A stretch of DNA of 64,000 bases from an uncultured delta proteobacterium (GTDB lineage: Bacteria > Myxococcota_A > Polyangia > Polyangiales > Polyangiaceae): NCBI GenBank assembly GCA_963696385.1, contig CAVOKF010000007.1, positions 1,024,001-1,088,000 of the forward strand. The letters are read 5' to 3'. A program made the translations under genes and the position numbers. Of the stretch, positions 1 through 64,000 are shown one piece after another. Below the pieces are notes generated by a model. That model ran no database searches. It saw only the letters and a list, made by a program, of their open reading frames with translations, and had not been told where the DNA came from. Within the stretch, counting starts at the first letter, position 1, and each line of letters starts with the position of its first letter.

Positions 1-215
1 GGATGCGGTCGAGAGCGCCGCGCGCTGGGGAGGTGCCACGAAGGTTGCCGTCACGTTCGCGGTCGAGAGTCTTCCCGCCGCGTGGCTTGCGGCTCTACCG
101 GATCGGGGCCAGCTGGTGGCACCGGTCGGGGCACCCGACCGTGATCAGCGACTCGCGCTCGTCACGAAGAGGCGGGGCCGAATCATCGAGACGGATCACG
201 GATCGGTCCGCTACG

Positions 216-1985
216 TCAAGAACCGGTCACCGAGGTAGAACGGCCTGCAAGCTTCCATGGGGCGATGGAGAATGCACGGTGGTCCACGTGGAGCCGAAGC
301 AAGTGCTCGGCGGCCGCGTCTTTGAATGACGGGGGCGTCGTGACAACGACCCCGATTCGGCGGAGGATCCGCGACAAAGACAAGGCGAGCCATTCGCCTC
401 CCGCGAGGAATGGCTCCATGCGGTGCCGATTGTGCAGCCATATCTGAGCGCAGGCAGCGGCGGCGTGAAGGGCGCACGCTCGTTCGGCGAACTCGAAGAG
501 CTCGGGAGCTTGCGCGTCGAGGACATCCCGACAGCGTGCGAATGAGGCGTCCTCTTCGCGCATCGACCGATCGAGCGCATCGCCGAGCGACGCCAGGACG
601 CGCACGACGGCGCGCTCGACCCCGTCAAGCCCCGCTGGGTTCCGCAGTCGCTCGAAAAAAAGATCAAGCCCGAGCTTCGGGTCCCGGAGGCGCGCGTAAG
701 GCCGCAGTCGGCCAGGATCGAACCCCGGGAGAGTTTGATCGAGACTGAAGATCGAACCAAGAATCTCGGCGAAGTGCGCCCTTTCAGAGGCGCTCGCACC
801 GGAGCGGAACATAGCGACCTGAGACAATCCCATTCCCACGGTTTGCAACAGCATGAAGCCGCCGGCATGAAACATCGGCACGGCGCCGTGGTCGCGCACG
901 ATCTTCTGGAAGATCCCGAACCGTGGCCCTTCTCTCAGATACGACCTCGCCCCGAGGATCTCGCCGAGGCTTGCGAGCATGCGTTCCACCGTCGTAGGAA
1001 CGAAGGCCTTGCAGGCGGCCGACCAAAAACGCATTTCCTCCGGGGCCATATGCAACGCCCGCGCAGAACCCACCACGACGCACTCGCACACGAGCAAATC
1101 GATGAAAGCGTCGACGAGGAACGCGCGCGGCCGGGGTAACGCGAAGACGGTCGTCCCCTGGAGTCGCCGATGCGCCGCGAAGTCCACCACCGTCCTGAGC
1201 GCGGTGTCGGCCGCTCCAAGCGACAGCGCAGGCAGGAGCGCTCGAGTAATTTGGAATGAACGCAGCGTGAGCTCCATCCCCTCGCCGAGACGGCCGAGCA
1301 ACGCGTCGGCGGCCAGCGGCGCGTCAGTGAAGCGAAATGCGCCGAAGTCGGCGCCTCGCGCCCCGTGGGTCTTGAGACGCGGGAGCTGCGCGAAGTTATC
1401 GTCCGGCAATTTGCGCTTATCGACGAGAAACAACGAGAAGCCACGGGGACCGCCTTTCGGGTCCGTCCGAGCAAACACGGTCTGCACCTCGCCGCGAGTC
1501 GCGTTGTTGACGAACCACTTCTCGCCGGTCAACCGGTACCCGCCGGTGACCGGGATGCAGGTCGTCTCCGTGGCCAGGAAGTCACTGCCGTGCGCCTGCT
1601 CGTGATAGGCGAGGCCCATTCGGCCGCCCGCGGAAATATGAGCGGCGATTTCTCGCCGCTGAGTCGGCGACCCGGCCGTCCACACGTGAACCGCCCCTCC
1701 GAACGTGATCTGATGGGCGATCGCGGCCGTGAGATCGCGACGGCCGACCGCACGGAGGATCCCGGCAAGCTCCGGGTAGCTCGACAGCCGGCCGCCCTCG
1801 GCAACCGGGACGTAGTAGCGGCCAATGCCCAGATCGTCGAGCAACGCGGACGCGGCCTCCGGATAAGCGTCGCGCTCGTCCAAGTCCAAGCCGCGAGCAA
1901 ACGACAACGGTTGGTTCGGGTCGTTGGGATCGCCCAGCTGCTCTTCGAGCGATTCATGGGCTCGCTGCAGCCCCGCTTCCCACAT
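216..1985 (-). CDS. Acyl-CoA/acyl-ACP dehydrogenase family protein (ACAD-1)
   Basis: ACAD motifs LAYHEQAHGSD, LTGEKWFVNNA, KTHGARGADFG, LGARSYLRE. ATG at 1985 chosen because it lies just after the ACP stop at 1990; the ORF track starts at 2048. Confidence 0.88.
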   Translation of the reverse strand: MWEAGLQRAHESLEEQLGDPNDPNQPLSFARGLDLDERDAYPEAASALLDDLGIGRYYVPVAEGGRLSSYPELAGILRAVGRRDLTAAIAHQITFGGAVHVWTAGSPTQRREIAAHISAGGRMGLAYHEQAHGSDFLATETTCIPVTGGYRLTGEKWFVNNATRGEVQTVFARTDPKGGPRGFSLFLVDKRKLPDDNFAQLPRLKTHGARGADFGAFRFTDAPLAADALLGRLGEGMELTLRSFQITRALLPALSLGAADTALRTVVDFAAHRRLQGTTVFALPRPRAFLVDAFIDLLVCECVVVGSARALHMAPEEMRFWSAACKAFVPTTVERMLASLGEILGARSYLREGPRFGIFQKIVRDHGAVPMFHAGGFMLLQTVGMGLSQVAMFRSGASASERAHFAEILGSIFSLDQTLPGFDPGRLRPYARLRDPKLGLDLFFERLRNPAGLDGVERAVVRVLASLGDALDRSMREEDASFARCRDVLDAQAPELFEFAERACALHAAAACAQIWLHNRHRMEPFLAGGEWLALSLSRILRRIGVVVTTPPSFKDAAAEHLLRLHVDHRAFSIAPWKLAGRSTSVTGS

Positions 1986-1989
1986 GCTT

Positions 1990-2265
1990 CTATCCGGCCA
2001 GCGAGTCGGCGACGTGGCCATTGGCGAGCGCGTGGGCAACGGCCCCAATCGTGGGGTAGTCCCACGTGATCAACGCATCGACCTCGATGCCGAATGCATC
2101 GGACAACTCACTCGCGAGCGTCACCGCAACGAGTGAACTCAAACCGAGGTCCTCGAAGGCGGTCGACGGTCCCACGGTCGCCACGTCGACGCGCGCGAGG
2201 CGAGCCACGGCGGCAATCATCCATTCGCGCAGCGCTTGTTCGGTCGGCGGCTCTTTTATCGTCAT
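1990..2265 (-). CDS. Acyl carrier protein
   Basis: 91 aa with FEDLGLSSL (phosphopantetheine Ser) and WDYPTIGAVA; coupled to both flanking ACAD genes. Confidence 0.9.
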   Translation of the reverse strand: MTIKEPPTEQALREWMIAAVARLARVDVATVGPSTAFEDLGLSSLVAVTLASELSDAFGIEVDALITWDYPTIGAVAHALANGHVADSLAG

Positions 2266-3944
2266 CAGCTTCCTCCACTATCGCAGTCGGCAAAAAGCGA
2301 AAAGGAAACGCGGCGATCGGTGGCGTCGAGGATGAATTCCAGCAGACGCTCTCGACATCCCTGAGCCGCGCCGGGCGACCATCCCCCTTCGCCCAGTTCG
2401 TGTGCAAGAGAGAGAACGAGCCAATCCCCGGCCGCGATTAGGCCACCCAGCCGAGGCGCACTGTGGACGAAGACGCTCGCCGACAGGGCGGCCGCCGCGA
2501 GGCGCGCGTAACGGCTCGCCAGGTTGACCAGCTCGGGCGTCACATCGAACGGGCCCCGCGGCGCGAGCGACGCCATCTTCGTGCGGGTGGCGTGTGCTGC
2601 GGCCACAACCTGCTCGAGCATCGGTCGAAGAATCTCGGCATGATTGTGTCCGGGCAGATGCGCGAGCGCGTCCCGCGCGACCTCTTCGGCACCATGCACC
2701 CGATGGGCGACAATCGCCAGGCGACGCGGGTCGATCTCGTCGACGGGAACGAGAAGCTGCGCTGCATTCGACGCGAACTCGCCGGTGCTACGGCTGAGCG
2801 CGCTTGCGTGAAGAGCGATGTTGGTCAAGTTCACCAGGGTATTTCCGTCGAATACGCTCAGAATGCCGATGTCTCGCTGAATCTTCTGGAACATTCCCGA
2901 CGCGTCGCCCTCGCGCAGGTAGTGCCTGGCTCCGAAGACGACGCCGAGATCGCGCACCAATCGCTCGGCCGTGGTCGGCACGTGATACTTGAGCACAGAG
3001 GACCAGAAGGTCGCCTGTTCCGGAGCCGCGTGCAGCATTCGCGCACCTGCCAGGGATGCGGCTTCGCAGGCCAGGAGATCCGCGGCGGCTGAGGATAGCG
3101 CGGCGCGGGCGTGGGGGATCTCTAGGACGGTACCGCCGTACAGCGATCGCGATCGCGCGAAGGCGACCACGATCCGCAGCGCAGAATCTACGGCGCCGAC
3201 CGCCACGTTCGCGATGAGCGTCCGCGTGACTGTGAACGTCTTGAGGACGACGGAGAGCCCGGCCCCCGCTCCACCGACGGGCTGGGTAGAGCACGGCGCA
3301 TTCTCGAAGCGAATGCCGCTGATGTCGGCTCCTCGAATTCCGTGGGTCCGGATTTTCGGCAGCGTCGCGTAAGCGCCCTGGGCTTGGCGCTTGTCCAGGA
3401 AGAGCAACGAGAACCCCCGAGGTCCGCCCTCGGAACGGGTGCGAACGAAGACCGATAGGGCCGTTGCCCGCGTCGCATTGTTGATGAGCCACTTTTCGCC
3501 GTTTACCGACAACACAGACGACCCCTCGGCGCGGGTCACGCTCGAAAGCAGGTCACTACCGTTGTGGCGTTCCGTCAGGGCGAGTGCGATCGGCTCTCCC
3601 GCGATCACGCGGGCGGCCACGATCGCTTTCAGGGTCGACACGCCCGCGAGAAATACGGGCAGGGTGCCCAGGCCCGTCTTGCCGTGCGCGACCGCGAGAG
3701 TCACATCTCGGCGCGCGATCGCCCGTTGCATGCAAGCGAGTTCCTCGAAAGAGCGAAGTTCGCCGCCAGCGTGAATCGGAACGTAGTGCTTGCACACGCC
3801 GAGTCGGTCCAGCTCCGCAGCGGCCTGAGCGGGAAACTCCTCTCGCTCATCCAAGCGGACCGCCCACCGAAAACCCAGCGGACCGTCATCGCTCGCGGGA
3901 TCGCCCATCGCCCGGTCGAGCCGGAGCGGGTCGAATGCCCTCAT
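2265..3944 (-). CDS. Acyl-CoA/acyl-ACP dehydrogenase family protein (ACAD-2)
   Basis: LALTERHNGSDL, VNGEKWLINNATR, RTHGIRGADISG, FGARHYLRE, FDGNTLVNL; start overlaps the FAAL stop. Confidence 0.9.
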   Translation of the reverse strand: MRAFDPLRLDRAMGDPASDDGPLGFRWAVRLDEREEFPAQAAAELDRLGVCKHYVPIHAGGELRSFEELACMQRAIARRDVTLAVAHGKTGLGTLPVFLAGVSTLKAIVAARVIAGEPIALALTERHNGSDLLSSVTRAEGSSVLSVNGEKWLINNATRATALSVFVRTRSEGGPRGFSLLFLDKRQAQGAYATLPKIRTHGIRGADISGIRFENAPCSTQPVGGAGAGLSVVLKTFTVTRTLIANVAVGAVDSALRIVVAFARSRSLYGGTVLEIPHARAALSSAAADLLACEAASLAGARMLHAAPEQATFWSSVLKYHVPTTAERLVRDLGVVFGARHYLREGDASGMFQKIQRDIGILSVFDGNTLVNLTNIALHASALSRSTGEFASNAAQLLVPVDEIDPRRLAIVAHRVHGAEEVARDALAHLPGHNHAEILRPMLEQVVAAAHATRTKMASLAPRGPFDVTPELVNLASRYARLAAAALSASVFVHSAPRLGGLIAAGDWLVLSLAHELGEGGWSPGAAQGCRERLLEFILDATDRRVSFSLFADCDSGGS

Positions 3945-5704
3945 CCAGCCTCGACTTCACGAAGGTCCAGACGCTCAAGAACCTCGAACTTGCCAAGCGT
4001 GTGGGCACGCTTGCATGCCTGACGACGAATCTTGCCGCTCGATGTCTTCAGCAAGGTGCCGACCGGCACTACCGCAATGACCGAGGCATCCACCTGGTGA
4101 TCGCAACCGATAGCGCGGCGAACGGCGTCGATGACGTCGCGGAAGGCGGTCGCACTGTTCGAAGGCAACGACCGGCGTTCATTCTCGACCAAGACCGTCA
4201 GGTGCTCACGATGGCCGTCGTCGACCGCGAACGCCACCGCACCGCCGGCGACGATCGAAGGGCTCGCCGATTCCGCAGAGCGCTCGATGTCCTGCGGGTA
4301 AATGTTCCGGCCCGACAGGATGATCATGTCCTTGCGACGACCCACGACATAGAGCTCGCCGCCGCGCACGAAGCCGAGATCCCCGGTTCGGAGGAAGGGA
4401 CCTCGGTCATCGGGCTGCGTGCGTCCACCGAACGTTTCCTTGGTCGCGTCCGCGTCGCCGTAATAGCCCGCGGCAACGCTCGGCCCGGCTAGCCAGATTT
4501 CGCCGATCTCTCCGTCCGGCATCGCCCGGAGAGAATCCGGATCCACAATCACAAGCTCGATGTCGGCGAACGGCACGCCCGAACTGGCAATCGTCCGCGC
4601 CCGTGTCGTGAGCGCATCGGCGTCCCGCAATTCGCCCCGTTCCAGCGCGTCCGCGTCGCAGGTGCGCGGGTGCAGGCGGGTCGCTGAACCTGAGGCCACG
4701 CACAGTGTAGCTTCCGCGAGCCCGTAGCAGGGATGGAAGGCCCCGGCGCAGAAGCCTGCGGGGGCAAACTTGCGTGCAAAGGCATCCAGGGTCGACGGAC
4801 GAATCGGCTCCGCACCGTCGTGAGCGACCCGCCATGAGGTTAGGTCCAGCTCCGTGATCTCCCGGGGCGAGATTCTCTCAACGCAGAGATCGAACGCGAA
4901 GTTCGGCCCCCCGCTGTGGGTCGCCCGGTAACGACTGATGGCGCGAAGCCATCGCACCGGTTTTTGAAGGAATGCAACTGGGGGCATCGCCACACATCGA
5001 AAGCCACCGAAGATGGGTTCGAGCATGCCGTCGACGAGGCCCATATCGTGAAACACGGGGAGCCAGGTCACCGATATGCTGCTGCGATCGTGCCGCCCAT
5101 TCTCATGGATTCGTTGCAGGTTGTTCATCAGGTTGGCGTGGGTGATGACAACCCCCCTGGGGGCGGACGTGGATCCTGACGTGAACTGGAGAAACGCTAC
5201 GGCGTCACGACGTGCACGAGACTCGACCTTCGCATCGGGCCGAGGAACATTGCTGGGATCCAGCACCGGACACAGCGCAAGCGGGGACACGACGGCGGCC
5301 AAATCGTGCACGACGGCCTGCATCTTCCCCGACGCGAGGACCAACGAAGGGCGCGACACTCGCGCGACTTCGTCGATCCGTTCCAAGGATCTCTTGAGTG
5401 GGCGTGAGGGCGGCAAGCTAGCCACCGGAATGACGCCGGAGTGGAGACACCCCAGAAAGGACAGCAAGAAGTCGAGACCCGGTCGGAAGAACAGGATGGC
5501 GCGGTCGCCCACACCCGCATGGCTCCGCACCGCGCTGGAGATAGCGAGCACTCGTTCCGCGAGGCGGGGCCACGACAGCGATTCCGTGAGGACTTCGCCA
5601 TCCTCGAGAAAACTGAACCCCCCGCAGGATTCGTCGCGCGCCCGAGCCAGAAGCACGTCGATAATCGTCTCGGCTTCGAGCACGCGACCGTCGGTGGCGT
5701 GCAT
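3941..5704 (-). CDS. Fatty acyl-AMP ligase (FAAL)
   Basis: AFLQFTSGSTSAPRGV, WLPVFHDMGL, PCYGLAEATL, FLRTGDLGF, GRNIYPQDIE, KTSSGKIRR. Start taken at ATG 5704 (5743 also possible); the longer ORF-track start overlaps the kinase gene. Confidence 0.92.
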   Translation of the reverse strand: MHATDGRVLEAETIIDVLLARARDESCGGFSFLEDGEVLTESLSWPRLAERVLAISSAVRSHAGVGDRAILFFRPGLDFLLSFLGCLHSGVIPVASLPPSRPLKRSLERIDEVARVSRPSLVLASGKMQAVVHDLAAVVSPLALCPVLDPSNVPRPDAKVESRARRDAVAFLQFTSGSTSAPRGVVITHANLMNNLQRIHENGRHDRSSISVTWLPVFHDMGLVDGMLEPIFGGFRCVAMPPVAFLQKPVRWLRAISRYRATHSGGPNFAFDLCVERISPREITELDLTSWRVAHDGAEPIRPSTLDAFARKFAPAGFCAGAFHPCYGLAEATLCVASGSATRLHPRTCDADALERGELRDADALTTRARTIASSGVPFADIELVIVDPDSLRAMPDGEIGEIWLAGPSVAAGYYGDADATKETFGGRTQPDDRGPFLRTGDLGFVRGGELYVVGRRKDMIILSGRNIYPQDIERSAESASPSIVAGGAVAFAVDDGHREHLTVLVENERRSLPSNSATAFRDVIDAVRRAIGCDHQVDASVIAVVPVGTLLKTSSGKIRRQACKRAHTLGKFEVLERLDLREVEAG

Positions 5705-6007
5705 GTGGGTTAGGTACGTCGAAGTCGCCAGACGCGTCAACATCGTCCAGCATTGGCACCCCATCGTGTCGGCGTGGTGGCGGTGCTGTTTCGTCGGCGC
5801 GCCCCGCACACTGCACAAACGTCTGCCGTTGACCCATGGCGGAATGGGTGTCTGATGGGTTTGGTGTGGAAGGCCTGTGCTCAACCTGTGGTGCGCGCTT
5901 CCGAAACAGTTACTGTAGTTGAACCCCCGAGCACGCCGCGTTCGTCCGCGCTGCCCCGGCTGGACTCGTTCCGGACGAATGACCGCGCGAGCAATAGCGG
6001 ACCGCGC

Positions 6008-7630
6008 ATGGACGAGCGCGTCGCCACACAGATCGGTTTGCGGCGCGCGCTCGCGGTCGCCTGCGTCGTGTGGCTTGGATTCATCGGGCTCGATTTCGTG
6101 GTCGTACGATATTTGGACGCCGGATCGTTTGTGCACTTCATCGAGTGGCGTGCCGCGGTACTGGCCGTAACCCTCTTCGTGCTCGTGCGATTGAGTCGAC
6201 GCCCGCCACCGTCCGAGCTGGTTCTGCGGGCCGCGGACGTCCTGGTTTATGGGTCCGGTGCGGTGGCGATCGCCCTCATGTGTGTCGAATTCCGAGGCCT
6301 GGCCAGCCCGTACATTCCCGGCTTCTGTCTCGCGCTTCTTTCACGCACTGTCACGGCTCCCGATCCCTGGAAGCGCGGCGTGACCATGACCGGGATTCCT
6401 GTGCTGTGCTTCTTTGCCGTGCTGTTCGGCGCAGCATTTTTCTCGCCTCGAATTGCCGCGCAGTTTCATGATCCCGGCGCACTCACGACGTTGGTGCTCA
6501 ACGCCGGCTACGTCCTCGGTACCTGCGTGTTTCTCATCGCGGGGAGCCACATCGTATGGTCCTTGCGACGCCAGGTTTTCGAGGCTCGGAGCCTTGGGCG
6601 CTACCGGCTCAAGAGTCGAATCGCTGCCGGCGGCATGGGGGACGTGTGGCTGGCTTACCACCCCGGACTCAAGCGCGACGTGGCCGTAAAGATCCTCCGA
6701 CCCGATGAGCGCGAGCGGTCGGAGATGGCCTTGACCCGATTCGAACGCGAGGTCCGGTCAACCGCGGAGCTCATGCACCCAAACACCGTGCGCGTCTTCG
6801 ACTACGGCGTGACCGAGGACGGACTCTGGTATTACGTGATGGAGTTGCTGGAGGGTGAGACACTGGCAGACCACGTCGCGCGTCTGGGACCGCTGCCCCC
6901 AGCCCGTGCCGTCCACATCGTGGGGCAAGCCGCACGCGCTCTTGGAGAGGCCCACGAGAAGGGGATCGTGCACCGTGACGTGAAGCCCGAGAACCTATTT
7001 CTCACCGCGCTCGGCGGCGAGCACGACTTCGTGAAGGTCATCGACTTCGGCATCGCGAAGGTCCAGAATGTCGATGGCAAAATGACCGATACCGGGTCGC
7101 TCCTCGGAACGCCCGCGTACATGTCGCCGGAGATGGCGATGGGGCTTACGGCCGACGCTCGCTCGGACGTCTACGCGCTCGGCGCGGTCCTTTACTTTCT
7201 CCTGTGCGGCAAGCCGCCGTTCGAGGCCGAGAGCGCGGGCGCCCTCATCTTTGCGCACGTGAACCAGGCCGTCATGCCACCGTCGCAGAATCTTGGGCGA
7301 CCCTTGCCTGGCGACGTGGAGGCCGTTGCCATGCGGGCGCTCGCGAAGGACCCGAACGAACGCTACGCGAGCGCGGCCGAGCTCGCGCTCGCGCTCGCCG
7401 CCTGCACGCTCGCGGGCAAGTGGACCTTCGGGGACGCCACCACGGTTGCTCGGCGCAGCAGCCGCCCGCCCCCTGCCGCTGGGTTGGAGGCGTTTCCGTC
7501 CATGCGCCCTCCACGGGTGCCCCAGTTCGAACAGCCGGCTCTCCGGGATCCGGCGTCCTCCGAGACACCGTCTGGGTCAAACGCAAGCGCGATTGCCGAA
7601 GACGGGCACCGCGCACTCGCGTCGCGATAG
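6008..7630 (+). CDS. Membrane-anchored Ser/Thr protein kinase with multi-TM N-terminal sensor domain
   Basis: About 6 hydrophobic segments, then Hanks motifs AGGMGDVW, VAVKIL, HRDVKPEN, DFG, GTPAYMSPE, SDVYALG. Start uncertain (5855-6008). Confidence 0.9.
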   Translation: MDERVATQIGLRRALAVACVVWLGFIGLDFVVVRYLDAGSFVHFIEWRAAVLAVTLFVLVRLSRRPPPSELVLRAADVLVYGSGAVAIALMCVEFRGLASPYIPGFCLALLSRTVTAPDPWKRGVTMTGIPVLCFFAVLFGAAFFSPRIAAQFHDPGALTTLVLNAGYVLGTCVFLIAGSHIVWSLRRQVFEARSLGRYRLKSRIAAGGMGDVWLAYHPGLKRDVAVKILRPDERERSEMALTRFEREVRSTAELMHPNTVRVFDYGVTEDGLWYYVMELLEGETLADHVARLGPLPPARAVHIVGQAARALGEAHEKGIVHRDVKPENLFLTALGGEHDFVKVIDFGIAKVQNVDGKMTDTGSLLGTPAYMSPEMAMGLTADARSDVYALGAVLYFLLCGKPPFEAESAGALIFAHVNQAVMPPSQNLGRPLPGDVEAVAMRALAKDPNERYASAAELALALAACTLAGKWTFGDATTVARRSSRPPPAAGLEAFPSMRPPRVPQFEQPALRDPASSETPSGSNASAIAEDGHRALASR

Positions 7631-7641
7631 ACCTCGAAAGT

Positions 7642-9387
7642 CTATGACTCGACGTCGAGAAATGCGCACCCGCCGGTGGCATCGTGCTTCACAGTCATGC
7701 GGGACGGTCGAGACCCGAGGGATCGGCCGAGGCGCAGCATGTCGCTTTCCGTGCGGTAGAGAATCGGCCAATCGAGTGCGTATTCCATGATCCACGTCGA
7801 GTCGGGGGCTTCGACCATGTTCCCGAGCAGCATTCTGCCGTCCCGTCGGACCAGCGAGTAGAGCCGTCTCGTGAGACGCTCCGCGACCGGGTCCGGCAAA
7901 TAGTCGTACAGGCCCGTCGAGTAGACGAGATCGAGTTCACCTAAGGTCTCCAGGACCACGGCCTTCTCTTCGGCCGTCCGAGGACTCACTAGCTGCCGCA
8001 CCGAAAAGTGAAGGCAGCGCACGGTTACAGGGAGCAGACCATGGTGGCGCTCCAGAAGGAGGCGAGTGAGTTGGCGGTGCGCCGATTCGTGGGCGGCGCG
8101 ATCCTGATCCAGAAGGATCAATTGGACGGGCCTCTCGAGGCTCTCCGTTTCGTGAAGCCAGCGGCGCAGCTCCATCCCCGGTCCCGCAGCGACCGCCAGA
8201 ACACGCAGTGGGGCCGTCCCCCGTCCGTGCTCCTGGACGGTCCGATGCAGGGCCTCGCGCAAAACCATTTCGCGTGCGACCGCCGCGCGGACGAGGCTCG
8301 ACCGCTGCGAGATCGAAAACAAGAATCGGCCGAAAAGCCCTTCGCCCATGGGCTCATCGGCGAAGCACATCTCCATCATTCGATAGTCCCCCGCGTAGCC
8401 CAGTGGCTTCTCGTAGGCTCGCTTGTTCAACAGGCATGAGGCCAAGAGGGGCATGAGTGTCGACGACGCGTAGCTGCGCCCGAGCAGCGCAGTGCGCTCG
8501 TCGAAGCCCTTGCTCATTTCGTGCAACCGCGTCACGGCCTCGTAGAACCAATGGCCCCAGCGCTGGCCCAGGGCGTCGAAGAGTTGGGCCTCTTCGTCGC
8601 GGCGCCGGAGCGGGTCGTCCGCGCTGACACGCTCGAACTCTTCGACCTCGGCCCGCGCGTCTTCCAGGAGATGGCGGAGATCGCCCACCGCAGCGCGCCA
8701 CTCCGCCGGCAGACGTTCGGCCTGCTCGCGACGGATGGCCAGTCGCCCTTCCAATGTGGCACCGAGTCGAAGGTGATGGATGTCCAAGAGTCCGGACGTG
8801 AACCGAGCGCCGAACCGCTCCGCACTTCCGTGCACCACGACGGCGTCCCCCACCCAGACGGGGCGATCGCCCAGCACGAGCTCGAGCGATTCGAGAACGC
8901 TGCCTGGGGAAAGTGCGGCTTCGTCGGGCGATACCGCCGAGAACCCGGCTGTGCTCAAATCGATCACCTGCAACGGACCGACGGCTGTCCCTTCGCATTG
9001 GAAGCGGCAGACGAGGTCCGCCGGCACCTCAGCCGCGTTGAGGCGCGCGGGCCGGAACGTCACCGCGACGCCCGCCGCACCCTGAAGGTCTTCATGCGCC
9101 CGAGGGGGCCAAGAGCGAGGGGGCGACGACGGATGCTCACGCGACCAAGATGGGGGCGGCGCGGAGCGAGGCGGCGGCGATGCGGGACGCGGCAGCGGCG
9201 ACGAGCGCGGCGGCCGCGAAGAAGGTCGAGGCGGTGGGCGCGGCCGTTCCGTCGAAGGCGGCACCTCATCGGTCGCAAGGTCCCCGCGCACTTCGGGGAG
9301 CGACCGATCGTCGGCCGGATCGTCTGACGCGCTTGGGCTGTCGGCGAACTGCGCGCTACCGTTCGACGCGTCTTCGAAGAGGCTCAT
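7642..9387 (-). CDS. PilZ-like domain + PhcB-like class I SAM-dependent methyltransferase
   Basis: Pro-rich N-terminus; PilZ-type DLSTAG motif; RAYEKPLGYAGDY motif as I recall from PhcB-type proteins; SAM-binding VLAVAAGPGME, LLDQD, DLVYSTGLYDYL, LLGN. Confidence 0.75.
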   Translation of the reverse strand: MSLFEDASNGSAQFADSPSASDDPADDRSLPEVRGDLATDEVPPSTERPRPPPRPSSRPPRSSPLPRPASPPPRSAPPPSWSREHPSSPPRSWPPRAHEDLQGAAGVAVTFRPARLNAAEVPADLVCRFQCEGTAVGPLQVIDLSTAGFSAVSPDEAALSPGSVLESLELVLGDRPVWVGDAVVVHGSAERFGARFTSGLLDIHHLRLGATLEGRLAIRREQAERLPAEWRAAVGDLRHLLEDARAEVEEFERVSADDPLRRRDEEAQLFDALGQRWGHWFYEAVTRLHEMSKGFDERTALLGRSYASSTLMPLLASCLLNKRAYEKPLGYAGDYRMMEMCFADEPMGEGLFGRFLFSISQRSSLVRAAVAREMVLREALHRTVQEHGRGTAPLRVLAVAAGPGMELRRWLHETESLERPVQLILLDQDRAAHESAHRQLTRLLLERHHGLLPVTVRCLHFSVRQLVSPRTAEEKAVVLETLGELDLVYSTGLYDYLPDPVAERLTRRLYSLVRRDGRMLLGNMVEAPDSTWIMEYALDWPILYRTESDMLRLGRSLGSRPSRMTVKHDATGGCAFLDVES

Positions 9388-9550
9388 CTGAACACCATGG
9401 GAAAGGGGGCGGGGTTCCGTGCGCGAGGCAGTGCAACCAGACGCACGCACTTATGCAAGAAGGTACGGTGGTCTCGCCTTGCGAGATAACCCCTATGTGG
9501 TGACTTCTCGGTGACGCCCGCCAAAGGGGGGCGTGTGCATGCGTCAGTCC

Positions 9551-10666
9551 TCACGGGTGCGCGCCGGTACCGGTTGCCGCCACGTCGGTCGCAACCAGAT
9601 CCGCGGCATTCTTCACACCCTCGCGCTCCAGAGTCTCGGCCAGATCGCGCGCGATCCGCGACGCCACGAACGGTCCACCATAGATAAAACTTGTATATAT
9701 TTGGACCAGATCCGCTCCCGCGCGCATGAGATCAAGTGCCTGGTCGGCTGTCTCGACTCCGCCGACCCCGACGACGACGACGCGACGCCCGAGCCGAGCC
9801 CGTATCCGCCGAACCGCCGCAAGGACACGGCTCCGTAGCGGCGGGCCACTGAGCCCGCCGGCGCCGATCGCGTCGAGCCGACCGGTAGGGGTTCGCAGCC
9901 CGTCGCGGGCAAGGGTCGTATTGGTGGCTACGACGCCGACAAGACCCACTTGCTCGACGACGCCGAGGATGTCTTCGAGCCCGCCTTCGTCGAGATCGGG
10001 AGCGATCTTGACGAGCATCTTGCCGCCCGGGCCCAGGGCCTCTCTCAACGCCGTCAGCAGGGTGCGTGCATGCCGCGGCGCTTGCAACGTCCGCAAGCCC
10101 CGTGTGTTGGGCGACGAGACATTGACCACGACGAAGTCGGCGACATGTCGTACTCGTTCGATCGCAGCGACATAGTCGGCGACGACCGCTCGGATGTCTT
10201 CGGGGGGAACCGCGCGAGACTTGCCGATCGAGACGCCGATGGGGATGCCGAGCGACGAGCGAGCCACCCCGAGGCGGGCAGCCACTCGCTCCGCGCCTTC
10301 GTTCGGGAAGCCCAGACGATTGACGAGCGCGCGGTCCGAGGGCAGCCGAAACAGATTGGGCCGCGGGTTTTCGCCCTGGGCCAACGCGGTGACCGTTCCG
10401 ATCTCGAGGTGCCCGAAGCCGAGCGCTGCGAGCGCGCGCGGGCGGTACGCGTTCTTGTCGAAGCCTGCGGCGAGGCCGATCGGCGACGGAAAGGTCAACC
10501 CCATGACGGTCGTCGCGAGGCGGGAATCCTGCGGAGGGCGCGCCACGCATCGCAGCACGGCGCGGAGCGGCGCCACATGCTCGGGGGGCCAGAGTGCCGC
10601 GAAGGCCAACGCATGAGCCGCGTGAGGCGGCAATACGAAAAGGAGCGGCCGCAGCGCGCCGTACAT
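9551..10666 (-). CDS. pyrD: Dihydroorotate dehydrogenase (quinone), class 2
   Basis: GLAAGFDKN, GTVT, NRLGFPNEG, VNVSSPNT, VKIAPDL, ATNTT, GGLSGPPL. Confidence 0.95.
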   Translation of the reverse strand: MYGALRPLLFVLPPHAAHALAFAALWPPEHVAPLRAVLRCVARPPQDSRLATTVMGLTFPSPIGLAAGFDKNAYRPRALAALGFGHLEIGTVTALAQGENPRPNLFRLPSDRALVNRLGFPNEGAERVAARLGVARSSLGIPIGVSIGKSRAVPPEDIRAVVADYVAAIERVRHVADFVVVNVSSPNTRGLRTLQAPRHARTLLTALREALGPGGKMLVKIAPDLDEGGLEDILGVVEQVGLVGVVATNTTLARDGLRTPTGRLDAIGAGGLSGPPLRSRVLAAVRRIRARLGRRVVVVGVGGVETADQALDLMRAGADLVQIYTSFIYGGPFVASRIARDLAETLEREGVKNAADLVATDVAATGTGAHP

Positions 10667-10834
10667 CGCGTTGCGCAGAGCTTACGCCGTCGCTCGCTCG
10701 ATCGCGTCGGGAATCCTGTCGCCGATCGCGGGCGCGACCGGCCCCACTCGGGACCGCGCGCGCCGCGCCTCTGCTATGGTTAGGATTCACGGCGAAGCGG
10801 TCGATCGTCCTGCCGCCGCAAGGAAATCTTCGTC

Positions 10835-11956
10835 GTGATCATCGGCGTCCCGAAAGAAATCAAGACCCGGGAGTATCGGGTCGGAATGACACCCGCGGGT
10901 GTACGCATGCTCGTGTCGCACGGTCACCGGGTGCTCGTCGAGACCGGTGCCGGCGACGGAAGCGGGATTGCCGATGCCGATTACGCGGCGCAGGGGGCGA
11001 CGATCGTCGCCACGGCCGCTGAGGCGTGGGATGCCGCAATGGTCGTCAAGGTGAAGGAGCCTCTGTCGACCGAGCACCGATACTTTCGCAGCGGGCTCGT
11101 ACTCTACACGTATCTGCACCTGGCCGCGGAGCCCGTGCTCACTCGGGCGCTCGCAGCCAGTGGGGTGTCGTCGGTAGCCTACGAGACGATCGAGGCGCGC
11201 GACGGCAGTCTGCCGCTCCTGAAGCCCATGAGCGAGGTCGCCGGCAGAATGGCGGTGCAGGTCGGCGCGACGTGTCTCGAGAAGGAGCGCGGGGGCAAGG
11301 GTGTCCTTCTCGGGGGCGTTCCCGGGACGCGACGGGGGCGGGTCGTCATCTTGGGCGGTGGAATCGTCGGCCGAAACGCGGCAACCATTGCGGTGGGGAT
11401 GGGTGCGCAGGTGACGGTGCTCGATGTCCGAGCAGAAGCGATGGCGTCGCTCGAAGATTTGTTCGGGGGCGCCATCGAGACGCTCTACTCGAATCCGACG
11501 AACGTCGAGGACGCCGTCGTCCGAGCGGACCTCGTCGTAGGCGCCGTGCTCGTCACCGGCGCGGCGGCCCCAAAGCTCGTCACCGAGAAGATCGTGGGCC
11601 GAATGGCGGCGGGCAGCGTGATTGTCGACGTCGCGGTGGATCAGGGCGGCTGCATCGAGACGTGTCGGCCGACCGATCACGATAGGCCGACCTACGAAGT
11701 GCACGGCGTCGTGCATTATTGCGTCCCCAACATGCCGGGAGCCGTGCCGCAGACGAGCACCTGGGCGCTGACGAACGTGACGATCGGCCACGCCGTCGCG
11801 ATCGCCGACAACGGACTTGCCGCCGCCGCGCGCCGAGATGAAACGCTCCTGTCCGGCATCAATACGCTCGATGGCCACGTGACGTACGCACCCGTCGCCG
11901 AGGCGCACGGACTCGAATACGTCCCCGCGCGGCGTCTACTCGGTCTTTTCGCGTGA
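10835..11956 (+). CDS. ald: Alanine dehydrogenase
   Basis: [55 protein letters not shown]. Confidence 0.96.
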
Positions 11957-12717
11957 GCATCCGACCTTCGGCGGAACCCGCCGCGGTCGATCCCGACCTC
12001 TTTCGCGGTATCGACCTGCTTTGCCTCGACGCCGGAAATACCGTCGTGTTCCTCGATCACGCGCGGCTCTCGCGCATTTGCCGGGTGGCGGGTTTCGAGA
12101 CCACGACCGATGCGCTCATCCACGCGGAGGGCGAAGCCAAGCACGCTCAGGAGCGAGGCGCGCTCCTGGAGTTCGAATGGTCCGGATCCGCCGCGCCGTC
12201 GGCCCGTGCATGGGGCGCGTTCGTCGCAACGATGATGGTGAGCGCGGGAGTCCCGCGCGTCGGCGTGCGGGCCGGCGTCGAAGCCGCTTGGATCGAGCAC
12301 GGTCGTCGAAACCTATGGTCGCTCGTGCCCGAGGGTCTCGTTTCCGCCTTGGATCAGGCGCGGGCGGCGGGAGTCCGGATAGCAATCGTGAGCAACTCCG
12401 AAGGCAAGCTCGTGACCCTGTTGAACGACGTCGGAGTCCTGGGCTCGGTCGACGTCGTCGTGGACAGCGGAGTCGTCGGGGTCCAAAAACCCGACCCACG
12501 CATTTTCCAGATCGCGCTCGAACACGTTAACATTCCCGCTTCGCGGGCTCTGCACCTCGGCGACGTCTACGTCACCGACGTCGTGGGCGCACGATCCGCG
12601 GGGCTGCGCGCCGCTCTGGTCGACCCGCTCGGGCACCTCGCAGGACGCCACCTCGACGTGCCGCGCGTACCGGGAGCCGCCGCCGTCCTTCGCGCGATGG
12701 CGGCTGCCCGAGGGTGA
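11953..12717 (+). CDS. HAD-superfamily hydrolase (subfamily IA)
   Basis: LDAGNT motif I, VSNS, KPDPRIF, HLGD..VTDVVGA. Confidence 0.88.
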
Positions 12718-13832
12718 CGCCGGTGTCGACCGCGCCGAAACTCGTGGCGATCATTCCGGGCGACGGCATCGGGCCGGAGGTGACAGCGCAAGCGACCCGG
12801 GTGCTCGACTTCTATGTCGCCGAGCGCGGCCTGCCGATCGCCCTGTGGCCCATCGACCTGGGCGCAGACCGGTATCTTCGCGATGGCGTCGCGCTTTCAC
12901 CCGATGTGCGGGATCGCATATCGCGAGAAGCCAGCGCGGTTCTCCTCGGGGCGCTCGGCGACCCTCGTGTCCCGGGTCACGAGCACGCCCGCGACATCCT
13001 TTTCGGGCTGCGGTTCGGACTCGACCTCTATGCCAACGTTCGACCCGTCCGAGCTCTGAGCGATCGCCTCGTGCCATTGCGGCAGCGAGGCGCCACGGAC
13101 GTCGATTTCGTCGTCTTCCGCGAGAACACCGAGGGCGCCTACGCCGGGATCGGAGGACAGTTCAAGCGCGGGACGCGCGACGAGATCGCGATCGGCGAGG
13201 ACGTCAACACGCGACGGGGTGTCGAGCGACTCATTCGCGCGGGCTTCGAGCACGCGCGGGCGCACCGAAAACGACGCGTGCACATGGCCGACAAATCCAA
13301 CGCCATGCGGCATGCACACGAGCTGTGGCACCGAGTATTCTTCGAAGTGGCCGGCGAATATCCGGAGGTCGAAGCCCAACACCTGTACATCGACGCCCTA
13401 TGTCTCGAACTCGTGCGCGATCCCGCGCAGTTCGAAGTGATCGTGACATGCAACTTGTTCGGGGACATCGTCACCGACCTCGGTGCGGCATTGCAGGGCG
13501 GGCTCGGGATGGCCGCGAGCGCCAACGTTCATCCGCGCGTGCGCGGATGCTGCGAAGCAGACCACCCGGCGACACGCGTTGCCTTATTCGAGCCGGTCCA
13601 CGGCTCGGCGCCGCCTTTGGCCGGCAAGGACGTGGCGAATCCCCTCGCGAGCATTCTAACGGTGGGCTTGCTGCTGTCGCACCTGGGATGGGATGCAGAG
13701 CGGGCGCGGCTCGAATCGATTGTCGTTCGTGCCCTTGGCGAGGGCAAGTGCACGCCCGACGTCGGAGGGGAGCTCGGAACCAGGGCCGTCGGCGATTGGG
13801 TCGTGCATGAGCTCGCACAGGCCTTCGGATGA
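12714..13832 (+). CDS. leuB: 3-isopropylmalate / isocitrate-isopropylmalate family dehydrogenase
   Basis: IPGDGIGPEV, RENTEG, DKSNA, NLFGDIVTDLGAALQGGLG, FEPVHGSAP. Exact substrate uncertain. Confidence 0.8.
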   Translation: MTPVSTAPKLVAIIPGDGIGPEVTAQATRVLDFYVAERGLPIALWPIDLGADRYLRDGVALSPDVRDRISREASAVLLGALGDPRVPGHEHARDILFGLRFGLDLYANVRPVRALSDRLVPLRQRGATDVDFVVFRENTEGAYAGIGGQFKRGTRDEIAIGEDVNTRRGVERLIRAGFEHARAHRKRRVHMADKSNAMRHAHELWHRVFFEVAGEYPEVEAQHLYIDALCLELVRDPAQFEVIVTCNLFGDIVTDLGAALQGGLGMAASANVHPRVRGCCEADHPATRVALFEPVHGSAPPLAGKDVANPLASILTVGLLLSHLGWDAERARLESIVVRALGEGKCTPDVGGELGTRAVGDWVVHELAQAFG

Positions 13833-13965
13833 GTCGCGGCGCGGACGACGACGCATCGGTCGTTTCACCGCGACGGCGCTCGACGGCCGGGAACCGTGGG
13901 CCGTGTCACACTGTCGATCGGAAATGCGGCCGCGAAGCGAACCTCGGCGGGAGGCGGAGGCGATC

Positions 13966-14502
13966 ATGGAGTCCTTGGGCTACGGCGTCACCGTCCTTCT
14001 GGGCGCCTCCGCCCTCTGGGCGATGAGCGGCACGCTGCGCGAACGACCGCTCGTCGCCTTACCGGGTCCCTCTTCTGTGATGGTTGTCGAGCAACGGGCC
14101 GCGACCCACCCCGGCGACCCGCTCGCGACACGCGATCTGGCGCAAGCTTACTTGGACGCACATCAACCTGGGCTGGCCGTCGTATGGATCGAAGCGGCCC
14201 CGCCGACGGTGCGCAACGACGTGCGCGTGCGTCACGTCGCGGCACGCGCGCTCGTCGACCAGGGACGCAACGACGAAGCCCTCGCGCTCGAACGAGAAGT
14301 CGTCGCGACATGCGGCGATACGACGGGCGGCGAGGGGGGCTCCGCAGGCTGCGACCCGGTCCTCGTCGCGTCGGCCATTCGGCGCGCAAGCATTTTGCAA
14401 GCGCTGGTCGCGCTGGGAGTCGAGGATGCCCAGGCCCAGCCGGAGGCGAGCCTCATCGCCTACCGGAATGCCACCCGGGAAGCGCGTGTTTTAGTGGAAT
14501 AG
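13966..14502 (+). CDS. Hypothetical membrane-anchored TPR-like protein
   Basis: GGAGG upstream of ATG 13966; N-terminal hydrophobic segment; helical repeats LAQAYLDAHQPGLA and ARALVDQGRNDEAL. Confidence 0.6.
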   Translation: MESLGYGVTVLLGASALWAMSGTLRERPLVALPGPSSVMVVEQRAATHPGDPLATRDLAQAYLDAHQPGLAVVWIEAAPPTVRNDVRVRHVAARALVDQGRNDEALALEREVVATCGDTTGGEGGSAGCDPVLVASAIRRASILQALVALGVEDAQAQPEASLIAYRNATREARVLVE

Positions 14503-14636
14503 CGAGGCTGCGGCCCTTCAAGGGTGCCCCGACGACCCCAGGGCAAGCCCGGGGGGGCCCGACAGTTCAACGCGTGCGCGGCCGGATTCTGCCGTTACAA
14601 CAAGACGAACCTGTCAAGACGAGGAGTCCGAGGCCC

Positions 14637-16556
14637 ATGTGCGGCATCGTTGGTTATGTCGGCCCGAGAGATTGCGCCCCCATTCTCGTCGCGGGGCTCC
14701 GCAGCCTCGAGTACCGAGGATACGACTCCGCGGGGCTCGCGGTTTACGTCCGCTCGCCCGGAACGAAGTCTTCGGGGCCACGCGGCGCCGTCGAAATCGT
14801 GCGCGCGGTGGGCAAACTCGCCAATCTCGAGGTCGCTCTGCGAAGAAATCCGCTCGCAGGCACGACGGGCATCGGTCACACGCGCTGGGCCACTCACGGA
14901 CGGCCCAGTGAGGCGAACGCCCACCCTCACGTCGCCGGCGACGTGGCGGTCGTCCACAACGGGATTATCGAAAACCATGTCGCTCTAAGACGTGAGCTCG
15001 AGGCGAAAGGGGTTCGGTTCGCCAGCGATACGGACACCGAAATCGTCGCACACCTCATCAACGACGCGCGGGTGGACGGCGCGCCACGGCTCGTGGACGC
15101 CGTCAGGGCCGCGCTAAGGCGCGTGCGCGGCGCGTATGCCATTGCCGTCGTCTCGGGGGCAACGCCGGACGAGATTGTCGTCGCCAAAGCGGACAGTCCG
15201 CTCGTCCTGGGGCTTTCGGACGGCGAGACGCTCTGCGCGAGCGACATTCCCGCGCTGCTCGCTCACACGCGCGACGTCGTTCTGCTTCACGACGGCGAGG
15301 TCGCCGTTCTCACGCGAAGTGGCGCAGAAATCACCACCCTCGACGGAACGCCGGTCGAGCGCTCGTCGAGGCGGATCGAGTGGTCGCCCACCCAGGCCGA
15401 GAAGGGCGGCTTCAAACATTTCATGCTCAAGGAGATCCACGAGCAGCCGCGCGCCGTCGAAGACACGCTGCGGGGTCGAGTGGACTTGAGCGGCGGGGAC
15501 GTCGTCGGCGAAGAGATGGGGATCAGTACCGATCTCGCGCTCAGAATCCGGCGCGTATGCTTCATCGCTTGTGGCACGAGCTCGCATGCGGCCATGGCGG
15601 GCCGCTACTGGATCGAACAGCTCGCGCGAATCGGTGCGACCGTCGAGATCGGGAGCGAGGTCCGATATCGGAGCCCTGTTTTCGGACCCGATGACCTCGT
15701 GGTCGCCGTCAGTCAGAGCGGAGAAACGCTCGACACGTTGGCCGCGGTGAAGACGGCGAAGACCGCGGGCGCCCACGTGCTCGCCGTCTCGAACGTAATC
15801 GACAGCGCGATTCCGAGAGCGAGCGATTCAGCGCTCTACACCCATGCCGGGCCCGAGATCGGCGTCGCGTCGACCAAGTGCTTCACGACCCAGCTCGCGG
15901 CTTTGCTGCTCCTGTCGGTGTATCTCGGGCGACGGAGGGGGGTTCTTGCGGCGAGCGAAGCCCGGCGTGTTCTCGAGGCGCTGAGGCATGTGCCCCAGCA
16001 GATGCGCGACGTGTTGCTGGGCGCCGACGACGTCCGCCACATCGCGAGAAGGTTCATGCGGTCGGAGCACATGCTCTTCCTCGGGCGCGGCACGGGGTTC
16101 CCGATCGCCCTCGAAGGGGCACTCAAGCTAAAAGAGATTTCGTACATCCATGCAGAGGGTTACGCCGCCGGCGAGATGAAACACGGTCCGATCGCGCTCA
16201 TCGACGAGAACATGCCGGTGGTCGTCGTCTGTCCGCGGGATGGACACTACGAGAAGACTCTCTCGAGCATGCAGGAGGTAAGGGCGCGCGAAGGCCAGCT
16301 CGTCGTCGTGTGCACGTCAGGCGATACGGACGTCCGAACGCTGCTGCTCGCGTCCGATGACGTGGCTCGAGGCGTGCCACGTTCGAGCGGACTGCCACCC
16401 GAGCCCGCCGTCTTGCCCATCCCGAACGCGGACGCCGAAGTCCTGCCGCTCTTGAGCGTCATTCCGCTCCAACTTCTTGCCTATTACATCGCGGATCTCA
16501 AAGGTACCGACGTCGATCAGCCGCGCAATCTCGCAAAGACGGTTACGGTCGAATAG
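14637..16556 (+). CDS. glmS: Glutamine--fructose-6-phosphate transaminase (isomerizing)
   Basis: MCGIVG start, LEYRGYDSAG, GHTRWATHG, SQSGET, GEMKHGPIAL, C-terminal DQPRNLAKTVTVE. Confidence 0.97.
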   Translation: MCGIVGYVGPRDCAPILVAGLRSLEYRGYDSAGLAVYVRSPGTKSSGPRGAVEIVRAVGKLANLEVALRRNPLAGTTGIGHTRWATHGRPSEANAHPHVAGDVAVVHNGIIENHVALRRELEAKGVRFASDTDTEIVAHLINDARVDGAPRLVDAVRAALRRVRGAYAIAVVSGATPDEIVVAKADSPLVLGLSDGETLCASDIPALLAHTRDVVLLHDGEVAVLTRSGAEITTLDGTPVERSSRRIEWSPTQAEKGGFKHFMLKEIHEQPRAVEDTLRGRVDLSGGDVVGEEMGISTDLALRIRRVCFIACGTSSHAAMAGRYWIEQLARIGATVEIGSEVRYRSPVFGPDDLVVAVSQSGETLDTLAAVKTAKTAGAHVLAVSNVIDSAIPRASDSALYTHAGPEIGVASTKCFTTQLAALLLLSVYLGRRRGVLAASEARRVLEALRHVPQQMRDVLLGADDVRHIARRFMRSEHMLFLGRGTGFPIALEGALKLKEISYIHAEGYAAGEMKHGPIALIDENMPVVVVCPRDGHYEKTLSSMQEVRAREGQLVVVCTSGDTDVRTLLLASDDVARGVPRSSGLPPEPAVLPIPNADAEVLPLLSVIPLQLLAYYIADLKGTDVDQPRNLAKTVTVE

Positions 16557-16600
16557 CCGCGTCGCAACGTCCGCGTCCGGGCTCTGATATATCGGACGTC

Positions 16601-17917
16601 ATGGCCTCCGCCATACTCGGAGACTGGACGCACCGGCGCGGCGATCCCGGCGGAGCGCGGGCGGTTGCGGCGGACATCGAAAGGGCACGCCCGGCGGTCG
16701 CCTGGTCGTGGCGGCCGGACCACGGCGGGCGGGTCGATCAGGTCCGCGTCGCCGGAACGAGCGTCGTCGTAGCGACGATGATGCCCGACGATCGGAGCGC
16801 GCCCGGCTGGGAGCACGCGGTCATCTACGCGCTCGATGCCGACACGGGCGCGCAAGTGAGTCGTCGCGTCTTGCCCGACCCGGTATCGGTGGCGGCGATG
16901 GTGGTGCTGTCGGGCGAATTGCACATCGTCGGCGCCGGCAGAACCGAGCCAATCTACTGGTATGCGCTTTCGGTCGCCGAGCTCGCACCGCGGCTGCGCC
17001 GTGTGGCTTCGGCGCCCGGAGCCATCGGCTACGACGACGTCTTGGACGCGTGGGCGACCCCCGACGGCGGTCTCTGGTTGGAGCTCGAACGGAGCTCGGG
17101 CAAGGATTCGATCCGCGACCACGCCTACGCTTTCGCGGACCCGGCCGGCGCCCCCCTTTCCGTTCGGATGAGGGGCGAACGCGCCGCGCCGGACGGACCC
17201 CCGCTTGCGCGTGACGCGTGCGCGGGCGGAGACGCCCTGTTCGTGCCACTGCTCGCGAGTCGGCGGGCGGATGGCGTGGACACGGCGCCGGCTCTCTCGC
17301 GCCTCCAACCGCGGACCGAGCAGCCCCATCATCCAGCCGCGTTCGCGAACGCACGCCTGACCGCACCTCGAGCGCAGATCCATGCGCTCGTCGGCAAGGG
17401 GGTCGTCTACGCCGTCACCGCAGCGGAGGACCCGGCGAAGCCCGATCGGGTGCGCATCGAAGTGTTTGCAGCCGACGCCACGTCCGGGGCCGTGCTTTGG
17501 CGTGCGCACGACAATCGAGTGGCACTCGGGGGTCCTTGGGGGGAAGCCGCACGCCTGGCGCGACGCCCGAACGGCGAGCTGCTCTTCCAAAGTCTCGGTC
17601 CCGACGGAACCCCGTGCACGCCGCTCGTCTGCGCGCGACCGGATGGTCACATCGGTACGATGTTGCTCGGCGCGAGAGGCCCCTACGTTCTCGATGCAGC
17701 GCTCGGAGACCTCGTCCTCGCCCACCGCGAAAGTCGCGAGGGCAAGGTCGAGGTGAGCGGATTTGCGATCGACCTCGAAGGGCGCCTACTCGGCCGGCGC
17801 GCGATCCCGCGTTGGACCATCGACACGGCGGATCTCGGCGGCGGCGCGACCGTCTATGCCGGGGCCGGGCTCATCGTCGTGCGGGGCACGCGCGCGGTGT
17901 GTGCGTTGCGAATTTGA
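16601..17917 (+). CDS. Hypothetical protein, possibly PQQ-like beta-propeller
   Basis: 438 aa ORF filling the gap after glmS; repeats YALDADTGAQV and FAADATSGAVLWR resemble PQQ-type blades. Confidence 0.6.
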   Translation: MASAILGDWTHRRGDPGGARAVAADIERARPAVAWSWRPDHGGRVDQVRVAGTSVVVATMMPDDRSAPGWEHAVIYALDADTGAQVSRRVLPDPVSVAAMVVLSGELHIVGAGRTEPIYWYALSVAELAPRLRRVASAPGAIGYDDVLDAWATPDGGLWLELERSSGKDSIRDHAYAFADPAGAPLSVRMRGERAAPDGPPLARDACAGGDALFVPLLASRRADGVDTAPALSRLQPRTEQPHHPAAFANARLTAPRAQIHALVGKGVVYAVTAAEDPAKPDRVRIEVFAADATSGAVLWRAHDNRVALGGPWGEAARLARRPNGELLFQSLGPDGTPCTPLVCARPDGHIGTMLLGARGPYVLDAALGDLVLAHRESREGKVEVSGFAIDLEGRLLGRRAIPRWTIDTADLGGGATVYAGAGLIVVRGTRAVCALRI

Positions 17918-17926
17918 ATCGTCCGG

Positions 17927-19531
17927 TTACGCCGTGGCGCGTTTGAGCCGATCCATCGCCGCCATCAGCTGACGCAGACTTTGCTGCTGGGCACTGGCGC
18001 TGGACTCGATCTTGGCGGCGGAGGCGAGCATCTGTTGACTGCCGGTCGCTTGCGATTTGTGGCTCGTGTTGAGCTGGCCGACCATGCTCGAAATGTTCTC
18101 GATGGCCCCGGAGATTTGACGTCCACCGCGCGCCTGCTCTTGCGAGCTGCGTTCGACGTGCTGCGTGATGATTCGCATTTTCTCGGCACTCTTCATGATG
18201 AGCTCCGAACCACGCGCTTGCTCCGCCGTCGCGGCGGCGATTTGCTGCACGGTTTCGGCGATGCGACCGATGGCGTCGGTCACCTGCTTGCTGCCCTTGG
18301 CTTGCTCCACCGTCGCTCGCGCGATCGCGCGGACCATGTTCGTGCTCTTTTGCGAACTCTCGAGGATTTTTTTGAGCGCCCTCTCCGCTTCATTCGACAC
18401 TTCGACCCCCCGGTCGACGTTGTGCGCGCCGCGCTCGACGGCCGCGATCGCGTTCTTGCTCTCGGTTTGCACGGTCTTGATGAGGTCCGTGATTTCGCGC
18501 GTACTCGCACCGGCACGCTCCGCGAGATCCTTGATCTCGTCGGCGACGACGGCGAAGCCCTTGCCTTGCTCGCCCGCTTGCGCGGCGATGATGGCGGCGT
18601 TCAGGGCGAGCAGGTTCGTCTGCTCGGCGACGTCATCGATGACGTTCACGATCTGCCCGATGGCCTCGATGCGCGATCCCAGCGTCGAGATGACCGAAAC
18701 CGCCTCCTGCGAGCTCTCCTTGATGCGATAAATCTCGCTGATCGTCTTGAGGATGGCTTCGGCGCCCTTCTCCGCATCGAGCGCCACTTCCTCGGAGAGT
18801 CGGGCCGTCTCGTTGGCGTTACTCTGCACCTGGTCGATCGAGACATCCATTTCATTCATCGAACTGCTGGTCTCTTCGGCCGTGAGCGAGAGAGCATCGA
18901 CGTTCTTCGCCACCTCCTTGATGGAGTACGCCATCTCTTCGATCGAGCTGACCGTCTCGCGCACGCTTCCTGCAAGCTCGCCGACGTTCTCGGCCACCTC
19001 GTCGTTCGTCGCGGTCATCTCGAGGATCGAGCTCGACGATTCTTCTGCGCTCTGCGTGAGAGCCTCGATGTGCGCTGCGATTTCGTGAACGGACTTGGTG
19101 AGCTCCCGGATTAGACGCGACGTTTCCTCGACGGCTGCCACCTGGCCCTGCACGTTGGCGTCGAGACGGTGGGCGCTGTCCTCGAGCGTGCGATCGTATT
19201 CGCTCATTTGCGCGCGGCACGCCACGAGTTCTTCGCGATCCTTGCGGCGCTGGTCGCTCAGGTCGCCCAGCAACTGGTACAGTTGCAGCGTGTCGCCCGC
19301 CGCCTCAGCCGGGACATCCGGGCGCTCGCCGGAAGACGCGCGCCGCGCCGCATCGACGACCCTGTGAAGCGAAGCCGGCGCCCCCGCCGTACCGCTCAAT
19401 GCAATCGCGATGAGCCCCACGATGGCGACGCCGAAGATTCGAGGACCCGCGTCCCGAGCGAGCAAGGCGCCACCGGCTCCTGCCAGCAACATCGCGAGCA
19501 TGCCGAACAGTTGTTTGGGCGACAGGGTCAT
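17927..19531 (-). CDS. Methyl-accepting chemotaxis protein
   Basis: [42 protein letters not shown] signalling hairpin; two N-terminal TMs with almost no periplasmic loop. Confidence 0.95.
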
Positions 19532-19551
19532 CTAGTCGGGCGAGCCCTACC

Positions 19552-20520
19552 TTGATCCCGGAAGTTACCGGGCCGGGGTCGCCGGACGCAAGGAAAGCTC
19601 GCCGCGTGGGGCACTTAGCCCTTACCTTTCGACTCGTGCTCGCCGCACCGCCCATTCCTTCCGGCTGCCCGGGCGCCACGGCGCTCGTGGCCCTTCGGTT
19701 CGAGGACGTCAGCCAAGACGGGCGACTGGTGCTCGAGGCGCTTCCGCACTCCCTGCAGCCCATTTGGGCCGTCTTCGCCGATAACGCCTCGGTCCGTGCC
19801 TGCCACGAGCGAGGCATCATTCCCATTCTCACGAGGTTCGTATTGGAGGGAGCGCCGGGGCCGTTCTCCGCCCAGGTTGCCGTGCTCTCGGAAGCCAACT
19901 ACCGAATTGCGCGGGCCGACGACGGACGCATCGTGCTCGACATGTGGGCGGCGCTGTCGGCGCCGATCGGCCGCACGTACGACCCGCGACTCGCCGGCGC
20001 TGCTCGGTTGCCCGCCGGCCGCGTCTTCGCCGAGCACGTGTTCACGCGTCCGTTCGCACCGCCGGGCGATCGCCGTGTGGTCGCACTCGACTTCGATGGG
20101 GCACCCGACATCCGAGACCAGCGTGCGTCTCTATCGCCCCCGCACGGCATCTTGACGCTGCCCGTCACGGCGCGCGCCCTGGATTCCGAACTGTCCCTGG
20201 ATCCGGTCCCCGTCACGTTCGGACTCGTGCACACCGACAGCAACCTGCACGTCAACTCGCTCGCATACATCCGCCTCTTCGAGGAGGCGGCGTTGCGACG
20301 CTTCTATGAGAGGGGCCAGGGCTCGAAGCGGCTCGGCCGGCGCCTCGACATCGCCTACCGCAAGCCGTGCTTTGCCGGGCAGCGGATGCGCGTAGCCATG
20401 CAGGCGTTCGAGGACGGCGGTGTGCTCGGAATCGTCGCCGCCCTCGTGGACGAGGCGTGGGCCGCCGGCGTGGATCGCGGCCCCCCGCACGCCTATGCGC
20501 GAATGGAGTTCGAGGCCTAG
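19552..20520 (+). CDS. Acyl-ACP thioesterase-like double hotdog protein
   Basis: LRFEDVSQDG and TDSNLHVNSLAY (D-x-N-x-H-V-N motif). True start probably slightly downstream. Confidence 0.65.
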   Translation: MIPEVTGPGSPDARKARRVGHLALTFRLVLAAPPIPSGCPGATALVALRFEDVSQDGRLVLEALPHSLQPIWAVFADNASVRACHERGIIPILTRFVLEGAPGPFSAQVAVLSEANYRIARADDGRIVLDMWAALSAPIGRTYDPRLAGAARLPAGRVFAEHVFTRPFAPPGDRRVVALDFDGAPDIRDQRASLSPPHGILTLPVTARALDSELSLDPVPVTFGLVHTDSNLHVNSLAYIRLFEEAALRRFYERGQGSKRLGRRLDIAYRKPCFAGQRMRVAMQAFEDGGVLGIVAALVDEAWAAGVDRGPPHAYARMEFEA

Positions 20521-20569
20521 CGTCCAACCGACTCGAAAGGAGCCGGCCGATGCGACGTCTCGCATCGGA

Positions 20570-21655
20570 TCAGATCTCGGTCCAATTTTTCCGAATGGCG
20601 TCGAGCGCCTCCATGACGTGCAGCGTGTCGTCGAGCGGCATCCCGGGGCTCTCGTGCAGGCCGACGCGCAAGCAGCGCATCGCCTCGATGGCTTGATGGC
20701 AGTACCCATTGCCTCGGTAGGGCCGCACGACGGTCGCCCCTCGCATCCACGACGGAACCGGGACCGCCGCACGGATGGTTCGCGCGACCCGGCGCATGCA
20801 CCGATCTCCGAGGCTCGGACGGATCGCGGCATCTGGCCGCGTTCCGACGAGCAACTGCCGGTGGGTCCGTACGACCGTAAAAGCGTTGGGGCGGTACAAG
20901 GGCTCGTGCAGCGCGGCCCAGCCGGACGTCCCCGCCACGGTGGCGCCGTTGGAGAGCCGCGTCCGAAGGCTCGCGCCAATCGACGACCGACAACCGCCCG
21001 CGTGACTCAGCAGAGCCGCGACGCGTTCGTCGACACCGGTGGCGCCCATGGTCACAACGCTCTTGACCGCAGTGATGGGCCCGAAGAGGAGCACGGCCAG
21101 CGAGACCGTGTACACGCCGAGATCGAGGAGCGCGCCTCCGCCGAGCGCGGGGTCGAAAAGGCGGTGGGCCGGATCGACGTCGAAGCAGTGGCCCAATTCA
21201 ATCGTGGCGGACTGGACCTGCCCAAGGGCTCCAGCGCGCACGCGGTCGACCAGCTCGATGACCGCGGGCATGAAGCGCATCCACATCGCCTCCATGCAAA
21301 ATACGCTCTGATGGCGAGCCAGAGCGATGACCTCGCGCGCCTCGGTCGCGTCGAGCATGAACGGCTTTTCGCAAAGCAGGGATTTGCCTGCATCGATCAT
21401 CATCAGCGCGCTCGGTCGATGGTCGGAGTTCGGAGTCGCGACGTACACGATGTCGACGTCGGGGTCGCGCGCAAGCGCCTCGTAACTCGCGTGAGCGCGG
21501 TCCACCCGAAATCGATCCGCGAATGCGACGGCCCTCGCGCGTTCCCGAGAGGCTACCGCCACCAGCCGCGCCCCCGGCGCTTGGGCCAGTCCCTCCGCGA
21601 ATTGCCTGGCAATCCAGCCCGTTCCGACGATCCCCCATCCGACCGATTGGCTCAT
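20570..21655 (-). CDS. Gfo/Idh/MocA family oxidoreductase
   Basis: WGIVGTGWIA, DIVYVATP, LCEKP, GGGALLDLGVY; ATG 21655 overlaps the galE stop. Confidence 0.92.
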   Translation of the reverse strand: MSQSVGWGIVGTGWIARQFAEGLAQAPGARLVAVASRERARAVAFADRFRVDRAHASYEALARDPDVDIVYVATPNSDHRPSALMMIDAGKSLLCEKPFMLDATEAREVIALARHQSVFCMEAMWMRFMPAVIELVDRVRAGALGQVQSATIELGHCFDVDPAHRLFDPALGGGALLDLGVYTVSLAVLLFGPITAVKSVVTMGATGVDERVAALLSHAGGCRSSIGASLRTRLSNGATVAGTSGWAALHEPLYRPNAFTVVRTHRQLLVGTRPDAAIRPSLGDRCMRRVARTIRAAVPVPSWMRGATVVRPYRGNGYCHQAIEAMRCLRVGLHESPGMPLDDTLHVMEALDAIRKNWTEI

Positions 21656-22626
21656 CGGCTTTCGGAGTGGAATCGCCACGCGTCGGTCACGATTTCTTCC
21701 AAGGTCGGCCTCTCGGCCCGCCAACCGAGCGCCCGCTCAGCCCAGCTCGCCGAAGCCACCAACCGCGGCGGATCGCCCGGGCGGCGAGGCCCGTAGGCGA
21801 CCGGAATCGTCCGCTGGGTCACGCGTCTGGCCACGGCAATCACGTCCTCTACCGAGTGCCCGCGGCCCGTACCCAAATTGAATGCGCCGCTGTCGCCCCC
21901 GGCTTTCAGGTACTCCAGCGCCGCAAGGTGCGCTTCGCAAAGATCGACGACGTGGATGTAGTCACGGATGCAGGTGCCGTCGGGCGTATCGTAATCGGTG
22001 CCGAACACCTCGACGCGATCTCTCTGCCCGAGCGCCGCTTCGAGCACAATGGGGATGAGATGCGTCTCAGGGCGATGTCGCTCGCCGAGTCCGCTCGCGA
22101 CGTCGGCGCCCGCCGCGTTGAAGTAGCGGAGGGCCGCGTAGCGAATTCCGTACGCGCGAGCGTACGACGCCAGCATCCGTTCGATGGCGAGCTTGGTATC
22201 GCCGTAGGGGTTCACCGGCTGCGTGGGGTGGCCTTCGTCGATGGGAAGGCGAATCGGATCGCCGTAAACGGCGGCGGTCGACGAAAGAATGAAGATGCCG
22301 ACACGAGCGTCGAGCGCGCTTTCCAAGAGGGAAATCGCAGCGCCCAAGTTGCCTCGATAATGCAACCGAGGATCGCGAACCGACTCACCGACCTGAATGC
22401 GCGAGGCGAAGTGCAAGATCGCCTCGACCCGCTCTGAGGCGAGCAAGCCCGCAACGCGGATTCGGTCCGCGACGTCGATCTCGGCGAAGCCGACGTCGGA
22501 CGGGACCGCCTCGCGATGGCCCGACGACAGGTCGTCCACGACAAGAACCTCGTGTCGCGCCGCCCGCAGCCGAGCGACCATGTGCGATCCGATGTAGCCC
22601 GCTCCGCCCGTCACGAGGACTCGCAT
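21652..22626 (-). CDS. galE: UDP-glucose 4-epimerase
   Basis: VTGGAGYIGSH, SSTAAVYG, PYGDTK, LRYFNAAGA, DGTCIRDYIHV. Confidence 0.96.
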   Translation of the reverse strand: MRVLVTGGAGYIGSHMVARLRAARHEVLVVDDLSSGHREAVPSDVGFAEIDVADRIRVAGLLASERVEAILHFASRIQVGESVRDPRLHYRGNLGAAISLLESALDARVGIFILSSTAAVYGDPIRLPIDEGHPTQPVNPYGDTKLAIERMLASYARAYGIRYAALRYFNAAGADVASGLGERHRPETHLIPIVLEAALGQRDRVEVFGTDYDTPDGTCIRDYIHVVDLCEAHLAALEYLKAGGDSGAFNLGTGRGHSVEDVIAVARRVTQRTIPVAYGPRRPGDPPRLVASASWAERALGWRAERPTLEEIVTDAWRFHSESR

Positions 22627-22673
22627 GGCGCGCGATCCTTATATTACCTCGCAGGACGCGCCCCGCCCCCCCG

Positions 22674-23888
22674 TCAATGGCCGCTGCCTTTCAACACGAA
22701 CGTGTCCGCCGCCGTCGGCGGCACTCCGGTAACCGGCTCCGCATCGATGTCGGCCGATGATGCGTCGTTTCCGGCAGACGTCCATTCGTACACGTACCAG
22801 GAGTCGGCGTACGTCGACAGGTTGGGCATGATGTCGTTGGCAAAATAATAGGCGGCGGCGGTCGTTCCCGCCCCCTGCCCCGCACCGGCGGCCGTAAAGC
22901 AGAGCGTCCCGCTCACCGGCTCGACCGCAATCACGAGCAGGAAGTAATCGTGGGTCGGCGTCAGGTTCGCCAGCGTGTCGGTGACGACGACGGTACCGGT
23001 GCTTCGCTCCACGATCGAGACCGTCGTCACACCCGAATCGGCGTCCGTCTGGTACGGAGCAATGTACGCGGGAGTGATCCCGTTCATGTCGAGATACGCG
23101 ACGCTCGTTTGTCCGTACGCTCCGCCGCCGGCGACGAGCGTGGTTCCGGGACCGAGCAGAGGACGGTGCGTCGCCTGATCGAAGTCGGTTCCGGCGTCTT
23201 GCTGAATCGTCGTGAACGTCACGGGGGTCGGCAGACAGCCCATCAGACCGGTCGCGATGGTATTTCCAGCGTCGTTGTCGACCGGAAACTGGTCATCGAC
23301 GACGGCGGCGTGCGGATTTTCGGAAATGTTGCCCAGCACGGCGTCGCTGCACAGGGAGGCCGCGCAAAACTGCGTCGTCGAGCAGGCCGTTGCGCACGCA
23401 CCGCAGTGGTTCGGATCTCGGGTCGTATCGACGCACGATCCCGCGCAGCAACTGAGGGCTCCGGCGCAGCCGGATCCGCCCTCGCCCGCGTCCACCTGAC
23501 ATTGCGCCGCGTCCGGCGCGGCCTCGGTGCTGCCGTCGAGCCCGGCTTCGGTGCTGCCGTCGACCGCGGCCTCGGTGCTGCCGTCGAGCGTGTTCCCCAC
23601 GTCCCCGAGTGCGTCGGCGGCGTCGGTCGTCGAGGGGGCGTCTGCCGCATCGCCCTCGGCGGCTTCGCCGACCGACGCGTCTCCGGCCTCGCCGCTTGTT
23701 GCATCGCTCAATCCATCGGTGCCGCTGGCATCGAGCGACGCATCGCGGCCGGTCGCGTCGGAGGTCGATCCGTCGTTCGGGGTCGAGGCATCGCTCTCGC
23801 CGCCACCCGAACCGCCACCGCCGCAGTGCACGACGAGCAAGGAAAGGGCAGCTGCCGCACCGATCAGGGCGGCCTGAAGACTTCGCAT
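22674..23888 (-). CDS. Secreted lipoprotein with Asp/Ala-rich linker and Cys-rich (Stig1-like) module
   Basis: Signal ending LVVHC-GGGG; DGSTEA repeats; CCAGSCVDTTRDPNHCGACATAC module typical of myxobacterial surface proteins. Confidence 0.75.
   Translation of the reverse strand: MRSLQAALIGAAAALSLLVVHCGGGGSGGGESDASTPNDGSTSDATGRDASLDASGTDGLSDATSGEAGDASVGEAAEGDAADAPSTTDAADALGDVGNTLDGSTEAAVDGSTEAGLDGSTEAAPDAAQCQVDAGEGGSGCAGALSCCAGSCVDTTRDPNHCGACATACSTTQFCAASLCSDAVLGNISENPHAAVVDDQFPVDNDAGNTIATGLMGCLPTPVTFTTIQQDAGTDFDQATHRPLLGPGTTLVAGGGAYGQTSVAYLDMNGITPAYIAPYQTDADSGVTTVSIVERSTGTVVVTDTLANLTPTHDYFLLVIAVEPVSGTLCFTAAGAGQGAGTTAAAYYFANDIMPNLSTYADSWYVYEWTSAGNDASSADIDAEPVTGVPPTAADTFVLKGSGH
23521..23588. 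repeat. Three imperfect 24-bp tandem repeats encoding DGSTEA(A/G)
   Basis: cggtgctgccgtcga recurs three times at 24-bp spacing inside the lipoprotein gene. Confidence 0.8.
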
Positions 23889-24035
23889 GGGGATTCTCCG
23901 ATCGCGGCCAACATTATCAGTTCGAGGGGTGCAACGCCGCTCCTCGTGCTTGCACGTGCCCCGATTCGGGGAGGGCGACGAGGTCGCTCGCCCGGTCCGT
24001 CACCGCGCGGGGGCCCTCTGCTATACCGCAGGCGC

Positions 24036-25061
24036 ATGAGCGCTATGGCCCCGTCCGCCCCGAGCCGCACGAGGGTCCTGTCCGGCATTCAGCCAAGCGG
24101 CGAGCTGCACATCGGCAACTGGCTCGGCGCCGTGCGCACGTGGAGCGAGCAGGTCGCCAGTCAGGGTGAGGACCTGCTGTTCTGCATCGTGGACGCCCAC
24201 GCGATCACCGTGGAATACGACCCCGTCGACCTGCGCGCGCGCATCGCCGACATGGCACGAGACCTCATCGCGTGCGGCCTCGATCCGGATCGGTGCACGC
24301 TCTTCGTTCAAAGCGACGTGCGGGAGCACACGGAGCTCGCATGGTACCTCGCGAACGTCACTCCTCTCGGCGATCTGCACCGGATGACTCAATTCAAAGA
24401 AAAGAGCGCGGGCAAGGAGCACGTGCTCGTGGGCCTCTTCACATACCCCATCCTGATGGCCGCGGACGTTCTCGTCTACAAGGCCCATGTCGTTCCGGTC
24501 GGAGAGGATCAGCTGCAGCACCTCGAGCTCGCACGCGACACGGCGCGTCGCTTCAATCACCGCTTCGGCGAGACGTTCCCCGAGCCGCAGGCGCGACTGT
24601 CGAACGCCCCCCGCATCCTGGGTCTCGATGGGCAGGGCAAGATGAGCAAGTCCAAAGGAAACACGATCGCGCTCTTCGACGACCGGGATGCCTTCTGGAA
24701 CAAACTCAGGGGGGCCTTCACCGATCCGCAGCGCCTTCGCAGGAGCGACCCCGGGCGCCCCGAGGTCTGCAATATCTATACGATGCACAAGGCACTCTCG
24801 ACACCGGACGAGGTCGATCGAACGTACAGGGAGTGCACGACCGCACAGCGCGGCTGTGTCGATTGCAAGAGAGTGCTCTTCGAGAGCTTCGACCGAGATC
24901 TCGTTCCACTACGGGCGAAACGGGCCGAGATCGGCGCACACCCCGAGCGGGCACGACAGGCCCTGGGCGACGGAGCCTCGAAGGCGCGGCGCATCGCGAC
25001 GCAGACGGTACGGCAGGTGCGCGACGCCATGGGTCTCGGAAGCGGCGTTCCTGCGCCGTGA
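24036..25061 (+). CDS. trpS: Tryptophan--tRNA ligase
   Basis: SGIQPSGELHIGN, YPILMAAD, VPVGEDQ, KMSKS. Confidence 0.96.
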   Translation: MSAMAPSAPSRTRVLSGIQPSGELHIGNWLGAVRTWSEQVASQGEDLLFCIVDAHAITVEYDPVDLRARIADMARDLIACGLDPDRCTLFVQSDVREHTELAWYLANVTPLGDLHRMTQFKEKSAGKEHVLVGLFTYPILMAADVLVYKAHVVPVGEDQLQHLELARDTARRFNHRFGETFPEPQARLSNAPRILGLDGQGKMSKSKGNTIALFDDRDAFWNKLRGAFTDPQRLRRSDPGRPEVCNIYTMHKALSTPDEVDRTYRECTTAQRGCVDCKRVLFESFDRDLVPLRAKRAEIGAHPERARQALGDGASKARRIATQTVRQVRDAMGLGSGVPAP

Positions 25062-25483
25062 AGCCCGCTGCGTGCGCCCTCGCCTTGGGGCTCTCGACGT
25101 CCACCGCGTGCAGTCATGCACCGCCGGATTCGACCCCCGAAGGCACGGTCCGGCTGTTTCTCGACGACATGGATTCTGCTGGGGACGATCCGGCTTCCGT
25201 GCGCCTCGCCTACGGACTGCTCGGGCCGGCGGCGCGCGCGAATCTCGGGGAGCGCGCTCGCCACACGAGCGAGCTTTTGGGGCGCCCGGTCGAGCCGTGG
25301 GCGATGATCGCGGCCGGGTTATTCGGCATCGCGTTTCGCCCGAAGGCCATGCGCTCGACGGTCGTCGGAGATCGCGCCACGGTGGACGTCGTCGGCGAAG
25401 ATCCGCACACCGAGCACGCAAGCGTGCTCTGCGTTCACGAGGGCACCGCGTGGCGCATCGAACCCGGTTTGCCGGAGCCTTAG
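25058..25483 (+). CDS. Hypothetical lipoprotein
   Basis: GTG start overlapping the trpS stop; signal ending STAC-S; ends WRIEPGLPEP. Confidence 0.65.
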   Translation: MKPAACALALGLSTSTACSHAPPDSTPEGTVRLFLDDMDSAGDDPASVRLAYGLLGPAARANLGERARHTSELLGRPVEPWAMIAAGLFGIAFRPKAMRSTVVGDRATVDVVGEDPHTEHASVLCVHEGTAWRIEPGLPEP

Positions 25484-25535
25484 AAACGACCGCGCAGACC
25501 CGACCGACGTGGGCGGAGCGCCACCCCCGACGTCT

Positions 25536-26996
25536 CTAGCCCTCAACAGGTGGGTGCGCGGTTTTCTCGGACGCGATGTAGTCGATCACAATCTGGCTCA
25601 GCCCGGCGGGCAGGGCGCCGAATTCGACGCCGAGTGCGGCCTTTCCGCGGCCCTCGCGGGTCCAGCGGATGCTGCCCGCTACGACGACCATTTCGCCGGT
25701 CGTGGGCACAGCAAAACGCAAGTCGAGCGTCATACCCACCGAAAACGATTGCGGTGACAAAACGAGCATCCCCTCTACGCCGATCTCCTCACTGCGGGCT
25801 TCGACGGCTTCGGCGTTCGGACGCAAGAGAAGCACGGGAGTCACGTAGGGCGCGCGTGGACGTTGACGCCGCTCCGGTCTCGACGCCGCGCCCCCCGAGG
25901 GCGGCGCGCCAGCCCCGGATCGGGGGACCTTTCGACGCACCAGCTTGATCGCCTGTTCCGCTTGCTCCGGCTCGTCGCCTGCCCGATCGCCGCTCTCGGG
26001 AACATCCTCTGGCGGCGCAGACAGAAGATGCACGGGGTCGACCGGCGAGTAACTCGCTGCGACGATCGCGCGACCGAGCTCGAGGATGGATTGGAAGCGC
26101 GCTCCGGGATCTTTTTCGAGCGCGTGTTCGATCACGGTCGCGAGACCGGCTGGGGTTTCCGGTCGCCGGTCGCGCACCCTCGGGGGCGATCTCGCGTTCG
26201 AGACCTGCACGACGACGTCCGGGTACGCACCGCCATAGGGGACTTCGCCGGTTAGGCACTCGTAGAGTGTCATGCCGGTCGCATAAACGTCGGTGCGCTC
26301 GTCGACCTCACGACCCCAAAGCTGCTCGGGAGCCATGTATTCGGGTGTCCCGAGCACCTCGTGGGCCGTCGTCAGTTTGCGATCGAACGGCCCGTGCTGA
26401 CCCGTGCCCATTGCAGCGACGCCGAGGTCGATGAGCTTGATCTTTTCCCGACCGATTTCGTTTCGCGCGACAAATACGTTGCTGGGCTTGAGATCGCGAT
26501 GGACGATCCCGCGCCCGTGAGCGTATGCGAGCGTGTCGCAGACGTGAGCGCCGACGTGAACCGTCTCCGCGACGGACAGGCGGCGGCGAGAGGCGAGAAT
26601 GCCGTCGAGCGTACGTCCTTCGAGCATTTCGAGGACCAGATAAGGGCCGTGCTCGCCGCAAACCCCGGCATCCAGGACCTCGACGAACCCCGGGTGGCGG
26701 ACGATTGCCAGGGCGTGCGCTTCGCGGAGCAGACGCGCTCGAGCCTCCTTGAGCTGCCGACACGCGTCGTGCAGAAGCTTCAGCGCGACGATTTGACGCG
26801 TGAACCGGTGATACGCCTCGAAGACGAGGCCCATTCCCCCGTGCGCCACGAGTCTCCGAAGCTCGTAACGGGTGTCGACGATCGCGCCGACGAGCGATTC
26901 GCTCACGCCTTCCAAAGCGATCATCATACTCTCAGGGTCGGCGGAGCGCCCGTCGTCCGCGGCGCTCGCCCTCGCCGCAGCGCCTCGAAGCATCAC
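25536..26996 (-). CDS. Ser/Thr protein kinase with C-terminal PilZ domain
   Basis: HGGMGLVF, VALK, HRDLKPSN, DLG, GTPEYMAPE; C-terminal ERRQRPR..Y and GSIRW...LGVEF typical of PilZ. Confidence 0.88.
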   Translation of the reverse strand: MMLRGAAARASAADDGRSADPESMMIALEGVSESLVGAIVDTRYELRRLVAHGGMGLVFEAYHRFTRQIVALKLLHDACRQLKEARARLLREAHALAIVRHPGFVEVLDAGVCGEHGPYLVLEMLEGRTLDGILASRRRLSVAETVHVGAHVCDTLAYAHGRGIVHRDLKPSNVFVARNEIGREKIKLIDLGVAAMGTGQHGPFDRKLTTAHEVLGTPEYMAPEQLWGREVDERTDVYATGMTLYECLTGEVPYGGAYPDVVVQVSNARSPPRVRDRRPETPAGLATVIEHALEKDPGARFQSILELGRAIVAASYSPVDPVHLLSAPPEDVPESGDRAGDEPEQAEQAIKLVRRKVPRSGAGAPPSGGAASRPERRQRPRAPYVTPVLLLRPNAEAVEARSEEIGVEGMLVLSPQSFSVGMTLDLRFAVPTTGEMVVVAGSIRWTREGRGKAALGVEFGALPAGLSQIVIDYIASEKTAHPPVEG

Positions 26997-29419
26997 TCGG
27001 ATGACGCGCTCGCGTCGATCGCACCGCCGTCGATAGCCCCCTCAGGCGGTGGTTCGGCCGTTTGGGACGGCTCGGTGCCTGCGAGAAATATCTCGTCGAT
27101 GACATCGGGATCGTCACTGTAGGGTAGCTCGCCCGTGCGGCTATCGATGGACACGGTGACGACCCCGTCGGGACGCGGAAAGTCGGTCCGCGGCTTTCCC
27201 TCGTGCGCCGCCTTCATGAGCGTCATCCAGGCCGGCAGCGCCGTCACCGCCCCCTGCTCGGCACCGCCGAGCACGCGACCATCATCGTAGCCGACCCATG
27301 TCACGGCTGCGACATCCGTCGAATACCCTGCAAACCAGGTGTCTTTCGGACCGTTGGACGTCCCGGTCTTACCGGCGAGCGGCCGACCGAGTGCCTTCGC
27401 TCGAACCGCCGTTCCGTGATCGATGACGCTCGTGAGCAGACTCGTCACGACGTAGGCTTCCGCTTCGTCGAGGACTCGGCGAGAGGGGACCCTCACAGGC
27501 AGGGGCAGGTCCTTGCCATCGGGCCCGACGATGCGGATGATGAGCTGCGGCTCCTCGTACACCCCCCCGGCCGCGAACGTCGTATAGGCCCCCGCCAAAT
27601 CGATGGGGCGGACCTCGTAACTGCCCAGTGCCAGCGAAAGGTCGGGCTTCATGGCCGATTCAATCCCGAGCGCCTGGGCCCAGGAAACGACGTTCGCGGG
27701 ACCGATGTCGCGGAGCACCTTCACAGCGACCACGTTGACGCTGTTCGCGAGAGCCTCGCGCAAGCGCAGTGGATCGTGCCCCTGCCAGCCCTCGAAGTTG
27801 GTGGGACGGTAGCCACCCTCGAAGACGTCCGGCGTCGGATCCATCAGCGTAGCGGCCGTAAAGCGCCGCGAATGGATGGCATACGAATACACGATGGGCT
27901 TGAACGTCGACCCCGGCTGCCGACGCGCTTGAGTCGCCCGATCGAGGGTTCCCGCCAATCCTTCGTAGCTGCCCACGATGGCCAGGATTTCGCGAGTCCG
28001 CACGTCGATCGCGACGGCCGCTCCCTCCGGTCCGAGCTCGAGCCGCAGCGGAACCTTCGCCGGTGGTTCGGGCACGGCGCTCAACAGGCTGACGCGGACA
28101 CGCGCCCCCAAGGGGGCAAATGCGCTCGGGGCGAGCTTTCCCGGGTTGTACCGCTCGAAATCGCCCAAAGTCACCATCCCGGTCACCGTCCCCAGGCGCA
28201 CGTCGATGGTCTTGGCCGCATCGTCGGTCCCGACGACGACGCCCGTCATCACCTTGTGTTGTTCGAAAATGGGCGTCCCCTCGAACACCGCCGGCGCATC
28301 GCGAGGGCGCGGGATGCGGCCCCGCTTGTCGGCGGTCGACGGGAGCGGTTTGAGTCCGCCTTGCAACCCATGCCTTCGATCGTACGCAAGGAGCGCTTCG
28401 CGGACGCCTTGCCGGGCGGCGGCCTGGATTTTGGGGTCGATCGACGTCGTGATCGTGAAGCCCCCCAGACGCCCGTCCTCCGGCTCCAGCCGATACAGGG
28501 CGGCCTTGGCGATCTCCACGGCCTCCGGCGCGATGGGGCTAGCCGTGTCCGCGATCGGGGCAAGGACGACGGGCTCGCCCTTTGCCGCCCGCCATGAATC
28601 GTCGTCGAGAAACCCCTTCGCGCGCATCTGATCGAGCACGTATGCGCGACGCGCGATCGCCGCGCCGAGGTTCGTGCGAGGGTGGTACTCGCGCGGGTTC
28701 GCGATGCGCCCCGCGATCAAGGCAGCTTGCCCGATGGTCAGGTCTTTGGCGCTCTTGCCGAAATCGTCGCGCGCCGCCTCCTCGATGCCGTAGCGCCCGC
28801 GGCCCAAATAGATTTCGTTCAAGTAGATCTCGAGAATCTCGTCCTTGGTGAGCTCCGTCTCGAGGCGGCGAGCCAACAGAGCCTCTCGTATCTTTCGCGT
28901 CAGGGTCCGCTCGCGCGCATTCAAAGCGATGTTTTTGATGACCTGCTGGGTGATCGTCGATCCACCTTGACGCGTGCCGCGGGCGCGGAGATTGACGAGC
29001 GCGGCGCGCGCGATGCCCCAATAGTTGAGTCCCTCGTGCTCATAGAACCCGGCGTCCTCCGCCGCCAGGACTGCGAGCTTTACGTGGGCCGGTAGCGTGG
29101 CGATGGGCACCGTGGTGCGCCGTTGGGTGAACAGTTCGGCAAGCACGGTCCCATCTCGCGCGAGGACGCGTGTCACCTGAGGGGCCCGGTGTGTCCTGAG
29201 GTCTGCAATGGTCGGCAGATCCGCTTCGTAGTGGCGAATTGCCAGCCAAAGACCGACTCCACTGGCGCAGACCGCACCCATCGCTCCAATACCTACCCAG
29301 GTGACCCAATCCCTCCACCGCGGTCGGTCGGTTGCCGGGCGGCGCGGCCGGCCCCCCGTATCCAAGGCCCTCGTTTTCGACGGGACGTATGGAGGCGGAT
29401 GTGCGCCACGGCTTCCCAT
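26993..29419 (-). CDS. mrcA: Penicillin-binding protein 1A (bifunctional transglycosylase/transpeptidase)
   Basis: AEDAGFYEH, QGGSTITQQ, RKIRE, YLNEIYLG, QPGSTFK (SxxK), SVN, KTGT. Confidence 0.93.
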   Translation of the reverse strand: MGSRGAHPPPYVPSKTRALDTGGRPRRPATDRPRWRDWVTWVGIGAMGAVCASGVGLWLAIRHYEADLPTIADLRTHRAPQVTRVLARDGTVLAELFTQRRTTVPIATLPAHVKLAVLAAEDAGFYEHEGLNYWGIARAALVNLRARGTRQGGSTITQQVIKNIALNARERTLTRKIREALLARRLETELTKDEILEIYLNEIYLGRGRYGIEEAARDDFGKSAKDLTIGQAALIAGRIANPREYHPRTNLGAAIARRAYVLDQMRAKGFLDDDSWRAAKGEPVVLAPIADTASPIAPEAVEIAKAALYRLEPEDGRLGGFTITTSIDPKIQAAARQGVREALLAYDRRHGLQGGLKPLPSTADKRGRIPRPRDAPAVFEGTPIFEQHKVMTGVVVGTDDAAKTIDVRLGTVTGMVTLGDFERYNPGKLAPSAFAPLGARVRVSLLSAVPEPPAKVPLRLELGPEGAAVAIDVRTREILAIVGSYEGLAGTLDRATQARRQPGSTFKPIVYSYAIHSRRFTAATLMDPTPDVFEGGYRPTNFEGWQGHDPLRLREALANSVNVVAVKVLRDIGPANVVSWAQALGIESAMKPDLSLALGSYEVRPIDLAGAYTTFAAGGVYEEPQLIIRIVGPDGKDLPLPVRVPSRRVLDEAEAYVVTSLLTSVIDHGTAVRAKALGRPLAGKTGTSNGPKDTWFAGYSTDVAAVTWVGYDDGRVLGGAEQGAVTALPAWMTLMKAAHEGKPRTDFPRPDGVVTVSIDSRTGELPYSDDPDVIDEIFLAGTEPSQTAEPPPEGAIDGGAIDASASSE

Positions 29420-29483
29420 TCACGTCCCGATGTAACCGACGGATGCCGGATCATGCCAGCCTCCGCGTGGTAAACGTATCTGG

Positions 29484-29630
29484 ATGTTCGCGCTGAGCCA
29501 TGGGGAGCTCGCGATAGTCCTGTTCATTTTCGGGCTCGTCTGGGTTGCCGGAGTGCTTCCGGAAGCGGCGGCGCGCTGGAGCGAACGGGCGGCGTCGAAG
29601 CGGGCCCGTCGAGTCTCCCCGAGAGGATGA
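29484..29630 (+). CDS. Small TatA/E-like membrane protein (48 aa, not in ORF track)
   Basis: Translated by hand: MFALSHGELAIVLFIFGLVWVAGVLPEAAARWSERAASKRARRVSPRG; stop lies 3 bp before the next gene. Confidence 0.55.
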   Translation: MFALSHGELAIVLFIFGLVWVAGVLPEAAARWSERAASKRARRVSPRG

Positions 29631-29633
29631 CCC

Positions 29634-31766
29634 TTGTCGGCAGGCGCGGGAATCGACAACGAGGGCGTCCGGGGCGCCGAGACACCCCTCGTTTTCGTCA
29701 GCGATCCGACGGCGGAAGCCGAGCGCGTCGCCCAAGCGCTGCGCAACGGCGGCTACATCGTGGTGGACGTGCCGCTGTCGATGCTGGTGGCCCGCGTTGC
29801 GGTGCAGCATCCGCGAGTCGTGCTCGTGGACGCGGATAGCCACGGAGCGCTCGAGGTCGTTGCGCGGATGCACGAGCTTCCGCAGGCCGATGACGTGCAG
29901 GTCGTCTTCGTGGCGGCTCCGGGCGGCACGCTGACCAATTTGAAGGAAGCGCTTGCGCACGAGGGGTGTGCCCTCTTTCTGAGGCCCGTCGACGTGCCTG
30001 CCCTCGTCCAAGAGGTCGATGGGCTGAGCGGCGGTGCACGCGAAGGGCCGAGGACCTTCCGCCACTCGAGTACCCCGCCACCGTCGATTCCAGTGTCGCC
30101 GCCAAAGCGGCCAAGTGCGCCGCCCTCTCGCCCGTCCCGCAGCTTCCAATCCGGGGCCATGTTGGCAGGCGGCGGCGAGCCGGCGGCGTTTTCCGAACCC
30201 GCGCAACGCTCCGCGCGCCTTGCGTTTCCGGTGGGAATCGGCGTCACCCCCCCCCTCAGCGCGGAACTGCAGCGACTGCTCGCGGACGCGGAAGACCGAG
30301 TGCCGACGCCCGAAGAACCGCTCGCAGTCCCTTCGCCCGAAGAGGAGATCGAGGCGGTACTGCCCGCCGATCTGTTGGCGGCGCTCGACAAGCCCATCGA
30401 GGAGGACGACGAGGCGGACGCGCACGCCTCGACGCGATCGACAGCGGCTCCTCGCGCCATGCGTGAGCGCACCACCGACGGCGGACCCACGCGTACGCCG
30501 GGTGCGGCGACGATAGGCGGGGCGACTCCCGACCCGGGTGCAGCCGACACGGCCGGGGCGCACGCCACAGGCCCTTCAACGTCCGGCGCGCGTCCCACGA
30601 CGAGCAATCCGGGCGCGACTCCGGGGTCTCCCCGCGATCGCGCGGCCGGAGCCCACGAGGCCGACTCGCAGGGCGCGCCGGCCGGCTTGGGACCGGCTGG
30701 ATCCACCCCGCCCGACCGTGGCTTGGAGGACACCTTGGGGTCGGCCGACACGACGCGCAGGGTCGGACGCGCCATCGCCAGGCGCACCTCCGGCTCGCTC
30801 TGTCTTTCGGCCGGGGACGTCGAACGCCGCATCGTTCTGCGCGAAGGCGACATCGTGACTTGCGTCTCCACGGCGGAAGACGAATCCCTCATCGCATTTT
30901 TGGGTGCGCGCGGTGACTTGCCTCGAGAGACCGTACGTCGGCTCGTGGCCCGGTTCGCACCTTTCGGCAGGCACGCCGGAGCCGCGCTCGTCGCACGCGG
31001 ATACTTGCTTCAGGACCAGATGTGGCCCACGTTGCGCGCGCACGCCGAGTGGGTGCTGGGTCGCTGCCTGCAATGGTCGGAGGCGCGCATCGTTGTCGAG
31101 GTGCAAGCGCCCGGTCGATTGGCGGCCGAGCCGAGCGTTTTCGGCGGCGCTACGGGAGCCGAGGTCTTCGTGGAGATCGTACGCCGCATCGTCACGCCCC
31201 AGGAAGGCGTCGAGCGGCTCGGTGGAGCAACCGCTCGAGTGGTGCGCGGCCCCGCCGCCGACATCCTGGACGAGTGCCGCCTACGAAACACCGACTTCGA
31301 GGTCATTCGAGACTCGGCCGGTCGAACGCTCGCCGAGGTGCTCGACGGCGCGCAAGACGACGACTTCGCGAGTACGGTCTTCGCCCTCGCCGAGCTCGGG
31401 GTCGTGGAGGTGCTCGCTGCCGTCGGCACCGAGGCCGGACCCATTTTCGCTGGATCGGGCGACGTCTCGGCGCTCGACGCGGATGCGATTCGAGAGCGGG
31501 TGCGGGCGAGGCTGCAATTGGTCGAGGACGGCGACTATTTCGCGGTCCTCGGGGTCCCCCGTGAAGCGACCGGGTACGACGTACGCCGAGCGTTTCTCGA
31601 ACTGCGACGCGCTTTCGACCCATCGCGCTTGCTTTCACGCGAAGTCGCGGACTTGGCGGACGACGTTCGGGTGATCGCCACGGTGCTCGACGAGGCGTAC
31701 GAGATCCTCAAGGACTCGGCGCGCCGCGAGCGGTATCGACGAGCCATCGAAGTCAAGCCCGAATAG
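29634..31766 (+). CDS. Receiver-like + Pro/Thr linker + DUF4388-like + J-domain-like protein
   Basis: N-terminal atypical receiver (VFVSD, VVLVDAD, FLRPVD); RRTSGSLCL...RRIVLREGDIV; C-terminal DYFAVLGV...VRRAF...AYEILKD...RERY. Confidence 0.75.
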   Translation: MSAGAGIDNEGVRGAETPLVFVSDPTAEAERVAQALRNGGYIVVDVPLSMLVARVAVQHPRVVLVDADSHGALEVVARMHELPQADDVQVVFVAAPGGTLTNLKEALAHEGCALFLRPVDVPALVQEVDGLSGGAREGPRTFRHSSTPPPSIPVSPPKRPSAPPSRPSRSFQSGAMLAGGGEPAAFSEPAQRSARLAFPVGIGVTPPLSAELQRLLADAEDRVPTPEEPLAVPSPEEEIEAVLPADLLAALDKPIEEDDEADAHASTRSTAAPRAMRERTTDGGPTRTPGAATIGGATPDPGAADTAGAHATGPSTSGARPTTSNPGATPGSPRDRAAGAHEADSQGAPAGLGPAGSTPPDRGLEDTLGSADTTRRVGRAIARRTSGSLCLSAGDVERRIVLREGDIVTCVSTAEDESLIAFLGARGDLPRETVRRLVARFAPFGRHAGAALVARGYLLQDQMWPTLRAHAEWVLGRCLQWSEARIVVEVQAPGRLAAEPSVFGGATGAEVFVEIVRRIVTPQEGVERLGGATARVVRGPAADILDECRLRNTDFEVIRDSAGRTLAEVLDGAQDDDFASTVFALAELGVVEVLAAVGTEAGPIFAGSGDVSALDADAIRERVRARLQLVEDGDYFAVLGVPREATGYDVRRAFLELRRAFDPSRLLSREVADLADDVRVIATVLDEAYEILKDSARRERYRRAIEVKPE

Positions 31767-31799
31767 GGTTTGTCCGCGTGTCGGACGGGCCGTCGAGCA

Positions 31800-32789
31800 C
31801 TACTCTTCTATGAGAATCGCCATGTCCTTCGGCAGCGGCACCTGGACGTCGAACGCGTCGACGCCACCGCCACCGGCGTAAGCGACGCGCGACGCGTGAA
31901 GGGCGTGCCGACCGAGGGCTCGAATGACCGGCCCCCCGTACAGGTCGTCGCCGGCCAAGGGGTGACCGATTGCGGCGAAGTGGGCGCGAATCTGGTGGCG
32001 CAGCGCCTTCGACACTTTCGCTTCGACGACCGCCCACGTGCCGGTTCGCCGGACCACTCGATATCGCGTGATGGCATGACGTGGCTCGTAGCGGACGACG
32101 TCGCGAGGGTGCACGCATGCATAGACCCGACGTTGATCCTTGGGATGATTCGCAAGAGGGAACTCGATCGTTCCTTCGTCCGGAAGCCCTTGCTCGGCGC
32201 AGAGCAACGTATAGCTCTTGTCCAGGCGATCTTCCTTGAGCGCGAGCTTGAGTGCATCGAACGCGAGGGCCGTGCGGGCGACGACGACGGCTCCGCTCGT
32301 CTCCGTGTCCAAGCGATGGATGATGCCTGGATCGCGCGGAGAGTGTCCGATGTACCCGTCGTCGGTCGGAACGAGCTCCGCGTAGCGGCCGAGCAGAGCG
32401 TTCACCAACGTCCCTACCTCGCCGGATCGCAGCGGGGCCGTCGCCTGTCCGGACGGCTTGTCGACGACCACGACTTGTGGAGTCTCGAGCACGACGCGCA
32501 GAGGCGCTCCTGGCGTCGCGACGGCCGCCGCATCGGCGACCTGGGCGACGTCGATGCGAAGTTGGTCTCCGCTCGCAACCGTTCCACCCTTCGCGGTCCT
32601 TCGCCCGTTGACGCGCACGGCGCCGAGCTCGATCGCGCGCCGCACACGCGCTCGGCTGAGCTCCGGCAGCATCTCGACGATGGCCTTGTCGAGCCGGAGG
32701 CCATCGAGCGATGCTGGCACGACGAGCTCGCGAATCTCGGGCACCGGACGGTGCGATTGCGAGTCATCGGGGGGCGCGGCGTCGTTCAT
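31800..32789 (-). CDS. rluD: RluA-family pseudouridine synthase with S4 domain (RluD-like)
   Basis: GLRLDK S4 start, VDKPSG, HRLDTETSG, HQIRAH, GHPLAGDDLYG, ALHA; start taken at ATG 32789. Confidence 0.85.
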   Translation of the reverse strand: MNDAAPPDDSQSHRPVPEIRELVVPASLDGLRLDKAIVEMLPELSRARVRRAIELGAVRVNGRRTAKGGTVASGDQLRIDVAQVADAAAVATPGAPLRVVLETPQVVVVDKPSGQATAPLRSGEVGTLVNALLGRYAELVPTDDGYIGHSPRDPGIIHRLDTETSGAVVVARTALAFDALKLALKEDRLDKSYTLLCAEQGLPDEGTIEFPLANHPKDQRRVYACVHPRDVVRYEPRHAITRYRVVRRTGTWAVVEAKVSKALRHQIRAHFAAIGHPLAGDDLYGGPVIRALGRHALHASRVAYAGGGGVDAFDVQVPLPKDMAILIEE

Positions 32790-32810
32790 CGAGGCTCGAG
32801 GGAGGGGGCC

Positions 32811-33020
32811 ATTGGTACCACGCTCGCGCCCTCGGCGCCGCTCGGCGCGCAACCCGTCGACGGACGAAGCGATCTCTACTCGGCAGCGACCGTTCCTGGC
32901 GAAATGCTGGCGGGTCGAACGCCGTTTGGGTCGGACCAGGGCGAATTTCTCGTTCGCAACGACGAGGGCGATGCAGTCGCCCCACCCATCCGCAGGGGCC
33001 AGGCGCTGCAAGACGGGTGA
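32811..33020 (+). pseudogene. Degenerate fragment of a Ser/Thr kinase (subdomains VIII-IX)
   Basis: Intergenic frame reads IGTTLAPSAPLGAQPVDGRSDLYSAATVPGEMLAGRTPF, resembling GTPxYMAPEQ..G..VDxRSDLYSxGxxLYEMLAGxxPF; no start codon and no N-lobe. Confidence 0.55.
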
Positions 33021-33057
33021 GATCGCGGCAGGGCGAAGCAGGTATCCTGGCTGCGCC

Positions 33058-34089
33058 GTGCTCGATTCGTTCGACAAGCTGCCCAACTGGTCGACCGCCG
33101 CAAGCTGCGCGCTGCTCTCGTTGGCGCTTGCGGCCTTTACTTACTGGTCGTTGCGCCGGTCGATGCGCCGCATCGCCGCGGCGCGGCGAACGAAGGGAAG
33201 CGAGGTGCTGGCGACAAGCATCCCGCGCCCAGCGGCCGTGGCCGTCTTTCTCCTGGCGATGACGAGCGGCCTGAGTGCCTTCCGCCTTCCAGGCGCCAGC
33301 CTCACGGAGCTTCATCGCCTGCTCGCGCTCGCCCTGTCGATCGTCGGCGTCTCCGTCCTCATGCGGATCGCCCTGCAGTCGATCGGCGTGTACAGCCACT
33401 CGAGCCCCGATTTTCGAATCGCCGCGGGCATCGGGCGCGCGGTGACGTGGGTCGTGGGACTGGGATGGGTGGCCGTGCTCGTCAGCGATGCCCTCGGCAT
33501 TTCGCTGGCCCCAGCTCTGACCGCGTTTGGCATCGGCTCGCTCGCCGTGGCTCTCGCGCTGCAGGACACTCTGTCGAATTTTTTCGCCGGCGTGTGCATC
33601 GTTTTCGACAAGCCGGTGCGCCTCGGCGACTTCATCCGTATCGATCCGAGCTACGACGGCTACGTCGAGTCGATCGGGTGGCGATCCACGCACATCCGCA
33701 CGCCGTCCAACACGATCGTCATCGTACCGAATACGACGCTCTCCAAGGCGATCATCACCAATTTTTCGCTTCCGACTCCGCAGGTCGCTTCGAGCGTGCG
33801 TATCGATGTTTCCGCCGACTCAGACATCGACCGAGTCGAAGAAGTTTTGACCGACGAGGCCCGGCGGGCGCTCGACGTGCCCGGTATGGTCCGGACCCCG
33901 GAGCCGAGCGTCGCACTCGCGCCGGGCTTCGTCGACGGCGGCGTCGGGTTCACGGTCTGCTTTCACGTTCGATCCATCGACGATCAGCCGGGAGTCCAAC
34001 ATGCGCTCCGCAAGCGCATTGCGGCACGCTTCAAAAAAGAACGCATTGCGTTCTCCACGGCCTCGGTCGCGCCGGGTCGGCGCGCATGA
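33058..34089 (+). CDS. mscS: Small-conductance mechanosensitive channel
   Basis: GIGSLAVALALQDTLSNFFAG, DKPVRLGDFI, GYVESIGWRST, IVPN; GTG start at 33058. Confidence 0.92.
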   Translation: MLDSFDKLPNWSTAASCALLSLALAAFTYWSLRRSMRRIAAARRTKGSEVLATSIPRPAAVAVFLLAMTSGLSAFRLPGASLTELHRLLALALSIVGVSVLMRIALQSIGVYSHSSPDFRIAAGIGRAVTWVVGLGWVAVLVSDALGISLAPALTAFGIGSLAVALALQDTLSNFFAGVCIVFDKPVRLGDFIRIDPSYDGYVESIGWRSTHIRTPSNTIVIVPNTTLSKAIITNFSLPTPQVASSVRIDVSADSDIDRVEEVLTDEARRALDVPGMVRTPEPSVALAPGFVDGGVGFTVCFHVRSIDDQPGVQHALRKRIAARFKKERIAFSTASVAPGRRA

Positions 34090-34178
34090 CCGCGGCCGGG
34101 GCGGCGCCCGGCGAGCGCGGTCGCCCCGCGCGACCGTTTCTCTCGCGGCGTTGCCCTGAGACCAGGCACCGGGGACCC

Positions 34179-36431
34179 CTACGCGGCGGCTTCCTTCGCG
34201 TGGATCGTGACCGCCAAGGCTCCGAAGAGGGTCGCGAGCGGCGCGACCGCCAGCGGCGCGACGCCGAACGCGATCGCAAGCAGTGCGATCGATCCGGGTA
34301 TGGCGCCGAGCGCGATAGCGCCCCACGCCCGGCCTCGAGCAGCGCGTGGGATGGCGAGAGCGAGTGCCGCATGGCGCACGTCGTCGCTTGCGAGAGCGAC
34401 GGCCCACTCCCCGGGCGTCGATCCCGCGGCCCCCATCGCAACGGCGACGTCCGCAGCGCCGAGCGCGCCGTCGTCCATGGCCGGGTGCCCGATCACGCCG
34501 ACGATACTCCCGCCTTCCGCCAACGCGCGCACCTCGGCACCGCGATCCCCCGGCAGCACCTCGGGACGCACGTGATCGATGTCGAGGGCGCGACCGATCG
34601 TCTCGCAGGTCTCGCGGGCCTCGCCGCTCAACAGCACCGGCTCGATGCGCGCATCGAGTAGAGTCTGAACGGCCGCTCGCGCCCCAGCGCGCAGCCCGTC
34701 CTGGAGCGCGATGAGGCCGATCACACGTTCGCCGAGGGCGACGAGAAGCACACTACGGCCTTCGGCCTCCAGCGCGCTCACGCGGGCATCTGCCAAGGCG
34801 ACGCCGATCTTCTCTTCGAGCATGATGGCGCGGCCGCCCACGACCAACCGCTTGCCCGTCGACGAGAGTGCGGTCACCCCCAACCCCGCGTGGGCTGTGG
34901 CGTTTCTCACGGCATCGGGCCGAACTCCGCTCACCCGAGCTGCGCGCAAGACGGCCGAAGCGAACGGATGGGAGGACGCGGTCTCCGCGCCCGCTGCCAG
35001 TGCGAGCACACGGGTCGTTTCGTCCGAGCAAGGCGGTTCTTCACCGCCCTCGACAACGCGGGCGATCGGGCCGATGTTCTCGACAGCAACAATCTCGGGC
35101 TCGCCGAGAAGCACCGTTCCACGGGCGCTGAGGACGGCAATGTCGACGGTGCCGGCGCGCTCGAACGCACGAGCGTCCTTGTATGCGATCCCGTTCGCGA
35201 GCGCTTCGAGATGGGCCCGCGCGAATTGAAGGCCGACCCATGAGCAGACCGCCTTGACTCCGAACGCCATGGCGGCCGCACAGGCCGACGCCATCACCTC
35301 GACGGGCGTCGCGTTGCCGGCAAAGACCGCGACGCCCACGAGCGCCGCGGCCGTAGGTACGCCCCGTTCGATCACGTGGCGCAGCGTACGCACCGTCGGC
35401 GCGGCGACATCGATCCGCGCCGACGGAACCGAGAGGAGCTTGATCCACGCTCGATCTCGTCCCGACCAAGTCGTGGTCATTCGAAGGCGGTTCGATGTCA
35501 CTCGAGCGCCGGCAACGACCGGGTTGCCCTCGCGCTTCAGAACCTCGCTGCGAGCGCCGAGCCACGGCACGACGTGGGCCTCGCCCGCGATCACCGTCGC
35601 GTCGACGCCGATGAACTCTCCGCCCTCGACCACGACTGGCTCGCCCGGCCGGACGTCCCCGGCCGCCCGCTCGACCGTCAATCCGTCGTGAATCACCCGG
35701 ACCGTAACCTCGAGCGCATCCAGAACACTCCGGCGCGCCGCCTGAATGCGGAACCGGGCCCGCGCCACGAGCCGCTCGACGATGATCGCGACGCTGGCGC
35801 CGAGACCGGCGAGGACCGCAATGCCCACGGCACGCGGGTCATTCACCCGTTGAGCCCAACACGCCGCGACCACGGCGAGGGTCGTCGGTCCGACGACGAC
35901 CACCAGCGTATTGGGGTCCGCCGGATCGCGAGGGGAGCGCCCGACGCCGACAAGCAACGCGAGCCACGCAACGATGACGAGCGGCAGACGCACCGAATCG
36001 GCCATCGCGCCGAGCAATCCGATGGCCGGCGCAAGCACGCCGCAAACGATGCCCACGGCGTCGACACCGATGAACAGCCCGTGACCGTTGCGACCCGGAA
36101 TTCGAGCCTGTCGAGGCGTTTCGGCGTTCTCTAGCCCCGCTTCCAGAACGCCGGCCCCCGGAGCGACGTCGACTGCAACGTCGGCACCCTCCGCCGGTTC
36201 GGGCGCAGGGGACGACGCCCGCGGAAACTCCACGCAGGAGACCACCTGGGGCGGTGGCGCGGTGGCCACGTCTTGATCGCGCAGGCGACCGCGTGCATCC
36301 ACGTATTCGCGCTTGCACTCGGCGCGACAGAAATATTCGAATCTTCCGTCGAACACGGCGACGTGCCCGGCCCTCAGCGGATCGATGGGTTGCCCACAAC
36401 CCGGACACGCGAGGTGCGGCGCGATGGACAT
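34179..36431 (-). CDS. Degenerate heavy-metal P1B-type ATPase-like protein with N-terminal YHS/TRASH domain
   Basis: CPGCG...EYFCRAEC; ETASSHPFA, LSGE, EVLPGDR, ALGAADVAVAMG; catalytic motifs altered (see findings). Start 36431 or TTG 36470. Confidence 0.8.
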   Translation of the reverse strand: MSIAPHLACPGCGQPIDPLRAGHVAVFDGRFEYFCRAECKREYVDARGRLRDQDVATAPPPQVVSCVEFPRASSPAPEPAEGADVAVDVAPGAGVLEAGLENAETPRQARIPGRNGHGLFIGVDAVGIVCGVLAPAIGLLGAMADSVRLPLVIVAWLALLVGVGRSPRDPADPNTLVVVVGPTTLAVVAACWAQRVNDPRAVGIAVLAGLGASVAIIVERLVARARFRIQAARRSVLDALEVTVRVIHDGLTVERAAGDVRPGEPVVVEGGEFIGVDATVIAGEAHVVPWLGARSEVLKREGNPVVAGARVTSNRLRMTTTWSGRDRAWIKLLSVPSARIDVAAPTVRTLRHVIERGVPTAAALVGVAVFAGNATPVEVMASACAAAMAFGVKAVCSWVGLQFARAHLEALANGIAYKDARAFERAGTVDIAVLSARGTVLLGEPEIVAVENIGPIARVVEGGEEPPCSDETTRVLALAAGAETASSHPFASAVLRAARVSGVRPDAVRNATAHAGLGVTALSSTGKRLVVGGRAIMLEEKIGVALADARVSALEAEGRSVLLVALGERVIGLIALQDGLRAGARAAVQTLLDARIEPVLLSGEARETCETIGRALDIDHVRPEVLPGDRGAEVRALAEGGSIVGVIGHPAMDDGALGAADVAVAMGAAGSTPGEWAVALASDDVRHAALALAIPRAARGRAWGAIALGAIPGSIALLAIAFGVAPLAVAPLATLFGALAVTIHAKEAAA

Positions 36432-36466
36432 GCCGTGGCCAGCAAGGGTCGCCCGGGCCGCCGCTG

Positions 36467-37711
36467 TCAAGCGGTGCGCGAGGCCTCTGGATAGGATCGC
36501 GCAGGCGGCAGACGCAACTCGGAAAGCACGCGAGCGAGAGCGCGAACCCCCTCCTCGAGCTCGGAAGTCGACACGACCAGTGGCGGCGCGAACCGCAACA
36601 CGCGCTCACCGGCGGCGGTCAGCAGCAAGCCGGCTTCCAGGACTCGCGTCAACACGTCTCGGGCCACGAGTCCGGGCCGCAGAACGAGGCCCCGAAGAAG
36701 TCCTTCGCCGCGCGTGGACTCGCACACGTCGGGCATCTGCTGCACGAGCTGCTGCAAGAGAGCGTGGAGAAACTCGCCTTTCTCGCCCGCCCCCTCGACG
36801 AGATTCTCCTCGTCGAGGATGCGCAGGACGGCGAGCGCCGCCGAGCACGCCAGCGGGTTTCCGCCGAACGTGCAACCGTGGGTACCCGGGGGCAGGGCAC
36901 CCGCGACCCTCTCGGTCGCCAGCATGGCTCCGATGGGAAAGCCCCCGCCGAGCCCCTTTGCGAGAGCGACGGCGTCGGGCCGGACTCCAGTGCCATCGAT
37001 CGCAAGGAAGCGACCGAGCCTGCCGATACCCGTTTGCACTTCGTCCACGACGAGCAGTGCGCCGCAGGCATCGGCGATGGCGCGAAGACGTGCGAGAAAT
37101 CCAGGTGGGGCCGGGGTCACGCCGCCCTCACCCTGGATGGCTTCGACGATAATGGCGCAGACGTCCCGACCCATGGCCCGTTCGACGGCATCGCCGTCCC
37201 CGTACGGCACGTGCGTGACGGGCCCGAGCGGCCCGAATCCTTCCCGATACTTGGCTGTGCCCGTCATCGAAAGCGCACCCAGCGTTCGCCCGTGAAAGCC
37301 GCCCTCGAACGCGACGACGCGAACGCGATCGGGCTGGCCCATCCCGAAAAAATGATGGCGTGCGAGCTTGAGAAGCGCCTCATTGGCTTCCGTCCCGGAG
37401 TTGCAGAAAAACGCACGGTCGAACCCCGTGCGGCGGCAAAGCTCGGCGGCCAAATGGATATTCGGTCCGTTGTAAAAGTAGTTCGACACGTGCAGAAGCG
37501 TCGCCGCTTGATCGGCGATGGCGCGGGCCAGAGCAGGGTGCGCGTGGCCGACCGAGCACACCGCAATTCCAGCGCTCAAGTCGAGAAAGCGAGCGCCATC
37601 GGCATCGAACAACTCGCAACCGCGCCCGCGCACGAACGCCAGCGGCGCTGGCTTGTAGTTGGGGTAAAGATGCTTGCGCGCGAGCGCGACGAGGTCGGAG
37701 TTCGTGGACAT
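36467..37711 (-). CDS. argD: Acetylornithine aminotransferase
   Basis: FFCNSGTEANEA, FHGRTLGALS, EAIQGEGG, DEVQTGIGR, LAKGLGGGFPIGA, HGCTFGGNPLA. Confidence 0.93.
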   Translation of the reverse strand: MSTNSDLVALARKHLYPNYKPAPLAFVRGRGCELFDADGARFLDLSAGIAVCSVGHAHPALARAIADQAATLLHVSNYFYNGPNIHLAAELCRRTGFDRAFFCNSGTEANEALLKLARHHFFGMGQPDRVRVVAFEGGFHGRTLGALSMTGTAKYREGFGPLGPVTHVPYGDGDAVERAMGRDVCAIIVEAIQGEGGVTPAPPGFLARLRAIADACGALLVVDEVQTGIGRLGRFLAIDGTGVRPDAVALAKGLGGGFPIGAMLATERVAGALPPGTHGCTFGGNPLACSAALAVLRILDEENLVEGAGEKGEFLHALLQQLVQQMPDVCESTRGEGLLRGLVLRPGLVARDVLTRVLEAGLLLTAAGERVLRFAPPLVVSTSELEEGVRALARVLSELRLPPARSYPEASRTA

Positions 37712-37750
37712 CAATCGGGCAGTTAGCATACCGCCGCGCTACCGAGCGGC

Positions 37751-38549
37751 CTATCCCCCGCCACCCCGATGGCGCAGGATCGCCTGCGCGATCTCGGCGA
37801 AGCCTTCGCCCATCGGCCGGTCCGCGACGTAACGAGGGGGCACGGTCAGCCGGCTCAAGCTCGTCCGCACGTTGGAGACTCCAAAGGTCACCCGGAATGC
37901 CGCAAAGCATGGCGCGTCATTGCCGCTGTCGCCGATGAAGGCGAAGTGGGCCAGCGCGGCGCCGGCTTCATCGCCGAGCTCGCGAATGCAAAAGCGCAGC
38001 GCCCCGCTCGCCTTGTCGTCGGTATCGAACGTCGCGTGCAAATGGACGCTCGACCGTGACCATCGCGCGCCCACCCGCTCGATTTCGTTCCACGATCGAT
38101 CGGATGCGATCCTCAGGCAGCCTCGTCCGCTCGCCGACGTCCCACGTGACATCGCTCCGTCGGAGGTCGTTGTCGTCGGTGAGGCGAGCCTCCGGGACCG
38201 CCCCGCGAACGGTTTCGACCAGGTTCGCGAGTCGCTTTCGGCGGGATCGGCGCTCGAATTCGTCACACGCTTCGTGGCGAACCACTCCGGGACCGTCCCG
38301 TACGATGTAGACGGCCCCGTTTTCCGTGACGCAGCCGGCGACCGGCCATTGCCGCGCCAAGACCTCCCCCCACCCGGATGGGCGTCCGGTGACGGCTACC
38401 AATGCGAGCCCCGCGTCGCTCAAGCTCCATAGAGCGTCGTAGGCCCGACGCGTCAAGCGGCCGTGGGTGAGCAGCGTGTCGTCCAGGTCGAAGAGGACTC
38501 CGCGAAGGCGGCGGGCTTCGTCAGGGGGCAAGAGCGACGCCGGCTTCAT
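37751..38549 (-). CDS. HAD-IIB family hydrolase, split by a single-base frameshift near 38084
   Basis: N-half FDLDDTL, VTGRP, ENGA (ORF 37968..38549); C-half SSVHLH, DKA, FIGDSGND (ORF 37751..38266). Removing one base rejoins them. Confidence 0.8.
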
Positions 38550-38560
38550 GAGAGTTCGCC

Positions 38561-39758
38561 TCAGGGCCCAGCGCTACCGCGCGGCTCGACGCGCGCGATC
38601 AACGCCTTGAGGTAAAGCCCCTCTCCGAACGCCGCCGGGACCGGATGATCGGGTCCCTGAAACCATCGCTCGATGACGATCGCTTGCGCGTTGGCATGGG
38701 CGGCACCGGTAGCGAGCGCCCGCGTCAGCGACCCCAGATCCACCGTCGCGGAGCACGAGCAGAGAACGAGAAGGCCACCGGGATGCGTCGCCCGACATCC
38801 GTTCTCGGCCAGCTTCGCGTAGGCGACGAGCGCCTGCTCGCGCGCCGCACGTGTCGGCGCAAGCCTCGGCGGGTCGACAATCACCAGATCGAACGACCCG
38901 CTGGCGTGGGCCAAAACCTGCCGCGCATCGTCCTTGACGAACGCCACCCGATCGCCCACTGCATTCATCGACGCGCATTCGGCCCCCACCTCAAGCGCAA
39001 GGGCACTCTCGTCGACCGCGATGACCTCGCGCGCACCACCGCGAGCCGCCGCGATCGCAAAGGCACCCACGTACGCATAGGCGTCTAGAACGCGCTTGTC
39101 CCGGGCGAGCTCTTCGACGCGCGCCCGCAACAATCGCTGATCGAAGTAGAATCCGGTCTTTTGCCCGAGCTCGAGCGGAATTCGGAAGCGAAGCCCGCGT
39201 TCGCTGAATTCGAAAGTGTTCACGGCGTCGCCGAAGACGACGCCCGAGCTCGGTCGGAACCTTTCGAGCTTGGCGGTCTGGGCGCTCGTCCGATCGACAA
39301 TCGTGCGTGGACCCGCAACCGCCGCGAGGGCCTGGACCACCATGCTCTCGCGTTGCTTCATCCCGAGGGTGCCGACTTGGATGGCGAGCACCTCAGCGTA
39401 CCGATCGACGATGAGTCCGGGAAGGCCGTCGCCCTCGGCGTGCACCACGCGAAAGCCCGTCGTGGGCTCGCCCGCCAACCCGATCGAATCTACGGACGAC
39501 GAGGGCATGCTCGAAGCGGGCCCGAAAGAAGGACGCATCGAGTCGCGTATCGGCGTCACGAACGAGCAGGCGCACGGGAATCGCCGATCCCGGCGAGTAG
39601 AAGCCACGCCCGAGCAGCTTCCCGCGGGGATCCTCGACACAAACTTCGTCGCCGGGCGCAGGATTTCCCTCCACACGGTCGACGGCCTGCGCATAAACCC
39701 AGGGGTGTCCCGCCCAGACCGGCTGCACATGGCCCGGCTTGAGCCGTACGGTGGACAT
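38561..39758 (-). CDS. rlmI: RlmI-like 23S rRNA m5C methyltransferase, split by a single-base frameshift at 39487-39488
   Basis: PUA N-terminus GHPWVY (ORF 39393..39758) joins HAEGDGLPGLIVDRY, GQKTGFYFDQR, VDPP, DHPV..AFGEGLYLK in another frame. Confidence 0.85.
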
Positions 39759-40027
39759 GATGGCGGAGCTTGTAGGCGCGGACTCGACCGCCGTCGAATG
39801 GCCGCTTGAGCCCCGGTTGAGCCGCCTCGAGTCGATGAGGGGCTACGGGCCCGCAGTGAACGAGCGTGAACAGCTCTTGCCGGCAACGCCGAGCAGACGT
39901 TGATTTTCGCCCCGCCCGGGCTCAAGCTGGGTGGCACTTCGATTGCAGATCGATTCTCGTCGTGAGAGTCGCGACTGTCGCCAAGCGCCGCGCCATCCGG
40001 TCTGGCCCCAAAGGGAAGTAACGCGTC

Positions 40028-41059
40028 ATGACGAATGCCCTCCTCTCTTCGACCGCCGCCATCGCCTTGGCGCTTGCCCTTCCCGCGACAGCGTCCGCGC
40101 AATCGACACCGAGTGGCGCGAACGCCTGCGCACCGGGGAGCTGGTTTTGCGCCGAAGCGCCGGAGCCGCAGGCAGCACCGGCAGCAAGGTCGGTCCAGCG
40201 CCTCGAGCCATTGCCCGATCCGGACGAGCAGGCGCCTCCGCCGGCCGACGACACCCCACCTCCCCGGACCACTCGTCGACCGCATCGGATACCGCCGCCG
40301 CCTCCGCCTCCCGGATACGTGTATCCTCCTGCGCCCCCGCCGACCGCATTCCCGCCGCCCGAAGGCCCCCCGAGCGAATACGCCCCTGCCGTGCGCGAAC
40401 CGCTGTCGCGGCCGCGTGAATGGGGGTTGGCCTTGCGCGTCGAAGGAGCGCTCATCGGACACGGGGCGGGCAACGCCGGAATGGGTGGGGCGGGCGTGGG
40501 TCTACGCTACAAGCCGAACCGTCGCTTCGGAATCGAAGCGGATCTCGATATCGTTGGAGGCACCGACTACCAGGACGATCACCGAACCGAAACGGCGTTT
40601 GCCTTCAACGGACTGTTCTTCCTAAACCCCAAATCGCCCGCGCAGCTCTACGTGCTCGCGGGTTTCGGGTGGTCCAGTGCCCACGTGACGTGCGATTCCG
40701 GAACGAGTTGCGCGGCCGCGGCCGCGGAACCGATCGATCGGCAGTACACGTACTTCGGAGGTCAAATCGGCGGAGGCCTTGAGCTTCGTTTGAGCCGCGT
40801 GATCGCCCTCAATGCGGACGTGCGAGGATTCATCCGGACCCGCATCGACGGTCAGGCCGCTTCGGAGCCGGAATTCGTCGACGCCTACGGGCGGACAACC
40901 AACACTTCGGGCGGCGGGCTCGTGTCCGGCGGAATGGTCCTCTATTTCGAGAGAGAAATCCGCCCGGGGGGCCGACGCCGAGCGCCTCGCTCCCCACCGG
41001 TCGGCTCTTCTCGCGCCGGTCGACGTCCCCTCAATCGAGCGTGTCGTCTCCCTCGATGA
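40028..41059 (+). CDS. Outer-membrane beta-barrel protein with Pro-rich N-terminal region
   Basis: Signal ATASA-Q, CAPGSWFC, poly-Pro, amphipathic strands ending GMVLYF at 40948; the extra basic tail after YF is suspicious. Confidence 0.78.
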   Translation: MTNALLSSTAAIALALALPATASAQSTPSGANACAPGSWFCAEAPEPQAAPAARSVQRLEPLPDPDEQAPPPADDTPPPRTTRRPHRIPPPPPPPGYVYPPAPPPTAFPPPEGPPSEYAPAVREPLSRPREWGLALRVEGALIGHGAGNAGMGGAGVGLRYKPNRRFGIEADLDIVGGTDYQDDHRTETAFAFNGLFFLNPKSPAQLYVLAGFGWSSAHVTCDSGTSCAAAAAEPIDRQYTYFGGQIGGGLELRLSRVIALNADVRGFIRTRIDGQAASEPEFVDAYGRTTNTSGGGLVSGGMVLYFEREIRPGGRRRAPRSPPVGSSRAGRRPLNRACRLPR

Positions 41060-42140
41060 GGGAGGAATCGGGCGGAGGCACGAGCGCACTCGAGGAAGCC
41101 GACGAAGCGGGCTCGGGCGACATCAGGGTGCGGACGAGATCCGCGCGGTTGTTGGCCCCGAGCTTCGCGTAAAGGCGGCGAACGTACGTGCGTACGGTGT
41201 TCTCGCTCAGGCCGGAGATCGCCGCGACGTTCACTCCGCTGTAGCCCGCCATGAGCAGTCGGGCGATTTCGCGTTCGCGCTTGCTCAGCCCGTCCAGTCC
41301 CGGCCGCTTGTCGGGAGCCTCGACCCTTACGACCGCACAGCGTGCGCCGCCGAACACCGGATCGCCCTCGATTCGCGCGATGGCGACGACCGTGCCGCTC
41401 GGCAGCCTCTGGGGCGTCGGCAGCGCGTCGCCCCGGGCTCGCGACGCGAGCGATTGTTCCGCCACATCGACCAGGCGCTCTTCGATAGGCTCCACGTCGT
41501 CGTGCCAATCGATGCCTCGCTCGCGATCGGCCGCGAACACGACGCGTTTGCGGTCTCGGTCGACCACGTAAATGGCGCCGTTGACTTTGCCTAGCGCGCG
41601 GAGCGCGGCCGCCTCCCGAGCCAACTCGTCGTACTGCAGGTGGACACGCGCCCCGGCGACGATGAACGGCGCGAGCTTCTCGAGCGCCAGCTTATCCGCA
41701 TCCTCGAAGCCTGGATCGCGCTGGCGACGCTCGAGTCCGGCCAAACCGAAAAGAACGCCTCCCTCGTGCAAAAAGAGCAACAGGCTCGTGAAGAACCCGT
41801 CGGGCCCCGAGTAGTCGCGAAAGTACGGCAGCTCGGCGCGCTCGCTGTCGGGCCACAGCTCGCTCGCCAAATACGCGCGACGGCCCCCGGCTACGACGTC
41901 CTTCGGATCGAACCCGAAGGCGACGGAGAGACGCGTTCCGCCTTCGACCGGAACGGCCGCGCCGCTGCCATCGACGATCCGGGTCGCATCCGAATAGGCT
42001 CGTGCGTCATCCTTGCCGAAGAAGCAGAACCCACTGGGGGCCGGGACCAGTGCCCGCATGGCATCGATGACTCGGCGGCGGAAACTCGCGCGCGTCCCTG
42101 GCAGAGATACCTGGAGTTGAGCGGCTTGGAGCTTGTCCAC
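41031..42140 (-). CDS. LuxR-family HTH transcriptional regulator with GAF-like N-terminal region
   Basis: LSKREREIARLLMAGYS..NVAAISGLSENTVRTYVRRLYAKLG. Confidence 0.88.
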   Translation of the reverse strand: MDKLQAAQLQVSLPGTRASFRRRVIDAMRALVPAPSGFCFFGKDDARAYSDATRIVDGSGAAVPVEGGTRLSVAFGFDPKDVVAGGRRAYLASELWPDSERAELPYFRDYSGPDGFFTSLLLFLHEGGVLFGLAGLERRQRDPGFEDADKLALEKLAPFIVAGARVHLQYDELAREAAALRALGKVNGAIYVVDRDRKRVVFAADRERGIDWHDDVEPIEERLVDVAEQSLASRARGDALPTPQRLPSGTVVAIARIEGDPVFGGARCAVVRVEAPDKRPGLDGLSKREREIARLLMAGYSGVNVAAISGLSENTVRTYVRRLYAKLGANNRADLVRTLMSPEPASSASSSALVPPPDSSLIEGDDTLD

Positions 42141-42163
42141 GAGGCATGCCTATACTGCGACGT

Positions 42164-43444
42164 ATGCCCGCGGGGACGACTCATGCCGACCGAGCGGGCG
42201 AATTCATCTTCGACTGGAACGAGGTGCCGCGTAAAGGGCAGCGGACCGCCTACGCCTGGACGCTGGTCGACGAAACGCTTCGCGACGGTCTGCAGAACCC
42301 GAGCGTCGTCGACCCCTCCATCGACGACAAGATACGGATTTTGCACCTCATGGAGGAGCTCGGCATCGGCAACGCCAATCTCGGCCTGCCCGGCAGCAGC
42401 AAGCGAGCCTTCGAAGACGTCTTGCGCCTGTGCCAGGAGGTGGCCGACGCCAGGATGAAGATCCGCATCTCGACGGCGGGCCGGACGGTCGCAAGCGACA
42501 TCACCCCCATGATCGAGATCGCGCAGCGGACCGGGATTCGTGTCGAAGTATGCGCGTTCATCGGGTCGAGCCCGATTCGGCAGCACGTCGAGCAATGGGA
42601 CGTGGCGCTCATCGCGAAACGCAGCGCAGAGGCCATCGATATCGCGATCGAAGCCGGTCTGCCCGTCTCGTTCGTGACGGAAGACACGACTCGTTCCCGC
42701 CCGGAGGTCCTGTCGACGCTGTTCCGCGCCGCAATCGATCACGGGGCAACGCGTCTCGTGCTGTCGGACACCGTCGGGCACGCGACTCCGGACGGAGTCC
42801 GCAACTTGATCCACTTCACGAGGGACTTGGTCGCAAGCGTGGGAGCGCCCGGCGTCGGAATCGACTGGCACGGCCACAACGATCGCGGCCTGGCGCTGCA
42901 GAACTCGCTCCTGGCGTTCGAGTTCGGAGCCGATCGTGTGCACGGCACGGCGCTTGGCATCGGCGAACGGGCGGGCAACGCTCCAATCGAACTCATCCTT
43001 CTCAACCTCCGTTTGCTCGACCACCTTCCCGGCGATAGCGACCTCACGAAGCTCGTGGAGTATTGCGAGACGGTCGCACGAGCGGTGGGCTGGGACATCC
43101 CGCCGAACCATCCGCTCGTCGGACGCGACGCTTTTCGAACGGCAACCGGCGTTCACGCCGCCGCCATCGTGAAGGCGCTTCAGAGAGGCGACGAGTGGCT
43201 CGCCGACAGCGTGTACAGTAGCGTGCCCGCATCCGTGTTTGGCCGGCACCAAGAGATCGCGATCGGGTTCATGAGCGGCACTTCGAACGTGGCTCACTGG
43301 CTACGCACGCGCAACATCGAACCCACCGACGAGCGGGTCACGGCGATACTGAAGGCAGCCAAAGGGATGCGACGGCTGTTGAGCGACGACGAGGTCATGG
43401 CCATCGTCGCACCCATCGCCAGCGGACCGACCGTCCGAGGCTAA
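42164..43444 (+). CDS. 2-isopropylmalate synthase / homocitrate synthase family (LeuA-like, DRE-TIM), no C-terminal regulatory domain
   Basis: DETLRDGLQ, EDTTRS, DTVG, HGHNDRGLA, GIGERAGN, TGVHAAA. Confidence 0.88.
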   Translation: MPAGTTHADRAGEFIFDWNEVPRKGQRTAYAWTLVDETLRDGLQNPSVVDPSIDDKIRILHLMEELGIGNANLGLPGSSKRAFEDVLRLCQEVADARMKIRISTAGRTVASDITPMIEIAQRTGIRVEVCAFIGSSPIRQHVEQWDVALIAKRSAEAIDIAIEAGLPVSFVTEDTTRSRPEVLSTLFRAAIDHGATRLVLSDTVGHATPDGVRNLIHFTRDLVASVGAPGVGIDWHGHNDRGLALQNSLLAFEFGADRVHGTALGIGERAGNAPIELILLNLRLLDHLPGDSDLTKLVEYCETVARAVGWDIPPNHPLVGRDAFRTATGVHAAAIVKALQRGDEWLADSVYSSVPASVFGRHQEIAIGFMSGTSNVAHWLRTRNIEPTDERVTAILKAAKGMRRLLSDDEVMAIVAPIASGPTVRG

Positions 43445-44415
43445 AGCCCGAGCCATGGAGCGGGCGGGATGGCCCGCGACCCGTGCCTTACCTCGAAGTA
43501 GAGCATCGGCCCCGCGCCATCGTCTCCCACGGTACCGAGGCGATCCCCGGCGCCGACGTCTTGGCCAATCTTGACGTCGACGGCGTCGAGATTGCCACTC
43601 ACCGTATAGTAGTGGTCGCCGTGATCGAGAATGACGATTCGCCCGTAAGGCCCGTAGCGGTCGGCAAACGCAACACGCGCGGCGAACGCCGCACGGACGA
43701 CGGACCCGGCGGGAGCGTGGATCTCCAGACCCGGCCCGTCGGCTCCCTCGCGGCGCGCCGGGCGCACTTCCGCCCGGGCCGCGACAGGAAATAGCAGTCG
43801 GCCCCGCGCGCTGGCGAATCCGCCTGCGGGCATCTCGGGCGCGACCGCTCCCGCTCCACCATAAACCGCGACGTAGTCGGCGCCCGCGCCGGTGGACGTT
43901 TCGAACGCCTTGTCGAAGGCGTCCTGCCTGCGCCGATCCTCCTGGTGCTCGAGCCGTGTGGCTTCGATGGCCTGACGCTGCGTCACCATCGAAGCGCGAT
44001 CCCGGTCGATGCGTTCGAGATCGTGCTGGAGCTCTTCGGCACGAACGTGGGCGCTCTGTTCTTCACGAATGTCCGCGGTCACCAACCGCCGGGCGCGCTC
44101 GACGTGCATGGCGTGCGTGACCAGTGCGTCGAATCCCCCACTGAGCGGAAGCAATCCGGCGCGGGTGAGCCGATAATACGAACGGCCGTGTGCCACGACG
44201 CGCTCGTGCGCGCGGGCGACCCGTCCGTCCAACCGAGACAACTCTGCACGAGCCCCATGCTCTTCGCCATCGAGATCGGCGAGACCGCGATCGAGAGCTG
44301 CGAGTGCGAGGGTCGGGTCGGACGGGCGATCGACCGAGGACCCACCTGCGTCCGCGGCAACCGACGGCGCCGTGAGCGCCACGGCCGCGAGGAGCCAATG
44401 CGGTGGGATCCTCAT
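43441..44415 (-). CDS. envC: Murein hydrolase activator EnvC-like (coiled coil + degenerate M23)
   Basis: Signal peptide, coiled coil, RGRLLFPV, YGRIVILDHG, LYFEVR; directly follows ftsEX. Confidence 0.82.
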   Translation of the reverse strand: MRIPPHWLLAAVALTAPSVAADAGGSSVDRPSDPTLALAALDRGLADLDGEEHGARAELSRLDGRVARAHERVVAHGRSYYRLTRAGLLPLSGGFDALVTHAMHVERARRLVTADIREEQSAHVRAEELQHDLERIDRDRASMVTQRQAIEATRLEHQEDRRRQDAFDKAFETSTGAGADYVAVYGGAGAVAPEMPAGGFASARGRLLFPVAARAEVRPARREGADGPGLEIHAPAGSVVRAAFAARVAFADRYGPYGRIVILDHGDHYYTVSGNLDAVDVKIGQDVGAGDRLGTVGDDGAGPMLYFEVRHGSRAIPPAPWLGL

Positions 44416-45293
44416 ACCGGCACAAGCCTACGCAAGCTGACGAGCGCCGCCAAAGCGCCGAGCACGCCGCCGAGAAAGACCATGCCGATCGCGACCGGCC
44501 ACGGCAAAAAACTCGGCTCGACGCCGACGAGGCCCGCAAGCTCCGTGTCGGCGCGACCCCGCACCAACACGAAAAGCAGGCCGAGTAGAGCGAGGGCGGC
44601 GAGCGCACCGATCGCCCCCTGGACGGCTCCCTCGAGGACGAATGGCTTCTTGACGAATCCGTCGGTGGCCCCGACCAACTTGAGCACCTCGACCTCCGTG
44701 CGGCGTCTCTGCAAGACCAAACGCATGGTCGACCCGATGACAGCGAGCACCGCCGACAAGACGACAATCGCAAGGACCCCGGCGGCCGCCACTCCGCCGC
44801 GAGCCAGCCGCGTCAGCCGGCCCGTCCAGGCCTGGTACGTCTCGACATCGTCCACGGCGGGAATTTGCCTCATCTTCACGACCATGTCCGCGAGGTCCGC
44901 GTCGGGCATGTCAGGGGCGACATCGAGTTCAATCGACGCGGGAAACGCCTCGATCGGCAGGGCTGCAAGGTCGCCCTTCCCATCGGACTCGCGGCCGAAT
45001 TCGGTGCGTGCATCGCCGCTCGAGACGTACCGAACGCCGGTCACTCCCGGCACGCGAACCAGCGCCGCACGCAGGGCATCGACCTCACCCTGGCTCGCGG
45101 AATCCTTCAAGAACACGGACGCGCGACCCGCCCGCCGCCATCGCTGCTCGGCGGCCCAGAAGTTCGTTACGACGAGCAGCACGGCCCCGAGACATACGAA
45201 GGCGACCGACAGCGAGAACAGACTCAGCGTGTGCAATCGCCACTCGCGCACCATGCCCCGCCTCGCTCTTCGTGTGGTGCTGGCCGACAACAT
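44412..45293 (-). CDS. ftsX: Cell division permease FtsX
   Basis: TM + periplasmic domain, RRTEVEVLKLVGAT..FVKKPFVLEG; adjacent to ftsE. Confidence 0.9.
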   Translation of the reverse strand: MLSASTTRRARRGMVREWRLHTLSLFSLSVAFVCLGAVLLVVTNFWAAEQRWRRAGRASVFLKDSASQGEVDALRAALVRVPGVTGVRYVSSGDARTEFGRESDGKGDLAALPIEAFPASIELDVAPDMPDADLADMVVKMRQIPAVDDVETYQAWTGRLTRLARGGVAAAGVLAIVVLSAVLAVIGSTMRLVLQRRRTEVEVLKLVGATDGFVKKPFVLEGAVQGAIGALAALALLGLLFVLVRGRADTELAGLVGVEPSFLPWPVAIGMVFLGGVLGALAALVSLRRLVPV

Positions 45294-45330
45294 GCTCCCT
45301 CCGTAGACCGGTCAAACCCAATCGCGTCGC

Positions 45331-46119
45331 CTAGAGCGGCAACCGGTTATCGTATTCGTCGGCCGAGATTCCCTGTGGCACGTCGATGGCTTTCCCCTCG
45401 TCGAGAATGACGACGCGCCGCGGACGCACCTCGAGCAACGTTCGATCGTGGGTCGCGAACAGGACCGTCGTGCCACCCTCGTGGATCTCCTCGAAGAGAC
45501 CCAGGATGTCGATCGCGAGCTGCGGGTCGAGATTGCCGGTGGGCTCATCCGCGAGAATGAGTGCGGGCTCACCGACAATCGCGCGGGCCACAGCGACCCG
45601 CTGCTGCTCCCCTCCGGAAAGGACGGAGGCCGGGTCGTCGCCGCGGCCGCCGAGTCCAACCCGATCGAGCGCCTCCGCGACACGCGCCCGCACCAGGCGC
45701 TGCGGGAGCCCAAGCACCTCGAGGACGACGGCCACGTTCTCGAAGGCGGTCCATGAGGACACGAGTTTGAAATCTTGAAATACGATTCCGAGGTTGCGAC
45801 GCAAAAATGGAACGGCATCCTCGCGGAGGCGAGCGACGTCTCGACCGAGAAAGAGGATTCGGCCGTCGTCGACGGTGTCCGCCCTGTAGAGCATGCGCAA
45901 CAGGGTTGATTTTCCCGACCCGCTTGGGCCCGTGACGAAGACGAACTCACCCCGTTCGATGACCAAACTCATCCCACGGAGAACCGGCGCGCCGTGCCGG
46001 TACGACTTGTAGACATCCTCGAAGACGAGGATCGGCCGCTGAGCGGCGTCGCGCGAGAATCGCGCACCGCCTGCGCGCAGCATGGGGCGGAATCTCTCTG
46101 GAGAGTCGCCGCGGGACAT
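45331..46119 (-). CDS. ftsE: Cell division ATP-binding protein FtsE
   Basis: [44 protein letters not shown]; start ATG 46119 (46083 also possible). Confidence 0.92.
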
Positions 46120-46218
46120 GACTCTCGGGGTATCAGCCGCCGACGAGCGCGACAACTTTTTGGTCGGATCCCGGACCGGGGGGTCGCGGTCGCGAGGGGT
46201 CGCGGTCCCGCTTGTCCC

Positions 46219-46329
<111 letters not shown>

Positions 46330-46354
46330 GCTGTAGAGAGATCTTCGAGCCTCG

Positions 46355-47311
46355 CTAGACGCTGCGCAACACGGGCAAGTTCGAGGGCAGCACACTCGGC
46401 GAGTCGCAATAGGCCGCCGCTTGCTCGGCGAGCGCCACGGCGAAAGCCCCGTCTGTTCCGGTGGCGATGTCGCGTCCGGCGTGACCGTCAAGTGCGTCGG
46501 CGAGGGCGATCGCTTGCGCGACGAGGGGCTCTTGGAACGGAAGCGGAACGTCCGCACGCGATGCCGCCGATCCGTCGGCGCGCACGAGACGGTGTTCGAG
46601 CAGATCACCCTCGTAGCGCCAGCGATGCGTGGCGACCGTGATCGTTCGTTGCTTCGCGACCGTCGTACGATCGACGTAGAGATGTCCGATGCTTCCCGAA
46701 GCCGTCGTCAGCAGTACGTGTGCGAAGTCTTCGCCACCGGCCGCACTGGACCGACCCGCGGCAGCGGATCGCACCGTGACGCCGCCCCCGCACAGGTACC
46801 CCACGAGATCGAGATCGTGCACCCCCAGATGGAGCAGGACCCCGAAGCCGCTCTCGCGCGATCGACCGACCCGGCGCAGGTCGATCCCCAACACTTGCTC
46901 CGCACGTACGAACCGCGCGAGCGCACGAACCACCGGGTTGAACCGCTCCGAGTGACCGACGAACAGGCGACCGCCCGATCGCGCCGAGGCAACCAGGGCG
47001 CTCGCGTCTGCGGCGGTGGCGCAGAGAGGCTTTTCCACCAGCACGTGCCTGCCGGCAGCGAGCGCGGCGGCGACGAGCTCCGTGTGCGTTTCGATCGGCG
47101 TCGCGATCACCAGCAGGTCGGATTGATCGATGGCTTCGCTAGGGCTGCGCATTCGCCGCAGCCCCTCCGAACCGTGCAGATCGGGGCGCACGTCGAACCC
47201 GCCGAGGAGTTCGAACCGCTCGTCGAGTCCTCGAATCACGCGAGCGTGACGCATCCCCATCGCGCCAAGGCCGATCACGGTCGTTTTGTAGCGTCTCGTC
47301 GCTCTACGCAC
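46355..47311 (-). CDS. Gfo/Idh/MocA family oxidoreductase
   Basis: VIGLGAMG..H, IATP..TH, HVLVEKP, VGHSERFNP, LGVHDLD; start uncertain (GTG 47311). Confidence 0.88.
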   Translation of the reverse strand: MRRATRRYKTTVIGLGAMGMRHARVIRGLDERFELLGGFDVRPDLHGSEGLRRMRSPSEAIDQSDLLVIATPIETHTELVAAALAAGRHVLVEKPLCATAADASALVASARSGGRLFVGHSERFNPVVRALARFVRAEQVLGIDLRRVGRSRESGFGVLLHLGVHDLDLVGYLCGGGVTVRSAAAGRSSAAGGEDFAHVLLTTASGSIGHLYVDRTTVAKQRTITVATHRWRYEGDLLEHRLVRADGSAASRADVPLPFQEPLVAQAIALADALDGHAGRDIATGTDGAFAVALAEQAAAYCDSPSVLPSNLPVLRSV

Positions 47312-47466
47312 GCGGCTGCGAACCTCGATAGATCGCGACCATGACACGCGGACGGCGCCCGCGGCGAGAACAATCGCCTTCGCGCAGAGCTCCGCGCCTC
47401 GGGACGAGACACCGCCGTGCGACAGGCCACCGTGGTGGGTGACGCACGTATCGCTCCCGCGTCGCT

Positions 47467-48897
47467 CTACCGGCCGATTCCGAACGAGAAGGGATACGTG
47501 ACCTGCGAGACGCCCTCGCTCGAGGGGAAGTGCCACGTGCGCACCTGACGGAGGACGCACCCTTCGACGCGCGGACTGTGAATCGTGGATCCGGCCACGT
47601 TTGCGCTCGTGACCCCACCGGTGGCGTCGATGGTCCACGCCACCGTTACGCCGCCCCGCAGCGTCGGGTCCTTTTGCGCTTCGATCTCGTAGCAAGCCTG
47701 CAGCGCGCCCTTGTGGGCGAAGACCACGCGATTGATCTGTTCGGGACTGAGGCCCCCATGCGTTGCGACGGGACCCACGCCCTGCACCCCGTGCTCACCG
47801 GTCCCGCCGCCTGCCGCGCCATGGCCTCCGGCTCCGCCGCCGCCGTTGCCGCCTCCGGGCCCGTGCCCGGCCCCCGTCCCGAACCCGCCCCCCGCGCCGG
47901 CCCCCCAACCGGTATTCAGCGTTCCGGAGCCAAACATGACGCCCGCGCCCACGCCACCGCCGCCGGATCCGGTTCCGCGCAGTCCGGTGCCGGGACCGCC
48001 ACCGAGCACGACGTTCGCCGAATTCAACCCGCCGAGGGCGTCCGAGACGGTTTGAATCTCACTGAGCGTTTTTCTGATTTCGGTCCCAGTGTCCGCAAGC
48101 GCCTCGCTCAAGCCTCCGTAGTTGGTGACGGGCTTGATCTCGCCCGGCAGCTCGTTGTGATCTTCCTTCCCGCTCAGCCCCGCCGTGCCCTCCTTGCCCT
48201 GGACTTTCTGACCCCCGCCTGCTTTTTTCGTGTCCTTGATCCCAGGGTCTTTGGGTCCCTTGGGTGCTCCTGAGCCGGCATCCTTCGAGGTCGCCGGCGG
48301 ATCGGGCTCCGGCAAAACCCTCTTGAGACCGAACCGCTCGGCGTAGTCTTCCGGGCTCACGAGCTCGGGCGGAAGGCGATAATCCGGGGGCGTCCAATTG
48401 ACGATGAGCAGCCCGATGATCCCCAGGTGGAACACGACGCTCGAGAAGAGCGACAAGCCGGAAAGCAAGTCATCGAGATGGAACAATCGCGCGACGAGCG
48501 TGAACGGAAGGAGCCACGGCGGCGTTCGTTTGGCGATGGCGGGCGCAGGGGCCGTGTACTGAAAAAATAGGGCGAAGAGCCCATACTGAATCAGACCGTA
48601 GTCCCCGGGGACGACGGGGATCGGCGCCGGGACCCGGGAGAGACTCGCCGCGCTTTCCTGGCGTCCCCGCAGCAAGACCATTCCGCTGACCGCACCGCGC
48701 GCATCGAGCTCCCACCCGCCGCCGACCGCGCGCAGCGGAGTCGTTGCCGCCGCGAGGCCGTCGGGCATCGCAGCAAGTGCACCGGGCGAGTCGGACAGCG
48801 AGCAGTCCTCACCGCGTTCGAGCAGCTTGATCCCGACGATCGTCGTTCCCCACGCCGCAGCCACGCGAAGGACCTGAGGGGATGCGGTGGCCGTCAT
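47467..48897 (-). CDS. GltG/PglI (AgmX/PglI C-terminal, TonB_C-like) membrane protein
   Basis: TM with SxxxH (SSVVFHLG), Gly-rich linker, C-terminal INRVV....ALQACYE...L.GGVTVAWTI...VEGCV..QVRTWHFP...VTYPF. Confidence 0.8.
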   Translation of the reverse strand: MTATASPQVLRVAAAWGTTIVGIKLLERGEDCSLSDSPGALAAMPDGLAAATTPLRAVGGGWELDARGAVSGMVLLRGRQESAASLSRVPAPIPVVPGDYGLIQYGLFALFFQYTAPAPAIAKRTPPWLLPFTLVARLFHLDDLLSGLSLFSSVVFHLGIIGLLIVNWTPPDYRLPPELVSPEDYAERFGLKRVLPEPDPPATSKDAGSGAPKGPKDPGIKDTKKAGGGQKVQGKEGTAGLSGKEDHNELPGEIKPVTNYGGLSEALADTGTEIRKTLSEIQTVSDALGGLNSANVVLGGGPGTGLRGTGSGGGGVGAGVMFGSGTLNTGWGAGAGGGFGTGAGHGPGGGNGGGGAGGHGAAGGGTGEHGVQGVGPVATHGGLSPEQINRVVFAHKGALQACYEIEAQKDPTLRGGVTVAWTIDATGGVTSANVAGSTIHSPRVEGCVLRQVRTWHFPSSEGVSQVTYPFSFGIGR

Positions 48898-48898
48898 C

Positions 48899-49363
48899 TC
48901 AGAAGCTCGGCTCCCTTCTCGTCTCGGACATTTCGCGCATGAAGCTGCGGTGCCCCAGGTCGCCCGCAGCGAACTCGGCCCGCACGCGCCGCAGGAAGTA
49001 GACGAGCTGAGGGCTCTTGAGCCGCCCCTCGATATCGATCTCGCCGAACTTGAAAACGCGGGTGCCTCCGTCGAGCACCTTCGCCTCCACCGCTCCGGCG
49101 TCGGAAAGTGCGGCACCGGTGGCCGCCCGGGCGGCATGGGACGGGACGGACGCTCGTCCCGACCCAACGGCTGCTTCGGGCATCGCGGCCCCCTCTCCGT
49201 TCGCGGGCGCGGACGGGCCCTTCGTCGCGGTCGAGCGCGAAGCCGAATGACCGTGAGGCACGGAGGTCGGCTCCGTCGTTTGGGCGATCGCGGCTTGCGT
49301 CAGGCCGCAGACCCCGAGAGCCACGGACAACGTCCGAAGCACGGCACGCGTGCGTCGCACCAT
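48899..49363 (-). CDS. GltF/CglF-like small periplasmic protein
   Basis: Signal AAIA-Q; VFKFGEIDIEGRLKSPQ and RSFMREM; sits between the GltE- and GltG-like genes. Start uncertain. Confidence 0.65.
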   Translation of the reverse strand: MVRRTRAVLRTLSVALGVCGLTQAAIAQTTEPTSVPHGHSASRSTATKGPSAPANGEGAAMPEAAVGSGRASVPSHAARAATGAALSDAGAVEAKVLDGGTRVFKFGEIDIEGRLKSPQLVYFLRRVRAEFAAGDLGHRSFMREMSETRREPSF

Positions 49364-49463
49364 CCGGATCCGGAATGCGCCGGCCGCAATCTCGGTCGGC
49401 AGCTGCGCGACCCGACGTGTCCCCATCGCAATGCAGTGTACCGCGCCCACGAGCGCGAAAGCG

Positions 49464-50756
49464 TTAGTTCTTGAGTGGCGCCGCGCCGCCCGGCGCGGCG
49501 GGGGCAGGACGTGCCGACGGGGATGACCGCGGTGGCCGGGGTGTCCGCGTAGGCGCAGAGGACGCGACGGGGGGACTTGCACCCCCATTCGACCCCGCAG
49601 CCGCCCCCGACCCGGCGCCGGCATGGGCGTTCGCGACGGTACTCGCGCTCGCGGCCGAGGCGTACTTCTCCGCCTCGCCGCGTAGGGGGTGGTCGTTGGG
49701 CGCATCTGCGATGAACCGCCTGAAGAGCGGCGCCGCCCTCGTGGGATCCTTCAAAAAATCAGCGTAAAGAACGCCGAGATTGAAAAGCGCGCTCGTGTCG
49801 TGCGGATCGATCGACAGGACCTTCTCGAGCACGTCGCGCGCCTCCTCGAATTTCTTGGGATGCTGCGTGTTCGCCTGCCCGCGCAGAGCGGCCGCGAGGC
49901 CGACTTGTGCCTCGGTGCGATCCGGCGACATCCGGAGGATCTCGCGGTACTGCTCCTCGGCTTTGGCATAGGCGCCCGCCCGAAGGAGCACGACGCCCAT
50001 GTTGAGCCTCGATGTCGTGTCATGCGGGTCGGCCTGCGCGGCTTTGCGAAATTCGCTGAACGCCGCCGCGTCATCGCCGTTGGCCAGATCGAGCAGCCCG
50101 GTCGCGCGATGTGCGACGGCGCTGTTCGGGCTCGCATCGAGCGCTTGTTTGGCGAGGAGCGCCGCCGCTTCTCTCTCTCCTTTGCCGAGATGCAAAAGCG
50201 ATAGCTCCGCGAGTGCCATCGAGTCGCCCGGCTTGCGCACGAGCACTTCCTGCGCTTCGCTCATCGCCTTGTCGAGCTGACCGCTCTCGCGCAATGCGGC
50301 GACGAGCAGAGTGCGCGCCGTGAGCGCCCCTGGGTGTTCCCGGACGAAATCGGCGAGCCCCTTCGCGGCGAGCAGGTATTCGCCACGGCGTAGCCGTACT
50401 TCGGCCAAGGCCACGGCGATGTCCTGAACGTCGGGAGCCGGCGACGCGGCGATCGTGAGCTCATGCTCGGCCCCCGCGAGATCTCCAGCGTTGGCCAGGA
50501 CGATGCCCAGATCGTAGCGCGCTTCCCAGAGATGGCCGTCGACCTGAATCGCCGCGCGCAGAAGTGCCACACTGCGGTCGCGGTCGCCGTCCTTCGACGC
50601 CTGCACGCCTTCGATCATCCTGTCGACCGCTGCAGGAGCCAACGGGGCGACCGCGCCGGCGACCGGTACGGCGGCCATCGGCGGATGGGCCGGCGGACGC
50701 GCGCATGCGGAGGAACCCAGCGCGATGAGCACGACCGCACACCCCCGCGAGTTCAT
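49464..50756 (-). CDS. TPR lipoprotein, GltE/AglT-like
   Basis: Lipobox SSAC; multiple TPRs (ARYDLG, SRLNMG, ALFNLGVLY); synteny with gltD/F/G-like genes. Confidence 0.78.
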   Translation of the reverse strand: MNSRGCAVVLIALGSSACARPPAHPPMAAVPVAGAVAPLAPAAVDRMIEGVQASKDGDRDRSVALLRAAIQVDGHLWEARYDLGIVLANAGDLAGAEHELTIAASPAPDVQDIAVALAEVRLRRGEYLLAAKGLADFVREHPGALTARTLLVAALRESGQLDKAMSEAQEVLVRKPGDSMALAELSLLHLGKGEREAAALLAKQALDASPNSAVAHRATGLLDLANGDDAAAFSEFRKAAQADPHDTTSRLNMGVVLLRAGAYAKAEEQYREILRMSPDRTEAQVGLAAALRGQANTQHPKKFEEARDVLEKVLSIDPHDTSALFNLGVLYADFLKDPTRAAPLFRRFIADAPNDHPLRGEAEKYASAASASTVANAHAGAGSGAAAGSNGGASPPVASSAPTRTPRPPRSSPSARPAPAAPGGAAPLKN

Positions 50757-53700
50757 CGGGTGGCCTTGGTATGGCTAGGCTCGTTCGCGGTTGCCGGAGA
50801 CCGATTCGGTGCGTCGATGAGGGCTGGAAGCGGCAGAGGACCCTGCGACCGGACTTCGAACCCCGTTTCATTGAACGGAGGGTAAAGCTCGCTGTTGAGC
50901 CGGCCGAGCGCCTCGCGCATCTTGGCCGTCCACTGATTGTAGATGCCCAGATCGGTCGCCTTCTTCCAGCCGTTCTCGTAGGCGTCCAGACTGCGCTCCT
51001 CCATGGGAACCGCAAATTCCTCGATCTGGGCCTGATACTCGACTTTCTGATCGTCGGTTTTGACATCGGGCGGCGGCGGCGAATCGCGCAGCGCCTTCGC
51101 GAAGGACTCGTACATATGGCCAATCTGGTAGAGCGCAGCGGTCGTCCATTCGGCGACTCCCAAGGAGACGCACTCGAGAAATGACTTGGCGGCCTCCCGG
51201 AGCAGATCGGCCTTTTGCTTCAAGCGCGCCTTGAGTTGCTTGACGTCCCCTTGAATTTGAATGTGCTCGAACTTGGCCAGGGTACGTTCGCCCTGCATGT
51301 ACCGGGCGTGCGAACCAGCATATTTTCCGTCGGCACCCAGCTCGCGCGCGTGCTGTTTGGCGAATGCCAGGGCCTGATCGAGCGACACCGCGGCAGATCG
51401 CTCGTCACCCAACTTGAGCTCGACCTGGGCCAGGAGCACCCAGCCCTGCATTCGATGATCGACGTTTTTCGCGTGACCGAGATATCGGCGATAAAGTTCC
51501 GCGGCGTCATTCAGATGACCGGCGCTCTGCTCGGCGCGTCCCACCTGCAGGACAATCTCGTCGGAATCCGGCGTACCCCCATAGGCCGTCAAAAACTTCT
51601 TACCGTCGAGGATGGCACGCGTGTGATCGCCGGTCGCCTCACGAAGGACGACGGCGTTGTAGGCCGCATCCTTCTCGTGCTCGAACCGGCAATAGTTGGC
51701 GTGTTCGCGGTCGCCCAGGCTCGCCATGCGTTCCGCAACGTCGGCGGCCTCTCCAAAGAGGCCCATCGCCTCGAGGGTGGTCGTCGCGATCCAAGCGCCG
51801 GCGGGCGACTCGGGGCGGGTGGCGTAGAGCGTTCCCATGGCCAGCTGCGCCGCTTCTTCGAGCGTCTTCACATCGCCGGCTAGTTTCGCTTCCTGTTCGG
51901 CGTTGACGCAAGCCTGTGCGGCCCGCGCATCCCGGGGGAATTCCTTGGCCGCCCTCAGGTACGCGGCAGCGGCCGCCGCGTGATCGCCGGCGGCCGCCTT
52001 CTGCTCGCCTTGCTTGAACACCGCGACGACGATGAGTGCGTCCAGCCGCTCCTGCTGTTTGGCAGCGCTGAAGCTCGACAGCGCCTTGAGACGTCGCGCC
52101 CAGGTCTCGATGTTCTCGTAGTTCTTCGCGCGACTGAAGGACTCGAGGATGCTCTCTCCCGCGTTGCGAGAAGGATCGCTGTTCGGGAATTTCTCGATGA
52201 GCATGCCCCAAATCTTGACGGCCAGGTCGTACTTGCCGCCGTCGAAAAAGTACCGCCCCTGACGGTAAAACATCGCCGGCAGCTCGGCATCCCTCGGGTA
52301 GTAGTGCGCGTAGAGTTCGAGCGCCTCCGCGTACAGATCGATGGGATCGGCGCCAGCGACGCGCCCTTCGGGAGGGAGCTTCGCGTCCATCGCGCGAGAG
52401 AGCGCGACGAGCGCGTTGTAAAGCGCATCGTGACGCGTCGTCGCGAGCGGACCACTCGTCTCCCCCGCCGGGATCGCTCGGGCCGCCGCCAGGTAGTGGA
52501 TCGCCGCGTCGACGTTTCTGCCCAGTCGAAAAAAGTCGACTTCGGCGACATCGAAATGCACTTCGTAGGCTTTTGGCTCCTGAGCGAACCTCGACAAGTA
52601 AACGTCGTACAGACCGGCGGCACCCTCGAATTCCGCGGTGCTCGTCTTGTCTCTCTGTGCTTTTGCGTGGAGGGACGTCGCGTCGTCGCGCAGCTGCCTT
52701 TCGATGGCTGCGGTCGTCGCTGTCACGTTGCCCGCGTCGGTCTGCGTGCGGGACCACGGACCGCCGCTGGTGGTTTGCGCGATCGCTCGCTCGAACGTCG
52801 TCTTGAGATGGGTCCAATCTTCGAGCGCGTCGTATCCGGCCGCTATCTTGAGGAGCCACCGCCCTGTGTCCCGACTGGTCGGTTCAAGCTTGATCAGCAG
52901 TTCGTACGCCTCGATGCCGCGCTCGTAGTGCGCCTGGTCGAAGAACTGTTCGCCGAGAGCGCGCACGATCTTGCCGCTGAAGCGCTCCCCTCCGATCTTC
53001 TCGAGAAACGCGTAGAGGTCCTGGGCGGTATTCTTTTCGTCCTCGCTGAAGACCTCGACGACGTATTTGAGGGCTTCGCCTTGCAGCTCGTCGAGCTGCC
53101 GTCGGTCGGCCGCGCTGACCCCCGAGCGGGCGCCACGTGCTTGGGCGCCGGGTTCGGTCGCCTCGAAGACTCCGACGAAGCGGCGCGCCGCCTCGTCGCT
53201 GTTGCCCAGGCGCCAGTAGCACCAAGCGCTCTTGAAGAGCGCAAGGCCATAAAGGGCGGGGTCGATTTGGCTCTTGGATTCGAGTACCCGGTCGTATTCG
53301 GCGAGCGCGCCCGCGTAGTCGAATTTGCCATTGAAAATCGACTCCGCTTTCGCCATGTGAGCGTCGGGGACGAAGCGGCTCTGCGGGTAGTCACGCAGAA
53401 TGCGCTCGAATCGTTCACGGGCCTCGTCCTCCTTGCCCTGTTCGAACGCGAGAAACCCGTCTACGTACAGCGCGAGGTCGTACTGGTCGAACCACGGGTA
53501 GTCGCGCAGCACACGCCCGAACATTTCGCGTGGAGCCCTGTATTCGAGCTCGGGCGCAGGGCCGCGCTGGTCGACCGGCTTCTTGTCCCAGGCCTCGAAC
53601 CTCGCGACGAACGCTTCGCGCTCGTTTTCCCACTGCAGTTCCCCCAGCCGAACGAGGGCCTCGGGCATCTCGCGAGCATCTCGAGGGGCCTCGGCGATGA

Positions 53701-54094
53701 ACCGGGTGAGCAAATCGATGGCTTCGGCGCGCAGCTCCTTGGTCTTCACGAGGTCGGCGGAGACCCGCGCATCCAGTCGGGCCTTGAGCTGGACTCGCAA
53801 AGCGTCGGGAATTTTCGGACCGCGAATGGCCGGCTCCCCGGCCGCCCCCTCGTGCGGCAGACCCTGGGTCGCGCCCCGCCCGCTCAGGGGGGGTCTGGGG
53901 CTTCCCGCAAGAGTCCGCTCGGCCGCCGGCTGAATCGCACCACCGGAAAGGCCCGGGGCCCCCCCCAGGGTCGTCCCGGCGGATTCAGCGCCCTTGGGGT
54001 TGACCCGCTTGACATCCGCCCCAAAGGAGGAAGCGGCGAGCCCTCCCAAGAAAATCCACGAACCGGCCATTCCGGCGAGCGCACCGATCCGCAT
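50753..54094 (-). CDS. Large TPR protein, GltD/AgmU-like
   Basis: 1113 aa with a signal peptide, TPR arrays, YGLALFKSAWC, and C-terminal EWTTAALYQIG..YE.FA..L..SPPP...GIYNQW. Confidence 0.8.
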   Translation of the reverse strand: MRIGALAGMAGSWIFLGGLAASSFGADVKRVNPKGAESAGTTLGGAPGLSGGAIQPAAERTLAGSPRPPLSGRGATQGLPHEGAAGEPAIRGPKIPDALRVQLKARLDARVSADLVKTKELRAEAIDLLTRFIAEAPRDAREMPEALVRLGELQWENEREAFVARFEAWDKKPVDQRGPAPELEYRAPREMFGRVLRDYPWFDQYDLALYVDGFLAFEQGKEDEARERFERILRDYPQSRFVPDAHMAKAESIFNGKFDYAGALAEYDRVLESKSQIDPALYGLALFKSAWCYWRLGNSDEAARRFVGVFEATEPGAQARGARSGVSAADRRQLDELQGEALKYVVEVFSEDEKNTAQDLYAFLEKIGGERFSGKIVRALGEQFFDQAHYERGIEAYELLIKLEPTSRDTGRWLLKIAAGYDALEDWTHLKTTFERAIAQTTSGGPWSRTQTDAGNVTATTAAIERQLRDDATSLHAKAQRDKTSTAEFEGAAGLYDVYLSRFAQEPKAYEVHFDVAEVDFFRLGRNVDAAIHYLAAARAIPAGETSGPLATTRHDALYNALVALSRAMDAKLPPEGRVAGADPIDLYAEALELYAHYYPRDAELPAMFYRQGRYFFDGGKYDLAVKIWGMLIEKFPNSDPSRNAGESILESFSRAKNYENIETWARRLKALSSFSAAKQQERLDALIVVAVFKQGEQKAAAGDHAAAAAAYLRAAKEFPRDARAAQACVNAEQEAKLAGDVKTLEEAAQLAMGTLYATRPESPAGAWIATTTLEAMGLFGEAADVAERMASLGDREHANYCRFEHEKDAAYNAVVLREATGDHTRAILDGKKFLTAYGGTPDSDEIVLQVGRAEQSAGHLNDAAELYRRYLGHAKNVDHRMQGWVLLAQVELKLGDERSAAVSLDQALAFAKQHARELGADGKYAGSHARYMQGERTLAKFEHIQIQGDVKQLKARLKQKADLLREAAKSFLECVSLGVAEWTTAALYQIGHMYESFAKALRDSPPPPDVKTDDQKVEYQAQIEEFAVPMEERSLDAYENGWKKATDLGIYNQWTAKMREALGRLNSELYPPFNETGFEVRSQGPLPLPALIDAPNRSPATANEPSHTKATR

Positions 54095-54295
54095 GACAAT
54101 TCGGGGTCATGCTACCGGGTCGACCGGTCGGTGGCGATGCAGTCCGAGGCTCCCTTCGGTGATTCGTACGAGTACGGCGCCCTCGGGCGTTGCTGAATCG
54201 GCGGGACGCTATCATAATGACGCGTTTCGTCGTGCGGGCCGCACGCGGGTGCGTGTACCTTGCGAACGTCAATAGAAAAGTGGGAGAGCTGCCCG

Positions 54296-57200
54296 ATGCG
54301 TACGCGCGAAGTGGGCCGAGTCGTATTCATGTTCTTGCTGGTGAGCCTCACGGGGCTCACCGCGGTATCGTGCGGGACTTCCCCGGAGGGCAGCACGTTT
54401 CCGCTGGACGGGTCGGCGCGCGATAGCGCGACCTCCGGGGTGAGCGACAGCGCGACCTCGGGCGTGAGCGACAGTGCCACCTCGTCGACCCAACCAGTGA
54501 TCACGGGGAACGAGGCCGGTGCGAGCCAATGCGTGCCGGAGACATGTGCAGGTCACAACTATTGCGGTATGAACGGCGATGGGTGCGGGGGCACGATCGA
54601 TTGCGGCGCGTGCGCGGCGCCGCAGTACTGCGGCGGCGGCGGGTACAGCCTGTGCGGCATAGGGGACGGCGGGGCGCCGGATGCTGGCGCGCCGGATGGG
54701 AGCGCGACCTGCATTCCCAGCACCTGCGAGGAGCTGGGCTACGATTGCGGCTTGGCGGGCGACGGATGCAACGGCATCCTGGTGTGCGGCGAAGGGCCGG
54801 ACGGCGGGCCGATCACTCTTGCGGCAGCCGACGCCGCAGTCGATGGGGGAGCCGCGTCCTGTCCCGCACCCGAATACTGTGGCGGCGGCGGGTACAACCG
54901 GTGCGGAATACGGTTGGACGGCGGAACGGAGGCCGGCGCGACTTGCACTCCCAGCACCTGCGAGGAGCTGGACTACGATTGCGGCTTGGCGAGCGACGGT
55001 TGCAACGGCATCTTGGCGTGCGGCCAAGGGCCGGGCGGCGGGTCAATCACTCTTGCGGCAGCCGACGCCGGAGTCGACGGGGGAGCCACGACCTGTCCCG
55101 CGCCCCAGTACTGCGGCGGCGGCGGGTACAACCGGTGCGGCGGACTCCCCTTGGACGGCGGACCCCAGGATTCGGCCGTCGGGACCTGCACTCCGCAAAC
55201 GTGCGGGGGCCTCGGTGATGATTGCGGCGCAGTGGGCGACGGCTGCGGCAACATTCTGCAGTGCGGCTCGTGCGCGGCACCCTACTACTGCGGCGGAGCC
55301 GGCCCCAACCGGTGCGGCGGTTCGACCGGATTCGGCCCGGACGGAGGACCGATCTGCACCCCAACCACTTGCGCCGCACTCGAGGACAATTGCGGCCCCG
55401 TCGGGGATGGTTGCGGCAACCTTCTTCAGTGCGGATCGTGCACCATGCCGGAGTTTTGCGGCGGTAGCGGTCCCAACAAGTGCGGCGGATCCACCGGATA
55501 CGGCCCGGACGGCGGACCGATCAACGTTTGCGTGCCCACCACCTGCGCCGCACTCTTGGACAATTGCGGTCCGGTTGGGGATGGCTGCGGCAACCTTCTT
55601 CAGTGCGGCTCGTGCACGGCACCCGAATACTGCGGCGGAGCCGGCCCCAACAAGTGCGGCGGATTCCACCGGATACGGCGCCGACGGCGGCCCGGTCAAT
55701 CCGTGCACGCCCAAGACCTGCAGCGGGCTCGGGTACAATTGCGGGTCAATCGGAGATGGCTGCGGCAACCTTCTTCAGTGCGGGGTTTGTGGCGTGCTCG
55801 ACACCTGCGGCGGAGCCGGTACGGCCGGCCAGTGCGGCCACCCGTGCCCCGGTGACGGGGGGCTTTGCCCCTATCAAGAGAGCTGCGACGGCGGGACGAC
55901 CACCGTTCTCACCGGTCGAGTCGAAGCCGGTATCTCCAGGTTTCTCAACCCGAATTTGGCCGCGAATCCGCTGCCGTTCCCGCCGGATCCCGTACCGAAC
56001 GTCCTCGTGTACATTCCCAATTCCGCGCTCACCGCGTTCACGCCCGGCGTCACGCCCGGCCAGTGCCCCCAGTGCGCGGCTGACGTCAGCGGATCCCCGC
56101 TGGTCTCGACGTACACGAACTACGACGGCACGTTCACGCTCTCGGGCGTGCCGACGCCCCCCGCAGGCACCCCGCTCTCCATCGTGATTCAGCTCGGACG
56201 CTGGCGGCGCGAGTTCCAAATCGCAACGCCGACGCCGTGCACGACATCGGCTGTTGCACCGGTCGGCTTGCCGGCGGGCGTCCTCAACTTGCCCCGCAAT
56301 CAGGGCGAGGGAGACATTCCACTCACGGCGGTGTCGACCGGCAACGTCGACGCGCTCGAATGCGTGCTGCTCAAGCTGGGCGTCGACCAGGCGGAGTTCA
56401 CGTCCAATACGCCGGCCGCCGGAACCCCGCTCGGTCGCATTCACATCTACGCGGGTGGGCCCGGGAGCAACGGGGGCAACGCCGGCGCGACGGTGCCCAA
56501 CGCGAATCCCGAAGCGAGTCTCATGGCCACCGCGACCTACTTGAACTACGACCAAATCCTATTCCCCTGCTGGGGGTCTCCCGCGATCAAGACGCCGGCC
56601 GAACTGGCGAACCTGGTGACGTACGCGGACTCCGGCGGTCACTTCTTCGCGACGCATTACAGCTACTCGTGGCTTCGCAATAACGGCGAGTTCAACGCCG
56701 TCGCCAATTGGGACATCCCTAATGGAGCCAACGACGCGGATAACCCCGGCAACGGTCCGTGGACGCTCAATGTGAGGCCCCAACCGCCCGTCGTCGCCCC
56801 TCCCCTGCACGCCGGCGTGTTCTATCAGTGGCTCAACTACGTTTGCGCACTTTCGAACTCGACCGGAGTATGCACGCCCGCGGACCCGTACAACGTCCTG
56901 CCCTTCAACCTGCCGCCACCGGCCGGGACTGGCGTCGAGGGGCCCGAGGTTTCGATAGCCAGTCCCCGGTTCGATGTCGCCAGCGTCCCGCCCACGTCGG
57001 TCGACTGGATCGACGGCAACGATCAGAACAAGACCTCCGCGGTATACGGCGACGCGCTCGTCGAGCACTTCACGTTCAACACGCCGGTCCCGATCGGCGA
57101 CGCAGGGGGCTTGCAGTGCGGACACGCGATTTACAGCGACTTCCACGTCGCGAACGTGACCGTAAACAACTTGCCACCGGCAGAACGGACGTTTCCCGGA

Positions 57201-58058
57201 GAATGCGCGCCGGGGTTCACCCCTCAGGAGAAGATCCTCGAGTACATGCTCTTCGATCTGGCGTCCTGCGTGCAGCCCGCGGTGGTCGCGTGTCTGCCGC
57301 AGACTTGCGTCGAGCAGGGGTTGGCGTGCGGACCGTCGAGCGATGGTTGCGGCAATGCGCTCGACTGCGGGACTTGCCCGACGGGGCTCACATGCGGCGG
57401 CGGCGGCACTCCGGGTCAGTGCGGTGCGCCCGAAGGCGGCACCTGCACTCCCGTCACGTGCAATGAGCAGCATCTTTCCTGCGGACCGGCCGGAGACGGC
57501 TGCGGCAACGTCATCGCGGGCGGATGCGGCACCTGCCCCGCGGGCGAAACCTGCGGGGGTGGCGGCACGCCAGGGGTATGTGGTGCTCCCGACGGGGGCG
57601 CCTGCATACCCGAGACCTGCGCTCAGCAACACATCAGCTGCGGGCCGGCCGGAGACGGTTGCGGAAATCAGATCGCGGGCGGATGCGGCACCTGCCCCGC
57701 GGGCGAAACCTGTGGAGGCGGCGGCACTCCGGGGGCATGCGGCGCTCCCGACGGGGGCGCCTGCGTAGCCGAGACTTGCGCTCAGCAACACATCAGCTGC
57801 GGACCGGCCGGAGACGGCTGCGGAAACCTCCTGCAGTGCGGCACATGCCCGGCGGGCCAGACGTGCGGCGGCGGGGGCGCGCCGGGCGTATGCGGTGGCG
57901 GCGTTTGCACTCCGTACACGTGCATGACGCTCGGGTACAATTGCGGGCCGGCCGGAGACGGCTGCGGAAACCTGCTGCAATGCGGCACATGCCCGGCCGG
58001 CGAGACCTGCGGCGGCGGAGGCCAGGCCGGTGTTTGTGGCAGCAACGGCCCGCGGTAG
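54296..58058 (+). CDS. Giant Cys-rich repeat lipoprotein (~1250 aa), split by a single-base frameshift at 55664-55665
   Basis: Lipobox LTAVSC; 12 C-x-P-x-T-C...CG..xDGCG/N...CG.C...CGGG modules (7 N-terminal, 5 C-terminal) around a ~470 aa globular core. ORFs 54260..55855 and 54681..58058 join when one T is removed. Confidence 0.82.
54710..55800. repeat. Long imperfect direct repeats encoding the N-terminal Cys-rich modules
   Basis: For example cccagcacctgcgaggagctg at ~54716 and ~54951, and tgcggcaaccttcttcagtgcgg at ~55412, ~55586 and ~55761. Confidence 0.85.
57290..58040. repeat. Direct repeats encoding the C-terminal Cys-rich modules
   Basis: ccggccggagacgg(c/t)tgcgg recurs four times; ggatgcggcacctgccccgcgggcgaaacctg occurs twice. 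Confidence 0.85.
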
Positions 58059-58133
58059 GCGGCGTGCGGCGGTGCCTCGGGGCCGATCCCGAGGCACACG
58101 CAAGCGTGAGCTACACCGCGCTACCCGTCTCGC

Positions 58134-60147
58134 TCATCGGACTTCCCCCCCGACGTACTCGTCGGGCCAGTCGTCCCCTTCGAAGGGCCAGTATTCCTCG
58201 TTGTCTTCGAGGTAGCGAGCCGCATCGAGGGAATCGACCGCATCCTGCGGCAAGTAGCCGAGTCGGATCGCCTCGACCTCCACTTCGAGCGCGCGCTTGC
58301 GTCCGAGCACGCTCTCGATGCGCCCCAATCGCGCGCGGCGCAGCAGACGAGAGAGTCGCAGATCGAGGCGATGAAGCGCGTCCTTGGCCAGCATACGTTC
58401 GGTGCCATCCAGCGCCGAGCGCGTGAGAGCGACGCGCCGCTGCAGCTGCACGACTTTGGCACCGTCGGCTCGGAGCAAGTCGGGCAGGTCGGCGCCCGGC
58501 GCGGCGGCGCCCTCTTCGGCCGACACGGCGCCGGCCTCGACGTCATTGGGCAGTTGCCTCTGAAGGTCGGCAAGCTGTCGGCGCATGAGCGCGACTTCGG
58601 CGGGGGGGTTGCGCGTCGCCTCCAAGTCGGCGAGCTGCTGCTCGACGCCGTGGAGGGCGTCGCGTACTTCACCGACCTTCTGCACGCTCTCCGGCGCGAA
58701 CTCGGCGGCAGGCCGCACGCCGCCGTTGGTGGCGAGAGCACGTTGCATCTCGCCGACCGCCGCCATGGCGGACGCCAATCCCGATGCTTCGCGCTCGAGG
58801 ACTGCGCGCCGACGCAGGATCCGATCGTACAGCGTATCGACGCGGACGAGAGCGGCGACGGTCCGCACGACGTCGGCGGTACCGAACCCGACCTCGGCTC
58901 CGCCCGCGTCCACGCCGGAGTGAACGGCGGCGAGCAGCCGCTGCGTCGCCAAGTCACTCTCGGCGATGCGCCGGGCCGCATCACGAACCGGCTCGTAACG
59001 CGCCAAAAACTCCGTGAGTTCCTTGTCGGCGTCCGCGAATCGACAGCGCGCCAGGTCCACCCACGCCCCCAGCACCCAAGCTTCGTCCTCGTACCGGTGA
59101 TGCAAATGAAGCGCCGCCAGTTCATCGAGAAGATCGCGCGCGCCGTCGTAGTCCTTCTTCTCGTAGCGCGTGGTGGCGGCCTCGTAGAGCGCCTCGGCGA
59201 GGCGATCCGAGTCCTGGGGTACGAGGTAGTAGTAGTAACGCGCGTCGTCGTTGCGTCCCTGTTCGTGCGCGACCCGGCCCAATCCGAGGCGAGCGAGGTC
59301 CCGAACCGCGAAGAACTTCTCGTCGGCGAAGACCGGGGTCGTCGCCGCACTGCGCTTGGGGTCGGCCACCTTGCAGAGCAGCTCCTCTCCACGCTTCAAG
59401 TTGCCCTTCTCGACTTGGATGAGCGCGGACAAGTACATGGCCTGCGCCCAGAACCGACTCCGCTCGGTCACCGTTCCATACGCGGCGAGCGCAGCATCGG
59501 GATGGCCGGCGGCTTCCTCGGCGTGACCGTTCATATAGGCAATCTCGCCACGCACCTCCTCGGACGCGCTGGGCGGAACGTTCTGCACGTCGCGCGCGCC
59601 TTGGTCGAATGCAGCCGTATCGAGCGCGATGTCGACGAGGCGCCGAACCGCACGCCTCGCCCACAGTTGGGCGGACCCGTAGCCGATCCAGGCGTCGTTC
59701 GCGTCGACGAGCCGTCGGAGGTAGCCCCGCGCCGGCTCGGCGATTCCGGCGGTGGCCAACGCGTCGCCCAGTCGGAAGACGGCAGCCCGGCCTTCTTCTG
59801 TGCGTGCGAACAGAATCGAACTGGGCATTTTCGACAATCTCTACGAGTCGAGCGATGGCTTCGTCGACGCGCCCGGATGCCACGAGATTTTCGGCCTCGG
59901 CAACACGCGCTCCGATGTCCTCGCGGCGGATTTCGGTTTGGCCGAGACGGCGCGCGAGCAGCGCGGCGTGATACGCGCGAAGGGCCTCCGCGAAAAGTGA
60001 GTCCGTTGTCGTCCCTGACGTCGAGGTCGGAGCGGGAGTCGCGGTCGCGGTCACAGTCGAAGGGCCCGATGGTTCGGGCTCGGCCCTTACGGCCGCGGCG
60101 AAAAGCGGCCACGCGAGGAACGGTACGAGAAGCGCTCGCATGCCCAT
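58134..60147 (-). CDS. TPR protein, GltC-like, split by a single-base frameshift at 59814-59815
   Basis: Signal AAAVRA-E in ORF 59122..60147 joins ORF 58134..59837; RDLARLGLGRVAHE, ALYEAA, C-terminal EYWPFEGDDWPDEY as in GltC-type proteins. Confidence 0.78.
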
Positions 60148-60944
60148 TACCTCGAAAGCGGCGCCACCTTCGCTCGCGCCCGGACACGCAGATCGTAGCG
60201 CCCGTCGTGCTCGGACGGGAAATCGGCGCCCATGTTCGAGTCGTCCCAGAGACTCAGATCGACCAAGAGCCTCTGATCGCTCGGAACGTCGACGACGAAA
60301 CGCGAACGCTGCGAGGAGCGAAATGCGTCGTTTCGATCGTCACGCCGCTCGACGTCGACCGCGATGGCGTGGTGGCCCGGCGCGACGGCGTGCTCGTATA
60401 CGGTCACGAACCCGTCCGGCCGAAAGGGCGACGGCGACGTCCAGACGACGCCATCGTCCAGCCATACGCTCAGGTTTGCCATGCGCGCGTGGTCGCCATT
60501 CGAATCGATCCGGATCGCGACGTGAGAGTGGAAGAGCGTGTCGCCGACCGCCGCGACACGAGCGCGAAGCGATGCGATGTCGGCCAGCAAGCGATCGTAG
60601 TCGGGCGCCGGCTTCGAAGCCCCACCGTCGGAGAATTCGTTGGGAGCTGGGTTGAGGGGCGACAGCCTCCCACCATCCGCAGTCACGTCCGGTGGAGGAG
60701 CGGGGATCGCGCCACCGCTCGAGGCCAGCGGCACTCCCGACTCCGGGCTGCGCGAAGGCTGGGCGCTTGGCAGGAAGTCATCGTTCGACGTGTCGACGGC
60801 CGAGGCCGCGGGTTTTGGCTTCGAACCGGGACGCGCCGATCGGCTCGATGGCTGCGCGACCGCGAGCGTGCCCAGGACGAGCACCGCGAGCAGTATCAGC
60901 CCGGCGCTCAGCGCGCGTCCGCGGGTAGGGGTCAACGCGATCAC
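60147..60944 (-). CDS. Hypothetical secreted protein in the glt-like operon
   Basis: Signal LAVA-Q, Pro/Ser linker, coiled segment, beta-rich C-terminus (LDDG..., VAPGHHAIAVDVE); start uncertain. Confidence 0.65.
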   Translation of the reverse strand: MIALTPTRGRALSAGLILLAVLVLGTLAVAQPSSRSARPGSKPKPAASAVDTSNDDFLPSAQPSRSPESGVPLASSGGAIPAPPPDVTADGGRLSPLNPAPNEFSDGGASKPAPDYDRLLADIASLRARVAAVGDTLFHSHVAIRIDSNGDHARMANLSVWLDDGVVWTSPSPFRPDGFVTVYEHAVAPGHHAIAVDVERRDDRNDAFRSSQRSRFVVDVPSDQRLLVDLSLWDDSNMGADFPSEHDGRYDLRVRARAKVAPLSR

Positions 60945-60985
60945 GATGCGATGGTGCCTCCGAAAACGGCCGTCCGCTATGCCCT

Positions 60986-61678
60986 TCAGCCTCCGAAGGG
61001 AACGAAGGCACTTGCCCCGAACGTGACCAGCACGTCGTTGACCAGATGCTGGTCGCCCACCAGGGTCTCGTCGAGAACGTGATCGCGCACATCGAGGCGC
61101 AGCGCAAACCATGAGCCGAAGAAGAGCTTTGCCCCGAGCCCGGCGCTGCCGGTGACGCCGAGCGACGTCGAATCGTCGGTGACTCCGGCGCCAACGGCGA
61201 GGTTGAAGTCGAAATGGCTGATGCCGCCGCCCATCCAGCGGAGCTTGCCGTACGCGAATGTCCAAATGAGGTGACCGAAGTACAACCTTCCAGGTTGGTC
61301 GGGCTGGTCGAGTACTTGGATGTCGGGGTAGCGCCGCTCGTACGATTCCGTGACGGCGCTGCGAAAGCGCGCAAACTGCACGCTGGCCTCGAGCCCGAGG
61401 TCTTCGCTGAAGTGGAACGTGTAGGCCCCGCCCGCGAGCCAGCTCGATGAGTAGAGGTCCGCGGCGTAGACCCCACCCATGGCGGACAGCTCGTGCCGAA
61501 ACGCCTTGGTGAAGAGGCGTTCTTGGACGCCACGGTAATGACGACCGCCGACCAGTTGCTGCTTGAGCTCGTCGTCGACGCACTGAGCGCCGGCGTCCCG
61601 AGCACCGCTCGCAACGCCAAGCGTCCCCGCGACGACGGCGAATGCGGCGCGGCGAACCAAGCGGAAGCGCATCCGCAT
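60986..61678 (-). CDS. Outer-membrane beta-barrel, GltA/GltB-like
   Basis: Signal AGA-Q; VQERLFTKAFRHELS, YTFHFSEDLGLE, WTFAYGKL, ALRLDVRD, C-terminal ASAFVPF. Confidence 0.82.
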   Translation of the reverse strand: MRMRFRLVRRAAFAVVAGTLGVASGARDAGAQCVDDELKQQLVGGRHYRGVQERLFTKAFRHELSAMGGVYAADLYSSSWLAGGAYTFHFSEDLGLEASVQFARFRSAVTESYERRYPDIQVLDQPDQPGRLYFGHLIWTFAYGKLRWMGGGISHFDFNLAVGAGVTDDSTSLGVTGSAGLGAKLFFGSWFALRLDVRDHVLDETLVGDQHLVNDVLVTFGASAFVPFGG

Positions 61679-61758
61679 CCTGGTCGGAGTAACAGGCCCC
61701 GATCGAAACTGTCAACGACGGTGGACGCCCGGGCCCGGCGCGGCCACGATCGACTCCG

Positions 61759-62565
61759 ATGGCGCCGTCTTTACCCTGTGCCCTTGCCGTCGGCGGGCTG
61801 GACCCGGGCGGCGGCGCCGGCATCGCGGCAGATTTACGTGCGTTCGCCGCTGCCGGAACGTTCGGATGCGCGGCCATCGCCGTTCTGACCGTCCAGTCGA
61901 CGGCGGGGTTGCGCCGTGCGTATCCCGTCGCCGCCCACAAGGTGACCGCTCAGGCCGAAGAGGTGATGGGGCACCAGCGGGTTCGGGCCGTCAAAGTCGG
62001 GGCCCTCGGCAGTCGGGAGAACGTGCGTGCCGTCGCGCGCTTGATGGCGCGCTATCCCGATGTCCCGTTCGTCGTCGACACGCCGATGCGACCGACCCGG
62101 GGCCGTGGGCCTCTTTTACCCAAGGAAGCCGGCGCTGCTCTGAGAGACGACCTCCTGCCGCGCGCGACGGTCGTAACGCTCAACGTCCCCGAGGTTCGAG
62201 CGTTGCTCGGAGCACGCTTGAGAAACCTCGACGACGCGCGCCTCGCGGCGCAACGGCTCGCCCAAGAGGGACCCCGGGTCGTGCTCGTGAAGGCAGGGCA
62301 CATGACCGGGCCCTTGGCGACGGACGTGGCCATCGTCGACGGCCTCGCAGTCGAATTGCGCGCGCGCCGTCTTCGCATTCCGCCCACACACGGCAGCGGC
62401 TGCACGCTGGCCTCCCTCATCGCCGGCCGTCTCGCTCACTCGACCTCCGCACGTCCCCATGGCGAGACGATTCTCGCGGCGCTTCGCTGGGCCAAGCGAG
62501 TGCATCACGCCGCACTCGCCCGCACGGTGCGTGTCGGAGAGGGACTGCGGGTTCTGATCTTCTGA
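61759..62565 (+). CDS. thiD: Hydroxymethylpyrimidine/phosphomethylpyrimidine kinase
   Basis: GGLDPGGGAGIAADLR, LTVQST, VKVGALG, VLVKAGH, THGSGCTLAS. Confidence 0.93.
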   Translation: MAPSLPCALAVGGLDPGGGAGIAADLRAFAAAGTFGCAAIAVLTVQSTAGLRRAYPVAAHKVTAQAEEVMGHQRVRAVKVGALGSRENVRAVARLMARYPDVPFVVDTPMRPTRGRGPLLPKEAGAALRDDLLPRATVVTLNVPEVRALLGARLRNLDDARLAAQRLAQEGPRVVLVKAGHMTGPLATDVAIVDGLAVELRARRLRIPPTHGSGCTLASLIAGRLAHSTSARPHGETILAALRWAKRVHHAALARTVRVGEGLRVLIF

Positions 62566-62588
62566 TGGGCGGGTCCGCGCGACACGAC

Positions 62589-63938
62589 TCATGTCGTGTA
62601 GTCGGCGTTGATGTCGATGTATCCGTGACTCAAGTCACACCCCCAGACGGTCGCCGCATGCCGTCCGGCCCCGATGCGGACGTCGATGAACACCCGCGTC
62701 GAGCTCTTGATCGCCCTTGCCAGGGCGGCCAGATCGACCTCGATGGCCTCCGACCGAGCGAAAACCGTGTGTCCCATCAGCGTGATCGTCAAGTCGGCGG
62801 GGGAAATTGCACGAATGGCGACCCGTTCGTCCGGCTTGCCGATGGCCATGACGATCCGGCCCCAGTTTGGGTCCCCTCCATGCATCGCGGTCTTCACGAG
62901 CGGAGAGTTGACGACTCTTTTGGCGACGAGGACCGCATCCGCGACGCCGGTATCGAGGCGGACGGTGCACTCGATGAGTTTGGTGGCACCCTCGGCCTGG
63001 ATCACGACGTCGCGCGCGAGCTTGAGCGACATACAGCGAACCGCGTCGACGAAATCCGATCGGGACGCGTCGTCGAGCGAGGCGCGACGGGTCGAAAACA
63101 CGACGACGCTGTCGCTCGTGCTCGTGTCCGAATCCACGCTCAGGCGATTGAACGTGCGGTCGACCGCGCCCGAGAGAATCTCGTGGAGCGCCGGCGGCGT
63201 AACGTCGGCGTTCGTGAAAAAATAGACGAGCATGGTGGCCATGTTCGGCTCGATCATGCCGGCTCCTTTGGCCAGCCCGCACACGACGACATCGCCGATC
63301 CGCACCGAGCAGACCTTCGGCCTCCGGTCGGTCGTCAGGATGGCGCGAGAGACCTCGTCGAGCGCCATCGGGCGGAGCCTTCGAGAAACGCCGGCGATGG
63401 CCGCGCGCACCTTGTCCATGGGCAGCGGGACGCCGATCACACCGGTAAACGACAGCACGACGTCGTTCGCATCGACCCCGAGCTCCGCGGCCAACCACTG
63501 GGCCGTCATGAGCGTGTCCGCGTCGCCGTGGGGGGTAAAGACGTTCGCGTTCTTGCTGACGACTGCGAGGGCTTGCGCGCGTCCATCGGCCAGAACCTCG
63601 CGGTCGAAGCGCACGGCGAAACCAGGGCACAGACTCTTGGTGAATACCCCGGCGGCAGCCCCCGGCTCATCGAGCTTGACCACCGAGAAGTCGAGGACAC
63701 CCTCGTACTTGATTCCCGCCGCCATGGCGGCGGCGCGCACTCCTTCCGGTTGGTGGGCGAGGGTCGGCTCGATGGCGACGTCGCGACCCAGCAGGCGCGA
63801 CCGAAAGCTCACGACGTCATCCGAGGGATCATCGGACTGGGCCGGCTCGAGATACGCGTTCCAGTCCTCGAAGACTTTGCGCCTCACGGGGCGGTCACCC
63901 TGCCATGAGTGGGCCTCCGCGTCACGCCCGTCCGTCAC
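62589..63938 (-). CDS. argJ: Bifunctional glutamate N-acetyltransferase / amino-acid acetyltransferase
   Basis: AAGIK, AGVFT, TGVIG, ILTTD, KGAGMIEPNMATML, DTSTSD, EGATK, DPNWGR, WGCDLS..YIDINADY. Confidence 0.95.
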   Translation of the reverse strand: MTDGRDAEAHSWQGDRPVRRKVFEDWNAYLEPAQSDDPSDDVVSFRSRLLGRDVAIEPTLAHQPEGVRAAAMAAGIKYEGVLDFSVVKLDEPGAAAGVFTKSLCPGFAVRFDREVLADGRAQALAVVSKNANVFTPHGDADTLMTAQWLAAELGVDANDVVLSFTGVIGVPLPMDKVRAAIAGVSRRLRPMALDEVSRAILTTDRRPKVCSVRIGDVVVCGLAKGAGMIEPNMATMLVYFFTNADVTPPALHEILSGAVDRTFNRLSVDSDTSTSDSVVVFSTRRASLDDASRSDFVDAVRCMSLKLARDVVIQAEGATKLIECTVRLDTGVADAVLVAKRVVNSPLVKTAMHGGDPNWGRIVMAIGKPDERVAIRAISPADLTITLMGHTVFARSEAIEVDLAALARAIKSSTRVFIDVRIGAGRHAATVWGCDLSHGYIDINADYTT

Positions 63939-64000
63939 GCGATAGAGAGTGGCAACGCGTGACGCGCCACCGGTGCCGTTCGGCCAAATGCTCGCTCGTA

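Follow-up and report, generated by a model that had tools for sequence, protein, structure and literature searches.

The window analysed here is a stretch of 64,000 nucleotides from an uncultured member of the Polyangiaceae. It contains a gene for a receptor serine/threonine kinase (P0001; 6008..7630, + strand), which is translated without internal stops into 540 amino acids and ends with a TAG at 7628-7630. The product is a modular protein, composed of a six-helix membrane sensor module (aa 1-190, 6008..6577), which was assigned from hydropathy, an AlphaFold2 model, hhalign profile alignments and residue counts, the exit of the sixth transmembrane helix (TM6) with a short juxtamembrane linker (aa 184-198, WSLRRQVFEARSLGR, 6557..6601), delimited by alignment with PhcS and by conservation counts, a Hanks-type kinase domain (aa 199-454, 6602..7369), and a Pro/Ser/Ala-rich C-terminal tail (aa 455-540, 7370..7627), visible in the translation, for which Pfam gave no family match beyond aa 454; all of these lie on the + strand. 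The strings quoted in the original prediction (GLDFVV, IEWRAAV, GLASPYIPGFCLAL and ARSLGRY) are all present in the translation, and the membrane part does run straight into the kinase, as had been claimed, since the Pfam Pkinase match (E 9.6e-43) begins at aa 199, about 10 residues past the last membrane helix.

The kinase domain is recognised by Pfam, by PknB-like NCBIfam models and by its invariant columns. It possesses the Gly-rich loop, the VAIK lysine, the αC glutamate and the HRD, DFG and APE motifs of Hanks kinases, and its catalytic set is complete (K228, E248, H322-R323-D324, N329, D346-F-G348, P374-E375, D387, R452). Among 87 sequences of the kinase family, K228, E248, H322-R323-D324, D346-x-G348, P374-E375 and R452 are invariant and F347 and N329 nearly so; as judged by its motifs, the domain is catalytically intact. 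PknB, with PASTA domains, and PknD, with a beta-propeller, are likewise membrane-tethered and catalytically complete Hanks kinases, but each spans the membrane once and carries its sensor domain outside the cytoplasm, whereas here a polytopic intramembrane sensor is located N-terminal to the kinase. The genome to which the window belongs has a single kinase with this module and one PhcB-like gene, and a genome search found no histidine kinase carrying the module.

The PhcB-like gene is the immediate neighbour of the kinase gene. It encodes an S-adenosylmethionine (SAM)-dependent methyltransferase of 602 aa (7642..9450, - strand), and the two genes are convergent, with a gap of 11 bases after the kinase stop codon, and thus do not form an operon. 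The methyltransferase consists of a Pro-rich N-terminus, a beta-barrel, a helical region and a class I Rossmann fold. It resembles the methyltransferase of a phcBSRQ-like operon of Paraburkholderia (BLASTP E 1e-33, 27% identity over 490 aa), its relatives in JGI are named with a PhcB description, and its model (pLDDT 86.5) has small-molecule methyltransferases as Foldseek matches. The class I fold (aa 415-601, 7648..8208, - strand), which includes the SAM-binding motif VLAVAAGPG, is supported by the model, by Foldseek and by the P0390 alignment. The six-stranded beta-barrel (aa 146-217, 8800..9015, - strand; model strands 6-77) has no Pfam match; by eye we take it to be PilZ-like because of a DLSTAG motif. 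Short contigs from RNA libraries cover only 7240-7490 (X13), 9108-9435 (X10) and 9108-9333 (X13), besides some fragments of roughly 20-30 bases, and may represent DNA carry-over.

On the other side, divergent from the kinase gene, lies a gene for a fatty acyl-AMP ligase (3941..5764, - strand; Pfam AMP-binding and NCBIfam FAAL models), which may start at Met 125, 132 or 145 of the ORF, followed downstream by two acyl-CoA dehydrogenase-like genes recognised by Pfam (216-2048 and 2265-3944, - strand). Among nine related loci, the ligase gene occurs only in L001; both dehydrogenase-like genes are found in L001 and one each in L003 and L009, with none in the other six. Since conservation of these genes does not extend beyond the nearest relatives, they are listed as possible accessories only.

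The sensor module and its relation to PhcS

The hydropathy profile of the module has five strong 19-residue peaks (inside aa 13-38, 40-63, 71-96, 123-151 and 157-186), and the AlphaFold2 model (mean pLDDT 72.6) places helices at aa 2-36, 41-64, 70-95, 102-112, 120-145 and 156-189. The five peaks together with the short fourth helix of the model give six membrane helices, in line with the original estimate of about six. The loops comprise 4-12 residues, and neither sequence nor model contains a periplasmic domain. In accordance with the positive-inside rule, about 15 Lys/Arg residues are located in the N-terminus, loops 2 and 4 and the segment after TM6, and only 2-3 in loops 1, 3 and 5. Polar residues within the membrane had been predicted, and two of them, D29 in TM1 and R48 in TM2, do not vary in any of 87 diverse members; the turn between TM3 and TM4, G97-x2-S100-x-Y102-x2-G105, retains S100 in 77 and Y102 in 66 of the 87. 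A search restricted to aa 1-197 retrieved 130 proteins at E<=1e-3, and the 120 of them that were listed (52-100% identity in this region) all carry kinase Pfam domains; a profile of 10 module sequences matched 296 cluster representatives among 1.84 billion at E<=1e-3. Across the nine related loci the module is 51-82% identical, a conservation equal to that of the kinase domain and far above chance. The short loops and the missing periplasmic domain would also suit helices that derive from a sensor family but have lost their sensing role and now only anchor and dimerise the protein. We regard this as improbable, because an anchor needs neither invariant buried charges nor a conserved polar turn, and because the conservation of the module matches that of the kinase domain itself.

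The original prediction likened the module to the sensor of PhcS, the histidine kinase of the phcBSRQ quorum-sensing operon in Ralstonia, Cupriavidus and Paraburkholderia. Published work on the Ralstonia system assigns the synthesis of 3-hydroxy fatty acid methyl esters to PhcB and their perception to PhcS (PMC2864759, PMC2842291, PMC7694676). Neither Pfam nor NCBIfam assigns the module to a family, and no PhcB- or PhcS-specific NCBIfam model was matched. The Pfam family MASE8 (PF20968, curated HMM cut-off 26.2 bits), which comprises the N-terminal sensor domain of PhcS, did not match aa 1-200 of the kinase at E<=10, so that the module falls below the family cut-off; MASE8 is also absent from the 25 families listed for the 87 kinase-family members, and a family search of the window's own genome found no match to it. 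With a single PhcS-family sequence, the module gave an hhalign probability of 0.2% and a BLASTP E value of 29. Since comparisons of single sequences give nothing, the relation to PhcS is detected only when family profiles are compared with each other. A profile of 87 kinases was aligned by hhalign with one of 49 PhcS proteins at a probability of 94.7% and an E value of 6.1e-8 over 175 collinear columns, which pair aa 2-192 of the kinase with aa 14-189 of PhcS at 13% identity. In a separate run with 216 and 88 sequences, the values were 89.4% and 2.1e-6; here the reversed template gave E 0.18, and shuffling columns within windows of 10, 20 or all columns gave 0.043, 0.057 and 0.21 as the best of 20 shuffles each. 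Overall, reversed and locally shuffled profiles, which retain the composition, remained at E 0.04-0.27, and the comparison of reversed with reversed profiles brought the match back (E 1.3e-5).

The two families are connected by intermediates. Three myxobacterial hybrid histidine kinases encoded next to PhcB-like genes match PhcS with 98.7% (E 2e-16) and the kinase family with 99.1% (E 1.6e-18) in hhalign. Plain HMM searches found two of the loci from both sides, the PhcS transmembrane model at 2.5e-13 (L012) and 6e-12 (L013) and the kinase transmembrane model at 2.8e-14 and 3.6e-18, respectively. The aspartate in TM1 and the arginine in TM2 are both invariant in 87/87 kinases, 49/49 PhcS-family proteins and 27/27 members of the bridging histidine-kinase group. 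D29 and R48 of the kinase align with D42 and R57 of PhcS, and R187, Q189 and F191 with R184, Q186 and F188, so that both proteins have the charged pair, a G-x2-S-aromatic-G turn and an R-x-Q-x-F exit in common. D42, R57, G104, S107, Y110 and G112 are invariant in all 49 PhcS-family sequences, and six family-invariant positions coincide in the alignment of the two families. The pattern D...R...G..SPYY.G..L, which the original prediction gave for PhcS-like sensors beside phcB homologues, is therefore real; one myxobacterial PhcB-adjacent histidine kinase reads G..SPYYAG..L. Precomputed Pfam assignments place MASE8 on 88 of 91 PhcS-family matches, including Ralstonia pickettii. Its cut-off is also passed by L033, a myxobacterial GGDEF protein with a bridging module, and in two genomes (G307 and G051) at sites which coincide with module matches. 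As a lead only, a language-model search without kinase clusters returned MASE8 as the first named family (score 0.89). Leads of this kind from the atlas also hint at Gemmatimonadota as a possible group with the kinase-fused module outside Myxococcota.

Structural comparison was less discriminating. The ESM Atlas contains no entry for the protein, Foldseek found no match of the module in the PDB at E<=0.001, and module sequence profiles gave no significant match to PDB chains (8wcn at E 0.24 and 1.6). The best whole-domain matches are the 6TM domains of ImcA, a 6TM-GGDEF diguanylate cyclase of Pseudomonas aeruginosa (8wcn_A, Z 10.5, rmsd 4.0, 173 residues aligned), and of membrane adenylyl cyclases (7pd4, Z 10.1, rmsd 4.5, 168 aligned), with Z values near those of unrelated helical proteins. 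Searches independent of Foldseek added 6r3q (Z 9.4, rmsd 4.5, 164 aligned) and 8sl3 (Z 9.0, rmsd 4.3, 175 aligned) for the cyclases and 8wcn_B (Z 8.9, rmsd 4.1, 173 aligned) for ImcA. These proteins differ from the kinase in their output domain; like them, myxobacterial relatives of the module carry GGDEF or class III cyclase domains, and one relative of this type matches Pfam AC_N (E 1e-5).

The middling structural scores (Z 8.9-10.5), the low identity of the PhcS alignment and the missing Pfam match are what a resemblance caused by hydrophobic composition and a common six-helix layout, instead of common descent, would produce. Such a chance resemblance is very improbable given that the controls of equal composition fail by orders of magnitude (E 0.04-0.27 vs 2e-6), that the two families are joined through intermediates with E values of 1e-16 to 1e-18, that the six family-invariant positions coincide and that both families independently adjoin homologous methyltransferases. 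With homology over the whole domain, six helices without a large periplasmic loop and polar residues inside the membrane, the input of the kinase is a divergent member of the MASE8 family of six-helix membrane sensors, to which the input of PhcS in Ralstonia and Cupriavidus also belongs, and the proposed resemblance is borne out.

Linkage to PhcB-like genes and cassettes in Myxococcota

The pair of kinase and PhcB-like gene is present in the window and in nine of nine related loci. It is convergent in the window and in eight of the nine; in the ninth, a more distant PhcB-like gene lies directly downstream on the same strand. In this subclade the pair is thus kept in ten of ten members while the flanking genes change. 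Indirect co-location is indicated by 39 of 119 kinase clusters, which share the size of the longest contig with one of 120 listed methyltransferase clusters. Among distant kinase-fused loci, none of 13 has a PhcB-like gene in its flanks, and 13 of 15 sampled genomes with a kinase-fused module have no PhcB-like match. The predicted linkage to phcB consequently holds for the window and its nine relatives but not for the more distant kinase-fused members sampled.

Synthase/receptor cassettes of the Phc-like type are common in Myxococcota. In a sample of 401 genomes, 97 possess a PhcB-like gene; of 80 genes of this kind, 57 have the module downstream on the same strand within 300 bases, and 10 more have it within 7 kb. 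A Pfam scan of 11 module kinases following PhcB-like genes showed the architecture of a hybrid histidine kinase in all of them. The cassettes with a 6TM hybrid histidine kinase (for example L012, L013 and L018) contain the same module (99.1%), and their output, HisKA-HATPase-REC-HisKA-HATPase, resembles PhcS fused to PhcR, the latter as described in PMC2842291. In two genomes (G284 and G066) the methyltransferase of the cassette matches the X602-type profile over its full length, and the kinases are the best matches to the kinase-module HMM from outside the kinase family. In most of these cassettes the two genes point the same way, the gap between them being 69 bases in the median, in contrast to the convergent pair of the window. 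Most PhcB-like genes (57 of 80) directly precede a histidine kinase that carries the module, which makes the Ser/Thr kinase form a variant of the Phc-like cassette; in G245 both forms occur in one locus (L018). We found no paper linking Phc to Myxococcota or dealing with methyltransferase/hybrid-kinase cassettes of this phylum.

The output domains fused to the module, the listing of which had been suggested, include Ser/Thr kinases, GGDEF domains, a class III cyclase and histidine kinases; among 24 sampled module ORFs, 12 have GGDEF, two are plain histidine kinases and one is a class III cyclase. Among 150 listed module sites, 68 are near a PhcB-like gene. In view of these outputs and sites, the module alone does not imply the PhcB product as ligand. 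Matches to Pfam MASE8 occur in nine of the 401 genomes, none adjoining a PhcB-like match. In a quick tree, the kinase-fused modules form one clade (SH-aLRT 100), the sister group of which among the non-kinase groups is not resolved; L043, an ORF cut by the locus edge, falls outside this clade. The fusion of an intramembrane sensor of the PhcS/MASE8 type with a Ser/Thr kinase has thus occurred once. The earlier view of one input module with a new output therefore stands as far as a homologous sensor on a Ser/Thr kinase is concerned, but the module is promiscuous and MASE8-like, not specific to PhcS. We infer that the module would bind a lipid and that the swap would have proceeded from histidine kinase to Ser/Thr kinase.

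A putative signal-maker and sensor pair

In the PhcS protein and the present kinase, a sensor of six helices and about 190 aa lacking a periplasmic domain aligns collinearly, and the PhcS gene, like the kinase gene, adjoins a PhcB-type methyltransferase gene. The systems differ in that PhcS continues into a coiled coil with HisKA and HATPase_c domains, whereas here a Hanks domain alone follows the module; in contrast to phcBSRQ, the window genes are convergent, no Response_reg match of the PhcR/PhcQ type was found in the 13 neighbouring products scanned (window 216-20520), the methyltransferase has an additional Pro-rich N-terminus and the Pfam model does not recognise the diverged module. Quorum-sensing receptors of the CqsS/LqsS type, which are likened here by working mode alone, sense a hydrophobic autoinducer in the membrane with a six-helix bundle, and according to PMC4821796 an adenylate cyclase can be brought under ligand control when its 6TM anchor is exchanged for a receptor of this kind.

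On balance we favour, with some reservation, the explanation that the MASE8-sensor Ser/Thr kinase and the PhcB-like methyltransferase constitute a Phc-like pair of signal maker and sensor; the pairing and the mechanism that follows are what we infer from the combined evidence. The product of the methyltransferase would be a hydrophobic methyl ester, which would partition into the lipid bilayer and occupy a putative binding site within the helix bundle, towards its outer-leaflet side, where D29, R48 and the G-x2-S-x-Y-x2-G turn lie. A resulting movement of TM6 could be passed through the R-x-Q-x-F exit and the linker of about 10 residues to the N-lobe of the kinase and alter autophosphorylation, probably through dimerisation. 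The output would then be Ser/Thr phosphorylation of substrates, replacing the His-Asp relay used by the PhcS-PhcR-like hybrid kinases of most other Myxococcota cassettes.

Less probable, though to be taken seriously, is a true MASE8-like sensor whose stimulus has nothing to do with the methyltransferase; it could respond to a different lipid, to the state of the membrane or to a partner protein. The two genes would then adjoin for another reason, for instance because the methyltransferase is phosphorylated or otherwise regulated by the kinase, or because the gene order was inherited. This reading would agree with the scarcity of PhcB-like genes in the genomes (13 of 15 without) and flanks (0 of 13) of distant kinase-fused members, with GGDEF and cyclase outputs of the module away from PhcB-like genes and with a convergent pair, 11 bases apart, that has no shared promoter; for ImcA, PMC10904736 describes from the solved structure that the transmembrane regions are needed for partner-protein binding. 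It is opposed by the retention of the pair in all ten subclade members at 51-82% module identity amid changing flanks, by the indirect co-location in 39 further clusters and by the homologous module directly after the PhcB-like gene in 57 of 80 cases within the same phylum.

Returning to the Phc-like pair, it seems that a eukaryote-like kinase has taken over as the output of an ancient sensor for lipid signals. Membrane-embedded sensor modules are common to histidine kinases and cyclic-nucleotide enzymes, and bacterial Hanks kinases are usually described with sensor types of their own. As a bolder and rather doubtful proposal, the protein might be the first receptor for a cell-cell signal with a Hanks Ser/Thr output, a Polyangiaceae lineage having kept the PhcB-type synthase and swapped the His-Asp relay for a MASE8-type sensor fused to a eukaryote-like kinase. 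If this were true, lipid methyl esters reflecting population density or derived from neighbours would be read directly as Ser/Thr phosphorylation, and the G245 locus, where a single synthase is accompanied by receptors of both types, would represent an intermediate that has survived. One kinase-fused subclade remains beside a PhcB-type signal synthase, and the Ser/Thr kinases of myxobacteria, a very large and mostly ligand-less family, would thereby gain a concrete candidate source of a ligand in one neighbouring PhcB-type synthase gene.

Architecture of the receptor kinase and its membrane module

The kinase gene (6008-7630, + strand) is an open frame of 540 codons. Six membrane helices were placed by hydropathy and by an AlphaFold2 model built on ten orthologues (mean pLDDT 72.6, pTM 0.60) at approximately residues 2-36, 41-64, 70-95, 102-112, 120-145, and 156-189. 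The Pfam domain Pkinase spans residues 199-454 (E 9.6e-43), and the gap between the last helix and the kinase is therefore only about 10 residues long. The original prediction of a six-helix segment running straight into the kinase was thus borne out, with all quoted strings lying in this frame. The full set of catalytic residues is present and invariant or nearly so across 87 relatives. About 15 lysine and arginine residues cluster at the N-terminal end, in loops 2 and 4, and in the stretch after TM6, against two to three in loops 1, 3, and 5; this distribution, read from the sequence, puts both termini on the cytoplasmic side, with no domain in the periplasm. In the genome to which the window belongs (6.9 Mb, 8 contigs), the module occurs once. 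Short contigs of two metatranscriptome libraries from one study match positions 7240-7490 (3' part of the kinase gene) and 9108-9435 (5' part of the neighbouring methyltransferase gene) with at most one mismatch plus one inserted base, a weak hint that both genes are expressed. DNA runs labelled soil metagenome (study P1) or 'metagenome' (study P2) contained 43-92% of the sampled words.

No Pfam or NCBIfam family was assigned to the module. A search restricted to residues 1-197 yielded 130 proteins at E≤1e-3, with kinase Pfam domains in 120 of 120 among the matches listed (module identity 52-100%); at this level of similarity, the module is always fused to a kinase. When ten module sequences were combined into a profile (A2) and 1.84 billion cluster representatives were searched with it, 296 matched at E≤1e-3, of which 186 passed 1e-10 and 44 passed 1e-30. 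Among the best 150 of the 296, a kinase domain directly follows the module in 118, and the remaining 32 are mostly fragments ending within or just past the module; four longer representatives lacking a kinase gave no Pfam family. Two proteins, P0245 (828 aa) and P0253 (838 aa), show the order kinase domain, six-helix module, second kinase domain; they may be genuine receptors with two kinases or the product of two gene calls run together.

Relationship of the module to PhcS-type sensors

Resemblance to the sensor of PhcS, the histidine kinase of the phcBSRQ quorum-sensing operon, had been predicted. Comparisons of the module with one single PhcS sequence gave no match. When 216 kinase modules were aligned with 88 PhcS N-terminal regions by hhalign, a probability of 89.4% was obtained (E 2.1e-6, 152 collinear columns). 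Reversal of either profile gave E 0.18-0.19, the best of 20 column shuffles, confined to windows of 10 or 20 columns so that local hydrophobicity was preserved, gave 0.043 and 0.057, respectively, and reversal of both profiles brought E back to 1.3e-5. With 87 full-length kinases and 49 full-length PhcS proteins the values improved to 94.7% and E 6.1e-8 over 175 columns, kinase residues 2-192 corresponding to PhcS residues 14-189. In this alignment, family-invariant residues coincide at D29/D42, R48/R57, M91/M98, G97/G104, S100/S107, G105/G112, R187/R184, and Q189/Q186 (kinase/PhcS). These family-against-family alignments, together with the failure of reversed and shuffled controls, support the predicted resemblance and show the input module, at the level of sequence, to be homologous to PhcS-type sensors. 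A language-model search from which kinase clusters were left out returned as its first named family MASE8, the Pfam family of the PhcS sensor, with a score of 0.89, which we regard as a lead only.

A bridge between both families was found in Myxococcota. Open frames of about 900 aa adjoining PhcB-like genes start with a six-helix module weakly matching the kinase-module profile, which is followed by HisKA-HATPase-REC and another kinase-like part; they resemble PhcS fused to PhcR, a response regulator with a kinase domain (PMC2842291). A profile of three such membrane parts (A7) matched PhcS with 98.7% (E 2.1e-16) and the serine/threonine kinase family with 99.1% (E 1.6e-18, 25% identity), and its HMM matches the window kinase at 3.9e-5. 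HMMs of the PhcS and kinase membrane parts both recognized loci L012 (2.5e-13 and 2.8e-14) and L013 (6e-12 and 3.6e-18). The best non-kinase matches to the kinase-module HMM are hybrid kinases of two genomes (G066, G284), in both of which the PhcB-like neighbour aligns with the entire profile named after the window methyltransferase. The TM1 aspartate and TM2 arginine occur in 27 of 27 A7-type non-kinase modules.

The outputs fused to the module, which the original prediction had proposed to list, were surveyed in 24 sampled frames with an A7-type module (GGDEF, plain histidine kinase, and cyclase forms from L032-L047): GGDEF domains follow in 12, hybrid histidine kinases in eight, plain histidine kinases in two, and a class III nucleotide cyclase in one (L046), one frame being cut by the locus edge with no output domain in view. 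The module is therefore a promiscuous sensor, and a PhcB-like gene lies within 7 kb of only 68 of the 150 A7 sites listed. Since one A7-type GGDEF protein exceeds the MASE8 cut-off and the MASE8 matches in two genomes (G307, G051) coincide with A7 matches, the bridging family represents a divergent MASE8. In a quick maximum-likelihood tree of 62 modules, a branch with SH-aLRT 100 separated all 25 kinase-fused modules from the rest, and the ten PhcB-adjacent ones among them formed one subclade (SH-aLRT 99); the tree did not resolve the sister group of the kinase-fused modules.

Foldseek with the module model found no match in the PDB at E≤0.001. The only high-probability match (0.91, TM-score 0.55) was 8wcn_A, which is ImcA, a 6TM-GGDEF cyclase whose 6TM domain spans L47-E231 according to PMC10904736. 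Structural re-alignment gave Z 10.5 for 8wcn_A (rmsd 4.0, 173 residues aligned) and 10.1 for adenylyl cyclase 9 (AC9; rmsd 4.5, 168 aligned), the next match being at 7.4. A Foldseek-independent search returned AC9 (Z 9.4, rmsd 4.5, 164 aligned), AC5 (Z 9.0, rmsd 4.3, 175 aligned), and ImcA (Z 8.9, rmsd 4.1, 173 aligned) as the only top rows spanning the whole model, with Z values near those of unrelated helical proteins. Module sequence profiles matched 8wcn at E 0.24 and 1.6 only. As evidence, the fold is suggestive, short of decisive. The membrane part of another relative, L040, matches Pfam AC_N, a family that covers the membrane region of adenylyl cyclases from animals (E 1e-5), in keeping with the structural matches of the window module to the membrane domains of AC9, AC5, and AC8.

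The PhcB-like methyltransferase and its distribution

The neighbouring gene (7642-9450, - strand) ends 11 bases from the kinase stop codon and encodes a protein without Pfam or NCBIfam match. By eye count, about 49 of 120 relatives among the matches listed carry the JGI label 'extracellular factor (EF) 3-hydroxypalmitic acid methyl ester biosynthesis protein'. A tblastn search of plasmid sequences pointed to an operon on a plasmid of Paraburkholderia graminis, in which a methyltransferase, a sensor kinase, and two response regulators are encoded. The window methyltransferase aligns with the one of this operon at E 1e-33 (27% identity over 490 residues). The operon's sensor kinase belongs to the PhcS family: many of its 91 relatives are named PhcS, MASE8 is precomputed on 88, and Ralstonia pickettii proteins are among them (51% identity). 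According to published work, R. pickettii and Cupriavidus share a conserved phcBSRQ operon, and 3-hydroxy fatty acid methyl esters are made by PhcB and sensed by PhcS (PMC2864759, PMC2842291, PMC7694676).

The methyltransferase model (pLDDT 86.5) comprises a beta-barrel, a helical region, and a class I Rossmann fold, and Foldseek matched it to small-molecule methyltransferases. The N-terminal part (8800-9450, - strand) opens with a Pro/Ser-rich stretch of about 140 aa which varies in length among relatives. The six-stranded barrel that follows has no family match and contains a DLSTAG motif, from which we presume it to be PilZ-like; the Paraburkholderia PhcB-like protein likewise starts with a beta-rich segment.

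Among 401 Myxococcota genomes, 97 were matched by the PhcB-like profile (A5), 169 by A7, 15 by A2, and nine by MASE8; PhcB-like genes are thus common in this phylum. At least 57 of 80 PhcB-like places (E≤1e-40) are followed on their own strand by an A7 site within 300 bases (median gap 69), and ten more have one within 7 kb. For the other 13, no A7 site was among the matches listed; they include the window, where the partner is the serine/threonine kinase, and two places with a module just downstream by separate HMM search. Eleven of 11 PhcB-adjacent module genes scanned with Pfam encode hybrid histidine kinases (L012 2110-6608, L013 2139-7606, and L014-L017 among the loci), ten with the second kinase-like part and one, a 636-aa frame in L015, as 6TM-HisKA-HATPase-REC only. 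A literature search found no paper on such cassettes in Myxococcota and none tying PhcB to myxobacteria, co-mentions of PhcB and myxobacterial names being unrelated in those portions that were checked.

Conservation of the pair and a possible signalling route

Linkage of the module to phcB-like genes, as predicted, held for close relatives and mostly failed for distant ones. In nine related loci from Polyangiaceae or Myxococcales metagenome-assembled genomes (module identity 51-82%), the kinase is convergent with a methyltransferase orthologue in eight, and in the ninth (L006) the kinase gene is directly followed, on its own strand, by a less closely related PhcB-like gene. As an indirect sign of co-location, at least 39 of 119 kinase clusters have a longest contig of the same length as that of one of the 120 methyltransferase clusters among the matches listed. 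However, PhcB-like genes were found in none of the fetched flanks of 13 more distant kinase loci and in only two of the 15 genomes with a kinase-type module, the window's own and G245.

Upstream of the kinase gene and divergent from it, there are genes for a fatty acyl-AMP ligase and two acyl-CoA dehydrogenase-like proteins (216-5764, - strand). The set is complete in L001, the nearest relative, and partial in L003 and L009, and the other six loci lack it; its products may provide or modify an acyl precursor. A methyl-accepting chemotaxis protein gene (17927-19531, - strand) lies about 10 kb downstream of the pair, separated from it by housekeeping genes for dihydroorotate dehydrogenase, alanine dehydrogenase, a HAD hydrolase, isocitrate/isopropylmalate dehydrogenase, and a GlmS-like protein.

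A signalling route can be proposed on the established homology of the input to PhcS, the intact kinase output, and the conserved neighbouring PhcB-type methyltransferase. The latter would make a hydrophobic ester, which might be bound among the module helices at D29 (TM1), R48 (TM2), and the G97-S100-Y102-G105 turn, residues that by topology lie near the outer leaflet. The resulting change would be passed by TM6 and the conserved R-x-Q-x-F exit across the linker and could alter kinase activity via dimer-dependent autophosphorylation.

The G245 locus (L018, G245:C24:184000-203000) combines, within 5299-13921, two kinase-fused modules (5299-7020, - strand; 8107-9810, + strand), a 6TM hybrid histidine kinase (9798-12401, - strand), and a PhcB-like gene (12401-13921, - strand), the end of whose frame abuts the start codon of the histidine kinase. 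What the window holds is a Hanks kinase with a PhcS/MASE8-type sensor, next to which a PhcB-type synthase has been retained; were a locus like that of G245 to lose its histidine kinase, the arrangement of the window would result.
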